Positions 1-45,842 of a DNA stretch of 45,842 bases are shown here, in pieces. Below the pieces are notes generated by a model. It had not been told where the DNA came from and did not search any database. It saw only the letters and a list, made by a program, of their open reading frames with translations. The DNA comes from a virus. The translations under genes were made by a program, and so were the position numbers. Location: the IMG/VR virus record IMGVR_UViG_3300049639_000145; one strand, written 5' to 3'. The first letter of the stretch is position 1. The number at the start of each line of letters is the position of its first letter.

Positions 1-279
1 TGCGAATTTCAGCGCACCTGTCAGAAGCGGGACAACTAATACTACATTCAGTTTTTCAGACACTTCGACAGGGTTACCAAGATCGTGGCTCTGGAATTTT
101 GGAGATGGAACAACTTCAACAGAGCAAAATCCTACACATAGATACACTTCTCCTGGCACTTACACAGTTACACTGACAGCGACCAATGCCGTTTCAACCG
201 ATACTGAAACAAAGAGCGCGTACATAACGGTAGCGTCCTCTGGCGGAGGTTCTCCTGTAATATATCCTACAGATGGAAA
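1..279. repeat. Left arm of >=279-bp inverted repeat (partner 45521..45799)
   Basis: 1..279 equals the reverse complement of 45521..45799 except at positions 85 and 178, both synonymous third positions. The repeat may extend beyond the window start. Confidence 0.95.
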
Positions 280-2224
280 ACTCACATGGAAAGGTATTGA
301 ATGGAAGGTCAGGTCATATGATGGCGAACCAGGTGGCGAAAACAACAAATGGCTCACGAATGGCGCATACATTGACGATCTTGGCAGGCTGCATCTCACA
401 ATAACAAAAGAGGGAGATACTTTCTATTCTTCTGAATTATGTACCCCTACAAAATATCGGTATGGAGTGTTCCGGTGGCGTATTGAGACTCCACTTAACG
501 ATCTTGATCCTAATGTTTGCTTGGCGGGCTTCACGTATCTCAATGACACTACTGAAATTGATATTGAGTATTCCAAATGGATCCACGACACACGTGAACT
601 CTGGTATTCAAATCAGCCTCATCATTTCCCCGGCTATCAAATCGAACAGGCTCAACCAGTGATCGGGGAAATTGATTGGTCGCCCTCTCGCATCATATTT
701 AGTTCGTGGTATGCGGATGGTACTCTTATAGCGCAATACCAAACAACAACAGATATCCCGGCTGAGGACTCGTATTTCCTACTCCAATGCTGGCTTGTCG
801 ATCCCACATTAGGCACGGCTTCAGGTGGCAATCTTGATTTTGTATTTTCAGATTTCACGATAAATCCCACATCGGATCCAGTATTTACTCCTGTTGCCAA
901 TTTCTCTGCTAATGTCACTTCGGGAACTGCTCCCTTAACAGTTCAGTTTAGTGACTTAAGCACAAATACGCCTACCTCATGGCTCTGGGATTTTGGAGAT
1001 GGCACTACTTCAACATCGAGAAACCCATCTCATCAATATTCCAGAGCAGGCTCATATACAGTCACCCTAACTGCCACCAATGCGGCAGGGAGTGACACCG
1101 AAACGAAAACGGCATACATCACGGTTACCGCTCCCACACTCCCCTCAGTTCCAATTTTGGAAAATATCGTAAGGAATTCAAACTTCGAAGCGTGGTCGAG
1201 TGGAACATCAGAAGCAGCACCGGACGGATGGGTAATCTCAGATGACACAACCACAACAGGAGGGCTTTTCCGGTCAAATGACGGCGCGACTGGCTCACAT
1301 TCTCTTGGGATTGTGGGCGACGGAATTCAACGTATCAGAGGACATGTCCTATGTTTCCCGCAGGTCACAGCAGCACCCACTAAAATGGATGCCTGGGTAA
1401 AACGTGTAGGATCGGCTACAGGCGGCATTGAACTATTCTGTTGGAACGGAGTAGATAATTATAGAAGTGTCCTGGCGAATGATGTGTTGGCGGATACCTG
1501 GACGCATGTTTCCTGGGATCTGGCTACCCATGATGCGATTGATAATATCGAAGTTGATATTTATTCGATTGAATATGCGGTGGGCACTTGGTTAGTAGAC
1601 AATGTTCAGGTTTCTTGCGAAGTGCCTGTCTATGACATGGACGAAACTATATCGGCTTCCACCATTCAGAATCAGTTCACGTATAATCCATCCGGAGAAT
1701 ATACTACCTCAAACATCTGTGTCAATTTCCTTACATATCCACTGACCGATTATGATGTTAGCTCAATCACTGCGACCATTGACGGTATCCCAAGAACTGT
1801 ATGGTATAGAGGAAATTATGTCTATATTGATACATCAGGGCTGGATACCTCTCCTCATGCGGTAGTTATCCAAGCTAATAGAAACGTGGAAAGTGTACCT
1901 CCTGTTGCTAATTTCACAGCAGATCCGACTTCTGGCACAGAACCGCTAACGGTAACATTTACGGATACAAGCACGAATACACCTACGTCCTGGCTGTGGA
2001 ACTTCGGAGACGGCACAACATCGACAGATCAGAATCCTTCTCATACATATTCGGCAGCAGGCACTTATACCGTAGTTCTCACGGCCACCAACGCAGCCGG
2101 TAGTGATTCGAAAACGAAAACCGGATATATCACGGTAGCTGCAACTTCAGGACTTGACGACCTGGACTTCCCCCTAACAGCAGAAATATTTTCAAAAACA
2201 TATACGGCGGTGATTGACCAGTGA
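2..2224 (+). CDS. 5'-truncated multidomain adhesin/surface protein: PKD - GH16/laminarinase-like lectin - PKD - CBM4/9-like - unknown - PKD
   Basis: Frame is open from position 2 ([10 protein letters not shown]...), in frame with the 467..2224 ORF. Three PKD repeats (W[LN]FGDGTTS..NP.H.Y...G.YTV.LT.TN), a GH16-like EIDIEY motif and a CBM-like N.VRNSNFE start. Confidence 0.8.
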
Positions 2225-2556
2225 GCGATATCGAATTTAAGGTTGGTGACGCTGATATTGTGGGCGCACAGCTAAAAGAAAACGGCGTTGGGATCAATCT
2301 AACAGGATACACGGTTAGCCTAATTATGAAAAGTTCAGCAGGAGATAGAATAACGATTCCATGCACCCTAAACGCGGTTGTAAACGGAGTTAGCGTACCC
2401 GCAACGTCAGGCGGTGTATCTATTCCGTTCACGGCAACGCATACGGCAACTGCGGGTAATTACAGATTTGAATTTTTAATTTCAAACGGGACAACTGTTG
2501 CTCGTATTCCGTCAGGTAATAATTACTACACATTGACAGTATGGGAAGCTCTGTAA
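2221..2556 (+). CDS. BppU N-terminal-like (baseplate upper/adaptor) Ig-fold protein
   Basis: Motif pattern ...INLTG.TV.L.M...G...G.Y..EF.I...G...RIP, GTG start overlapping the upstream stop. Confidence 0.55.
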
Positions 2557-2715
2557 TGCGAACTGACGGGCTATATTTCGCATCAATCACGAAAAATCTA
2601 TTTTGGGAGCGGAGTACGTTTCCGAATGCTGGGTACATCACAATAAAAATAAATAAATCCGTATAACATCGAATGAAATAATAAAATTATTATATAAGGT
2701 GCGATATCTCACATA

Positions 2716-2847
2716 ATGGAGATATGTAATATGTGTAAATACGCCGAAACCTGTCCTTTGAAAAAGGAAGATTCATTCACCTGTAAGAAAGAGATAGACT
2801 GTAGTTATTGTGGGAAATATCGAGAATTCGAGGCTCAAAATGCCTGA
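2716..2847 (+). CDS. 43-aa Cys-rich microprotein (MEICNMCKYAETCPLKKEDSFTCKKEIDCSYCGKYREFEAQNA)
   Basis: Hand-translated, six Cys, upstream TATA-like TTATATAAG near 2690. Confidence 0.5.
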   Translation: MEICNMCKYAETCPLKKEDSFTCKKEIDCSYCGKYREFEAQNA

Positions 2848-3053
2848 AACCTGCGGAACTTGTCTCTCATACTCAGAAGTTGACGGGCTGTATCCCACTA
2901 TTGAAATGGCGGGGATTAGCCCTTACTTGCTCCTAAACAGGAATAATTTATCTAAGAAGGCGAGAAGACCCCGTTCTTTAGGGCGGGGATGAAAGCCGTC
3001 AACTTCTACATAATTCTTTTCTACAATTTATCATTTAGCTTATAAATAACCAC

Positions 3054-3081
3054 TTTACAGAAAGTTATAAATATCTGTAAA
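3054..3081 (+). promoter_or_regulatory. Archaeal TATA promoter (AAAGTTATAAATA) flanked by 8-bp inverted repeat TTTACAGA/TCTGTAAA
   Basis: Sequence match to BRE/TATA; the inverted repeat is directly visible. Confidence 0.6.
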
Positions 3082-3186
3082 ACCATATAGTATAATGTCA
3101 GTGGTACACTGATTTGAGCTTGTCTGACTCCGGAGGTTACGAAGGAGGATGAAGCAAGAAATGATATGAACCTGTATCGGTTACCC

Positions 3187-3298
3187 TGTGCGGATGATAG
3201 ATACAGGGAAATTATCATAGTACCTGATGTCCCACATTAGAGACTTTGCGCCTGTCAGGTGTGCGGATGATAGATACAGGGAAATTATCATAGTACCT
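3187..3298 (+). repeat. Two identical 39-bp direct repeats (3187-3225, 3260-3298) around a 34-bp spacer; CRISPR-like mini-array
   Basis: Repeat TGTGCGGATGATAGATACAGGGAAATTATCATAGTACCT; spacer GATGTCCCACATTAGAGACTTTGCGCCTGTCAGG. The duplication is certain; a CRISPR function is not established. Confidence 0.85.
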
Positions 3299-3321
3299 AA
3301 TAAAATCGGAGAACTAACGAA

Positions 3322-4440
3322 ATGTTAAGAGCCTATAAATATCGAATATACCCAAATAAAACTCAAAAAGAACAAATTGAAAAGCAGTTTGGGGCGTGTA
3401 GGTTTGTCTATAATTGGGCTTTAGAACAGAAAATAAAGTATTATGAAACTGAGAAAAAGACACTTTCATGTTTTACAATTACAAAGCATCTAGCCATTCT
3501 CAAAAAAACAGAAGGGTATGAATGGTTACAAGATGGAAATTCACAAGCCTTGCAGATGTCAATTCGTAATTTAGATAACGCATTTAAAAGGTTTTTCAGG
3601 GAAAAAAAAGGATTCCCAAAATTCAAATCAAAAAAGAATCCAGTTCAATCTTTTCAAATTCCTCAACATTATACAGTAGACTTTGAACGAAATAGAGTGA
3701 AACTTCCTAAAATCGGACTGGTTAAAGCTTCCTTTTCAAGAGAGTTTGAAGGAACTTGTAAAACTGCAACAATTTCAAGATCCACTACTCACAAATATTA
3801 TATTTCTATTTTAGTCGACGATGGTAAAGACATCCCAATTAAAGAGCCGTTCAATGATAATACCACAGTCGGGGTAGATGTTGGTATCGAGTGTTTTGCA
3901 GTATTATCAACCGGTGAAAAGTTCGATAATCCTAAATATTATAAGAATTCACTTCAAAAGCTGAAAGTCCTTTCTAAAAGGCTCAGCCGAAAACAGAAAG
4001 GCTCTAACAACTGGAAAAAGGCTAAACTCCGATTATCAAAACTGCATGAGAAAATTAGTAATCAGCGTAACGATTTTCATCATAAACTTTCAAAGAAACT
4101 AATAAGCGAGAACCAAGCTGTAGCATTAGAAACTCTTAAAGTTTGTAACATGGTGAAAAATAAGAACCTTGCTCAGTCTATATATGATGCTGGATGGTCT
4201 GCTTTTGTTAAAAAACTTGAATATAAAGCGGAATGGTACGGTAAAACTATATTGAGAATAGGGCAGTTTGAACCATCTTCTAAGTTTTGTAATGTATGCG
4301 GCTATCATAATAAGGAATTGACTTTAGCAGTTCGAGAATGGACTTGTCCGTCTTGTAATACTTCTCATGATAGAGATGTTAATGCGGCAATTAACATTAA
4401 GAAGTTTTCACTTCAAGATCAGAACTTAGTAGGCGTTTAA
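3322..4440 (+). CDS. tnpB: TnpB (IS605 OrfB) RNA-guided nuclease
   Basis: N-terminal HTH_OrfB (RAYKYRIYP), RuvC-I GVDVG, RuvC-II ALETL, zinc ribbon CNVC...CPSC, RuvC-III DRDVNAA. Confidence 0.95.
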   Translation: MLRAYKYRIYPNKTQKEQIEKQFGACRFVYNWALEQKIKYYETEKKTLSCFTITKHLAILKKTEGYEWLQDGNSQALQMSIRNLDNAFKRFFREKKGFPKFKSKKNPVQSFQIPQHYTVDFERNRVKLPKIGLVKASFSREFEGTCKTATISRSTTHKYYISILVDDGKDIPIKEPFNDNTTVGVDVGIECFAVLSTGEKFDNPKYYKNSLQKLKVLSKRLSRKQKGSNNWKKAKLRLSKLHEKISNQRNDFHHKLSKKLISENQAVALETLKVCNMVKNKNLAQSIYDAGWSAFVKKLEYKAEWYGKTILRIGQFEPSSKFCNVCGYHNKELTLAVREWTCPSCNTSHDRDVNAAINIKKFSLQDQNLVGV

Positions 4441-4567
4441 AAAAAGAAATTTGCACCGTAGGAACTACGGGGTGAGCTTGTTGACTTATGAACGATGGTT
4501 CAAGGAATGAAACAAGAATCCCCTTCGTTTACGGAGGGGTAGTTCAACCCAAAGTGTTTTATACTTC
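4380..4567 (+). ncRNA. Putative omega/reRNA of tnpB1, with the guide taken from the right flank (CCCAAAGTGTTTTATACTTC); 5' end approximate
   Basis: Overlaps the tnpB 3' end, has typical stems (ACCGTAGGAACTACGGG; GAGCTTG...CAAGAATCCCC) and ends at the right-end hairpin plus TTCAA. Confidence 0.6.
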
Positions 4568-4587
4568 TCTTATAATATAAGTTCAAT

Positions 4588-4821
4588 ATGTTATGCTTCG
4601 AACATTCTGATAAATTCGGGGAGATCTGTACAAACCGTTGCCCTGATCGGCAAAAATGCAACATTCAAAAAACATCTATCCTCATCGAAGCCATGGACAT
4701 CCTTGCATCGGAAGTCGTTTCTGAAGAGGAAAACGGCATATTCATAACCTCTCTAATTCCTTACTGTTCAGCCCCGGAAGCATATTTGAACGGTGTGGTC
4801 TATGACTACCTTGAAAACTAA
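4588..4821 (+). CDS. Small Cys-rich hypothetical protein
   Basis: ORF track; upstream TTTTATAC promoter-like sequence. Confidence 0.55.
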   Translation: MLCFEHSDKFGEICTNRCPDRQKCNIQKTSILIEAMDILASEVVSEEENGIFITSLIPYCSAPEAYLNGVVYDYLEN

Positions 4822-5083
4822 CGTAAGCTGCTCTAATCCTGAATGTTCCCACTTAATCACGATTTCCGTGGAGCAAAAAAGAGTACTTTTGACAGATAAT
4901 TTTCTGAAATACGGCAAAGTCTCGCTTATCTACTGCTCAAAAGCCTGCCAGGAAGCTCACCAGGCTAAACTTGCCGAATCAAAGTTCTTTGAGAAGGGAA
5001 ACCTGAAGAATCATTCTTCCGCGCTTGTGAGGAAGGGAGCGACTGTTAAGAAGAGATGGAGAAGGACGGCTGTACGGAAGTAG
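4802..5083 (+). CDS. Zinc-finger protein (CSNPEC...YCSKAC)
   Basis: ORF track 4793..5083; ATG at 4802 is the likelier start. Confidence 0.55.
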   Translation: MTTLKTNVSCSNPECSHLITISVEQKRVLLTDNFLKYGKVSLIYCSKACQEAHQAKLAESKFFEKGNLKNHSSALVRKGATVKKRWRRTAVRK

Positions 5084-5164
5084 AAGAGGCCGGATTCTTT
5101 GTCGACTTTCGAAGAGTGATTTTTCAATTTTCTTTTATATGCTTTTTTCGACTCCTTCTCTGTT

Positions 5165-5557
5165 ATGGTCTTGTGTTCTGTTGATTACGTCCGTTCCAAA
5201 ATATTTTCCAGTTCCCTCTCGGATCTGGATATCTCTACCATCATTACCGAGACCAGTGAGGACGTACTCACCCTATGCGAAACCACCGATGAAACCAACC
5301 CCCTTGTTATTTTAGCCGGTAAATATGCCATACTTGCAGCCGTCCTCCGAAAAATGAAAACCACCGGAGAAGCTGCAGCCAGTGTGAAAACCGGCAATAG
5401 TCAACGACAGAACACAACCGACCTCGATATAGAAACATACGAGAAAAAAGCAGACTATTATATTGAAAAATATAAAAATACGGTGTCTTATTCTTTTTCA
5501 AGTCCTTCCTATCACACGGGATTCAATTGCCACGGGGGCTGTCATGGGCTCAATTGA
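5165..5557 (+). CDS. Head-tail adaptor/connector protein
   Basis: Size, helical character and position before closure/gp10/terminator genes. Confidence 0.6.
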   Translation: MVLCSVDYVRSKIFSSSLSDLDISTIITETSEDVLTLCETTDETNPLVILAGKYAILAAVLRKMKTTGEAAASVKTGNSQRQNTTDLDIETYEKKADYYIEKYKNTVSYSFSSPSYHTGFNCHGGCHGLN

Positions 5558-5909
5558 TTTTGCTATGATTCACTCATGCCAGATCCTCCACGATGCCGGG
5601 ACTACTCAGGATGCAGCAGGTTCTCCCATTCCGAACTTAGTTCCTACTGATAGCGTTTGCTTATTCTCGAACATATCAACTGCGGGAAATAGCATTCTTA
5701 TAAGCGAAGCTGGAAAGGTAATAGAAACCTCTCTTGTGTGTTTCCTTCCTTCGACTGCAACAGTTCAGGAAGGAGATTTCATATCAACTGCGGAAACTAA
5801 TTACGCAGGCACTTATGAAGTTCAGAAAGTGGACGCTCCTGAAATTCCCTTTTCTGGAATAGTTGACCACAAAGAAGCTTTTTTGAAGGCGGTGAAAAAA
5901 CGTGGTTAA
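5544..5909 (+). CDS. Head closure (stopper) protein
   Basis: Beta-rich, ends with ...YEV..VD.P......DHKEA.L; ATG at 5544 overlaps the upstream gene. Confidence 0.55.
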   Translation: MGSIDFAMIHSCQILHDAGTTQDAAGSPIPNLVPTDSVCLFSNISTAGNSILISEAGKVIETSLVCFLPSTATVQEGDFISTAETNYAGTYEVQKVDAPEIPFSGIVDHKEAFLKAVKKRG

Positions 5910-6285
5910 ATTCACTGTCAAAATAGATGGAGTCGAGGAGCTTAAAAAAACCTTCAAACTAATTGAAAAAGATATTATGGACGTTGTTACTCAGTCCACT
6001 AGGGACGGCGGGGAAGTCGTAAAAATAGCCGCAAAAGGGCATGTTCACGTAATAACAGGTAGGCTCAAAAACTCTATAGACGAGCTTCGTGTAATCAAAA
6101 ATCCAAGCCGTGTAGAGGTTCAAGTAGGATCTAACGTCCCTTATGCGATGATTGAAGAATTCCGGGTAGGCGGGAAATACCCCGGTCCTCACTCATACAT
6201 GAGATGGGCTCTGGACACACACGAAAAGGAAATCGTTTCGACAATAGAAAATAAAATAACTTCCCGGCTTGCGAGGTATAGATGA
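5902..6285 (+). CDS. HK97 gp10-like tail completion protein
   Basis: Motifs V.TG.LK.SI, VG.NVPYA...EF, P.SYMR.ALD. Confidence 0.8.
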   Translation: MVKFTVKIDGVEELKKTFKLIEKDIMDVVTQSTRDGGEVVKIAAKGHVHVITGRLKNSIDELRVIKNPSRVEVQVGSNVPYAMIEEFRVGGKYPGPHSYMRWALDTHEKEIVSTIENKITSRLARYR

Positions 6286-6656
6286 GCTTGATAGATGAGG
6301 CAGTCCGGGCGGTACTTCTCGCGAATTCTACAGTTTCCGGGCTTGTAGGTACTCGTATATATCCGCTCCAGCTTCCCCTTTCATGCACATTTCCTGCAAT
6401 CTCTTACTCTTTTCCTTCAGACAATTACGCAAGAGTGGCGAGATCAGCCAGGCTTCAGGTGGACTGCTGGGCTGAAGATTTCACGCAATGCAAGAACCTG
6501 AAAAATGCAGTAGAAGCCGCTCTGGATGGATATTCGGGTACAGTTTCCGGTATCAATATCGAAGGCATTTTTCCAATTTCTCCGTATGATCTCCCTCCGG
6601 ATGAAACGGGGCTTTTTCACATTCCATATGATTTCAAAGTTATCTATAGACATTGA
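6282..6656 (+). CDS. Tail terminator (DUF3168-like)
   Basis: V..LVG.RIYP..LP....FPAI.Y and RLQVDCWA motifs. Confidence 0.8.
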   Translation: MSLIDEAVRAVLLANSTVSGLVGTRIYPLQLPLSCTFPAISYSFPSDNYARVARSARLQVDCWAEDFTQCKNLKNAVEAALDGYSGTVSGINIEGIFPISPYDLPPDETGLFHIPYDFKVIYRH

Positions 6657-6665
6657 GGACAGAAC

Positions 6666-7472
6666 ATGACGACATACCAGACAAGCGCGCAGCACAGTGA
6701 AACTATCCGCTTCGGTTCTGCTAAAATCGAAGTAGGAGAAACCGAGGAGAGTCTCGTAAACCTGGGGCTCGCAACCGGGGTAAAATTCACCGAAGAATAT
6801 ACGCCTGTTGTCCTGAAACCCGACAATGCCCCTGAAATCGTTGTCGGTGTAAAAGACCACAGCGCAACCGTTGAATTCGAGATGTGGGAAGTCAACCTCA
6901 CAAATCTCAACCTGATCCGAGGCGGGATTGATACCCTCAGCAGCGTTGAAGGTTCGGAAACTCATGTAATCGAAGAAACCCATACACTGACTGATACTAA
7001 TTTTGTCAGGCTTGCCCACAAGAACGGCGACGGCACCGAGGTAGATTCTATAGTTGTAACGAATGCCGCCGATACCGCAGCTGTCAGAAACACTGACTAT
7101 GTTATTGCAGTCGATGAAGAGGGCTATACCTGCATTGCCAGGGTTGAAACTTCAACTGTGATTGCGGACGGTGGCGGAATAAAGGTAAGCTATTCTTACA
7201 CTCCTTATACTGCAACAACTCTCTCAAGCGGCGGGAAAAATACGGTATCTGCCAGAGTGGTCAGGCTCACGAACACCAATGCAGATGGCAAGAAGTTCGA
7301 GATCACCGTTTACGCCGCGAAAAACCAGGGTGGCATCGAACTTGCACTCCCAGCAGATGACGGAGACGAGCCACTGAAGCCCACGATTACCTTGAAAGGT
7401 ATATGTGATACTACAAGGGAGGCAGGCGACCAGCTGTTCAAGATTGTGGATGAGCAAGGTGTAAGCGCATAA
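6666..7472 (+). CDS. Major tail (tube) protein with inserted Ig-like domain
   Basis: Position after the terminator and before chaperone/TMP; tube-like N- and C-terminal strands. Confidence 0.7.
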   Translation: MTTYQTSAQHSETIRFGSAKIEVGETEESLVNLGLATGVKFTEEYTPVVLKPDNAPEIVVGVKDHSATVEFEMWEVNLTNLNLIRGGIDTLSSVEGSETHVIEETHTLTDTNFVRLAHKNGDGTEVDSIVVTNAADTAAVRNTDYVIAVDEEGYTCIARVETSTVIADGGGIKVSYSYTPYTATTLSSGGKNTVSARVVRLTNTNADGKKFEITVYAAKNQGGIELALPADDGDEPLKPTITLKGICDTTREAGDQLFKIVDEQGVSA

Positions 7473-7499
7473 TTTCCCAGGAAATAAAGGTGAAAGAAA

Positions 7500-7892
7500 A
7501 TGTCCGAAAATGGTCTGCTAAAAGATTTCGATATTCTTTCTCCTCCAAAAAGAATTGCCCGGATCGGCGGGGAGGAAATAGATGTCACAATCGTTCCTGC
7601 GAGAGCTGCCCTGAAGTTCATCAGTTACTTAAAAAAATACAGCGTTAAATCGCTTGAATCTATGGATCAGGACAGCTTTGACCCTGGTATGATTGATGCT
7701 ATTCTCGAAGTTGTTGAACTTGTATGCAAGCGGTCAAGCACGAAAATTACCCGCGACTGGCTTCTTGATAATGTAGACATCAAGGTCCTTATGGAGTTCG
7801 TGCAGTATGTCTTTGCAGGCATGAAAAATGTAAGCTCTGAAGAATCTTCCTCCAGAGAAGAAGGAAAAAACTCGGAATCTGGGACATCATAA
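7500..7892 (+). CDS. Tail assembly chaperone (G-like)
   Basis: Lies between tube and TMP, acidic C-terminus, slippery A_AAA_AAC at 7865-7871. Confidence 0.75.
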   Translation: MSENGLLKDFDILSPPKRIARIGGEEIDVTIVPARAALKFISYLKKYSVKSLESMDQDSFDPGMIDAILEVVELVCKRSSTKITRDWLLDNVDIKVLMEFVQYVFAGMKNVSSEESSSREEGKNSESGTS

Positions 7893-8143
7893 CCCAGCTT
7901 GGACAGATGTACGCCTGGGCGACTCCGGAGAAGCTTCTCGATGAAATGAGTCTGGAACAGTTGATCTTGTTCTATCGGTACGGATGGGAAGCAAGGAAAA
8001 CTGACGCTCAGGTATATTGGGGTGTTCTCGGTCAAGCTCTCCAGGGCACGGAAGCCGGGGAAAAGGTACAGGGTCTTGAGAAGTTCAAAGAAGCGCATCC
8101 GGACGCAAAGATAGAAAACGGTGCTTGGAAAGTGAGCAGGTGA
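7865..8143 (+). CDS. Tail chaperone extension (T-like), reached by -1 frameshift
   Basis: The -1 frame is open from 7865 (KKLGIWDIITQLGQ) into the 7907..8143 ORF. Confidence 0.7.
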   Translation, partial: KKLGIWDIITQLGQMYAWATPEKLLDEMSLEQLILFYRYGWEARKTDAQVYWGVLGQALQGTEAGEKVQGLEKFKEAHPDAKIENGAWKVSR

Positions 8144-8147
8144 TTTT

Positions 8148-10931
8148 GTGGCAGTAGGTGAGCTTGTAGTTAGTATAATAGGAGATATGCGAGAACTTTC
8201 CAAGACTTTCGCCCAGGTCCAGACTGAAATAGAGGGTATCGGAAAAAAGTTTCAGAGTGTGGGAAGTGCCCTTAAAGATACTGGAAAAACGATGTCTACC
8301 TACGTCACGGCTCCTTTGGTAGGCATAGGCGCAGTTTCACTTCATACTGCAGCTAATTTTGACGACTCAATGCGGAAAGTCCAGGCTGTTTCGGGTGCAA
8401 CTGGATCGGATTTTGAAAAACTTACAAATCAGGCTAGAGAGCTGGGAGCGACCACGGCATTCTCGGCATCCGATGCAGCGGACGCAATGTATTACCTTGC
8501 ACTCGCAGGCTGGGACGTCAACGAGATCATGGACGCCACGCCTGGGCTTCTGTCTCTCGCGAGTGCGGCAGGGATGGATTTAGGGCAGGCCGCTGACATC
8601 GTAAGTGACACAATGTCAGGTTTCACGATGAACGCTGACCAAGCTGGGAGAACGGCTGACGTTTTTGCAACCATCACCTCAAACGCAAACACTGATGTCC
8701 ACCAGCTAGGCGAGGCTATGAAATATGCTAGCTCGACGGCAAACGCTGCAGGTATGGACATTGAGCAGACTGCAGCAGTGCTGGGAGTTCTTGCAGACTC
8801 CGGTATCAAGGGAAGCATGGCAGGAACTACATTTAATGCTATGCTTAGGGATATGAAAAAGAATGCTGTCGACGGCACAATTGCGATCGGGGAACACACG
8901 ATAGCCCTATACAATCAAGACGGGACTATGCGTGACCTCGGCAGCATCATGGCAGAAGTAGAAAAAGCTACCAAGGGAATGACTGACATACAAAGAGATG
9001 CTGCTCTAAGTGCGATTTTCCAGGAAGAGTCCATAAGGGGAGTTAACATCATGCTTGCCACGGGCTCAGAGCGGTATCAAGAACTTGAAGAGAAGTTAAG
9101 AAGCTCGGAAGGCGCAGCAAAGAGCATGGCTGACACTATGGAAGGAGGTGTTGGCGGGGCAATTCGAGAGATGGAGTCCGCACTTGAAGAACTCATGATA
9201 GTTCTGGGGAATATAGTAGTCGCGGGAGTCACTCCACTTATAAAATATATCACTGATCTGGCAGACTGGTTCTCGAAACTCCCTGCTCCAATTCAACAGA
9301 CCGTTGTAGCCATAGGAGCGATACTGGCGGTATTTGGACCGCTCCTCGTAATAATCGGCTCGGTTGCCTCTGCGATAGGTTCTCTCGCTACACTGTTCGG
9401 CTCAGGCGGTGCTCTCGCGGCAGCTTTCGCCTTTGCGAAAACTGCTATAGCTGGAATAGTTACAGCCCTGGGTTCTTTTGCTCTGCCCATAGCGTTAGTT
9501 ATCGCAGCCGTCGGTGCTCTTGCTCTTGCCTGGAAGAACAACTGGTTTGACATTCAAGGAAAATTCCAGGCTGCAAAAACCGCCATAGAAACAGCTGTAA
9601 GAAACTTTTCGAATACGCTTCAGCAGTTGTGGCACGGGCTGATAATGGCAGCCGGAAACCTGAGAACGAACCTGTCAACGATCTGGGACTCAATCAAAAC
9701 GGTTTTCTCGACTGTCGGAAATGTGATTATTTCAGCGGTCCAAAACCTATATGCTGGACTCCAGAGCAGGTATAATTCCTTGATAGCTGCAGGGCAGAGC
9801 CTACTTGCTTCCTGGCGCACTCACTGGACGAATTTCCAGACAGCCATCAGCACAGCTGCAGGTGCAATATCCAGCTATTTAGGCACTCTATACTCAAACA
9901 TTCAGTCAAGGTTTGCGAGCATCAAAACTGCAGCCTCTTCCATTCTTTCGGCTTGGAAAAGCCACTGGTCGAGTTTCCAGTCTGCGACCTCGGCAGCTGC
10001 TTCAACACTGTCAAGTGTCCTTTCTTCCATGCACTCTTACGTTCAGAGCCGGTTCAACCAGATCAAGAGTGCAGCATCCTCTATTCTCTCAGCCTGGAAA
10101 ACTCACTGGAACAATTTCAAGAGCGCAACAAGTTCAGCCGCGAGTTCAATTAACAGCGCGTTAGGCTCAATGCTGTCTTATGTTCAGAGCAGATTCAACT
10201 CCATAAAATCTGCAGCTGCTTCAATACTGAGCGCATGGAAAACGCACTGGAACAACTTTGTATCTGCTACAAAAACAGCTGCAAGTAACATAAGCAGCGC
10301 ACTGTCATCCATGCTCTCAAATATGCAGAGTAGGTTCAACAGTATCAAATCAGCAGTGCTGAGTCTACTGAACGACTGGAAAGCTCGCTGGAATAACATT
10401 GTAAGTGCGACGAATAGCGCGGGTTCTCAGGTCGTAAATGCAGTAAAAGGTATAGCCTCTGATGTAAAAGCCCTGGTATCAAGTTTCTCAGCTGCAGGAC
10501 GGGCTATAATGGACGCTCTGTATGATTCTATATCGTCTGGATTTAGTAAAGCAATTAAAAAGGCCAAGGACTCCCTGAAGGAACTGAAATCTTACCTGCC
10601 TTCTTCACCGGCTGAAAAGGGTCCTTTCCGTGTTCTACCTAACTGGGATGCCGCTTTTTCAGATCCTATCGAGGCTTCAATCAAAAAAGTCAGGTCCATG
10701 TCTGGAGATCTGAGAAGCGCACTATCAGGACTCAGAAGCCCTATAGATTCTTCTCTATCAGCTGGATTCAGCAGGATCTCGAATATTACAAACTCTTATA
10801 CCACGTACGGAGGGGACACCATAAACATTGGTCCCAATACCATAAGCAATGGTATTGACCTGCAGGCAATAATCGCAGAGATCGAAAGACAAACCGCAAA
10901 CAAACGCAGGGCAAGGGGGCTTTACAAATGA
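8148..10931 (+). CDS. Tape measure protein (TP901 family)
   Basis: 927 aa; TP901 core (FDDSMRKVQAVSGATG...LGATTAFSA..AADAM..LA.AG); Trp-periodic helical repeats. Confidence 0.95.
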   Translation: MAVGELVVSIIGDMRELSKTFAQVQTEIEGIGKKFQSVGSALKDTGKTMSTYVTAPLVGIGAVSLHTAANFDDSMRKVQAVSGATGSDFEKLTNQARELGATTAFSASDAADAMYYLALAGWDVNEIMDATPGLLSLASAAGMDLGQAADIVSDTMSGFTMNADQAGRTADVFATITSNANTDVHQLGEAMKYASSTANAAGMDIEQTAAVLGVLADSGIKGSMAGTTFNAMLRDMKKNAVDGTIAIGEHTIALYNQDGTMRDLGSIMAEVEKATKGMTDIQRDAALSAIFQEESIRGVNIMLATGSERYQELEEKLRSSEGAAKSMADTMEGGVGGAIREMESALEELMIVLGNIVVAGVTPLIKYITDLADWFSKLPAPIQQTVVAIGAILAVFGPLLVIIGSVASAIGSLATLFGSGGALAAAFAFAKTAIAGIVTALGSFALPIALVIAAVGALALAWKNNWFDIQGKFQAAKTAIETAVRNFSNTLQQLWHGLIMAAGNLRTNLSTIWDSIKTVFSTVGNVIISAVQNLYAGLQSRYNSLIAAGQSLLASWRTHWTNFQTAISTAAGAISSYLGTLYSNIQSRFASIKTAASSILSAWKSHWSSFQSATSAAASTLSSVLSSMHSYVQSRFNQIKSAASSILSAWKTHWNNFKSATSSAASSINSALGSMLSYVQSRFNSIKSAAASILSAWKTHWNNFVSATKTAASNISSALSSMLSNMQSRFNSIKSAVLSLLNDWKARWNNIVSATNSAGSQVVNAVKGIASDVKALVSSFSAAGRAIMDALYDSISSGFSKAIKKAKDSLKELKSYLPSSPAEKGPFRVLPNWDAAFSDPIEASIKKVRSMSGDLRSALSGLRSPIDSSLSAGFSRISNITNSYTTYGGDTINIGPNTISNGIDLQAIIAEIERQTANKRRARGLYK
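9762..10467 (+). repeat. Five 141-bp (47-aa) tandem repeats in the tape measure gene
   Basis: QSR[FY] recurs at 9762, 9903, 10044, 10185 and 10326. Confidence 0.85.
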
Positions 10932-11275
10932 GCTTTTTATCAGTGACTTTCGCAGGTCTGCCAGTCTCAGCCTATCAAGACAGTGAAATCAATTTCACGG
11001 TAACAGCGAAGGAAGTGCAGCTTTATAACGGCGATTTTTTCGCTGCTATAAGCAACAAAAAACGAGATTTCCCCCGCTCTTTCGACTGCTATACAGAGGA
11101 TTATACCGAGATCTCCAATCTAGCGGACGCTATCGGCACATTCGGCACTCTGGTTATAGATGGTGAAAGTTTTCCAGACTGTTACATCTCGGACCTCGGA
11201 GCTATCAAGGAAATTGTTAGAGGGTCCGGGAAATTCACATACTCAATAAAATTCTCGAAGGTCGATCAACATTGA
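10928..11275 (+). CDS. Distal tail (Dit)-like protein
   Basis: Immediately after TMP; small beta-rich protein. Confidence 0.5.
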   Translation: MSFLSVTFAGLPVSAYQDSEINFTVTAKEVQLYNGDFFAAISNKKRDFPRSFDCYTEDYTEISNLADAIGTFGTLVIDGESFPDCYISDLGAIKEIVRGSGKFTYSIKFSKVDQH

Positions 11276-11400
11276 CAGCAACAGAAACAGCGTCCCTTAC
11301 GGTCATTGATATCAAATCTAGGGACCGCGAGGGCAACATAACCGAGTATATCAGGATACATCCAGATGGAAAAGAGGAGGTCTTAGTATCGCGACGCTAA
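11272..11400 (+). CDS. 42-aa hypothetical tail-region protein
   Basis: Hand-translated, TTG start overlapping the upstream TGA; fills the gap in the operon. Confidence 0.45.
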   Translation: MTATETASLTVIDIKSRDREGNITEYIRIHPDGKEEVLVSRR

Positions 11401-11774
11401 CCGATAAGGCACTTGAAGCAGCTGCAAGAATGATTATAGGGGAGTCCCCTCCTGATCCTTTTGTCTATATGGCCACAGGGACGGGGGCAAGGGCCGAAAG
11501 TACCGCCGACACTGCATTAGAAAACGAAAACACGCAATACGGAGCACAGAGGGCGCAGGCGACCGTATCTTATGTCAGTCTTGGGATTTCACAGTGGTCT
11601 ATTCTGTATGCCTTTACTGGACCAGTGACGATCAGGGAACTGGGGATATTCAACGCTCCCGTAGGCGGTGACATGTTCTTAAGGCATGTGCTCTCGGAAA
11701 ATAAAACCTATTCCGACGGTGAGAGCGTCGAGATCACGATTACGAACACAAATACAAGGGTAACATCCATCTAA
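11388..11774 (+). CDS. Tail fibre/collar N-terminal-like protein (MATGTG...DTALENE); probable non-canonical ATC start
   Basis: ORF 11430..11774 extends in frame to ATC-GCG-ACG-CTA at 11388, 7 nt after GAGGAGG. Confidence 0.55.
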   Translation: MATLTDKALEAAARMIIGESPPDPFVYMATGTGARAESTADTALENENTQYGAQRAQATVSYVSLGISQWSILYAFTGPVTIRELGIFNAPVGGDMFLRHVLSENKTYSDGESVEITITNTNTRVTSI

Positions 11775-11787
11775 GGAGCTCTGGAAA

Positions 11788-12384
11788 ATGGTCACGCTTA
11801 ATATCGTTCCTGTCGACGATCCCCCTTATACCGTGGATGATGACGGTGCTATCCACATCGTTCTGAAGGATACTGCTAATACCTACGCAGACGGCAGCAA
11901 CCCGCAAAAAGATTTTATTGTCATTCCGAAAGAGCAAACGATGCAGGGTCTAAACAAGGCTCTGATCCTGGCTAAGGAAGAGGCAATCGATTATTTCAGG
12001 AAGGAAGCTGAACGAATCGCTTATAGACACTTAGTAATTACCGGAATGAACCATGTCACAATTCCCGAAGTGATCTTCTCAGGAGACCCTGCCGGATACG
12101 AGAAGGTCGAGAAAATAGGAGTCAACAAAGACGAAATCATCATTGCAGATTCAATAGACGTTAGGATTATAAGTGCTGATATATGCGAAGTATCGGCTGC
12201 TGTTCTTGGAAAAGATCAGGACAGATCCCAAGCAAGAAATGTGAAAATCACATGGAATAGAAACGAGGGTCTTGATTCATGCCGGGACAAGCTAATCACG
12301 GCATATAATAACATAATTTCAACACCAGAAGACGCTATTAGATCACAGCTTATACAAGGAATTGGTACAGTAGTACCGGAATGA
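11788..12384 (+). CDS. Hypothetical tail-region protein
   Basis: ORF track; lies within the operon. Confidence 0.6.
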   Translation: MVTLNIVPVDDPPYTVDDDGAIHIVLKDTANTYADGSNPQKDFIVIPKEQTMQGLNKALILAKEEAIDYFRKEAERIAYRHLVITGMNHVTIPEVIFSGDPAGYEKVEKIGVNKDEIIIADSIDVRIISADICEVSAAVLGKDQDRSQARNVKITWNRNEGLDSCRDKLITAYNNIISTPEDAIRSQLIQGIGTVVPE

Positions 12385-12394
12385 GGTGATAAAT

Positions 12395-12778
12395 ATGGCA
12401 CTTTCGAAAACACCAACTCTTATACTTAATAACGTAACGATAGCAGCAAACAGCGCAAGTGCCGCAAGTACAGGCGTGGACCTGAACGATGCGGTTGACT
12501 TCGGCATTGGATACCAAATGACGTTTCACTCAAGCGCAACAAAGGGGGCTCGTATTGACCTGTATGCCGATCCAGCAGGAGCTTCACAAAGTTTCACGAT
12601 CGGCACATATGCAGACCCATGCGACTCAGGAGACGTGCAGGTAGACGCAGGCCATCAGGTACAGGGATTTATACAGATGCAGAGAGCCGCCCGTTATGTA
12701 AGGGCTAGAGTGGTAAACCTTGACACCATGCAGGCAATAACAGGCTGTTCACTCTGGGCAATTGTGCAGAAACCTTAA
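12395..12778 (+). CDS. Hypothetical virion protein (jelly-roll-like beta pattern)
   Basis: GAGGTG RBS upstream of ATG 12395. Confidence 0.6.
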   Translation: MALSKTPTLILNNVTIAANSASAASTGVDLNDAVDFGIGYQMTFHSSATKGARIDLYADPAGASQSFTIGTYADPCDSGDVQVDAGHQVQGFIQMQRAARYVRARVVNLDTMQAITGCSLWAIVQKP

Positions 12779-12793
12779 TGATAGGGTGGAAGC

Positions 12794-15700
12794 GTGAGTA
12801 TAAACCCTTATCTCGCTTGGAAGTATAAGCTAGAAGTCCATGTCACAGGATTTTCGACGACTAAGGATTTCCTGGCTAATATGATCCTGCTTTATCGTCC
12901 AGGGATGCGGGCAGATTTCAGGGATATAAGAGCCTCTACCAAAACAGGGGCGAAAATCCCTCTGTTTATCGAGTCGATAGTGGAGTTTAACCAGGCGTTC
13001 ATATGGTTTAAACTTCCTAAGAATTGCGATTTCTTTTATCTACACTACGGAAACGGCGGGGCAACTTCCGAAAGCGATGGTAAGAAGGTTTTCACATTCT
13101 TTGACCATTTTGAGAAATTGGATACTACAGTCTGGCGTCTAATAGCCGGCTCAGCGACTGTTTCAAAGTCGATACTCACGCTTCAAAACACGTCACAGAG
13201 TAGCGTTTTAGAAAGCTACTCGACATTTCCAACTAACACAGTGGTGGAAATCAAGGCACAGTACAACGCAGGCAACCGGACAATTTTTGGATACCGGAGT
13301 TACAGCTCACAAAAAGCAGCAGCCTGGCAGAGCTCGGCAGTAGGAGACGCGAATAATCAGAGGTTCGCTCACAACGGCACGACCGGCAACTGGGACAGCG
13401 ACGGAGTAAACAGAGCAGGGGGTTCCTATTATGTTTATGGAGTCGCTCACCTGGTATCCGGGCCGCTTTACTACGTCAATTATACCTATCGCGGGACCAT
13501 TACAGATTACATCCCCGGAAACGTCTCCCTGCCTGTTCAGTTCTATTGCTACTCAAATACAGGACCATTCAGGGTCGATTGGGTTAGGGTTAGGGATTTT
13601 GATGCGACCCTACCAACTCTCACGATAGGGCGGAAGTTCACAACCCAGCCTAAAGGATTTCCCTGGGATAATGCAATTACAGAGGCAAATACCAGGATGG
13701 GAATGTATCCATCCGTAAATATAAAGTCATTTTTAAAAAATATTAATACTAAATTAGGAATGAAAACGAGCGTAATGTTTAGGCGTCCTCTTTTTTATAA
13801 TCCACAGCTCAGAAGTCCTTATCCTCGCTGGAAATACAAAGGAGAAATAGAACTTGGTGAACAGGAGAGCCCGGCACGGGTCCGGCTCCCTATCCTCCCA
13901 GGCATGGCCCTCGACGGGCGAGATCTGAGATTCACGGACAGAGCAGGGAACGACCTTAATTTTAATATTTTTGATATAGGGTCTGACTATCTCGACTGTT
14001 GGGTCGAGATCCCTGCAGGAACTCGTATAATAGATTTTTATTACGGTAACGGGGTTGCTGAATCGAAAAGCAACTCTGGAATTGTGGGCGTCCCTGATAC
14101 AGAAACGATCGTAACCGTAACCCCCCATATAGGCGGAGAGGACGACGTCTGGCAGTTCCCAGGCTGGAAATATCAGCAGGAAATAAACCTCTCGGCTACG
14201 GCTACCGGAGGCGAGCAGATCCTCCTCTCTATTCCATACCGTCCAGGCATGACAGCAGACGGCAGAGATTTAAGATTTTATGACCTGGCAGGGAATAAGC
14301 TATCGTACTTCTTAGAAACCATTACATCCTCGACATTTTCGGTATGGGTTAAGCTCCCTGCAGATCATGATAAAATTATAATGGTTTTCGGCAACGGTCT
14401 TGCTACCTCTGAAAGTTCTGCATCGGATGTTTTCGACCTGTGGGATGATTTCGAAGGGTCTACTCTTGGGTCTGAGTGGACTCTAGAAGGAGGGACGGCC
14501 TCAGTTACCAACTCAACTCTGGTATTAGGAAGTACGGAACGTAATAGTTTAATCCGGGGATCCTCTACTTTCGGACCAGGGCATCTGGTAGAAATGAGGA
14601 TGTACCACCCGAACCAAAACCAGACCATTTGCGGGTTCTGGTCTGCATCTAATCAGAGGGCGTGCTGGTTAGGAGCTGCGGGGACAAATTACAATGATCA
14701 TACACATACTTATAACGGTTCTAACTATACAAATACAGACGATGGAATAAATAGAGGCGGTACAACATTCCACAAATACGGAATAACTTACGAGGCTGGT
14801 AGTGTTGGTTTTTTCGTGGATGACAATTACCGTCGAACCATGACCGAAACAACCCCTTCTGAATCTATCCCGATTTCCTTTTATTCAGAAGTAAATAAAG
14901 GTAATCTAGTCGTTGATTGGGTCAGGGTCCGGAAAATTACCAATATAACCGGGACTCTCGGGAAGCTGAAAAGGCAAACTGGAGCAGTGTATTACGAGAC
15001 CACGACCGAAACAGTTATAGAAATTATTCCTCCTCTCCAGATCTCCCACCGCCCACAGTGGAAGACTCCACAGATTTATTATGAATACATTAAGACACCC
15101 TCGTCTTTTATTGGAATGGTCCCAGGGGAACCAACTTTTAAAGAGCGTCGAGAGCTTGGCGATTATGCTATTGTATCCTGCGAGGTTAACAGGTCCATTA
15201 ATGACGCTTATATGCAGCTCTCGACCGAGTTTCAAAACCTCACAGTACCGCCCGAAGGCTCGACAATAAAACATAATGCATATGACTCGCATGGCAACCC
15301 TCACTTATTATTCCATGGAAAAATAGTAACTAATTCGCCGACTCACGGACATTATTCCCAAACCGTGAAAATGCACGCGGCGGATAACAGTATAAACCTA
15401 GTAACTCAGCCAGTCCCCTGGGTATATCAGGTAATTGATACAGCAGTGGATACAGTCCCTAACTGGCTTGTAAGGATTTTAGAGCCTGAAAAGTCTGGGG
15501 TGTATCCTAAAACGCTTATAGATACTAACAAAGAGCCTAAACAGTTTGTTTTCGATCCTAAAACCAAAAAACTAGAGGCAATAAAGGAGCTTGCAAAATA
15601 CGCAGGATGCCTGTATCAGACGAAACTCATAACAAGAGAAATTGATGGGCATATAATCACAAGACCAGAATTTTATTTTGTGCCTCCAGAACGGATTGAC

Positions 15701-16504
15701 GAGCCAGTTAACGGTTTTGATCTGCCTGCCCCTCTGGAGCTGAACGTCGACGACTGCAAGCTCGCCAGCGATCCCCAGGTCACAAACGAAAGCGAGGAAA
15801 AATATAACTCTGTCATAGTTTATGGAGTCCTTAGCGAGAACGGGGAAAGTGTAGTCGCTCAAGCATTTTCTTATGAGGTCTATACAGGAGAACAAAAACC
15901 TAAAGTATATATTATTGAAGATAACGCGATCACGGAAAAAGGCAGCACAGCCGAGCGTGAAGCCATAAAATGGCTCCTGTACTTCCTGGCTAAACGGGTC
16001 AAGGTCAGCATGTCTTTTGTGGACCGGTTCGACCTGGAGCTGTATCAGAGAATCCGGTTTGGACCGGGATTTTCAAACAAGCTGCAAGAGCTTACCAGCT
16101 CCACCCAGGTTCAGCAAGTCGCAGCCTGCGACCCCAGGGACGCCGAGAACTCCACCCACTTAATAGACGTCTCAGGAGTCCCCCGCCCGGCATGGCTGCG
16201 GATTTCAGACATAAAATATCATAGTGAGCATAAACTAGAAACGGTAACTGTCACTGCAATCACAGATAATATATATTCTGTAGTTGACCCAATAGTCCCT
16301 GAGCCATACAACGAGTACCTGAGCCCAGGATACTATAAACCGGTAATAGATGACCTTGTGGATACAACCCAGTCGATAGTAGATGATAAGTTAGAAAAAC
16401 AGCTAACCCCTGAGAGCTGCACGGTCCTGAGCATAAACGAGGAAAATAATACCGCAGTAGTGCAAACAGCAAGCGGAAAAATCGTAACGGTGTCACTGGC
16501 ATGA
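12794..16504 (+). CDS. Large tail protein: three DUF2341-like modules with lectin-like domains, plus C-terminal baseplate hub-like region
   Basis: Three repeats of W.Y...I....GM..D..D.RF.D..G..L.....E.......WVK[LI]P...YGNG with following FDDF/VDWVRVR segments. C-terminal ~450 aa resembles a tail hub. Confidence 0.7.
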   Translation: MSINPYLAWKYKLEVHVTGFSTTKDFLANMILLYRPGMRADFRDIRASTKTGAKIPLFIESIVEFNQAFIWFKLPKNCDFFYLHYGNGGATSESDGKKVFTFFDHFEKLDTTVWRLIAGSATVSKSILTLQNTSQSSVLESYSTFPTNTVVEIKAQYNAGNRTIFGYRSYSSQKAAAWQSSAVGDANNQRFAHNGTTGNWDSDGVNRAGGSYYVYGVAHLVSGPLYYVNYTYRGTITDYIPGNVSLPVQFYCYSNTGPFRVDWVRVRDFDATLPTLTIGRKFTTQPKGFPWDNAITEANTRMGMYPSVNIKSFLKNINTKLGMKTSVMFRRPLFYNPQLRSPYPRWKYKGEIELGEQESPARVRLPILPGMALDGRDLRFTDRAGNDLNFNIFDIGSDYLDCWVEIPAGTRIIDFYYGNGVAESKSNSGIVGVPDTETIVTVTPHIGGEDDVWQFPGWKYQQEINLSATATGGEQILLSIPYRPGMTADGRDLRFYDLAGNKLSYFLETITSSTFSVWVKLPADHDKIIMVFGNGLATSESSASDVFDLWDDFEGSTLGSEWTLEGGTASVTNSTLVLGSTERNSLIRGSSTFGPGHLVEMRMYHPNQNQTICGFWSASNQRACWLGAAGTNYNDHTHTYNGSNYTNTDDGINRGGTTFHKYGITYEAGSVGFFVDDNYRRTMTETTPSESIPISFYSEVNKGNLVVDWVRVRKITNITGTLGKLKRQTGAVYYETTTETVIEIIPPLQISHRPQWKTPQIYYEYIKTPSSFIGMVPGEPTFKERRELGDYAIVSCEVNRSINDAYMQLSTEFQNLTVPPEGSTIKHNAYDSHGNPHLLFHGKIVTNSPTHGHYSQTVKMHAADNSINLVTQPVPWVYQVIDTAVDTVPNWLVRILEPEKSGVYPKTLIDTNKEPKQFVFDPKTKKLEAIKELAKYAGCLYQTKLITREIDGHIITRPEFYFVPPERIDEPVNGFDLPAPLELNVDDCKLASDPQVTNESEEKYNSVIVYGVLSENGESVVAQAFSYEVYTGEQKPKVYIIEDNAITEKGSTAEREAIKWLLYFLAKRVKVSMSFVDRFDLELYQRIRFGPGFSNKLQELTSSTQVQQVAACDPRDAENSTHLIDVSGVPRPAWLRISDIKYHSEHKLETVTVTAITDNIYSVVDPIVPEPYNEYLSPGYYKPVIDDLVDTTQSIVDDKLEKQLTPESCTVLSINEENNTAVVQTASGKIVTVSLA

Positions 16505-17988
16505 CCACTGTATATGTTTCGAGCCTGGGAACTGATGAATACACCGTAGACGGAACAGCCGACGACATCCAGATTAACCAGGCTCTTTTATACGCTCATA
16601 ATAACGGTACAGATACCAACCCTGTAACGGTTTATCTTCGAGGGCCTTTTACTTACGAGCTTTCTTCATGGCTGTTAATGGGGAATAATACAATCCTTAC
16701 AGGCGACCCAACCGCCAAGCTCAGGCTGAAAAATAACGCAGGCTGGACCAACATCTACACAACGGAAGACCCAGGCACAGAGCCGCTTATAAAACAGAGA
16801 GTTAACCCTATCCGAAACGTCGAGGTCCATAACTTCGAAATTGACGCAAACAAGGACAACCAGCCCGGATACGTCCACGGAAAACTAAATTACATTATAA
16901 TGTTTTTCACGAATGCCACAAATATTTCTATGCATGATATGTATATTCACGATGGGCAAAGCGACGGCATGAGGATGGCAAATAGCAACAATCTATACTT
17001 TTTTAATAACAGAGTAGAGCGTATGGGTCACGATGGCTGTTTCTTTCTAAGGTCCTCAAACTTTATGATTTTCGGGAATGTAACTAAAATAAGAACCAAC
17101 AGCGCACACCGAATTTATAATACAGGGCATGGTAAGATTTTTAATAATTATATGGAGCCTTACGCTTTAAATTCCCTGGCTGGAAACCCTGGCATACAAA
17201 TCGAGCACGGCGATGATACGTATGATATGTCAGGAATAGAAGTGTATGGGAACGAGATCGTTAACGCCTGGGGGGAAGGGATGTGGATAATCGAGTATGG
17301 AACCGGATCGAACCAGAATAATAAAGGGCTTCATGTTCATGATAATATTATCCGTGGTGCTGGCAGGATTACCACAATTTATTATAATGCAGGTATTGCC
17401 GTCGGGGGATGGAATGGTGCAACCTTCGAGAGAAACACTATAGAAGATTGCTATAACGCCGGATTTCTCGTTTATACGGCCGCAGGAGCTCCAACTACCC
17501 TATATGTAAAGGATAACGTAATCACAGGCACAAAAATTACCCTTAATAGCTCGAAACCTACCTGGACGGGTTACGGGATGGTATGCCCGAATGGGTATAA
17601 TACGACGATCCAGGCAACTGGAAACGGTCTTGATGGCAATGCTAGCGGGGATTACTATGGGAATATCGTATATACTGATGCTATCCGGGCATCCTGCCGT
17701 ATGGGGATGTATGCAGCAGCTCCCAGCGTGATCGACCTGCAGGAACCAACCGAGCCGGAAGGGGTGCAGCCTGGAGACTGGGGCCTGGTCCTGCCTTCTG
17801 AGGGAGGGAAGTACAAATATATTTTATATCCTTTCAAAATGCCCAAGGTCGGCGAGCGGTGCTTAATTTATCCTGCACACTCAAGAAAGTATTACCTGCT
17901 TAAGCTGGCGCAGGGAGCCCAGCCAGGCGATAAGATCATCGCTATAACGGACAGGAAGGGCCGGTCCTGGGGAGTAGTAGGAAAATAA
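16501..17988 (+). CDS. Right-handed beta-helix (pectate-lyase fold) tail spike / putative depolymerase
   Basis: DGTADDIQINQAL start, repeated beta-helix coils (N/D/G-rich, DG.R, GI.I), position after the hub. Confidence 0.75.
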   Translation: MTTVYVSSLGTDEYTVDGTADDIQINQALLYAHNNGTDTNPVTVYLRGPFTYELSSWLLMGNNTILTGDPTAKLRLKNNAGWTNIYTTEDPGTEPLIKQRVNPIRNVEVHNFEIDANKDNQPGYVHGKLNYIIMFFTNATNISMHDMYIHDGQSDGMRMANSNNLYFFNNRVERMGHDGCFFLRSSNFMIFGNVTKIRTNSAHRIYNTGHGKIFNNYMEPYALNSLAGNPGIQIEHGDDTYDMSGIEVYGNEIVNAWGEGMWIIEYGTGSNQNNKGLHVHDNIIRGAGRITTIYYNAGIAVGGWNGATFERNTIEDCYNAGFLVYTAAGAPTTLYVKDNVITGTKITLNSSKPTWTGYGMVCPNGYNTTIQATGNGLDGNASGDYYGNIVYTDAIRASCRMGMYAAAPSVIDLQEPTEPEGVQPGDWGLVLPSEGGKYKYILYPFKMPKVGERCLIYPAHSRKYYLLKLAQGAQPGDKIIAITDRKGRSWGVVGK

Positions 17989-18043
17989 AATCCCCTTTTC
18001 TGGTAGGATTAGAGGCACTTTTCGCCGTGCTCCTCAAACGATC

Positions 18044-18289
18044 TCAGGCTTCCAGGTATAAACGCCTTAGACTGGTCGAGAAATGCGCTCTAAAAGCCTT
18101 AGAATAAACCTCTGCTACCGTCGTTGAGATTGATGTCGTTTCGGTTTTCAGAAACCATTTATGCTCCTGAAATTCAGTACGAACAAATTTTCCTTTAAAA
18201 CCCTCTGGTCCTGAATATTCCATTTGATGATTTATATTATCAGGATCGACTTCAATTTTCTTTTTTATGTGCTCACCTGGATAAAACAA
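18044..18289 (-). CDS. Hypothetical protein or gene fragment
   Basis: ORF track only; TTG start. Confidence 0.25.
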   Translation of the reverse strand: MFYPGEHIKKKIEVDPDNINHQMEYSGPEGFKGKFVRTEFQEHKWFLKTETTSISTTVAEVYSKAFRAHFSTSLRRLYLEA

Positions 18290-18322
18290 TGTGATCCCAC
18301 TATGGTAAGAACCCTACAAAAA

Positions 18323-18436
18323 ATGAGTAACGGCTGCATAAATTTCCTAAAAATGCTCGGAACGCTTACGGGCATTGGCTAACTTATTGTCGGTATTGCA
18401 GCGGCATTTACTGAAGCTCCGAAGGTTGGACCGTGA
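18323..18436 (+). pseudogene. Small hydrophobic peptide gene with in-frame TAA (18380)
   Basis: MSNGCINFLKMLGTLTGIG*LIVGIAAAFTEAPKVGP*; the hydrophobic stretch continues across the stop. Confidence 0.25.
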
Positions 18437-18498
18437 GAAGATTCCAGTTTATTTCTTTTTTTTCAAAAACGTTGACACTTATTTAATTGAGGTATAAC

Positions 18499-19869
18499 AT
18501 GACTAAGATAGTTACAGTTCCTTTGTCTGTTGATGATTCTACAAAATTACAGAAGTTAATTAATTCGACTGGAAACACCCCTGCTAAATACGAATTTTCC
18601 CCAGATCACGAAATTGAAATCAACTCTCTCCTGCGCGTTTTCAACTTCACCGAATGGGACGGCAAGGGATGCAAGTTCTCACTCATGGAAAATGCTCCAC
18701 TGTCTCCTTTTGCGTCTGGCGTTCCCTTGATTGCTCCAAAATATCCAACGGCAGCAGAAGGTCTTTGCTTCCACGATATAATCTTTGATGGCCGCCGGGA
18801 TACCCAAAAATACGCAAAAGATGAGTGTAAATCGAGAGGGAAGAATGAGTGGGGGCAGGGATATCACAACACTTTCATGCTCGGTAGCTTTAATAATGTC
18901 AAATTTTCCAACGCGGTAAACTGTGAGTTTTACAATTTGGGATTTTACAACAGCCTGGGGGATGGAATAAGAATAGAGGGTGGAACTGATATTAGAGTCC
19001 ATGACATTATCGGGAAGCGTGGAGGCCATGATATAGTATGCCTTGCCGGAGTCAATGGTGGCGAAGTATCAAACGTCAACGCTAAGCTTGCCGTTAATGC
19101 AGGAGTAAGAACTCGATCAAGCAAGAATATTAAGATTCATGACTGCATCCTGGACGGAGCAACAGGGATAGCGTACAGTCCGGGTATTCAGATTCAATCG
19201 ACTGCCACAAACTGGATAACTGACAATATCGAGATCTACAATAATACAATTTCCGGGACTTACGGGCCGGGTATTCAGATCGTAGGTACAGTCCCAAATA
19301 ACGGACTTGTGTCCGTGCACAATAATCTTATCGTTGGCTGTGGAGCTATGCCTGCAGCTTCTAAGCTTCCAGGAGTCGGAGGTATTGCTTTTGATGGTAT
19401 CTCGGTGGATATCCAGAACAATACGATTGATTCATGTTATGGGTACGGGCTTCTTGCTGGAAAGTATACACTGGCTTCGACCTATGCTGCAACTGCCCTG
19501 ATACGAAGGAATATTATTACGAATACTAAAAAAGCCCTGTATCCTGGCGTCGGTTCTGGCTCAGGAATCGCGGATCTGACAGCAGGCAGGTACAAAATTA
19601 TCGCAGAGGAGAACTGCCTCTGGGGCAACCTTACTGACCTATATAAAGTCATTCAAACGGACGGGCTGTATGTAGATCCTCAGTTTTCCGGCTTCGGAGA
19701 TTACCATCTGCAGCTTTCCAGTCCCTGCAGGTTCTCAGGCTATCAACTAGGTTGCTACGAAGACGCCGAGCAAGTGCCCGTGGAACTGCTCATTTCTCTC
19801 AAGGAAACCCAAATTCCCGAACTTATCAAACAACTCCCTAAAAAATACACAATATGGAGGAGACTATGA
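18499..19869 (+). CDS. Second right-handed beta-helix protein (putative polysaccharide lyase/lysin)
   Basis: DDSTKLQKLIN start, beta-helix coils (GDGIRI, GHDIV, PGIQI), paralogous in layout to 16501..17988. Confidence 0.75.
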   Translation: MTKIVTVPLSVDDSTKLQKLINSTGNTPAKYEFSPDHEIEINSLLRVFNFTEWDGKGCKFSLMENAPLSPFASGVPLIAPKYPTAAEGLCFHDIIFDGRRDTQKYAKDECKSRGKNEWGQGYHNTFMLGSFNNVKFSNAVNCEFYNLGFYNSLGDGIRIEGGTDIRVHDIIGKRGGHDIVCLAGVNGGEVSNVNAKLAVNAGVRTRSSKNIKIHDCILDGATGIAYSPGIQIQSTATNWITDNIEIYNNTISGTYGPGIQIVGTVPNNGLVSVHNNLIVGCGAMPAASKLPGVGGIAFDGISVDIQNNTIDSCYGYGLLAGKYTLASTYAATALIRRNIITNTKKALYPGVGSGSGIADLTAGRYKIIAEENCLWGNLTDLYKVIQTDGLYVDPQFSGFGDYHLQLSSPCRFSGYQLGCYEDAEQVPVELLISLKETQIPELIKQLPKKYTIWRRL

Positions 19870-20393
19870 CAACTGTCATTGATTTGACATACACCTACAC
19901 CACAAAATACACACAGTACGACGAAAAAATCAGAACTCACGTACAGAAAACTGTCACGATCAACGGGCAGCCAGGAAAGAAAATCAGAATTGACAGTCTT
20001 AAGTGCACTCTCGCAGCTGAAAAAGAGGGTATTGTGGCCTCTGCACTGGTCACTGCGGAGGTAGCAGGTATCGACTATAGACTCGCCGAGTGGGCAACCT
20101 CAAAAACTGCAGCACAAAATAAGAGCGCGTCACCTGCTTTTCTTGTGGATGAGGGAAAGGGTGTCGTCCTGCGGTGGCACTTAAAAACGTCCAATGCCGC
20201 GTACAAGGCAATTATGAAAGTTCCCGAATATTCGTACTCTTTCGTTGATGTCGAGAAGCCTGAGCCTGAACCCAAGAAGCCGGATCCGCAGTTTCTTGTC
20301 ACTGTCTCGTGTTCGTCAGAAACAGAGGCGAATGAACTCATTAAAACACTTAAAACTAGTACACAAGATTATACTATCTTTAAGCAGGCTTGA
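19866..20393 (+). CDS. Hypothetical protein with EKPEPEPKKPDP linker and small C-terminal domain
   Basis: ORF track; GGAGG RBS before ATG 19866. Confidence 0.65.
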   Translation: MTTVIDLTYTYTTKYTQYDEKIRTHVQKTVTINGQPGKKIRIDSLKCTLAAEKEGIVASALVTAEVAGIDYRLAEWATSKTAAQNKSASPAFLVDEGKGVVLRWHLKTSNAAYKAIMKVPEYSYSFVDVEKPEPEPKKPDPQFLVTVSCSSETEANELIKTLKTSTQDYTIFKQA

Positions 20394-20397
20394 AAAA

Positions 20398-20535
20398 ATG
20401 CATACTGAACCAAAACGCTGCTATTGTTGCTCAGATTTCGAACCGGATGAATTCGACGATTTGATGTTTGGGAAATGTAGAAAAACAGGAAAAACGGTAG
20501 CATGTAATCATATTTGTACACTTGGAGAAAACTAA
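20398..20535 (+). CDS. 45-aa Cys-rich microprotein
   Basis: MHTEPKRCYCCSDF...CRKTGKTVACNHIC; C-terminal part of the 20245 ORF. Confidence 0.5.
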   Translation: MHTEPKRCYCCSDFEPDEFDDLMFGKCRKTGKTVACNHICTLGEN

Positions 20536-20714
20536 CATGGTAGACATGGTTGTATTATCTCAAATTGCAACCGGAGCATTTGCACTGCTCGCTGTTGCTA
20601 GTACTAGAATAGCTGTCAAATACAAACAGGAGATCGAGCAGGTCACAAAACTCAAAGATCTTGCCCTATATTCACGTCAACTACTCGCGACTGAAGTCGC
20701 AAGCTTGGATATCA

Positions 20715-21878
20715 TTAAGTATCCGTATGGATGGTTGACAAACATCCCTGAGATTCCAAGCTATACCTGAAATCTCGTGTTCTATGTTCAATATTTCTAG
20801 AAGCATTCAAGTCTGCATTCATCTCATAACCGCAAGCTTCACAGTGAAATCTTAATCCTTTTCTATTATTTTTGGAGATGTGATTACACCGGTTGCAAGT
20901 TTGAGAGGTATATTCAGGATTTACATATTCTACTAGAATTCCAGCTTGTTTAGCTTTATATTCAATGAAACTCTGTAATTGTCTGAATGCCCAACTGTTA
21001 TGTAAGTATCTCTGTTTTTTATGGAGTTTTCCATTAGTTCTGTCTCTTATTTCAGTTAAATCTTCTAATCCAATTACAGACACGTTTTCCTGAACTGCAA
21101 ACTTAACAATAGCTTTAGAAATGCAATGGTTAACATCTTTCATAAAACGTTGCTCTTTACCTGCTAAACGTTTTAACACTCTTTTAGCTGATAAAGTTCC
21201 CTTAGATTGTAACCTCGCTCTCATTTTAGAATAGATATTTCTCTTGTTTTTAATTTCTCCACCTGCAAAAAACTTACATTTTTTATCGGTTGTAGAAGCT
21301 ACAGCTAGATAATTAATCCCTACATCTACACCCATGAAATTAGATGCTTGTTCTATAGCAGGTTCTTCAATTTCCTGAGAAATTGTAAGATGAAAATAAT
21401 ATTCTCCATTATCATGTTTTACAACTTTAGAAGCTGCAAACTTCCAGGGTTTTTTAAAGTATTGTTTCGCATAATCATAATTCTGGATTTTGTACGTTTT
21501 TCTTCCAGAACTATATGTAGTTATGCTAACAGAGTCTTCTGTGATTCTATAATCTCTCTTATAAGAAAGAGTCATAGACGATGGTGTGTATTGTAGCTTC
21601 TGCCATTTAGTCTTCTTACACTTAATTTGTTCTAATAATGTTTTGTAAGATCCTGCTACTTGTCTAGGAATGTTACAGCTTACCTGAGATTTTAATCCTA
21701 TAGATTCTCTCAAATGACTGTATACAAGTCCTTGTAATTTCCTTGCAGGAATTACTTTCCCGTTCTGAAAGACTACTTCTGAAACATAGTTCATCCCTTC
21801 AGAATATTTCTGCATGGTTTCCACTAAGTCATTATCAACATCTATAATTTTCAGTTGTATTGTTTTAGTGGATTCCAT
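20715..21878 (-). CDS. tnpB: TnpB (IS1341/Cas12f-like clade) RNA-guided nuclease
   Basis: RuvC GVDVG, IGLEDL, TSQTCNRC...CEAC zinc ribbon, NADLNAS. Confidence 0.92.
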   Translation of the reverse strand: MESTKTIQLKIIDVDNDLVETMQKYSEGMNYVSEVVFQNGKVIPARKLQGLVYSHLRESIGLKSQVSCNIPRQVAGSYKTLLEQIKCKKTKWQKLQYTPSSMTLSYKRDYRITEDSVSITTYSSGRKTYKIQNYDYAKQYFKKPWKFAASKVVKHDNGEYYFHLTISQEIEEPAIEQASNFMGVDVGINYLAVASTTDKKCKFFAGGEIKNKRNIYSKMRARLQSKGTLSAKRVLKRLAGKEQRFMKDVNHCISKAIVKFAVQENVSVIGLEDLTEIRDRTNGKLHKKQRYLHNSWAFRQLQSFIEYKAKQAGILVEYVNPEYTSQTCNRCNHISKNNRKGLRFHCEACGYEMNADLNASRNIEHRTRDFRYSLESQGCLSTIHTDT

Positions 21879-21888
21879 AGTATATTAT

Positions 21889-21923
21889 ATTCACACGAAA
21901 GTATTTATAGCTTTCGTGTGAAT
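21889..21923 (-). promoter_or_regulatory. tnpB2 TATA box (AAAGCTATAAATA) within a perfect 13-bp inverted repeat ATTCACACGAAAG/CTTTCGTGTGAAT
   Basis: Directly visible, just upstream of the ATG. Confidence 0.7.
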
Positions 21924-22126
21924 TTCATAGTAGCAGGGATTGTTAAGATTACGCATTCCTCCCGCAGCTAAAGCAACGGGAATCCTGCTTAAAGGTCTTT
22001 GAATCCGAGGAAGTAAAAGAGATCCTTTCCGAATATGGGGTGAGTGAATACTCTGCTGAAGTTGAACCGCCCTCTCACAGATTCTGAGAAGGACGAAATT
22101 ATAAAAATTGTTAGAAAAGTGTTAGT

Positions 22127-22171
22127 GAATTGTAAAAAAGAGAATTGTAAAAAAGAGAATTGTAAAAAAGA
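22127..22171. repeat. 15-bp tandem repeat x3 (GAATTGTAAAAAAGA)
   Basis: Directly visible. Confidence 0.9.
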
Positions 22172-22256
22172 GTGATGTTATTTTATTTATTTTTCTTATT
22201 TTTTCGGACACTGTGAGAGGCGTTTTAAAAGTCTTGATCAAGTTGAATGTATTGGT

Positions 22257-22400
22257 TTAAGCCTCCATAACTGCCAGTACTTCTTCCATCACTGGGAACA
22301 CACTTACCATGTTGCAGGCATATCTCATCTCGTCCTGTAGTGCCCTGGCTTTTTCGGGTGGAAGTTCGATAATGGTCTTTTTTGAAAGGACTAGTTTCAT
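22257..22400 (-). CDS. 47-aa hypothetical protein (MKLVLSKKTIIELPPEKARALQDEMRYAC...)
   Basis: Hand-translated; GAGGTG RBS upstream. Confidence 0.5.
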   Translation of the reverse strand: MKLVLSKKTIIELPPEKARALQDEMRYACNMVSVFPVMEEVLAVMEA

Positions 22401-22527
22401 ACTATTTTTCACCTCATTCTCTTCTTCATCGTCAACCTGTCTCTTTACATCTTTATTGTCAGATCTGCCAAAACGTCACACGAACATGAAAATTTTATTG
22501 TCGCCTCGCTAGGCAAATTTGAGATAT

Positions 22528-22782
22528 CTAATAGATACCCGTATGGATAGTCGTGTGTAGCTCCTCGCCCCCTTCAAGTAATCTCTTATGTGACGGTCCA
22601 GGGAGAGCATCCTGCTCGTACTCCCTGTTTCTCAGGGGGAAATCTTCGCCCCGAAGTTCCCATGTGAACCCGTCTGGGTATTTCAGAGTTATTGTTCCAG
22701 CGTTACAGTTGCATACAACGCATTCGGCTTTCAGGTTCTTTTTATTCTGGTTGTACCAGTCCCATATTGATTGTTTTATCAT
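22528..22782 (-). CDS. Hypothetical protein with CxxCxC motif
   Basis: ORF track. Confidence 0.55.
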   Translation of the reverse strand: MIKQSIWDWYNQNKKNLKAECVVCNCNAGTITLKYPDGFTWELRGEDFPLRNREYEQDALPGPSHKRLLEGGEELHTTIHTGIY

Positions 22783-22850
22783 AGTTTGTGGCTCCGTGAT
22801 TTTTTAAAACATCTGTTATATTTCAGTAGATAGTAATTAGTTTTCAAAGT

Positions 22851-22885
22851 ATATAAAACTTACTATGTGTAAGACAGTAAGTAAA
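22851..22885. promoter_or_regulatory. 35-bp promoter/operator repeat, copy 1 (copy 2 at 23458..23492)
   Basis: ATATAAAACTTACTAT[G/C]TGTAAGACAGTAAGTAAA, one mismatch; each copy lies upstream of a minus-strand gene. Confidence 0.75.
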
Positions 22886-22901
22886 TATAAAAAATATAAA
22901 A

Positions 22902-23129
22902 TTAATCAGGAATCTTTTTAAGTTCTTCTAAAAAAAGAACTGTATGCCCACACTTGCATAATAAAACTGGGTGAATTGGTTCTCTTATCCCTTCTTCATT
23001 CGTAACTTTGATCTGTGGTTTATACATGTATAAACCACATATTGGGCATTTAGGACGTGGGTTTTTACCTTGTCCTGTGCCGGGATTTGGGTATTTTTTC
23101 GGCGTGTTTCTCTTGCGTTTTATGGTCAT
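22902..23129 (-). CDS. Basic zinc-ribbon protein (CPICG...CKCG)
   Basis: ORF track. Confidence 0.6.
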   Translation of the reverse strand: MTIKRKRNTPKKYPNPGTGQGKNPRPKCPICGLYMYKPQIKVTNEEGIREPIHPVLLCKCGHTVLFLEELKKIPD

Positions 23130-23150
23130 GATCGATACCTTCTAGTTTTT

Positions 23151-23429
23151 TTAAATGAATCCCCCATCTTCATCTATGATCTCAAGTTTCCGAGCTTCGA
23201 CTTCACTGTCTGCTGTCAGGATATCATAAACATCTGTGTTTTCGTTACCCTCAACGAATCTAATATAATCAAGCTGATTTTCAAGTTCTCCAGCTTCCGA
23301 TCCTACCCACATATTCCACGTATTGTGGGCTTTTACAGTGTGAAAGTGGCCATTTCTAAATTCTACTGCAATAAATTCTTTGTTTGCTTTTTCTTTGAGT
23401 TGTTCTATAATTTCGTCCATCTTATTCAA
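23151..23429 (-). CDS. Hypothetical protein
   Basis: ORF track; GAGGTTG RBS upstream. Confidence 0.6.
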   Translation of the reverse strand: MNKMDEIIEQLKEKANKEFIAVEFRNGHFHTVKAHNTWNMWVGSEAGELENQLDYIRFVEGNENTDVYDILTADSEVEARKLEIIDEDGGFI

Positions 23430-23457
23430 CCTCTATAATATACAAGGCACACAATCT

Positions 23458-23492
23458 ATATAAAACTTACTATCTGTAAGACAGTAAGTAAA
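23458..23492. promoter_or_regulatory. 35-bp promoter/operator repeat, copy 2
   Basis: Matches 22851..22885. Confidence 0.75.
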
Positions 23493-23505
23493 CAATTAAA
23501 CAAAT

Positions 23506-23542
23506 AAAATAAATTATTTAAATATGTAATAATTTATATAGT
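23506..23542. repeat. 37-bp direct repeat, left border of the IbrAB cassette
   Basis: AAAATAAATTATTTAAATATGTAATAATTTATATAGT, identical to 28118..28154. Confidence 0.9.
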
Positions 23543-23572
23543 TTATAGCTACTAACAATTAAAAAATAATAA

Positions 23573-23920
23573 TTAATGTAGGATTAGATAAATTGTATCA
23601 GTCGGCTGCATACCTTTAAAAAATTTAACACCAACAGCTAAACGCTGGTTGTTAAAACTGTTGGTTGTGATGTCGGAATATTTGTAAGTGATTCTTTTCC
23701 TGATGTCGGTTTCATTGATTTCTATTGAAGTGTCACAAAGAAGCGATGGTGATTTTTTTAAGATAATTACATCTATCGTTTGCCCTGGCTGAATTCTGTT
23801 AACTACTGATCCAGCCGGGAGTCTACCTTCTTTAGATCTGGATTCTGGGATATCAGATGGTGATTTAATAGTGCAATGTTTGATATCCGAAATACAAACT
23901 TTAGATGCCATTGCATTCAT
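23573..23920 (-). CDS. Hypothetical protein, last gene of the IbrAB cassette
   Basis: ORF track; overlaps the ibrB-like stop. Confidence 0.55.
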   Translation of the reverse strand: MNAMASKVCISDIKHCTIKSPSDIPESRSKEGRLPAGSVVNRIQPGQTIDVIILKKSPSLLCDTSIEINETDIRKRITYKYSDITTNSFNNQRLAVGVKFFKGMQPTDTIYLILH

Positions 23921-24443
23921 CCCCTATTACATCCCACGACTGGCTAAATTCTGCATCTCTAAAAAGCTCTGCAAGCCCTCCTATCTGTTTTAGCCTTAGA
24001 ACTTCGTCTGCATCCATCCCAAGCTTCTTAGCAATCCAAGAATCAGACTTACCGATACGGTGCAACTCTGCAACTATATTGCTCATCAGGTCAACGTCAT
24101 GAGATCCCCTGGCCCGGTTGTGTCGGATGGTAGAAGCCATCCTTTCTCCAATATCCTTGTCAATTACGACCACTGGGAGGAGTCCTTTTTCTCTCTCGTA
24201 AATTCGTTTACTCGTTTTCAAGATTGAGTAACGATGGAAGCCGTCAACTACGATATAAACATCCTTCATAGAGTCGTAATAGGTAACTACAGGCTGAGTA
24301 TATCCGTCTTCCCAGATTGAGAGCTCTAATAAGCGCATCTCGGGTGGCGGGACACGATTTGGGTTGTAATCATTCGCAATCACTTTTTCAACTGGTATAG
24401 CTCGAACTGCATAAACTGGGCTTATAAAGTCTGACATAATCAC
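23901..24443 (-). CDS. ibrB: IbrB-like ParB/Srx-domain protein
   Basis: NDYNPN.V.PPE..LL..SI..DGYTQP.V, VVDGFHR, STIRHNRARG.H motifs match the IbrB family. Confidence 0.85.
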   Translation of the reverse strand: MIMSDFISPVYAVRAIPVEKVIANDYNPNRVPPPEMRLLELSIWEDGYTQPVVTYYDSMKDVYIVVDGFHRYSILKTSKRIYEREKGLLPVVVIDKDIGERMASTIRHNRARGSHDVDLMSNIVAELHRIGKSDSWIAKKLGMDADEVLRLKQIGGLAELFRDAEFSQSWDVIGDECNGI

Positions 24444-24446
24444 TCC

Positions 24447-25739
24447 TCAAATATCCTTATATTTTTCAATTAACATTTTCATTCTCTCTGACTGGTCCTT
24501 AGTCTGAGCAAAACTCAGCCCCTTGCACAAGTAATCATTCTTGAGAATACAGATGGCCATCCTGCGCCACGTAGGAGCCGCGCGTCTAGATTCTAATTTG
24601 TGGTCTACTGTGTCTGGTATTGATGAGTACCTCACTACTCTTTTGTTTTTGTTACCTCTAGTAGATAGCTCTGGCCTGATTTCGGCCTCTTCTGGTAAGA
24701 GTGGTAATAACTCATCGGGTACGCCAGATCCTTTCTCTTTCCAATGCTTGATGAACTTTCTAAATCTATCAATATAATTGAGTCTCATTTCATCTGGAAG
24801 TGACGCTAGTAGGAATTTAGTATAAGACTCCCAGGTGTGCCCCTTTGGAAGCTGCACATTCCTGTACCCTAATATCTTATTTCCAGCGTAGATATTGCCA
24901 AAATTCGCCCCAGAAACCCTATTAACTACTCTCGCCCAGGTTTCAGGCTCGATAACTCTAAACAGATTGAGCCCTATTCGCTGATCATCGCCGTATGGCT
25001 GGCAGATCCTCATATTAGAAAGGGGGACGCCTGCTTTGTAAAACATGTCATAGAGCCTGTTATAGTCCCATCCAAACTTACCATATGCAGTCCAGATGTC
25101 CTCTGTTTTCCAGTCGTAGATAGGATAAACATTGTAAATATCCTGGTCTGGAAACAGCCTGGTCGTCCATTGATTCCCATCTATAGTTTCCTTCGATTTA
25201 GATGCTATTGTCCTGTATCGGTTCAGACTCTCGTCTGATCTAATGCCTACAATTGTAGCCGTTTTTTTTCCATCAGCATACCATTTAGCAAACTCAGGTA
25301 CAAACTCTTCAAATTCCATTCTATACTTCCAGAATGGAAAATACGATTGATCAGAGATTACTGCAGGATGTGATGGCATTTGTCTTATCCACTTGTCTTC
25401 ATGCCCAGGTTCCCAGCAACACCAGAAAGGCTGATATACTGATACAGCATTCCTTAAGTTGAGGGGCAGGCAGACCCAGTAAGGTTCAATCAATTCAGCG
25501 TTGTCATTGAGTACGCGCTCAACATACTCAATAGTAAGTTTGTACTGCCCTTCGAGATCAATGAAGAGAACGCCAATTTTCTGATTACGTTTTTTTGCTT
25601 CTTGTAGTGCAAGCATCAGAGAAATGCCCGAATCCTTGCCTCCCGAGAATGAAACGCAGACCTTTTCAAAATTGTCAAAGATATATTCCATTCGCCTGCA
25701 CGCGGCATGATACACGTTTTCATTTGAGTACAGCTTCAT
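24447..25739 (-). CDS. ibrA: IbrA-like PAPS-reductase/DUF3440 protein
   Basis: VSFSGGKDS PP-loop, GIRSDESLNR, YPIYDW..EDIW, MRICQPYG, PTWRR...CIL.ND..C..L.F. Confidence 0.9.
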   Translation of the reverse strand: MKLYSNENVYHAACRRMEYIFDNFEKVCVSFSGGKDSGISLMLALQEAKKRNQKIGVLFIDLEGQYKLTIEYVERVLNDNAELIEPYWVCLPLNLRNAVSVYQPFWCCWEPGHEDKWIRQMPSHPAVISDQSYFPFWKYRMEFEEFVPEFAKWYADGKKTATIVGIRSDESLNRYRTIASKSKETIDGNQWTTRLFPDQDIYNVYPIYDWKTEDIWTAYGKFGWDYNRLYDMFYKAGVPLSNMRICQPYGDDQRIGLNLFRVIEPETWARVVNRVSGANFGNIYAGNKILGYRNVQLPKGHTWESYTKFLLASLPDEMRLNYIDRFRKFIKHWKEKGSGVPDELLPLLPEEAEIRPELSTRGNKNKRVVRYSSIPDTVDHKLESRRAAPTWRRMAICILKNDYLCKGLSFAQTKDQSERMKMLIEKYKDI

Positions 25740-25754
25740 CCTTCATCTCCCTCC

Positions 25755-27179
25755 TTATAATAATTTTACCAAATCCTTTAATTTGGCTTTTTCATCTTTG
25801 ACCGCGTCCACTTCTCTCTTAAAAGAGTCTGCGACGTTCTCTTTTCGAGAAATGGATTCCCATATCTTTTCATCGATTCCTGGTCCGATGATATCATAAT
25901 ATGTAACTTCGTGATCCTGGCCGAACCTATGACATCTATCTTCAGCCTGTAACCTCTCCGAATATTTGAAGGAATTTGAAAAGAAAATAACATGCCTAGC
26001 CTCGTTGAGTGTAAGGCCATGTCCACCGCATGACTGAGTTGAAATAAAAAATCTAGCATGCCCTCTAAATTTTTCAACCTCTTGTTGGCGGTCCTTTTGT
26101 GGGGTTGACCCTGTGAAAACTGCGACCGAATCAGGCCCATAACAGTTCCTGAGTTCTGAGACGATTCTGTCTATATCGTATCGAAATTTAGCCCAGATAA
26201 TTATTTTTTCGTCGTTTGGTAGTTGAGAAATGATATTGAAAAGCGATGGAAGCCTGTTATCAGGAAAAGTCAAAAACTTAAAAGTGTCTTCCTCGCTTAA
26301 CTGCATATGATATTTGCATATTCTCCTATTCCAGAATCCACTCGCGATCTGCTGAAGAACTCCGAACAGTCTAAAAATTGTATATGGTTTGAAATCGTCT
26401 AAAACATCGATCAAGAGAAGAATTTCATCTTTTGCAGTCGCATAAGCTCTTTGTTGTTCTTCAGTCATCCTGAAATACTTAGTTTTATAATGCTTCCCTG
26501 GAAGATTTATACACTCTTCTTTTGTGACCTGATACACATAAGGGGCAATTTTTGCGGCCAACTGTTCAGTATTATGAGTTCTCACAATCATACCAGGATA
26601 TTTTTCGGAGTATTCGAGGTGATTATTCGCGAATGTATACCATGATCTATACCCTAAGATTTGAGGAGAAAGAAATTTCATCTGAGAAAAGAGATCTTCA
26701 ACTCCTTGACTTATAGGCGTACCAGTCAGGACAAAACGGTATTTAGCCTTTTCAGCCAGGAGGGTTATCCTTTCAGTTCGTTTAGCCCGATGTCCTTTTA
26801 TATAAGAGCTTTCATCGAGAATTACAAACGTCTTGTCCGTGATTAATTCTTTAGCTGCAAAAACTACACGGTTCGATGACGACATTGATTCTATCCCGAT
26901 TATATACCATCTCATATTAGGTATGTTTCTTGACGTTGTTTTTTCATCAAAAACATAGATATCCTTGGCGTCAGTGTGTTTAAGAATTTCTAAAAATATA
27001 GTAGATTTCAGGGAAACTGGACAGAACCAGACAACTTTATCAATTTTATGTGCTCGTTGTTTAATTATTTCGATTGCTGTAAGGGTCTTTCCAGTACCCA
27101 TTTCCATGAAAAGCCCACCTACTCTAGTGGGTTTCAGTTTATTGACTGCTGCCTCCTGCCAGGGCATTAATTCAGTCAT
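25755..27179 (-). CDS. SNF2-family helicase/translocase
   Basis: MEMGTGKT Walker A, DES Walker B, LTGTP, GLTL, QAEDRCHRFGQ; ATG at 27179 overlaps the upstream stop. Confidence 0.9.
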   Translation of the reverse strand: MTELMPWQEAAVNKLKPTRVGGLFMEMGTGKTLTAIEIIKQRAHKIDKVVWFCPVSLKSTIFLEILKHTDAKDIYVFDEKTTSRNIPNMRWYIIGIESMSSSNRVVFAAKELITDKTFVILDESSYIKGHRAKRTERITLLAEKAKYRFVLTGTPISQGVEDLFSQMKFLSPQILGYRSWYTFANNHLEYSEKYPGMIVRTHNTEQLAAKIAPYVYQVTKEECINLPGKHYKTKYFRMTEEQQRAYATAKDEILLLIDVLDDFKPYTIFRLFGVLQQIASGFWNRRICKYHMQLSEEDTFKFLTFPDNRLPSLFNIISQLPNDEKIIIWAKFRYDIDRIVSELRNCYGPDSVAVFTGSTPQKDRQQEVEKFRGHARFFISTQSCGGHGLTLNEARHVIFFSNSFKYSERLQAEDRCHRFGQDHEVTYYDIIGPGIDEKIWESISRKENVADSFKREVDAVKDEKAKLKDLVKLL

Positions 27180-27828
27180 CGTCTCGAAGGCTTGCATGGA
27201 TACCAACCTCTGTTTCATTTTCCTTTGCTTGTTCTGATGTAGGTAATTCTACTTCGCTCATATCTACAACGAGAGCCTCTTCTCTGGTTTTCTTTGCTCC
27301 AGCTATGAGCTCAATTGCTCCTTCGGATAGTTTGAAATCAAACTTATCTACAAGGTCTAGAATCGCCTCGTATTGGTATGAAGGTATTACAACGTTGGGA
27401 CTAGACCATTTACTTCCTGCAATTGCTCTAGCTGCCTTGTATATTTCTTCATTTCCATATTCCCATGAAATGGAAAACCAGTCTTTGAATTTACCCTCTG
27501 ATCTCTTAGCTATCCAGCGTTTTTGTTCAGGTTCGTACTCTTTATTAAGTACCTTCTCTTTGAGGGAGTCGTCAACGATGCAGACAATATATCCTGCTTT
27601 CAATAGTTTGATAGATATTTCGGTTGCTCGATCAAGCGGGGAGCCTGTAAATTTATTACATTTGCGTTTCCATCCTTCGCCGCCCCATCTGAAACCATGT
27701 GATTTTATTAGATCCTTGAAATCAGAATCTTTCTCAAAAAATGTTATTTTCACATAGTTTCCCAAAATGAGTATGTCTGCCACGGTTTCCGTGACAGGTT
27801 TAACCGGTCGAATAGTAGTTTGAGGCAT
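27172..27828 (-). CDS. Protein with two HARP-like motifs
   Basis: F...D.DFKD.IK..G.RW...GW and E.Y...R.I.GSKW....V.IP patterns, next to SNF2. Confidence 0.5.
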   Translation of the reverse strand: MPQTTIRPVKPVTETVADILILGNYVKITFFEKDSDFKDLIKSHGFRWGGEGWKRKCNKFTGSPLDRATEISIKLLKAGYIVCIVDDSLKEKVLNKEYEPEQKRWIAKRSEGKFKDWFSISWEYGNEEIYKAARAIAGSKWSSPNVVIPSYQYEAILDLVDKFDFKLSEGAIELIAGAKKTREEALVVDMSEVELPTSEQAKENETEVGIHASLRDDD

Positions 27829-27834
27829 GTTATG

Positions 27835-28065
27835 TCACTCCGGATATTTAGCTAAGTATTCTTCATATTTTGAGTATGCTGCTTCTTTCGGTGTTACCTG
27901 ACTGTATCCATTCTTTTCACAAACAATTGAGCCGTCGTTCTCGAGCGTTACATTGATTCCCTGTCTTTTGAGAGTTGGGAAAAGGAAATTTTCTAACCAT
28001 TCTTTGTAGCTGAAAGGCATCGTTTCAAACCATCCTACGTTCTGGTAGTATATACTAGTAGCCAA
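27835..28065 (-). CDS. Hypothetical protein, first gene of the cassette
   Basis: ORF track; TTG start. Confidence 0.5.
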   Translation of the reverse strand: MATSIYYQNVGWFETMPFSYKEWLENFLFPTLKRQGINVTLENDGSIVCEKNGYSQVTPKEAAYSKYEEYLAKYPE

Positions 28066-28117
28066 TCGTATATATAGTTTATGGCTACAATGTTAAACAT
28101 ACTTAACTAACCCATAC

Positions 28118-28154
28118 AAAATAAATTATTTAAATATGTAATAATTTATATAGT
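28118..28154. repeat. 37-bp direct repeat, right border of the IbrAB cassette
   Basis: Identical to 23506..23542. Confidence 0.9.
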
Positions 28155-28199
28155 GAATGTGCTAATAATCACATACTAAAAAAATAAGGAGCCAATAAC

Positions 28200-28607
28200 A
28201 TAAAAATTCGTATAATCTCTTCAAGAGAAGACATCCCACTACTCGCACCGAATGAGAAAATAGTGCACGTTGCCTTCAGACCGTCAAATAAAGACATATT
28301 CCGCATCGTGGAAGCCTGCCCGAAGGTAGAAGCTATTCAGTTACCCGTTTCATACAAGAGAACGCTTTCGCAGTCCATCCAGCTATTCCTGAAAATGCAG
28401 AATGTAGCAGTTCTTGAGGGTAATGTCTGGGGGCACAGAAAGGACATCAGCGAGTATAAAGTGATTCCCCCAAGCGTGTTTTCTGACATTGAAAAGATGA
28501 CACAGGAGAGAGTAGACCAGGATAAGATAGTCCATGATGTTGGGGCGCGGTATAGATTGCCAGAGTCACTTATTGAGTTTGTAATTAAGAAAGGAGTGAC
28601 TACATAA
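28200..28607 (+). CDS. DUF1699 family protein (Methanosarcina-type putative regulator); ATA at the expected start
   Basis: KIRIISSREDI...NEKIVHVAFRPSNKDIF...CPK.EAIQLP.SY...EGNVWGHRKDI; frame open from ATA 28200 after AAGGAG. Confidence 0.8.
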   Translation: MKIRIISSREDIPLLAPNEKIVHVAFRPSNKDIFRIVEACPKVEAIQLPVSYKRTLSQSIQLFLKMQNVAVLEGNVWGHRKDISEYKVIPPSVFSDIEKMTQERVDQDKIVHDVGARYRLPESLIEFVIKKGVTT

Positions 28608-28843
28608 TGCAACCTAAAAAGAACCCTGGGCTTGCTGCGGTCGCGTCCTTCTTTTTATCTGGACTTGGACAGATTTATAACGGAGAAATCCTTAAGGGCG
28701 TTCTCCTTATGGTGATACAGGTTATTAATGTCCTGCTGATGTTTGTCGTGATTGGGTTTGTTACATATCCGCTTGTGTGGGTTTATGGGATATGGGACGC
28801 TTATAGAAGTGCTGAGAAGTTTAATCAGTCGATTACAGACTGA
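28607..28843 (+). CDS. TM2-domain-like membrane protein
   Basis: KNPG.AA..SFF..GLGQ.YNG...KG motif and hydrophobic helices. Confidence 0.75.
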   Translation: MQPKKNPGLAAVASFFLSGLGQIYNGEILKGVLLMVIQVINVLLMFVVIGFVTYPLVWVYGIWDAYRSAEKFNQSITD

Positions 28844-28900
28844 TTCTTTTATTTTTTTGTATTTGTTCAAGACGAATAAGAACATTGTCTGCTTATTTAA

Positions 28901-29800
28901 TTAAATTTCAATTTTGTTAATATTGAGGGATTTGATCGAAGAATCTATTTCGAAGGCAATTTTTTTACACTTTAGAATAGGGATCTCATAGTTAGAGATA
29001 AAAAGTTCTTGCCCTTTTGAAGCAGAAGTTTGTTTATAGTTATTCATTCCATACTGAAGTTCCCATTCATAGATATTTGCAAAAGAAAACAATTTTTTTA
29101 CTTCAGGAGAATTATCATAGGTAATTAACCATTTGTGCTTACATTGCTTCATATTTTCAGCAAATTGTTCATGGTCAAATAACTCATGTAAGTCTCCATT
29201 TTTTCCATATAGTTTTGATTTTTTTGTAGATAAATAAGGTGGATCTAAAAATATGAATACGTTCTTTCCGTCTTCATTGATAATTTTTTGATAGTCTAAG
29301 TTTGTTATTTCCACATTCGATAATAATTCTTTTATGTCTTCAAGCCTTTTAATAGAAGAATCTGTAAATCTTCCATTAAAGGACTGTTCCGAATAACCAC
29401 CTGATTCTATAGTTCCTGAAAAGGTAATTCTATTCAAAACAAAGAATCTTACTGCCCTTTCAAAGTCTGTAAAGTCTTTATTCCCATCAGTTAATTCAGT
29501 AAAAAGTGCTCTTCCGTTAGCGTATGTATTTTTAATTCTTGTCACTTCAGAAACAAGCCCTTCCATATCCTCTTTACAGTATTTCCAGAATATATACAGG
29601 TCTCGATTAATGTCATTTATCCAATACTTTTTATTTGGGTATTTTTGAAACAAAGCAAAAAAAACAGAACCTCCGCCTACCATAGGCTCTCTATACTCAT
29701 CGAAAGATGGTACAATAGGCAGTATTTGTTTTATTGCCCTTGATTTTCCACCAGGATAACGCAACGGACTTTTTATATTCATCGAATATAACATGGTCAT
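28901..29800 (-). CDS. dam: Dam-family (D12 class) N6-adenine DNA methyltransferase
   Basis: SPLRYPGGKS, EPMVGGGSV, FLDPPY motifs. Confidence 0.9.
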   Translation of the reverse strand: MTMLYSMNIKSPLRYPGGKSRAIKQILPIVPSFDEYREPMVGGGSVFFALFQKYPNKKYWINDINRDLYIFWKYCKEDMEGLVSEVTRIKNTYANGRALFTELTDGNKDFTDFERAVRFFVLNRITFSGTIESGGYSEQSFNGRFTDSSIKRLEDIKELLSNVEITNLDYQKIINEDGKNVFIFLDPPYLSTKKSKLYGKNGDLHELFDHEQFAENMKQCKHKWLITYDNSPEVKKLFSFANIYEWELQYGMNNYKQTSASKGQELFISNYEIPILKCKKIAFEIDSSIKSLNINKIEI

Positions 29801-29956
29801 TTTATTCTTAAGTCTTATGCATTATCAAAGTATCGTTAAAAAGTCGATTTATTATTTCTATTTTTTATCTTACTTTTTTTATTATTCATTCGATACTTTT
29901 CGGAAAGCTTAAATAGGATAATAGCGTACTATTTTTGTCAGCTAATTGAGGTCGAA

Positions 29957-30121
29957 ATGATGGCAAATGCTACGGTGAAACGAACCCTAAGAACTCCTAA
30001 ATCTGATGATAATTATCTAGTTGGACTCTGGGAGAAAGGAGAATATACAACTCTTAATGCTGCGTATAATGACGCGATTAGGAGAGGGGTAAAAGCGATA
30101 AAAAGGGAAAGGAAAGAGTAG
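29957..30121 (+). CDS. 54-aa ribbon-helix-helix-like DNA-binding protein
   Basis: Hand-translated MMANATVKRTLRTPKSDDNYLVGLWEKGEYTTLNAAYNDAIRRGVKAIKRERKE; GAGGT RBS. Confidence 0.55.
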   Translation: MMANATVKRTLRTPKSDDNYLVGLWEKGEYTTLNAAYNDAIRRGVKAIKRERKE

Positions 30122-30197
30122 TTATAATGTATGAAAAATTAAAATGTTTCAATCAAAATAAATAACCCCCTGTTAATCCTCCGGCAGGGGGCATCAT

Positions 30198-30255
30198 GCC
30201 ATATAGCACCCATAAACCTGGGTGGGCTTGAGGGGTTCGAATCCTCGGTGTGGCA
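30198..30255 (+). ncRNA. 58-nt tRNA-like element lacking a D-arm
   Basis: Acceptor GCCATAT/GTGTGGC+A, one central hairpin CACCCA/TGGGTG, T-loop GGTTCGAATCC. Confidence 0.4.
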
Positions 30256-30391
30256 CGTATAGTTGTTGAACGCCCTTTGGAAATCAAGGGTCACGATGAT
30301 CCAAAGTTATCTTGAATTACCCAGGGAAAATCAAAATAGATATCTGAAAAATCTACTCGCGAACTGCAACCCGGAGCAATCCGGGCCAAGT

Positions 30392-30464
30392 ACTCCCGTA
30401 GTGTAGTGGTCAATCACTCCAGCCTTTGGAGCTGGAAACCTCGGTTCGAATCCGGCAGGGAGTT
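30392..30464 (+). tRNA. tRNA-Gln (anticodon TTG), archaeal type, no encoded CCA
   Basis: Cloverleaf with A1-T72, D-loop TAGTGGT, anticodon arm CCAGC-CTTTGGA-GCTGG, T-loop GGTTCGAATCC. Confidence 0.85.
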
Positions 30465-30501
30465 TGAAAAACGGGATGATAAATTTTAAGAGGTAAAAAA
30501 T

Positions 30502-30936
30502 ATGGAAGACCCACTTTTTGATACAAGTAAAGTTGATGAGCTGGCGGCAGCCGAATACGTTAATGCTGAAACGCAACCGAAAACCCTTGAAGACCTATTC
30601 CACGAACTAAATTCCCTGTCCTGGCAGCTTGCAGATGAATGCAAGGAAATTGATGAAATCATAGCCGACATGGAAGAGAAGCGGGCAGAAAAGGCCGATG
30701 AGTATGCCCCACGGATTCAGGAACTTAATGAGCAGATTAAAGCGGAAATTCTCAAAAATGGAAAATCATTCAAATGTGAGTGGGGATCTGCCACATACAG
30801 AAAGGGCCGGACAACTATTACGTGGAATGATGATGCTCTGATGGGGTACGCTGTAGACCACCCTGAAATTCTGAAGTTTAGGACTGAGAAGACCGGGGTA
30901 CCGTCTGTTTCGTTGAAAATAGGTGATCAGAAATGA
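30502..30936 (+). CDS. Gam/Gp157-like DNA-end-protecting protein
   Basis: Coiled coil followed by KSFK...G...YRKGR.TI.W and terminal SVSLK, typical of this class. Confidence 0.55.
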   Translation: MEDPLFDTSKVDELAAAEYVNAETQPKTLEDLFHELNSLSWQLADECKEIDEIIADMEEKRAEKADEYAPRIQELNEQIKAEILKNGKSFKCEWGSATYRKGRTTITWNDDALMGYAVDHPEILKFRTEKTGVPSVSLKIGDQK

Positions 30937-31216
30937 CATCCCTCAAGACGTGGGATATGTAATTCCTGGGAAATGTAAAAAATACGGAGCCAACAAGATG
31001 ATAGATGAGAGACAGATTAATACAGTTGAATCAATTGCAGAATCATTGAAAATCATTGCTGAGAAACCGCCTGTAGGGTTTACCTTAGAAATGACAGACG
31101 GTTTAAACAAAGCTTCTGAAAATTTAAGAGATCTTGTTTTAGCTGATACCCGAAATATTGTAGACCAGGATGAAGAACATCCTCTTTGTGAAGAGCATTC
31201 GGGGGCGGGACTATGA
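30923..31216 (+). CDS. Hypothetical protein
   Basis: ORF track; translationally coupled. Confidence 0.55.
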   Translation: MIRNDIPQDVGYVIPGKCKKYGANKMIDERQINTVESIAESLKIIAEKPPVGFTLEMTDGLNKASENLRDLVLADTRNIVDQDEEHPLCEEHSGAGL

Positions 31217-31803
31217 GCCACGAAGAAGCTCTGAAACTTGACATTCTCCTGCGTCTACAGAAAGACGGCTGGAACCTGAAAGAAACGGACGATCCAGCAA
31301 CGCTATCAATGAATATAGGCACTGGATATACTCTTTTCGCAAGCGTGAATAAGCCCTGGTATATCCTGTTTGACGATGGGGTTGAGAAAACCGAGTATCC
31401 TATTGATTCTGAACGAGTCCCGTTCACGAATCGTAAGGATGTTAACAAGCTGTGGGGGAAGTTTGAAGCAGGGGTTAAGGCTCTTGGGATCTCTGGAAGT
31501 CCGAAAGACCCGCTTTCCCCGCCTGCCAAACGTGAAGAAACTCCAAAAAGGAAGAAGCCCGCTTCTGCAAAAAAGAAGGCTCGTGTGGAAGCCCCCGGAA
31601 TGATGCTCCCTATCGTGTACCCTGCTGAATTGAAAGGCTCTTTCATGCTGTTTAAGCAGTGGACCGCTCAGAACAATGTAATCCCTGCCGACAGCGAAGT
31701 TGTAATTCTTGAAGAAACTGAAAAGAGTTTCAGGGTGTCCATTGCGCGGGCACATATCTCTTTTAATATTTCGAAAACTAATGCTGAGGTGGTTGAATCA
31801 TGA
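31213..31803 (+). CDS. Hypothetical protein
   Basis: ORF track; ATGA overlaps. Confidence 0.65.
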   Translation: MSHEEALKLDILLRLQKDGWNLKETDDPATLSMNIGTGYTLFASVNKPWYILFDDGVEKTEYPIDSERVPFTNRKDVNKLWGKFEAGVKALGISGSPKDPLSPPAKREETPKRKKPASAKKKARVEAPGMMLPIVYPAELKGSFMLFKQWTAQNNVIPADSEVVILEETEKSFRVSIARAHISFNISKTNAEVVES

Positions 31804-32129
31804 GAAAATCACGCTTCGCAGAATCCCTCCTTAAAGCTCGCTCTAAAGGGAAATCCCCTTCTATCGTTTCCCTTTCCGGCGTTCACTGTGTCACTATTAA
31901 GCCTAGTGACGAAATGAAAGAAATCCTTGAGGAAATTAACAAATCTCTCAAGAAACTTGCCAACTCGGATAAGTCAACTTCCCAGATTGTCCAGGAAGTC
32001 CTTTCTCAGCCTCTTGGTGAGCCTGGAACTACAGAAGAGATAGACGAACCTGCTGAACTGTCAGGAGTTAATACAGAAGCTCTCAGCATGAAGAAGGGGG
32101 GTGTTAAATGCAGACAGCTCCTGCTATAA
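31800..32129 (+). CDS. Hypothetical protein
   Basis: ORF track; ATGA overlap. Confidence 0.55.
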   Translation: MRKSRFAESLLKARSKGKSPSIVSLSGVHCVTIKPSDEMKEILEEINKSLKKLANSDKSTSQIVQEVLSQPLGEPGTTEEIDEPAELSGVNTEALSMKKGGVKCRQLLL

Positions 32130-32326
32130 ATCCTGGTATAAATGTGGACCTGGATAGATATCTCAGGCGTTTTAAACGCCCTGAAGAATACCGCTCAAAA
32201 GTAATAAAAATAATTGAAATGTCTAAAGAAGGCAGGACTCTTGAGGAAATTAAGAATGCTGTAAGGATGAGTAATGGGAATATTAATTCTGCTCGGAGAT
32301 GGGGCAGACAGGCGGGGTTGTGGTAA
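32108..32326 (+). CDS. Small HTH-like protein
   Basis: IIEMSKEGRTLEEIKNAVRMS helix-turn-helix-like pattern. Confidence 0.5.
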   Translation: MQTAPAINPGINVDLDRYLRRFKRPEEYRSKVIKIIEMSKEGRTLEEIKNAVRMSNGNINSARRWGRQAGLW

Positions 32327-32410
32327 GATGTCTCGTTTAGACTATGGGATTATCATTTTTAATACCCTCGTTGCTGCCGGCGCCTTAAAAATTGTCTCGT
32401 TGGTGATCTG

Positions 32411-32602
32411 ATGACTGACGAGATCAAAGCCATTGACGGACAATTCTCAAAAGTCGGACCTGCTATCTGCACAATTCAGCCAATGGCTGTATGTTCTATT
32501 CAGGAGCAGTGTTCAGTCTGCCCGATTGCCAGGACTCACCTTAATCCAGATCTCCGATTAGACATCTATAAGGAAATTAAAAAGATTAAGGGGGTTATGT
32601 GA
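32411..32602 (+). CDS. Small Cys-containing protein
   Basis: ORF track; GGTGA RBS. Confidence 0.5.
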   Translation: MTDEIKAIDGQFSKVGPAICTIQPMAVCSIQEQCSVCPIARTHLNPDLRLDIYKEIKKIKGVM

Positions 32603-32790
32603 TGGCAGCGAAAAGCAAGACTGTTAAAGGCGGTCTGTTTGTTCGCTGTGCCTGCTGTGGAAGGGTATTCAAGGTAAAGTCCTCCGAAGAGCGGTTCTGC
32701 TCAAGGGATTGTAAGGCTGTGGGCAGGCAGGCTGTCGTTGAGAGGGCAGTCTTGCATGAATTGGGGGGGACTGTACGTGGCTCGAATTGA
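32599..32790 (+). CDS. Zinc-finger protein (CACCGRVF...FCSRDC)
   Basis: ORF track. Confidence 0.6.
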   Translation: MMAAKSKTVKGGLFVRCACCGRVFKVKSSEERFCSRDCKAVGRQAVVERAVLHELGGTVRGSN

Positions 32791-32857
32791 TTATGGGCAA
32801 GTCCCATCTGTCCGAAAACCTAATACACAAAATAAAAATATGGGAGGTGGTTAAGTA

Positions 32858-33028
32858 ATGTCTTTCGTTGTGAAATGGAAACCGAGAGACGTTGTTTTAA
32901 CGAAAGAGTTTCCTACTGAAGAAGAAGCGAATAATTTTAAAAAGAATTGCAGGTCACTTGGGATTAAGGTAATCGGTTCTGAAACGCAAGAAAAAATGAT
33001 TAATACAATTGAGTGGCCCAGAATATGA
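32858..33028 (+). CDS. 56-aa hypothetical protein (MSFVVKWKPRDVVLTKEFPTEEEA...)
   Basis: Hand-translated; GGAGGTG RBS. Confidence 0.55.
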   Translation: MSFVVKWKPRDVVLTKEFPTEEEANNFKKNCRSLGIKVIGSETQEKMINTIEWPRI

Positions 33029-33652
33029 CACTTGAAGTGCGGCGACCCACTGAAAAACGATCTCCTTCTTTTTTAAAAAATGTGCTATACATCACATTAT
33101 TTTTTCAATGTCGGTAGCCATTATTAAAAATGAGTATATAAAAAATGTGCTATCTGTCACAAATGAGAATATTTAAATATGAAGACAACTATCTGAGTTT
33201 ATGGATATCTCAAAATCCACTTCTGAACGAAAAACAGTAAACTCCTTTGTCGAACCTCTTCCTCTGAAAAACCCCCTGAAAAACAGCCGGTAGTTTTAGC
33301 CCAGGGAAACCGGAGCCATCCAAAACCCTGGGCATTACTCTTTTTGTACGAAGTTGACCAACGTACGAATGCTATTTCTCTGTTTTATATTATAAATAAG
33401 TTTTCTTTTATACGATTATATTTTTAACAGTAAGAAACATACATTCTGATGTATATTCAGTATGAAGAGTTTCTTTTTTAGACTGGAAGATGTAAGTTTA
33501 TTTTGAAACGTGGATTTTTATATTAATGATGTTCTCGGTGTTAAGTTTGTTTATTTGTATATAAGAATTTTTATTTAATTTTTTGGATGAGTAGGAAGGT
33601 TTATATACAACTTCGTACAATTATGTAATAATACAAAATATAGGAGTGTAGT

Positions 33653-33811
33653 ATGCCACCTAAAGGATGGAAAAGCATCAACGTGAAAGAAGAGGACTTT
33701 GAGCTTATTGAAAAGATAGCTCAGAAGCGGGGCATGAATAAATATTCTGCTGTCGTTTTAGCGTTTCAAAACACTTTCCCGAATGATTTTCCTAAGAAAT
33801 TAGAAGCATAA
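33653..33811 (+). CDS. 52-aa CopG/RHH-like DNA-binding protein
   Basis: MPPKGWKSINVKEEDFELIEKIAQKRGMNKYSAVVLA; GGAG RBS. Confidence 0.65.
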   Translation: MPPKGWKSINVKEEDFELIEKIAQKRGMNKYSAVVLAFQNTFPNDFPKKLEA

Positions 33812-33903
33812 TAATAAATAAAAGAATTCTCATAAAAGTGAGGTACGATTATGAAAATAACAGGAGCCAACATAGTTACTACTTTCCAACGTGGGATGGT
33901 AAG

Positions 33904-34482
33904 ATGATTCCCATGCTTGCCAACCCGAAAGTGCAGGAATTCTTAACACTCCTGCAAGACCCTGAAGTATATCCTGTTTTTCAAAGTATGGTCATGCAGG
34001 TTTTAACCGATCCCGAAGGTCCTCAACTCATCCAGCGCGTAAAAAACATTGAAAGACATCTTGGCGCAAATGATGATTGGTGCATCTGGGAAGACGTTAA
34101 CGGAGAAGGGCGGGAAGTTTTGATGCCTATAACTGAAATGATTGATTTGATTTCAGGAAGGATTGAGGATGTTTCCCTGCCTGTCCTTAAAGAAACTGTG
34201 ATCATCTCTGCAAACGAAACTGAGGTACGGGCACGACTCCTTAAAGATAAGCTCTCCTCTGTGCCCTACCGGAACGGAAAAAAGTTCATGTTGGGAACAG
34301 AAGTTCAAAAGTTTCTACTTCACGAAATTGCCGAGGATCACAGGGCAAATGAGAAAGGAATAAGGCAAACTGCAAAAGACGTAATGAAAAAGGCAGTTGA
34401 ACAATTTCCTAATGAAGTGAGACTCGGAAAGAACGAGAAAAAAAGAAACTTTATTGAATATATCGAAAAGCCGTATAACTAA
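33904..34482 (+). CDS. Hypothetical protein, possibly a replication/DNA-binding protein with C-terminal wHTH-like region
   Basis: ORF track; followed by an AT-rich repeat region. Function is inferred only. Confidence 0.55.
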   Translation: MIPMLANPKVQEFLTLLQDPEVYPVFQSMVMQVLTDPEGPQLIQRVKNIERHLGANDDWCIWEDVNGEGREVLMPITEMIDLISGRIEDVSLPVLKETVIISANETEVRARLLKDKLSSVPYRNGKKFMLGTEVQKFLLHEIAEDHRANEKGIRQTAKDVMKKAVEQFPNEVRLGKNEKKRNFIEYIEKPYN

Positions 34483-34489
34483 ATGTTGT

Positions 34490-34800
34490 AAGCTAGAACT
34501 TACAAGAATGTAAGTTTGTGTAAGGACTTACTTACAACTCAGCGACTAAGAAGGAGAGAAAAAGTAAGGTTTTGAGGTAAAATGTAACACAAAAAGAAAA
34601 GCTAAAGAAATAAAGATGAAAACTTGACTAAAAATGTCGTTTAACATCTTTGAATAATATAGATAGAATAATACGAATAGCTTAGAATGTGTTACGATTT
34701 CATGTGTTAGATTAGTAAGGTTTGAGTATCCCGCTTACAGATTTTTTAATTCTTGTAAGTAGGAACTTACAAGAACTTACAAGAATTCTTGTTAAGAAAT
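34490..34800. repeat. AT-rich region with repeated GAACTTACAA(GAA)/TTCTTGTAAG motifs; candidate origin
   Basis: Copies at 34496, 34750 (inverted), 34763 and 34773, plus partial CTTAC/GTAAG copies. Confidence 0.5.
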
Positions 34801-34888
34801 TAGGAAAACGTGTTATCTTAGGAAAATTCACTTAAAGTTCTTAAATAAACAACTTAAGAAAAAATTGGAGCTATATCGAGGTGTCTAA

Positions 34889-35194
34889 ATGCGCTTAATG
34901 AGTGTCTCAGAATCAAGATATCATTATCTCCCAGATGAAATAAAACTGAAACGGGCTAAAATGTTTGTCAAGCTCGCTACATTGCTGGAAATGGGACAGC
35001 TTGACGATCCAGATAAAATATGGAATTATCTTGATTCACATATGATAGAGGATGATCTTGAGTATATGACTATCGAGGAACTTATACTCATGAGGTCTAA
35101 GGGATTTGTAGATGACTCTAAAATTTATGATCTTTTCCCTGAAGAATTCGATTATCTTGACGGGATTCCGGTTTTGATGTGGGATGTGCTATAA
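34889..35194 (+). CDS. Acidic hypothetical protein
   Basis: ORF track; GAGGTG RBS. Confidence 0.6.
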   Translation: MRLMSVSESRYHYLPDEIKLKRAKMFVKLATLLEMGQLDDPDKIWNYLDSHMIEDDLEYMTIEELILMRSKGFVDDSKIYDLFPEEFDYLDGIPVLMWDVL

Positions 35195-35526
35195 TGTTAC
35201 TCTCTGACATCATCCCTAGCATCCAGCCAACTCCAAAAACTCCAATATTCAGCTCCATAAAGAAAAAAGCACCCACAAAACCGCTTCTGCACAAACAGGA
35301 AGCCGTCATGGACTGGGATTACAAACTGCCTGATCCTGGCATAGAAGCGTACAACATTCCAGAAGAAAGCCGGACAATACACGAATCTCCGTGTATGTCG
35401 GCATTCTGGAGACGAATACCGATTAAAATAAACTGGGTTAAAGTCTTTGAATTGATTAATGACGAAGCAGCACATGAAGAACACGATGAGAAACCAGAAG
35501 AGGAGGTAGAACAATGTCAATACTAA
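35194..35526 (+). CDS. Hypothetical protein
   Basis: ORF track 35179..35526. Confidence 0.5.
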   Translation: MLLSDIIPSIQPTPKTPIFSSIKKKAPTKPLLHKQEAVMDWDYKLPDPGIEAYNIPEESRTIHESPCMSAFWRRIPIKINWVKVFELINDEAAHEEHDEKPEEEVEQCQY

Positions 35527-35747
35527 TAATCTACAACACTGGAAGCAAATATCACGAAATAGGATTAGCCGAGAAAGCCCGGATTTATAGGGAGTTCGCG
35601 TATAACAAGCTGGGGAATAAGTAATAATTCCCTTGCTTTCATTTCCTTTAAATACCAACATCAACATTTTAATATTATAAACTACATAATTAATTTAAGT
35701 TATTTTAGTATATAAAAGAGTTATAATTATAACAGGAGCCATATCAT

Positions 35748-36839
35748 TTGGAAATTATTTATAAATCCCCCTCTGAATTAAAACCATTTCAAAAGAACCC
35801 ATATAACCACTCTGAAAAACAATTAACCATGCTAAAGAAGAGTATGAGAGAATTCGGGTTCACTTCTCCTATCCTCATTTCTCAAGATAATATGGTAATT
35901 GCCGGACATGCAAGGTTAAAAGCTGCTCAGGAAATTGGATTATCCGAGGTTCCTACGATTTTTATTGATTTGCCTTATGAAAAGGCGGTTGCTTATGTTA
36001 TCGCGGATAATCAACTTGCTAAACTCGCAGAAGAGGACCGGGATTTATTAGGGGAGTTGTTACAGGGGATTAATGATATTCCTGATTTTGATATTGAGGC
36101 GGTAGGGTTTTCGAGTGATGATATTGATTCTCTTTTAAAAGGTTGTGATGTGGGGGAAGTCGTAGAGGATGAATTCACAGAAGACGAAATAACTATAGAT
36201 ACCGATATAAAAAAGGGGGATTTAATAGAATTAGGGGATCATCTTTTATTATGCGGGGATGCGACTAATAAACACGAAATTGACTCTCTAGTTTCAGATC
36301 ATCGCATATCTATGGTTTTTACTGATCCACCTTACGACATGCCACTAGATCAAGTTTTAAAAGCGTTTTCTGTCACTTCTTCTTATTCAGATCTTCAGTT
36401 CTGGATGGCGAGCGATAAACAACAAATTGAGTTAGTTTATAATAACTTTGATAAATTCACTCATTTTTTTATTCACGATTTTAAATGCGCTACACTCATA
36501 TCCAATTCTCAACCAATGCAGCGACATAATTTAATTGCTAAGTTTGGCAACAGGAAAATGAATAATCTACAAGACGGATTTACAACCATTGTTCAGGTCG
36601 CAACTGAGCGCACTTCTGAAGCTCATAAAATATTTAGAATGGGTAAGCGAGTAGAGCTGCCAGCGCAATTCATTTCTCATTATTCACAAACAGGCGAATA
36701 TATTCTGGACGTTTTCGGGGGATCGGGAAGCACCCTCATAGCATGTGAACAGCTAAAAAGAAAATGTTTAATTAATGAATTAGAGCCTGAAAGATGTGAG
36801 CTTATAAAGAGAAGATATGAGCAATTCAAACAAACATAA
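35748..36839 (+). CDS. ParB-like N-terminal domain fused to N4/N6 DNA methyltransferase
   Basis: NP..H...Q...L..S..EFGF..PILI......IAGH.RL.AA; FTDPPY; LD.FGGSGST..AC. Confidence 0.85.
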   Translation: MEIIYKSPSELKPFQKNPYNHSEKQLTMLKKSMREFGFTSPILISQDNMVIAGHARLKAAQEIGLSEVPTIFIDLPYEKAVAYVIADNQLAKLAEEDRDLLGELLQGINDIPDFDIEAVGFSSDDIDSLLKGCDVGEVVEDEFTEDEITIDTDIKKGDLIELGDHLLLCGDATNKHEIDSLVSDHRISMVFTDPPYDMPLDQVLKAFSVTSSYSDLQFWMASDKQQIELVYNNFDKFTHFFIHDFKCATLISNSQPMQRHNLIAKFGNRKMNNLQDGFTTIVQVATERTSEAHKIFRMGKRVELPAQFISHYSQTGEYILDVFGGSGSTLIACEQLKRKCLINELEPERCELIKRRYEQFKQT

Positions 36840-36905
36840 GTTATTTATACATCCTATACCATATTATGGTATAACGTGGCATAATATGGTATAGGATGGT
36901 TAGAA

Positions 36906-37205
36906 ATGGTAAGCGTATCAGGAAAATGGATCAAAGACAACATTGCAGAACTTGACAACTACATAGATGTTGATGATGAACAGTATGTAAATATATTTGA
37001 AGAATTCGAAACAACTCTTACATTAAAAGGAGTGAGACAGGTAGAACTATGTGGTTATAATAAAAAGTTCTACATTACTCTTCCAGGGTACGGGCTGGTA
37101 GGCGCTAGAGGATACACCGAAGAAAACGAACAGGTGAAGCTAGACAAACTAGCTCCTTCTAACACGATTCACTACAGAAGATGGGTATATGGCAAGGAGG
37201 AATAA
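36906..37205 (+). CDS. Hypothetical protein
   Basis: ORF track. Confidence 0.55.
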   Translation: MVSVSGKWIKDNIAELDNYIDVDDEQYVNIFEEFETTLTLKGVRQVELCGYNKKFYITLPGYGLVGARGYTEENEQVKLDKLAPSNTIHYRRWVYGKEE

Positions 37206-37209
37206 ATAA

Positions 37210-37356
37210 ATGCCAGAAGACTACATTAACTGTGGAGAATGCACAATCAGGCAGGGTAAGCGCGTAGTAATAAGAAGCGATATATGCGAGCGTTACAAAC
37301 TCAAAGAAAATGACGTTATAGAAGTTTTCATAAAGAAGGTTGAGCGCAATGTGTAA
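37210..37356 (+). CDS. 48-aa AbrB/SpoVT-like protein
   Basis: TIRQGKRVVIRSDICERYKLKENDVIEVFI pattern; hand-translated. Confidence 0.55.
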   Translation: MPEDYINCGECTIRQGKRVVIRSDICERYKLKENDVIEVFIKKVERNV

Positions 37357-38089
37357 CGCCATTTATGAAACAAAAGGCAAGGCGCGAGAATACTGCGAAC
37401 TTGCAGCAAATCTTTATAGGGGATGCTCACACGGCTGTATATATTGCTATGCTCCAAGCGCAACATATAGACAGCGCGAAGATTTTTATAATAATGTAAC
37501 ACCTAGATCAAACATTTTAAAACAGCTAGATAAAGACGCAGCAGAACTTCAGCGAAGCGGCGAAACTCGTTCAGTTCTACTGTCTTTTACTAGCGATCCT
37601 TATCAGAAACTCGACGTTAAAGAGAAGCTGACAAGAAACGCAATTAAAATATTACACGCCCACGATTTAAAAGTTACGATACTTACAAAAGGCGGGAGAA
37701 GATCCGAACGCGATTTTGATTTACTAAGTTCAAGACCTGAACTAAGTCTATACGGTGCTACTCTGGTATTTTCTGATGAATCGCTCAGACAAGAAATAGA
37801 ACCCGGCGCAGCACCCACGAAAGAAAGAATACAGTCTCTCGAAATAGCACATGATGAATTCAAAATACCAACGTGGGCGAGTTTCGAGCCAGTATGGACG
37901 GCTGAGCAGTCGTTAGAGCTAATGAAAGAAGCTATGGATTATATTGATATTTTCAAGATAGGAAAACTCAATTACAACCCACAAAGCAAAAATGTAGACT
38001 GGAAACAGTTTGCACACGACGCAATAAAATTAATGAAGGACAATAATAAAAACTATTATATTAAGGAGGATTTGAGGAAATTCCTCTAA
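37349..38089 (+). CDS. Radical SAM protein (SPL-like family)
   Basis: N.YRGCSHGCIYCYA motif, SFTSDPYQ, ILTKG. Confidence 0.85.
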   Translation: MCNAIYETKGKAREYCELAANLYRGCSHGCIYCYAPSATYRQREDFYNNVTPRSNILKQLDKDAAELQRSGETRSVLLSFTSDPYQKLDVKEKLTRNAIKILHAHDLKVTILTKGGRRSERDFDLLSSRPELSLYGATLVFSDESLRQEIEPGAAPTKERIQSLEIAHDEFKIPTWASFEPVWTAEQSLELMKEAMDYIDIFKIGKLNYNPQSKNVDWKQFAHDAIKLMKDNNKNYYIKEDLRKFL

Positions 38090-38108
38090 ATCTTTTTTAA
38101 GTGATCAC

Positions 38109-38522
38109 ATGCGAAAAACTAAACTAACCCCCGACATCCAAAAGAAAATAGGCGATAATATAACGCTAGGTATGCCTCTGAAATTCGCAGCAGAAGCCGC
38201 AGGTATAACAGAAGTCACTTTCTACAACTGGCTAAAACGAGGCGAAAACGAAAGCAAAGGGAAGTTTTTTGAATTCGCCGAACATATAAAAGCTTGCAAG
38301 GCGAAGGCTGTTCAACTGCATCTAAAATTAATAACAAAGGCGGCGACTGATGGGAATTGGCAGGCTAGCGCGTGGATATTAGAGAGGAGGCATCCTGAAG
38401 AGTTTGGAAGGAAGGACAGGCTAGAACTTGATGCTAATATGAAACATTCCGGTGAAGTTAATTTACATACTCTTTCTGACGAAGAATTAATGGAAATAAT
38501 ACAAAATGAATCTAAAAAGTGA
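38109..38522 (+). CDS. terS: Terminase small subunit
   Basis: N-terminal HTH, W.A.AW.LERR.P.EFG motif, directly before terL. Confidence 0.75.
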   Translation: MRKTKLTPDIQKKIGDNITLGMPLKFAAEAAGITEVTFYNWLKRGENESKGKFFEFAEHIKACKAKAVQLHLKLITKAATDGNWQASAWILERRHPEEFGRKDRLELDANMKHSGEVNLHTLSDEELMEIIQNESKK

Positions 38523-40017
38523 AGCTGCCAAACTTCTTTTAAAAAGAAGGAGAGCAAGAAGTAACCTTCTCGATTTCACCAGTTTTACAATGCCAGAGTT
38601 CCGGGTAAGCTGGCATCATAAGTTAGTCGCGTCTAAATTAGATCAATTTGTTAAAGGGGATATAAAAAGGCTTATTATTTCAATGCCCCCTCGACATACT
38701 AAATCTGAATTTGTCTCAAGGCGTTTACCTGCTTATATTTTTGGACTAAATCCAGACGCTAAGATTATATCTTGCTCTTACTCGGCTGACCTCGCTAGTG
38801 CCATGAACAGGGACGTGCAGCGTATTATAGACAGTCCGGAATATAAAGAATTATTTCCCGATACTAGATTAAGTTCTGTGAATGTCAGAACTACCGCGCA
38901 TGAAAGTTACCTCCGAAACAATGACATTTTTGAAATAGTCGGGCACAAGGGAATTTATAAATGTGCTGGAGTCGGGGGATCCATCACGGGCTATGGTTTT
39001 GACTACGGCATTATAGATGACCCCACGAAGAACAGGGAAGAGGCTGAAAGCGAAACATACAGAAAAAAAGTAAAAGAATGGTATATGAGCACATTCAGGA
39101 CACGAAAACAAAAAGGTGCGGCTATTCTTATTACCATGACTCGCTGGCACGAAGATGACCTGGTTGGTTGGCTCTTAGATCTTGCCGAAAAGAATCCTAA
39201 AGCCGATCAATGGGAAGTACTTTCACTGCCTGCACTATCTGAAGAAACCCTTTCACCTTACGACTTGAGAACCGGACCAGGTCAGGCACTCTGGCCTGAC
39301 GAATTTCCAGAAGTTGACCTTCTTAGTACAAAAGAGTCTTTGACAACATATGAATGGCTTTCTCTATATCAACAAAGACCAAGTGCAGCAGCCGGAAACC
39401 TCGTAAAGAAAGAACACTTCAAATACTGCACTCTCGAAAATGGAGTATTAAGCCTCAGCGAAAATAAAAAGTTCATGCTCTCACAGTGCAAAATCTTTCA
39501 AACATGCGACCCTGCAGCTTCCGAGAGATCAACAGCAAATGATTTTGTCTTGGCGACCTGGGCGCAGACTCCTCAGAACGATCTCGCCCTACTTGATATT
39601 CTAAAAACACATCTTGAAACTCCCAGCCACGTCCCCCTATTTGAACAGCAATACACCAAATGGCGACCTCTTCAACAATGGATTGAAACTGATGGTATAG
39701 GTAGAGCAACTTATCAATTATTACGCGATAAAGGGCTCCCAATCGCTGAATTAAAAACGGGTGGACGTGATAAGTTAATACGTTTCATCCCAGCGGCAAC
39801 GAGAATTGCAGCAGGCGATGTCTATTTCTTAGCAGGTGCTCCGTGGTTGAACGAATACGAAACTGAACTTTTAGGATTCCCAAACACTAAACAAAACGGT
39901 CAAGTCGACGTTACTTCTTATGCTTGTCAGGTTGTAATTGAACATCCCTTTGTAGAAATGTCTTATGAAACATCATACGTCGGGACTTCATACAGTTCAG
40001 GGAGCATGAGAATATAA
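38506..40017 (+). CDS. terL: Terminase large subunit
   Basis: MPPRHTKS Walker A, IIDDP Walker B, MTRWHEDDL, DPA nuclease motif. Confidence 0.95.
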   Translation: MNLKSEAAKLLLKRRRARSNLLDFTSFTMPEFRVSWHHKLVASKLDQFVKGDIKRLIISMPPRHTKSEFVSRRLPAYIFGLNPDAKIISCSYSADLASAMNRDVQRIIDSPEYKELFPDTRLSSVNVRTTAHESYLRNNDIFEIVGHKGIYKCAGVGGSITGYGFDYGIIDDPTKNREEAESETYRKKVKEWYMSTFRTRKQKGAAILITMTRWHEDDLVGWLLDLAEKNPKADQWEVLSLPALSEETLSPYDLRTGPGQALWPDEFPEVDLLSTKESLTTYEWLSLYQQRPSAAAGNLVKKEHFKYCTLENGVLSLSENKKFMLSQCKIFQTCDPAASERSTANDFVLATWAQTPQNDLALLDILKTHLETPSHVPLFEQQYTKWRPLQQWIETDGIGRATYQLLRDKGLPIAELKTGGRDKLIRFIPAATRIAAGDVYFLAGAPWLNEYETELLGFPNTKQNGQVDVTSYACQVVIEHPFVEMSYETSYVGTSYSSGSMRI

Positions 40018-40089
40018 TTTTTTCGTTGGTATATTTGCGTTAAGCTTATATGATATTTGTGTTATAACACTTTACACAGGAGGTGAACC

Positions 40090-40260
40090 GTGAAAAAAAG
40101 AAAATTCAAACTTGAAAAATACGAAACCCCCCGAGACATAACTATAAAAAACGTAGTCTACGAAACAGCCGGAACCGTAACAGACCGAGGGTTTGTTTAT
40201 GTCTCATCACTTCCAGAATTCAAAAATAAGAAGGTGATAATGTTAATTCAGGATCAATAA
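40090..40260 (+). CDS. 56-aa DUF2080-like small protein
   Basis: Hand-translated (TVTDRGFVYVSSLPEFKNKKVIMLI); GAGGTG RBS with GTG start. Confidence 0.5.
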   Translation: MKKRKFKLEKYETPRDITIKNVVYETAGTVTDRGFVYVSSLPEFKNKKVIMLIQDQ

Positions 40261-40370
40261 CCCTTTCTCAATTAATCTGTAAGTCCAGAAACATCCAGCC
40301 AGACCAGGGCAACATACAAGGAACTTGTGTTTATTGCGGTCACAGGGATTACCTGATAGAGTCCTCACCT

Positions 40371-40550
40371 ATGGAAGAAGCTCACAGGGAACGACTTAAA
40401 AAGAGGTTCTCGAAACAACCAGAAGTAGACTCGATTCACCGCCAGCAATGCAGACAGGTACTTTTATGCGACTACGAAAACAACCTGCCTGTTAATACGC
40501 AGGCTATGAAGAAGGAAGAATTACGGGCTAAATGGTGGAATGTCCTGTGA
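40371..40550 (+). CDS. 59-aa hypothetical protein; frame is open upstream through a CKSRNI...CVYCG zinc-ribbon-like segment
   Basis: Hand-translated; start is uncertain. Confidence 0.4.
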   Translation: MEEAHRERLKKRFSKQPEVDSIHRQQCRQVLLCDYENNLPVNTQAMKKEELRAKWWNVL

Positions 40551-41224
40551 AACAAACGAACTTACAAACCTTCGGGAAGCCTCCACTCCCACGAGGTTAC
40601 TCTCCTTCCCACATTCTCACGTATCGAAGATGTGAATATAAATTCCTGTTGGCATTTATTTATAAAATCAAAGTGGAAACTAAATTTCAGCCACTATTAA
40701 CAGGGTCTTCGATACATGAAGACATTTCAAAGGGCATTTTTACATCCGAAGCCCCAGAAAGACAAAAAATGTTAAATGTTGCACAGGAATTCCTTTCAGA
40801 AATGCCGGCAAATCCGATATTTGAAACGACTTACGAAGACCCAAATAACCCAGGAATATTCAGAGGGATGATTTTTGGAAAACCGTTCATAGGAATATTT
40901 GATGCTCATTGGGTCGAAGAAAGACAGGGCGTAGACTGGAAAGCAAGCAAGCATAACGAAAAATACGACAGTGATTATGAGATTCAGGCGTACATTCTGA
41001 ATGAATTATTCAAGCAGAAGTACAAACACAACTTGAGGAAGTTCACATTTGTTTTTCTGAAGGATGGTTTCAGATATGAAGCCCAGTCTATATACAATGG
41101 AGCAGTACGAAACAGGACTGAAAAAAAGATTAAAAGTGCTCTAGATGGCATCAGTAATTACGAGTTCAAAAAGAAAAGATCATACGCTTGCCAATGGTGT
41201 GAGTGCAAGGGGCTTTGTATATGA
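40532..41224 (+). CDS. Cas4-like PD-(D/E)XK nuclease
   Basis: SPS....Y..C, GSSIH, G.FDA, VDWK, Q...Y and C-terminal CQWC.....C Fe-S-type cysteines. Confidence 0.8.
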   Translation: MVECPVKQTNLQTFGKPPLPRGYSPSHILTYRRCEYKFLLAFIYKIKVETKFQPLLTGSSIHEDISKGIFTSEAPERQKMLNVAQEFLSEMPANPIFETTYEDPNNPGIFRGMIFGKPFIGIFDAHWVEERQGVDWKASKHNEKYDSDYEIQAYILNELFKQKYKHNLRKFTFVFLKDGFRYEAQSIYNGAVRNRTEKKIKSALDGISNYEFKKKRSYACQWCECKGLCI

Positions 41225-41309
41225 CTGAGGAAGGGCCGTGTTTCCGATGCGGAGAATTGACCGATTTTCACAGCTACCAATCGGAGAGGGGCGAAACTAA
41301 AACATATTA

Positions 41310-42038
41310 TTGCTGCGAAAAATGCGAAGACGAGCTGAGAAAATGAATCCCATAGATAAAGAAATGTACCTGATGTACGCAGAAACAGACGAATACCAAG
41401 AAGCCGTAAGGCAACTTGAGGAGAACGTTTCTAAGGCGTTTTCTGAGTACTCTAATCCTTACGTTGCCTATTCAGGAGGGAAGGACTCTCTTGTAATGTC
41501 TCATGCAGTCTTGCAGGAAAACATAGACACTTTAATTTTTCATTGGGATTATGGGCCGTATTACATGCCTAGAGAACTGGAAAAAGAAGTAATTGATATG
41601 GCGTATAAGATCGGAGCTAAGAAAATTAGAGTAGATAGTACAGAAGTATATAAGCAGAAAAAGAGAGAGGCTATAAGTGTTTTAGGCAGGATGCTCTATG
41701 GTAGAGTACTACCAGGTTTGAAAGCAGAAGGTTACGATTTATCCTTTGTTGGACTTCGAGCTCAGGAAGGATGTAAGCGAGCCAGAAGAGTTTCAGATCT
41801 CTTTGAAAATGATTCAGTACTACCCAATTGTTTTCCAGTCCGTCACATGAAAGCTAGGGATATATGGGCTTATATCGTCAGTAATAATCTACCTTACTGC
41901 TCACATTATGATAAATATGCTTCACTTGTAGGATACGAAGAGGTAAGATTCTGTACTTTCTTTGATAAAGAGTTTGATAAGTACGGGAATTCTAATTTAG
42001 ATGGCGTTTTAATGACTCAATTTAAAAATGTTTTTTAA
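41310..42038 (+). CDS. PAPS-reductase-family (PP-loop adenylyltransferase) protein
   Basis: VAYSGGKDS, GLRAQE...RA, P.....RDIWAYI..N.LPY..HY. Confidence 0.85.
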   Translation: MLRKMRRRAEKMNPIDKEMYLMYAETDEYQEAVRQLEENVSKAFSEYSNPYVAYSGGKDSLVMSHAVLQENIDTLIFHWDYGPYYMPRELEKEVIDMAYKIGAKKIRVDSTEVYKQKKREAISVLGRMLYGRVLPGLKAEGYDLSFVGLRAQEGCKRARRVSDLFENDSVLPNCFPVRHMKARDIWAYIVSNNLPYCSHYDKYASLVGYEEVRFCTFFDKEFDKYGNSNLDGVLMTQFKNVF

Positions 42039-42074
42039 TTTTCCTTTATCACTCTTTTTAAACTTCTTTCCTGT

Positions 42075-43871
42075 ATGCCTTTCCCTAATTTCATATTTTC
42101 AGCTTCCCCAACTCCACAAAATGACCCCCAAACAACTACCGTAGGCGCAAGCGTAGCAACAGAACGAGAACAATTCACCTATCATTCCGACATCTTAAAA
42201 TGGATCTCAGAAACTAAAAATAAACTCCCAAAAGCAACCCCTTCACTCCGAAAAGAAGCATTCCTAGCCGACCCCATGATAAGCGGGACTATTTATCCAT
42301 ACCTAAAAAACGTACTTCTCAAAGACTATAAAATTATCACAAGCGATAATAAACTCTACTCAGAAGCCATAGAAGAAATTACTGACTACCTCGAAGCCCT
42401 TAAAATAATGCAGGTATTCCGCGAGGACTTTCTTGATTATGCTTTTCTTGTAGGACACTCATATAGGAGAGCTGACCCAGATAAACAGGGAAATATTGCA
42501 AGTCTCGGACGGCTGGACCCGGCAAGTATGGAAGTGTACGAAGATCCCTGGGACAGTTCGATTATCGCATACCACCAGAAAGCCCAGGTCAAAACGTCAT
42601 GGTCACAGATGAGTACAACGATAGACGTCGATAGTTGGTTTATCCCATTCGGCGCAGATATCCCGAATATTTATGATACATGGGTCCAGGACAGGGAAAC
42701 CGGAAACAATTTGAAAGTCTATGATCTGTTCGAGACTTATAAAACAAAATATTCAATCAGCGATATCAACAACCTGCGGATAGGCTCATCTGAGCGTATT
42801 TTTGCAATGCATAACGCAGATGTTAAATATACTCAAACTTCAGATGATGATTACAGGGAAACTTATAATCCTGCACCTATTGATTCCGTACTACTTGCGG
42901 TCTGGCTTAAGAGACTTCTATTAGTCAACAGTCCAAATTTAATTTATGTTGTTCTCAGTCCTTTCCTTCATTTGATTTCCGGAGTTCTAAAAGAATCAAA
43001 AGATGCTCTAGGGAACCCTGTAATTATTACATCAAATCCCAGGAAACCGTCTTCAGCATTGCAAACCATTAATTCGGCTCAGTATGCTGCAGAATTAGCT
43101 AACTTTGAAGCCTGGGTCGCTGCCATGAAAGAGGCTTCCAAAGGACTTATCCAGAGTCTTAAGGATGGCGGAGTTTTCACTTCAGGCCCGGATCTGCAAA
43201 TAAAACCCGTCGAATCTTCAAGAACTGTATCTTTCCAGCTTATCCAGGGCTTAATTCAAAATCTCAATGAAGAGATATGTCTAGGGTTTGGGCTACCAAT
43301 TGCTCTTATTTCTGCAAAAGGTACGGAGCTGGCTTCTTCCAGAAATATAGTTCAGATTTTCAACAACATTCAGGCAGGCAAACGTACAGATTATGAAAGT
43401 TTAGCCGACGAACTTATTAAGAAACAGTTTGCCGGTAAAAAATGGACTGTCAAAACTGAAGAAGGAACTGTAACATATTCATTTGAAGATATCAAAGCTC
43501 ATTTCATCTTGGAAACTCCAGATACTAAAAATCTCAAGGAAGAAGCGGAAACTCTCAAATTGAAGGCCGAAACACTCGTACAGGTCAAGGCTCTAGGAGG
43601 CTCCCAGAGCGACGTTCAAGCGTTGGGTGATGAGTACGGCTTCGGGCTATTAGGATTGGACAACTACGAGGCTGCTATTGAGCCACAGACAGCAACACAG
43701 GTTAATGCAATTTTGAAAGCTTGTCTAGTAAGTGTCATGGAGGAGCAGGGGTTAATTTCTGCTTCTCCGACTGCACCGAGCGGATTTGATGAAAAAAAGG
43801 TAACTAAGAGGCTGAAAGAGGCTTACGAGACTGCAAAAGAAACGATGGACGAACTTTTTGAGGAGCATTAA
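42075..43871 (+). CDS. Portal protein
   Basis: 598 aa, downstream of terL and before MuF; helical portal-like layout. Confidence 0.7.
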   Translation: MPFPNFIFSASPTPQNDPQTTTVGASVATEREQFTYHSDILKWISETKNKLPKATPSLRKEAFLADPMISGTIYPYLKNVLLKDYKIITSDNKLYSEAIEEITDYLEALKIMQVFREDFLDYAFLVGHSYRRADPDKQGNIASLGRLDPASMEVYEDPWDSSIIAYHQKAQVKTSWSQMSTTIDVDSWFIPFGADIPNIYDTWVQDRETGNNLKVYDLFETYKTKYSISDINNLRIGSSERIFAMHNADVKYTQTSDDDYRETYNPAPIDSVLLAVWLKRLLLVNSPNLIYVVLSPFLHLISGVLKESKDALGNPVIITSNPRKPSSALQTINSAQYAAELANFEAWVAAMKEASKGLIQSLKDGGVFTSGPDLQIKPVESSRTVSFQLIQGLIQNLNEEICLGFGLPIALISAKGTELASSRNIVQIFNNIQAGKRTDYESLADELIKKQFAGKKWTVKTEEGTVTYSFEDIKAHFILETPDTKNLKEEAETLKLKAETLVQVKALGGSQSDVQALGDEYGFGLLGLDNYEAAIEPQTATQVNAILKACLVSVMEEQGLISASPTAPSGFDEKKVTKRLKEAYETAKETMDELFEEH

Positions 43872-43873
43872 TA

Positions 43874-44701
43874 ATGCCCTTCCTATCCAACTTCTCAAAA
43901 TCCCTAAAAAAAGCCTTCTCTCAAATAGAAAAAACTCAAGCTGAAGCCCTGGCAATTGAAATCTCTGCGAATTTCATAGCAGGCCGGACAGCAGGAGAGA
44001 AACATAAATCTATTCAATCAGCAGAGCCTGAAGACCCAGAAGACGAAGGTTTAACCGAAGAAGAAAAAGCAGAAATTGCCGTGCTTGCTGCCCTATACCT
44101 CGGCTACCTATCAAAATTCAATGACATAGCCCAGGCTCAAATCCTAACCACGACAAAAGAGCTCATAGAACAGGCAGGTGGGCAGGTCACGCCGGAAGTC
44201 CAGGACGAAATTAAGAAGAGGCTGGATGATGTACTGGACGGGCGGGAAAAAGTGGTCATTGATAATGTCGGGAAGGTTCGCAAGGAACTGTATGTAGATA
44301 AGAACTTAAAACTTTCAGAAGTTGAGAAGGTTATTACGAAGAAATATTCAGCATCGGTGAAAACTTATTCTGAGTTATTGGGAGAACAGGCGAGTCATGC
44401 AAGTTATGAAGCTGGAAGGAAGGCCCGACTTATTAAACAGGGCTTTGATAAGTGGGTCTTTGTCGGACCTGCGGATGAGCGAGCGCGACCCTGGCACGTT
44501 GCCCTTTTGGGGCAGATATTCACCTGGGGAACTCTTCAGAGCGACTACGCCGAGAAAGTCCTCCGGGAACCACATTGTAGACATCGAGCACATGTTTATT
44601 ATGGAGATAGCAGGGACACTCCAAAAGAAAAATGGGATAAGCTAAAAAAAGACGCTGGACTTTTTTGGGACGAAGAGGCTAAAACATGGATTCTAAAATA
44701 A
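43874..44701 (+). CDS. Minor head protein (MuF / SPP1 gp7-like)
   Basis: C-terminal W.....DERARPWH..L.G......P..E.P.CR motif. Confidence 0.75.
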   Translation: MPFLSNFSKSLKKAFSQIEKTQAEALAIEISANFIAGRTAGEKHKSIQSAEPEDPEDEGLTEEEKAEIAVLAALYLGYLSKFNDIAQAQILTTTKELIEQAGGQVTPEVQDEIKKRLDDVLDGREKVVIDNVGKVRKELYVDKNLKLSEVEKVITKKYSASVKTYSELLGEQASHASYEAGRKARLIKQGFDKWVFVGPADERARPWHVALLGQIFTWGTLQSDYAEKVLREPHCRHRAHVYYGDSRDTPKEKWDKLKKDAGLFWDEEAKTWILK

Positions 44702-45231
44702 ATTTATAGTTTTTATGGCTATACATTGTAGTATAATTTAGTACATCAATGTAAGGGTAAACTAAGCAGATTTAACAAAATCAAAAACGCATACGGTAAA
44801 AAAGCAATCAAGAGACTTAATTTTGAGTACCTATGTGTTTCTTCAGGTACTTTTTGCTGTGAAGTCTTATGTAATCGGCAGAAAACCTCTTATTCCTATA
44901 GTCTATAGAATGATTGACTTAACAAAAACATAGCTCAAAATTGAGCCGTGTTTAACATATTGAAAACCTTAATTTTAGAAACTAATTTTATTTAGGTTAA
45001 CGTATACTCGAAACGCTATCGAGAGAACAATGTACATAAAAATACATTCTAAATTTGTATTATTCTACACTTAATTATAATATAGTGTTTATGAGTTCAA
45101 TGTACAATATTTGTACATCCTCAAATTTAGACACTAATGTACAATGTTATACAGAGAATTTGAGAAGTATGTTTTTAGGGCATTTCGTAGAGATGGAAAT
45201 GCAAAAAATAGGTAGAAACGTATAGGCAGGT

Positions 45232-45842
45232 TTAACCGAATGCGTTTTTAAAAAAGGTATTATTTTCCTGGGTGCTGTTATTTGCCCCCTGGGGTATTCC
45301 TATCCCTGAGCTGCTGTAGTCCTTCGCCTTATCTACTAGCTGAGTGCAGGCAGCCCGTGCGTTTATAATCTGCCCGCACCTTTCCCTAGGCACGCTTATA
45401 TTATTAGCTTTCTCTTTCACCTGGTTCTTTATGGCCTGTTTAAGCTTCTCCTCATCCTGGACCATCTCAACAGTATCACGGACCGGATTTTTAACAGTAT
45501 CCTTTATCTTCTCGGCGGCCTTTCCATCTGTAGGATATATTACAGGAGAACCTCCGCCAGAGGACGCTACCGTTATGTACGCGCTCTTTGTTTCAGTATC
45601 GGTTGAAACGGCATTGGTCGCCGTCAGTGTAACTGTGTAAGTGCCAGGAGAAGTGTATCTATGTGTAGGATTTTGCTCTGTTGAAGTTGTTCCATCTCCA
45701 AAATTCCAGAGCCATGATCTTGGTAACCCTGTCGAAGTGTCTGAAAAACTGAATGTAGTATTAGTTGTCCCGCTTCTGACAGGTGCGCTGAAATTCGCAT
45801 CTATCCGCATGCTGTCGTATTCGAAATTTGAGAATTTTATGG
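45232..45842 (-). CDS. 5'-truncated PKD protein whose shared PKD module is fused in frame to a different ~97-aa Lys-rich C-terminus
   Basis: Frame is open to the window end (IKFSNFEYDSMRIDANFSAP...). PKD part is near-identical to 1..279 and diverges after YPTDGK. Confidence 0.7.
   Translation of the reverse strand, partial: IKFSNFEYDSMRIDANFSAPVRSGTTNTTFSFSDTSTGLPRSWLWNFGDGTTSTEQNPTHRYTSPGTYTVTLTATNAVSTDTETKSAYITVASSGGGSPVIYPTDGKAAEKIKDTVKNPVRDTVEMVQDEEKLKQAIKNQVKEKANNISVPRERCGQIINARAACTQLVDKAKDYSSSGIGIPQGANNSTQENNTFFKNAFG
45521..45799. repeat. Right arm of >=279-bp inverted repeat (partner 1..279)
   Basis: 277/279 identical to the reverse complement of 1..279. Confidence 0.95.

Follow-up and report, generated by a model that had tools for sequence, protein, structure and literature searches.

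The window analysed here, which is the whole 45,842-nt stretch of the virus record IMGVR_UViG_3300049639_000145, contains a transposon-like element at about 2952-4546, in which a short repeat-spacer array lies in the leader of a tnpB gene. The features of the locus are as follows.

2947-2951, plus strand: left flank of the element, TTTAT, a putative TAM placed by flank comparison
2952-3035, plus strand: LE, with a subterminal hairpin at 2969-2988; conserved in all relatives
3040-3073, plus strand: promoter region read from the sequence, with two TTATAAATA boxes (3040-3048 and 3065-3073)
3092-3186, plus strand: omegaRNA-derived, tracr-like scaffold, comprising hairpin 1, a long-range helix, hairpin 3 and an anti-repeat
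3188-3224, plus strand: repeat 1, 37 nt, GTGCGG...AGTACC
3225-3260, plus strand: spacer, 35-36 nt, at the position of an omegaRNA guide
3261-3297, plus strand: repeat 2, 37 nt, identical to repeat 1
3298-3321, plus strand: junction between array and tnpB, with an SD-like GGAG at 3308-3311; kept in all relatives
3322-4440, plus strand: tnpB, 372 aa, with the Pfam families HTH_OrfB_IS605, OrfB_IS605 and Cas12f1-like_TNB
4450-4546, plus strand: 3' omegaRNA, ending at RE with ...GGGGTAGTTCA; its guide is the flank from 4547 on

The TnpB protein can be aligned end to end with the TnpB of ISDra2 (PDB 8h1j, E=3e-85), and its C-terminal part can be aligned with LaTranC (9jfo, E=8e-41). Among named proteins, its relatives (65-69% identity) come from Methanosarcina, Methanohalophilus and related genera and belong to ordinary IS200/IS605 elements. 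In this protein, as in all eleven relatives checked, the D/E/D residues of RuvC and the zinc finger (CxxC...CxxC) are preserved and, judged by these residues, the enzyme is catalytically intact. In other words, the array stands beside a RuvC nuclease of the TnpB/Cas12 type with its catalytic triad preserved, as in type V and TranC-like loci.

The boundaries of the element are given by comparison of contigs: homology starts at TCTAAGAAGGCGAG (2952 in the window) and stops at GGGGTAGTTCA (4546), and the flanks outside this interval are unrelated, with at least six left contexts and at least seven right contexts. Because the flanks differ between contigs, the element moves or has moved. The left flank is TTTAT in the window and in the contigs L006 and L008, TTTTT in L007 and L017, and ATTAT in L032; note that the LE boundary, and hence the TAM, is placed by this flank comparison only and is putative. 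The subterminal hairpins of LE and RE, the 3' omegaRNA that ends at RE, and the mobility are those of IS200/IS605 elements. No TnpA (Y1) was found, and 2952-4546 contains no ORF besides tnpB, so that the element is a tnpB-only (IS1341-type) one, which would need TnpA in trans.

To the left of the array, the two TTATAAATA boxes suggest an archaeal promoter at 3040-3073, from which transcription would start, the second box lying about 25 nt upstream of the 5' end of the scaffold. This promoter is positionally homologous to that of chromosomal relatives, in which the ATG of tnpB stands where the leader starts here.

For the analysis of the leader, we used a covariance model (R1) that was built from eight 3' omegaRNAs only, the consensus fold of which shows compensatory changes at 12 of its 26 pairs, and ran it unfiltered across the whole window. 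The best match is the cognate omegaRNA at 4450-4546 (108 bits), in agreement with a preliminary description of this DNA, which had noted that this TnpB keeps a normal 3' omegaRNA. The second match, at 3092-3224, covers the full length of the model with 28.9 bits and E=3.6e-5, and the next match after the leader is at chance level (E=0.16). In addition, R1 matches the leaders of L070, L011, L009, L016, L069, L063 and L062 with 22-41 bits (E=8e-8 to 2e-3). By these statistics, the leader is homologous to the omegaRNA. A weak partial R1 match is also seen at the LE hairpin (2969-2988), which resembles the terminal hairpin of RE and the omegaRNA. A scan of the window against Rfam at the gathering thresholds found only a tRNA.

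The R1 alignment also relates the scaffold to the array. In the leader, the terminal hairpin is formed as ATGATA[46 nt]TATCAT and is followed by the tail AGTACC, so the 3' part of repeat 1 (TATCAT and AGTACC) occupies the place of the 3' strand and tail of the omegaRNA terminal hairpin. Because the AGTACC tail replaces UAGUUCA, the spacer starts exactly where the guide of an omegaRNA starts.

In the fold of the scaffold, hairpin 1 is TCAGTG-gta-CACTGA, and a long-range helix, GCTTG/CAAGC, encloses hairpin 3. A long-range GTCAG...CTGAC hairpin proposed earlier is not part of the conserved fold; the TCAGTG/CACTGA hairpin is conserved instead. The anti-repeat ATGATATGAACCTGTATC at 3161-3178, which had also been proposed to pair with the repeat, does so far better than the controls: the duplex reaches -22.1 kcal/mol, whereas 1000 shuffled repeats gave -10.1 +/- 2.7, none of them pairing as well, and only 0.1% of the 29-mers in the window pair with the anti-repeat as well as the repeat does. 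The fold of the leader together with repeat 1 is kept in six variants, including the anti-repeat:repeat duplex. The covariation of this duplex is weak, since most substitutions alter one strand only and, in L063, one C:C mismatch interrupts the helix; within the fold, double compensatory changes occur in hairpin 3 only. An omegaRNA-derived scaffold with a complementary anti-repeat, as in TranC-like systems, is present with this weak duplex covariation.

The array itself was found in the window as two identical 39-mers (3187-3225 and 3260-3298), which are the two 39-bp repeats of the preliminary description and which extend to 42 nt with one mismatch (3187-3228 and 3260-3301). Comparison with the relatives gives the true repeat unit as 37 nt, the next base usually being T. 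The spacer between the 39-mers (3226-3260) is unique, as described before, with no second copy anywhere in the window. The junction that follows (3298-3321) contains no T-run terminator, for which reason the array and tnpB are probably co-transcribed.

To collect relatives, an exact search of IMG/VR with the repeat core was used, which gave three viral contigs, together with a gapped repeat pattern, which gave seven metagenome contigs, and protein-based look-ups, which gave further relatives. In every relative contig the repeat follows the conserved leader and precedes an orthologous tnpB. This combination of leader and repeat is present in 15 viral or metagenomic contigs, which have one to six repeats and, together, 21 distinct spacers. 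The viral repeats are 37 nt long, the spacers are 33-38 nt, and the unit period is 71-76 nt; that is, repeats of constant length alternate with unique spacers of similar length, as in CRISPR arrays in general. The window (two repeats, one spacer) and L007 (two repeats) have short arrays. Three repeats are present in L008 and in L032, three and a truncated fourth in L017, four in L006 and in L015, at least four in L021, and six in L019, while L063 and L064 each contain four copies of a diverged repeat. L009, L016 and L062 have one full repeat, one spacer and a truncated terminal repeat, and L069 has one full repeat and one spacer without the truncated terminal repeat.

Apart from the array, two of these contigs, L006 and L019, show no difference in tnpB and in the 1.5 kb to either side of it (100% identity), and the array of L019 consists of the three spacers of L006, the trailer unit, and two extra units at the leader end. 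The trailer unit is common to L006, L019 and L021; it is the only one that L021 shares, its leader-side spacers being different. This pattern is the classical signature of polar spacer turnover, with gain at the leader end and a conserved trailer, as known from CRISPR arrays.

If only the window is considered, which has just two repeats and one spacer, the repeats might be explained as a simple local duplication within a structured leader, a caveat that the preliminary description had raised itself. The relatives leave this explanation next to no probability, because one to six repeats, unrelated spacers, truncated terminal repeats and nested sharing of spacers, including the difference between L006 and L019, cannot come from one duplication. 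A further reason given for caution was the pairing of the spacer ends with the repeat edges (ACCTGA/TCAGGT); this is peculiar to the window spacer and absent in the other 20 spacers. Recurrence of the repeat beside related tnpB genes with different spacers, which had been suggested as a check, is what we found, and the copy number differs as well.

A maximum-likelihood tree of 33 TnpBs groups all 14 whose genes have the leader into a single clade (support 96/95), nested among the IS TnpBs of Methanosarcinaceae, which suggests a single origin of the leader module. Basal in this clade are L011 and L071, which contain a scaffold with one guide-like segment and are devoid of repeats. The chromosomal copies L022 and L023 (a Methanosarcina-like genome, 67% identity) have the same element ends, and in these the promoter abuts the ATG, without leader scaffold and without repeats; the same arrangement, with neither scaffold nor repeats, is seen in the sister lineage L082. 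Another form is L070, which occupies the same viral site as the window element. Its TnpB is intact, and its 3' omegaRNA and RE are lost. The 5' RNA of L070 contains a compact scaffold (40.7 bits) with the hairpin ATGATAC/GTGTCAT, the tail AGTCC and one 48-nt segment, which has no match in the 59 genus genomes described below. As the 3' omegaRNA is missing, the 5' RNA is the only candidate guide in that virus.

These forms bear on an alternative in which the leader is a cis-regulatory decoy, that is, by binding the 5' UTR of its mRNA, TnpB would regulate translation or the processing of this mRNA, and the repeat-spacer units would be by-products without a role as guides. The scaffold indeed lies in the 5' UTR of tnpB and is conserved at 99-100%, compared with 86-96% for tnpB; scaffold-only forms exist (L011, L070 and L071); and TnpB is known to process its own mRNA. 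We regard a decoy as unlikely, and equally unlikely the associated proposal that the by-product units might stem from slippage, recombination or a host integrase acting on a fortuitous substrate. A decoy leaves 21 unique, length-constrained spacers and their polar turnover unexplained, and it would predict the reverse of L070, which keeps the 5' RNA and loses the 3' omegaRNA. It also leaves unexplained the matches of the spacers to mobile elements and the enrichment of TAM-like flanks, which are described in the following.

To find targets, we compared the arrays with 151 genomes from the family to which G002 belongs and with 59 genomes from the genus of G002, G009 and G144. The matches of the spacers were as follows.

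L021_s2: 36/36 in G009, with tandem tRNA-Met genes about 130 nt away; 5' flank ACAGT
L019_s2: 31/34 in G156, in a HerA/AAA_10 ATPase gene; 5' flank TTTCT
L019_s2: 29/34 in G144, in a HerA/AAA_10 ATPase gene; 5' flank TTTTT
L017_s1: 31/36 in G009, in an ORF beside the terminase gene (terL) of a provirus; 5' flank ATTAT
Sc: 25/35 without gaps in G175 (91% identity in a gapped BLAST alignment of 33 nt); 5' flank TTTAT
L063_S3: 30/36 in four genomes, in an LTD-domain gene; 5' flank TTTAT in G124 and TTCAT in the other three
Sa: 26/35, in the insert of L018; 5' flank TTCGT

One of the matched spacers is identical to its target at 36 of 36 positions, and the other six match homologues at 71-91% identity, not exact targets. 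None of the ORFs neighbouring the Sc match in G175 has a Pfam family. The matches lie in proviruses and mobile elements of the genus Methanosarcina, so the spacers resemble foreign and mobile DNA, as those of CRISPR arrays do. In other words, the protospacer check suggested earlier gave protospacers or near-protospacers for spacers of the relatives, in mobile elements of the host genus. Among the relatives, none of three outcomes that the preliminary description had set against its own reading was obtained: neither one repeat copy throughout, nor a spacer that does not vary, nor a lack of protospacers.

Some of these matches are flanked by a candidate 5' PAM/TAM. In four of the seven matched spacers, the 5' flank is the left-flank motif of the IS element (TTTAT, TTTTT or ATTAT), mostly at homologue matches; against a pentamer background of 1.1% this gives a binomial p=5e-7, or 4e-5 when counted conservatively. 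Furthermore, T is present at -1 in all seven (p=3e-4), most of these matches again being homologues. A protospacer flank that equals the target motif of the transposon itself is a specific prediction of use by TnpB. However, the sole perfect protospacer, that of L021_s2 in G009, is flanked by ACAGT, which is not T-rich.

The window spacer has no convincing protospacer in an exact search of IMG/VR or in the 151 host-family genomes. One gapped match of 29/33 in these genomes covers the 3' half of the spacer and the start of the repeat and is antisense to a host GTPase gene; we judged it to be probably due to chance and did not accept it as a protospacer. An exact search for L019_s2 in IMG/VR gave no match, the arrays of L019 and L021 gave no credible match among GenBank phages, and the array of L008 gave only noise in the host genomes, its spacer 1 being A-rich and of low complexity.

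In the arrays of the host genus, the repeat (GTTTCAATCC...) measures 37 nt and recurs every 72-74 nt. This raises the alternative that the locus is a virus-borne mini-array that parasitises the adaptation and interference of a host class 1 (type I-B/III) system, the proximity of tnpB being incidental. The equal repeat length and similar period are consistent with this, and so are the occurrence of Cas1 among genomes of the host genus (Methanosarcina acetivorans, used as a control for Cas1, gave a positive result) and the lack of cas1 and cas2 among the 26 window ORFs scanned, a lack that the preliminary description had already noted. The viral repeat also resembles the reverse complement of the host repeat at 20/37 positions in register (P about 0.002), which may reflect some use by host proteins. 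Several observations nevertheless speak against such a mini-array, and we give it a low probability. The viral and host repeats agree at only 17-20 of 37 positions (46-54% identity), too few for a common Cas6 or effector, and are unrelated in sequence, whereas a virus-borne array that uses host Cas proteins would be expected to have a repeat near-identical to host arrays; the reverse-complement resemblance vanishes for the L063 repeat variant. The viral repeat ends in the 8 nt ATAGTACC, where the host handle is ATTGAAAC. A search of 185,579 species genomes, 151 family genomes and 59 genus genomes gave no array that contains the viral repeat. The array is always fused to the scaffold and always within the tnpB element, even at new sites, and the protospacer flanks (4/7) are those of the target motif of the transposon. 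In the mini-CRISPR arrays of Sulfolobales viruses (Medvedeva et al. 2019), the repeats reportedly match those of the host and the arrays are said to rely on host effectors. These arrays share with the present one the small number of spacers, the archaeal virus, the absence of cas genes and a presumed role in conflicts between mobile elements; the repeat here is not that of the host and is fused to a TnpB guide scaffold.

It is useful to separate the two functions of the host system in this regard. Interference by host effectors is unlikely, while spacer adaptation is probably performed by host Cas1-Cas2, by analogy with related systems. Adaptation genes are also absent from many type V-U, V-F and TranC loci.

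In our preferred interpretation, which we hold with moderate confidence, the locus is a tnpB-only transposon of the IS605 family (about 2952-4546), carried by head-tailed viruses of Methanosarcina-like methanogens, with a second guide-RNA module in its leader. That the adjacent TnpB takes additional guides from the array, as TranC systems do, seems more likely than not. An argument against the latter is the spacer length: a TnpB needs a guide of roughly 16-20 nt, which the spacers of 33-38 nt exceed. The preliminary description had suggested a natural fused scaffold-repeat-spacer RNA that would serve TnpB as a CRISPR-like guide, and the recurrence of the array, the homology to omegaRNA and the protospacers all argue for this suggestion.

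This second module, between the promoter and the start codon, begins with a diverged copy of the omegaRNA scaffold, and repeat 1 completes the terminal hairpin of this copy. As to transcription, processing, loading, cleavage and the enzyme that integrates spacers, we infer the following working of the module. Transcription from the TATA box would yield an RNA in which scaffold, anti-repeat, repeat 1 and spacer together form a natural single-guide RNA, and the same transcript would continue through the other repeat-spacer units into the tnpB mRNA. Each later repeat may form an ATGATA/TATCAT hairpin of its own and could in addition base-pair in trans with the anti-repeat, which would then act as a tracrRNA does. 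TnpB would load the processed array guides and cut protospacers next to a motif of the TTTAT/TTTTT type in rival proviruses and mobile elements, while the 3' omegaRNA would keep serving the homing of the transposon. New spacers would enter at the leader end, probably via the host Cas1-Cas2.

A viral TnpB fed by a CRISPR array is of an already known kind. The closest class is TranC, for which the evolution from TnpB to Cas12 has been framed as a functional splitting of the RNA (PMC13565253; bioRxiv 10.64898/2026.03.27.714800; original doi 10.1016/j.cell.2025.09.004, Jin et al., Cell 2025). According to these descriptions, TranC, like the present system, pairs a short CRISPR array with a RuvC nuclease that is of the size of TnpB and descends from IS605, has a scaffold descended from omegaRNA/reRNA, lacks adaptation genes and includes many viral examples. 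In comparison with TranC as described there, the present TnpB is an ordinary-looking one, 65-69% identical to Methanosarcina IS copies, and belongs to an element with LE, RE, a 3' omegaRNA and several insertion sites; the array is upstream, in the 5' leader and inside the transposon; and the scaffold is a second copy that is fused in cis to repeat 1, the RNA not yet being split. The label of a TnpB-to-Cas12 intermediate, which the preliminary description had proposed, agrees with a described class, and the idea is not new in kind.

Another relative is the Cas12r-CRISPR system of the Thermus Lalka phages (bioRxiv 10.64898/2026.04.20.719267), which has been experimentally tested and has a nuclease of 564 aa. 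It resembles the present system in having a phage-encoded TnpB-like nuclease and a short array without adaptation genes, and in that relatives have a trailer spacer in common, spacer gain there being proximal to the nuclease. The repeat length there equals that of the host arrays, from which adaptation by the host was proposed, and the lengths match here too; the Cas12r spacers target integrative elements near tRNA genes, which also has a likeness here. Unlike here, the Cas12r array is downstream, free of a tracrRNA and outside any transposon, whereas the present system has a nuclease of 372 aa, an upstream array fused to a scaffold and an archaeal host, and is known from sequence alone.

Closer in host range, extrachromosomal elements of Methanoperedens carry TnpB-associated arrays, and spacer-directed TnpB was proposed by the authors (bioRxiv 10.1101/2023.08.02.551345). 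Compared by description, these are, as here, variable arrays beside TnpB on mobile elements of Methanosarcinales, with spacers against mobile elements; there, the distance to TnpB is at most two genes, the elements are circular and unclassified, and the description mentions neither an omegaRNA-derived leader nor an embedding in an IS. In a 2023 census, conserved associations between Cas12 and arrays were almost always downstream (Altae-Tran et al. 2023, PMC10691335). The ordinary tnpB-omegaRNA elements of the ISDra2 type share with the present element the LE/RE hairpins, the right-flank guide and the T-rich left-flank motif. They have a short leader or none and one guide that is fixed by the insertion site, a state that L022, L023 and L082 illustrate.

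Four features are without description in the literature surveyed: the upstream array; the transposon that keeps both ends and a working-looking omegaRNA; the scaffold that is still fused to repeat 1; and the occurrence of successive stages in close relatives. A further difference from the three closest systems is the nuclease, which at 372 aa is not enlarged. In view of these features, the locus can be read as an early stage in the origin of CRISPR-Cas12 from transposons. A more specific proposal, which we offer tentatively and rate a little below an even chance, is that of a 'mobile CRISPR' as the first step in the origin of type V: a still-transposing IS605 element in which one unmodified TnpB would be supplied through two guide channels. 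At the same tentative level, the channels would be the 3' omegaRNA for homing and the unsplit 5' scaffold-repeat-spacer array against rival mobile elements. The upstream duplicate of the omegaRNA, on this still doubtful proposal, would have become a substrate for the host Cas1-Cas2 when its terminal hairpin grew to the 37-nt repeat length of the host.

If the 'mobile CRISPR' proposal is true, adaptive immunity was acquired before the splitting of the RNA, the enlargement of the protein and the loss of mobility, and living viruses contain a graded series from no leader, through a scaffold with one fixed guide and then a single repeat, to as many as six repeats. Among the questions raised are whether an unmodified TnpB of 372 aa can handle two guide classes, whether a host class 1 adaptation module can feed a foreign array linked to TnpB, and how such a system benefits archaeal viruses that compete with other mobile elements. 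From its sequence, the protein is also a compact candidate nuclease, the guides of which might be supplied as an array and the target motif of which would be short and T-rich.

Two minor observations concern other parts of the window. A second tnpB gene (20715-21878, minus strand) was rejected as a part of the system; it is 28% identical and without such a leader. A PD-(D/E)XK (Cas4-like) nuclease is encoded at 40532-41224.

Comparison of the tnpB and 3' omegaRNA of the element (window 3322-4546) with those of two related contigs, L006 and L008, shows that the element is a mosaic. The tnpB genes of the window and L006 are 96% identical over 1079 nt, after which the 3' ends and the omegaRNA types diverge, and the omegaRNA of L008 is a chimera of these two types. 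The left end and leader are 99-100% identical between contigs; the tnpB genes of the same contigs differ by up to 14%.

The same viral site as that of the window element, with the PKD gene upstream and the same gene downstream, is occupied in the related contig L070 by an element (L070:2344-3700) that encodes an intact TnpB. The 3' omegaRNA and the right end are absent from this element, which retains a compact 5' omegaRNA-like RNA (40.7 bits with R1, the covariance model built only from 3' omegaRNAs) followed by a single guide-like segment of 48 nt.

Another contig, L018, carries an array that is otherwise of the L006 type, in which a 630-bp insert (L018:57-686) lies between two repeats at the leader-proximal position. 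The insert contains a small ORF and a long inverted repeat, and the neighbouring spacer, Sa, has a reverse match of 26/35 within it. One possible origin is capture from a targeted element, which would make the insert a giant, aberrant 'spacer'; another is recombination.

Two further features of the window were considered:

20676-21989, minus strand: second tnpB element, encoding a protein of 387 aa that is 28% identical to the TnpB of 3322-4440, with its own left and right ends
40532-42038: PD-(D/E)XK (Cas4-like) nuclease and PAPS-reductase-like protein, in the interval that separates terL from the next large gene

The second tnpB element has no leader array and is unrelated to the array-bearing element. 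The nuclease is a candidate helper in spacer capture.

Host-genus CRISPR arrays (L080 and L081, in genome G144) adjoin cas1 and comprise 37-nt repeats in three variants with dozens of spacers; they are a potential source of spacers directed against this virus family.

About 130 nt separate the perfect protospacer of L021_s2, a spacer of a relative's array, from a tandemly duplicated tRNA-Met gene (L040:1640-1890, G009:C63), an arrangement that may mark the attachment site of an integrative element.

The repeat core (GGATGATAGATACAGGGAAAT) has an identical 21-nt counterpart in two host-family genomes (L047:1493-1521, in G031:C131, and G129:C22). The surrounding gene, judged by eye from its translation, looks like a candidate IS256-type transposase, and the identity could be due to chance or be a clue to the origin of the repeat interior. 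A segment of the window (3243-3274) that runs from the spacer's 3' half into the first 14 nt of repeat 2 resembles L049:1501-1532 (29/33, gapped). This match, found in three genomes, lies antisense to a conserved GTPase gene of the host. A 3' flank similar to the repeat start is also present at the protospacer homologue of L017_s1, a spacer of a relative's array, but the resemblance to the GTPase gene is probably a chance one.
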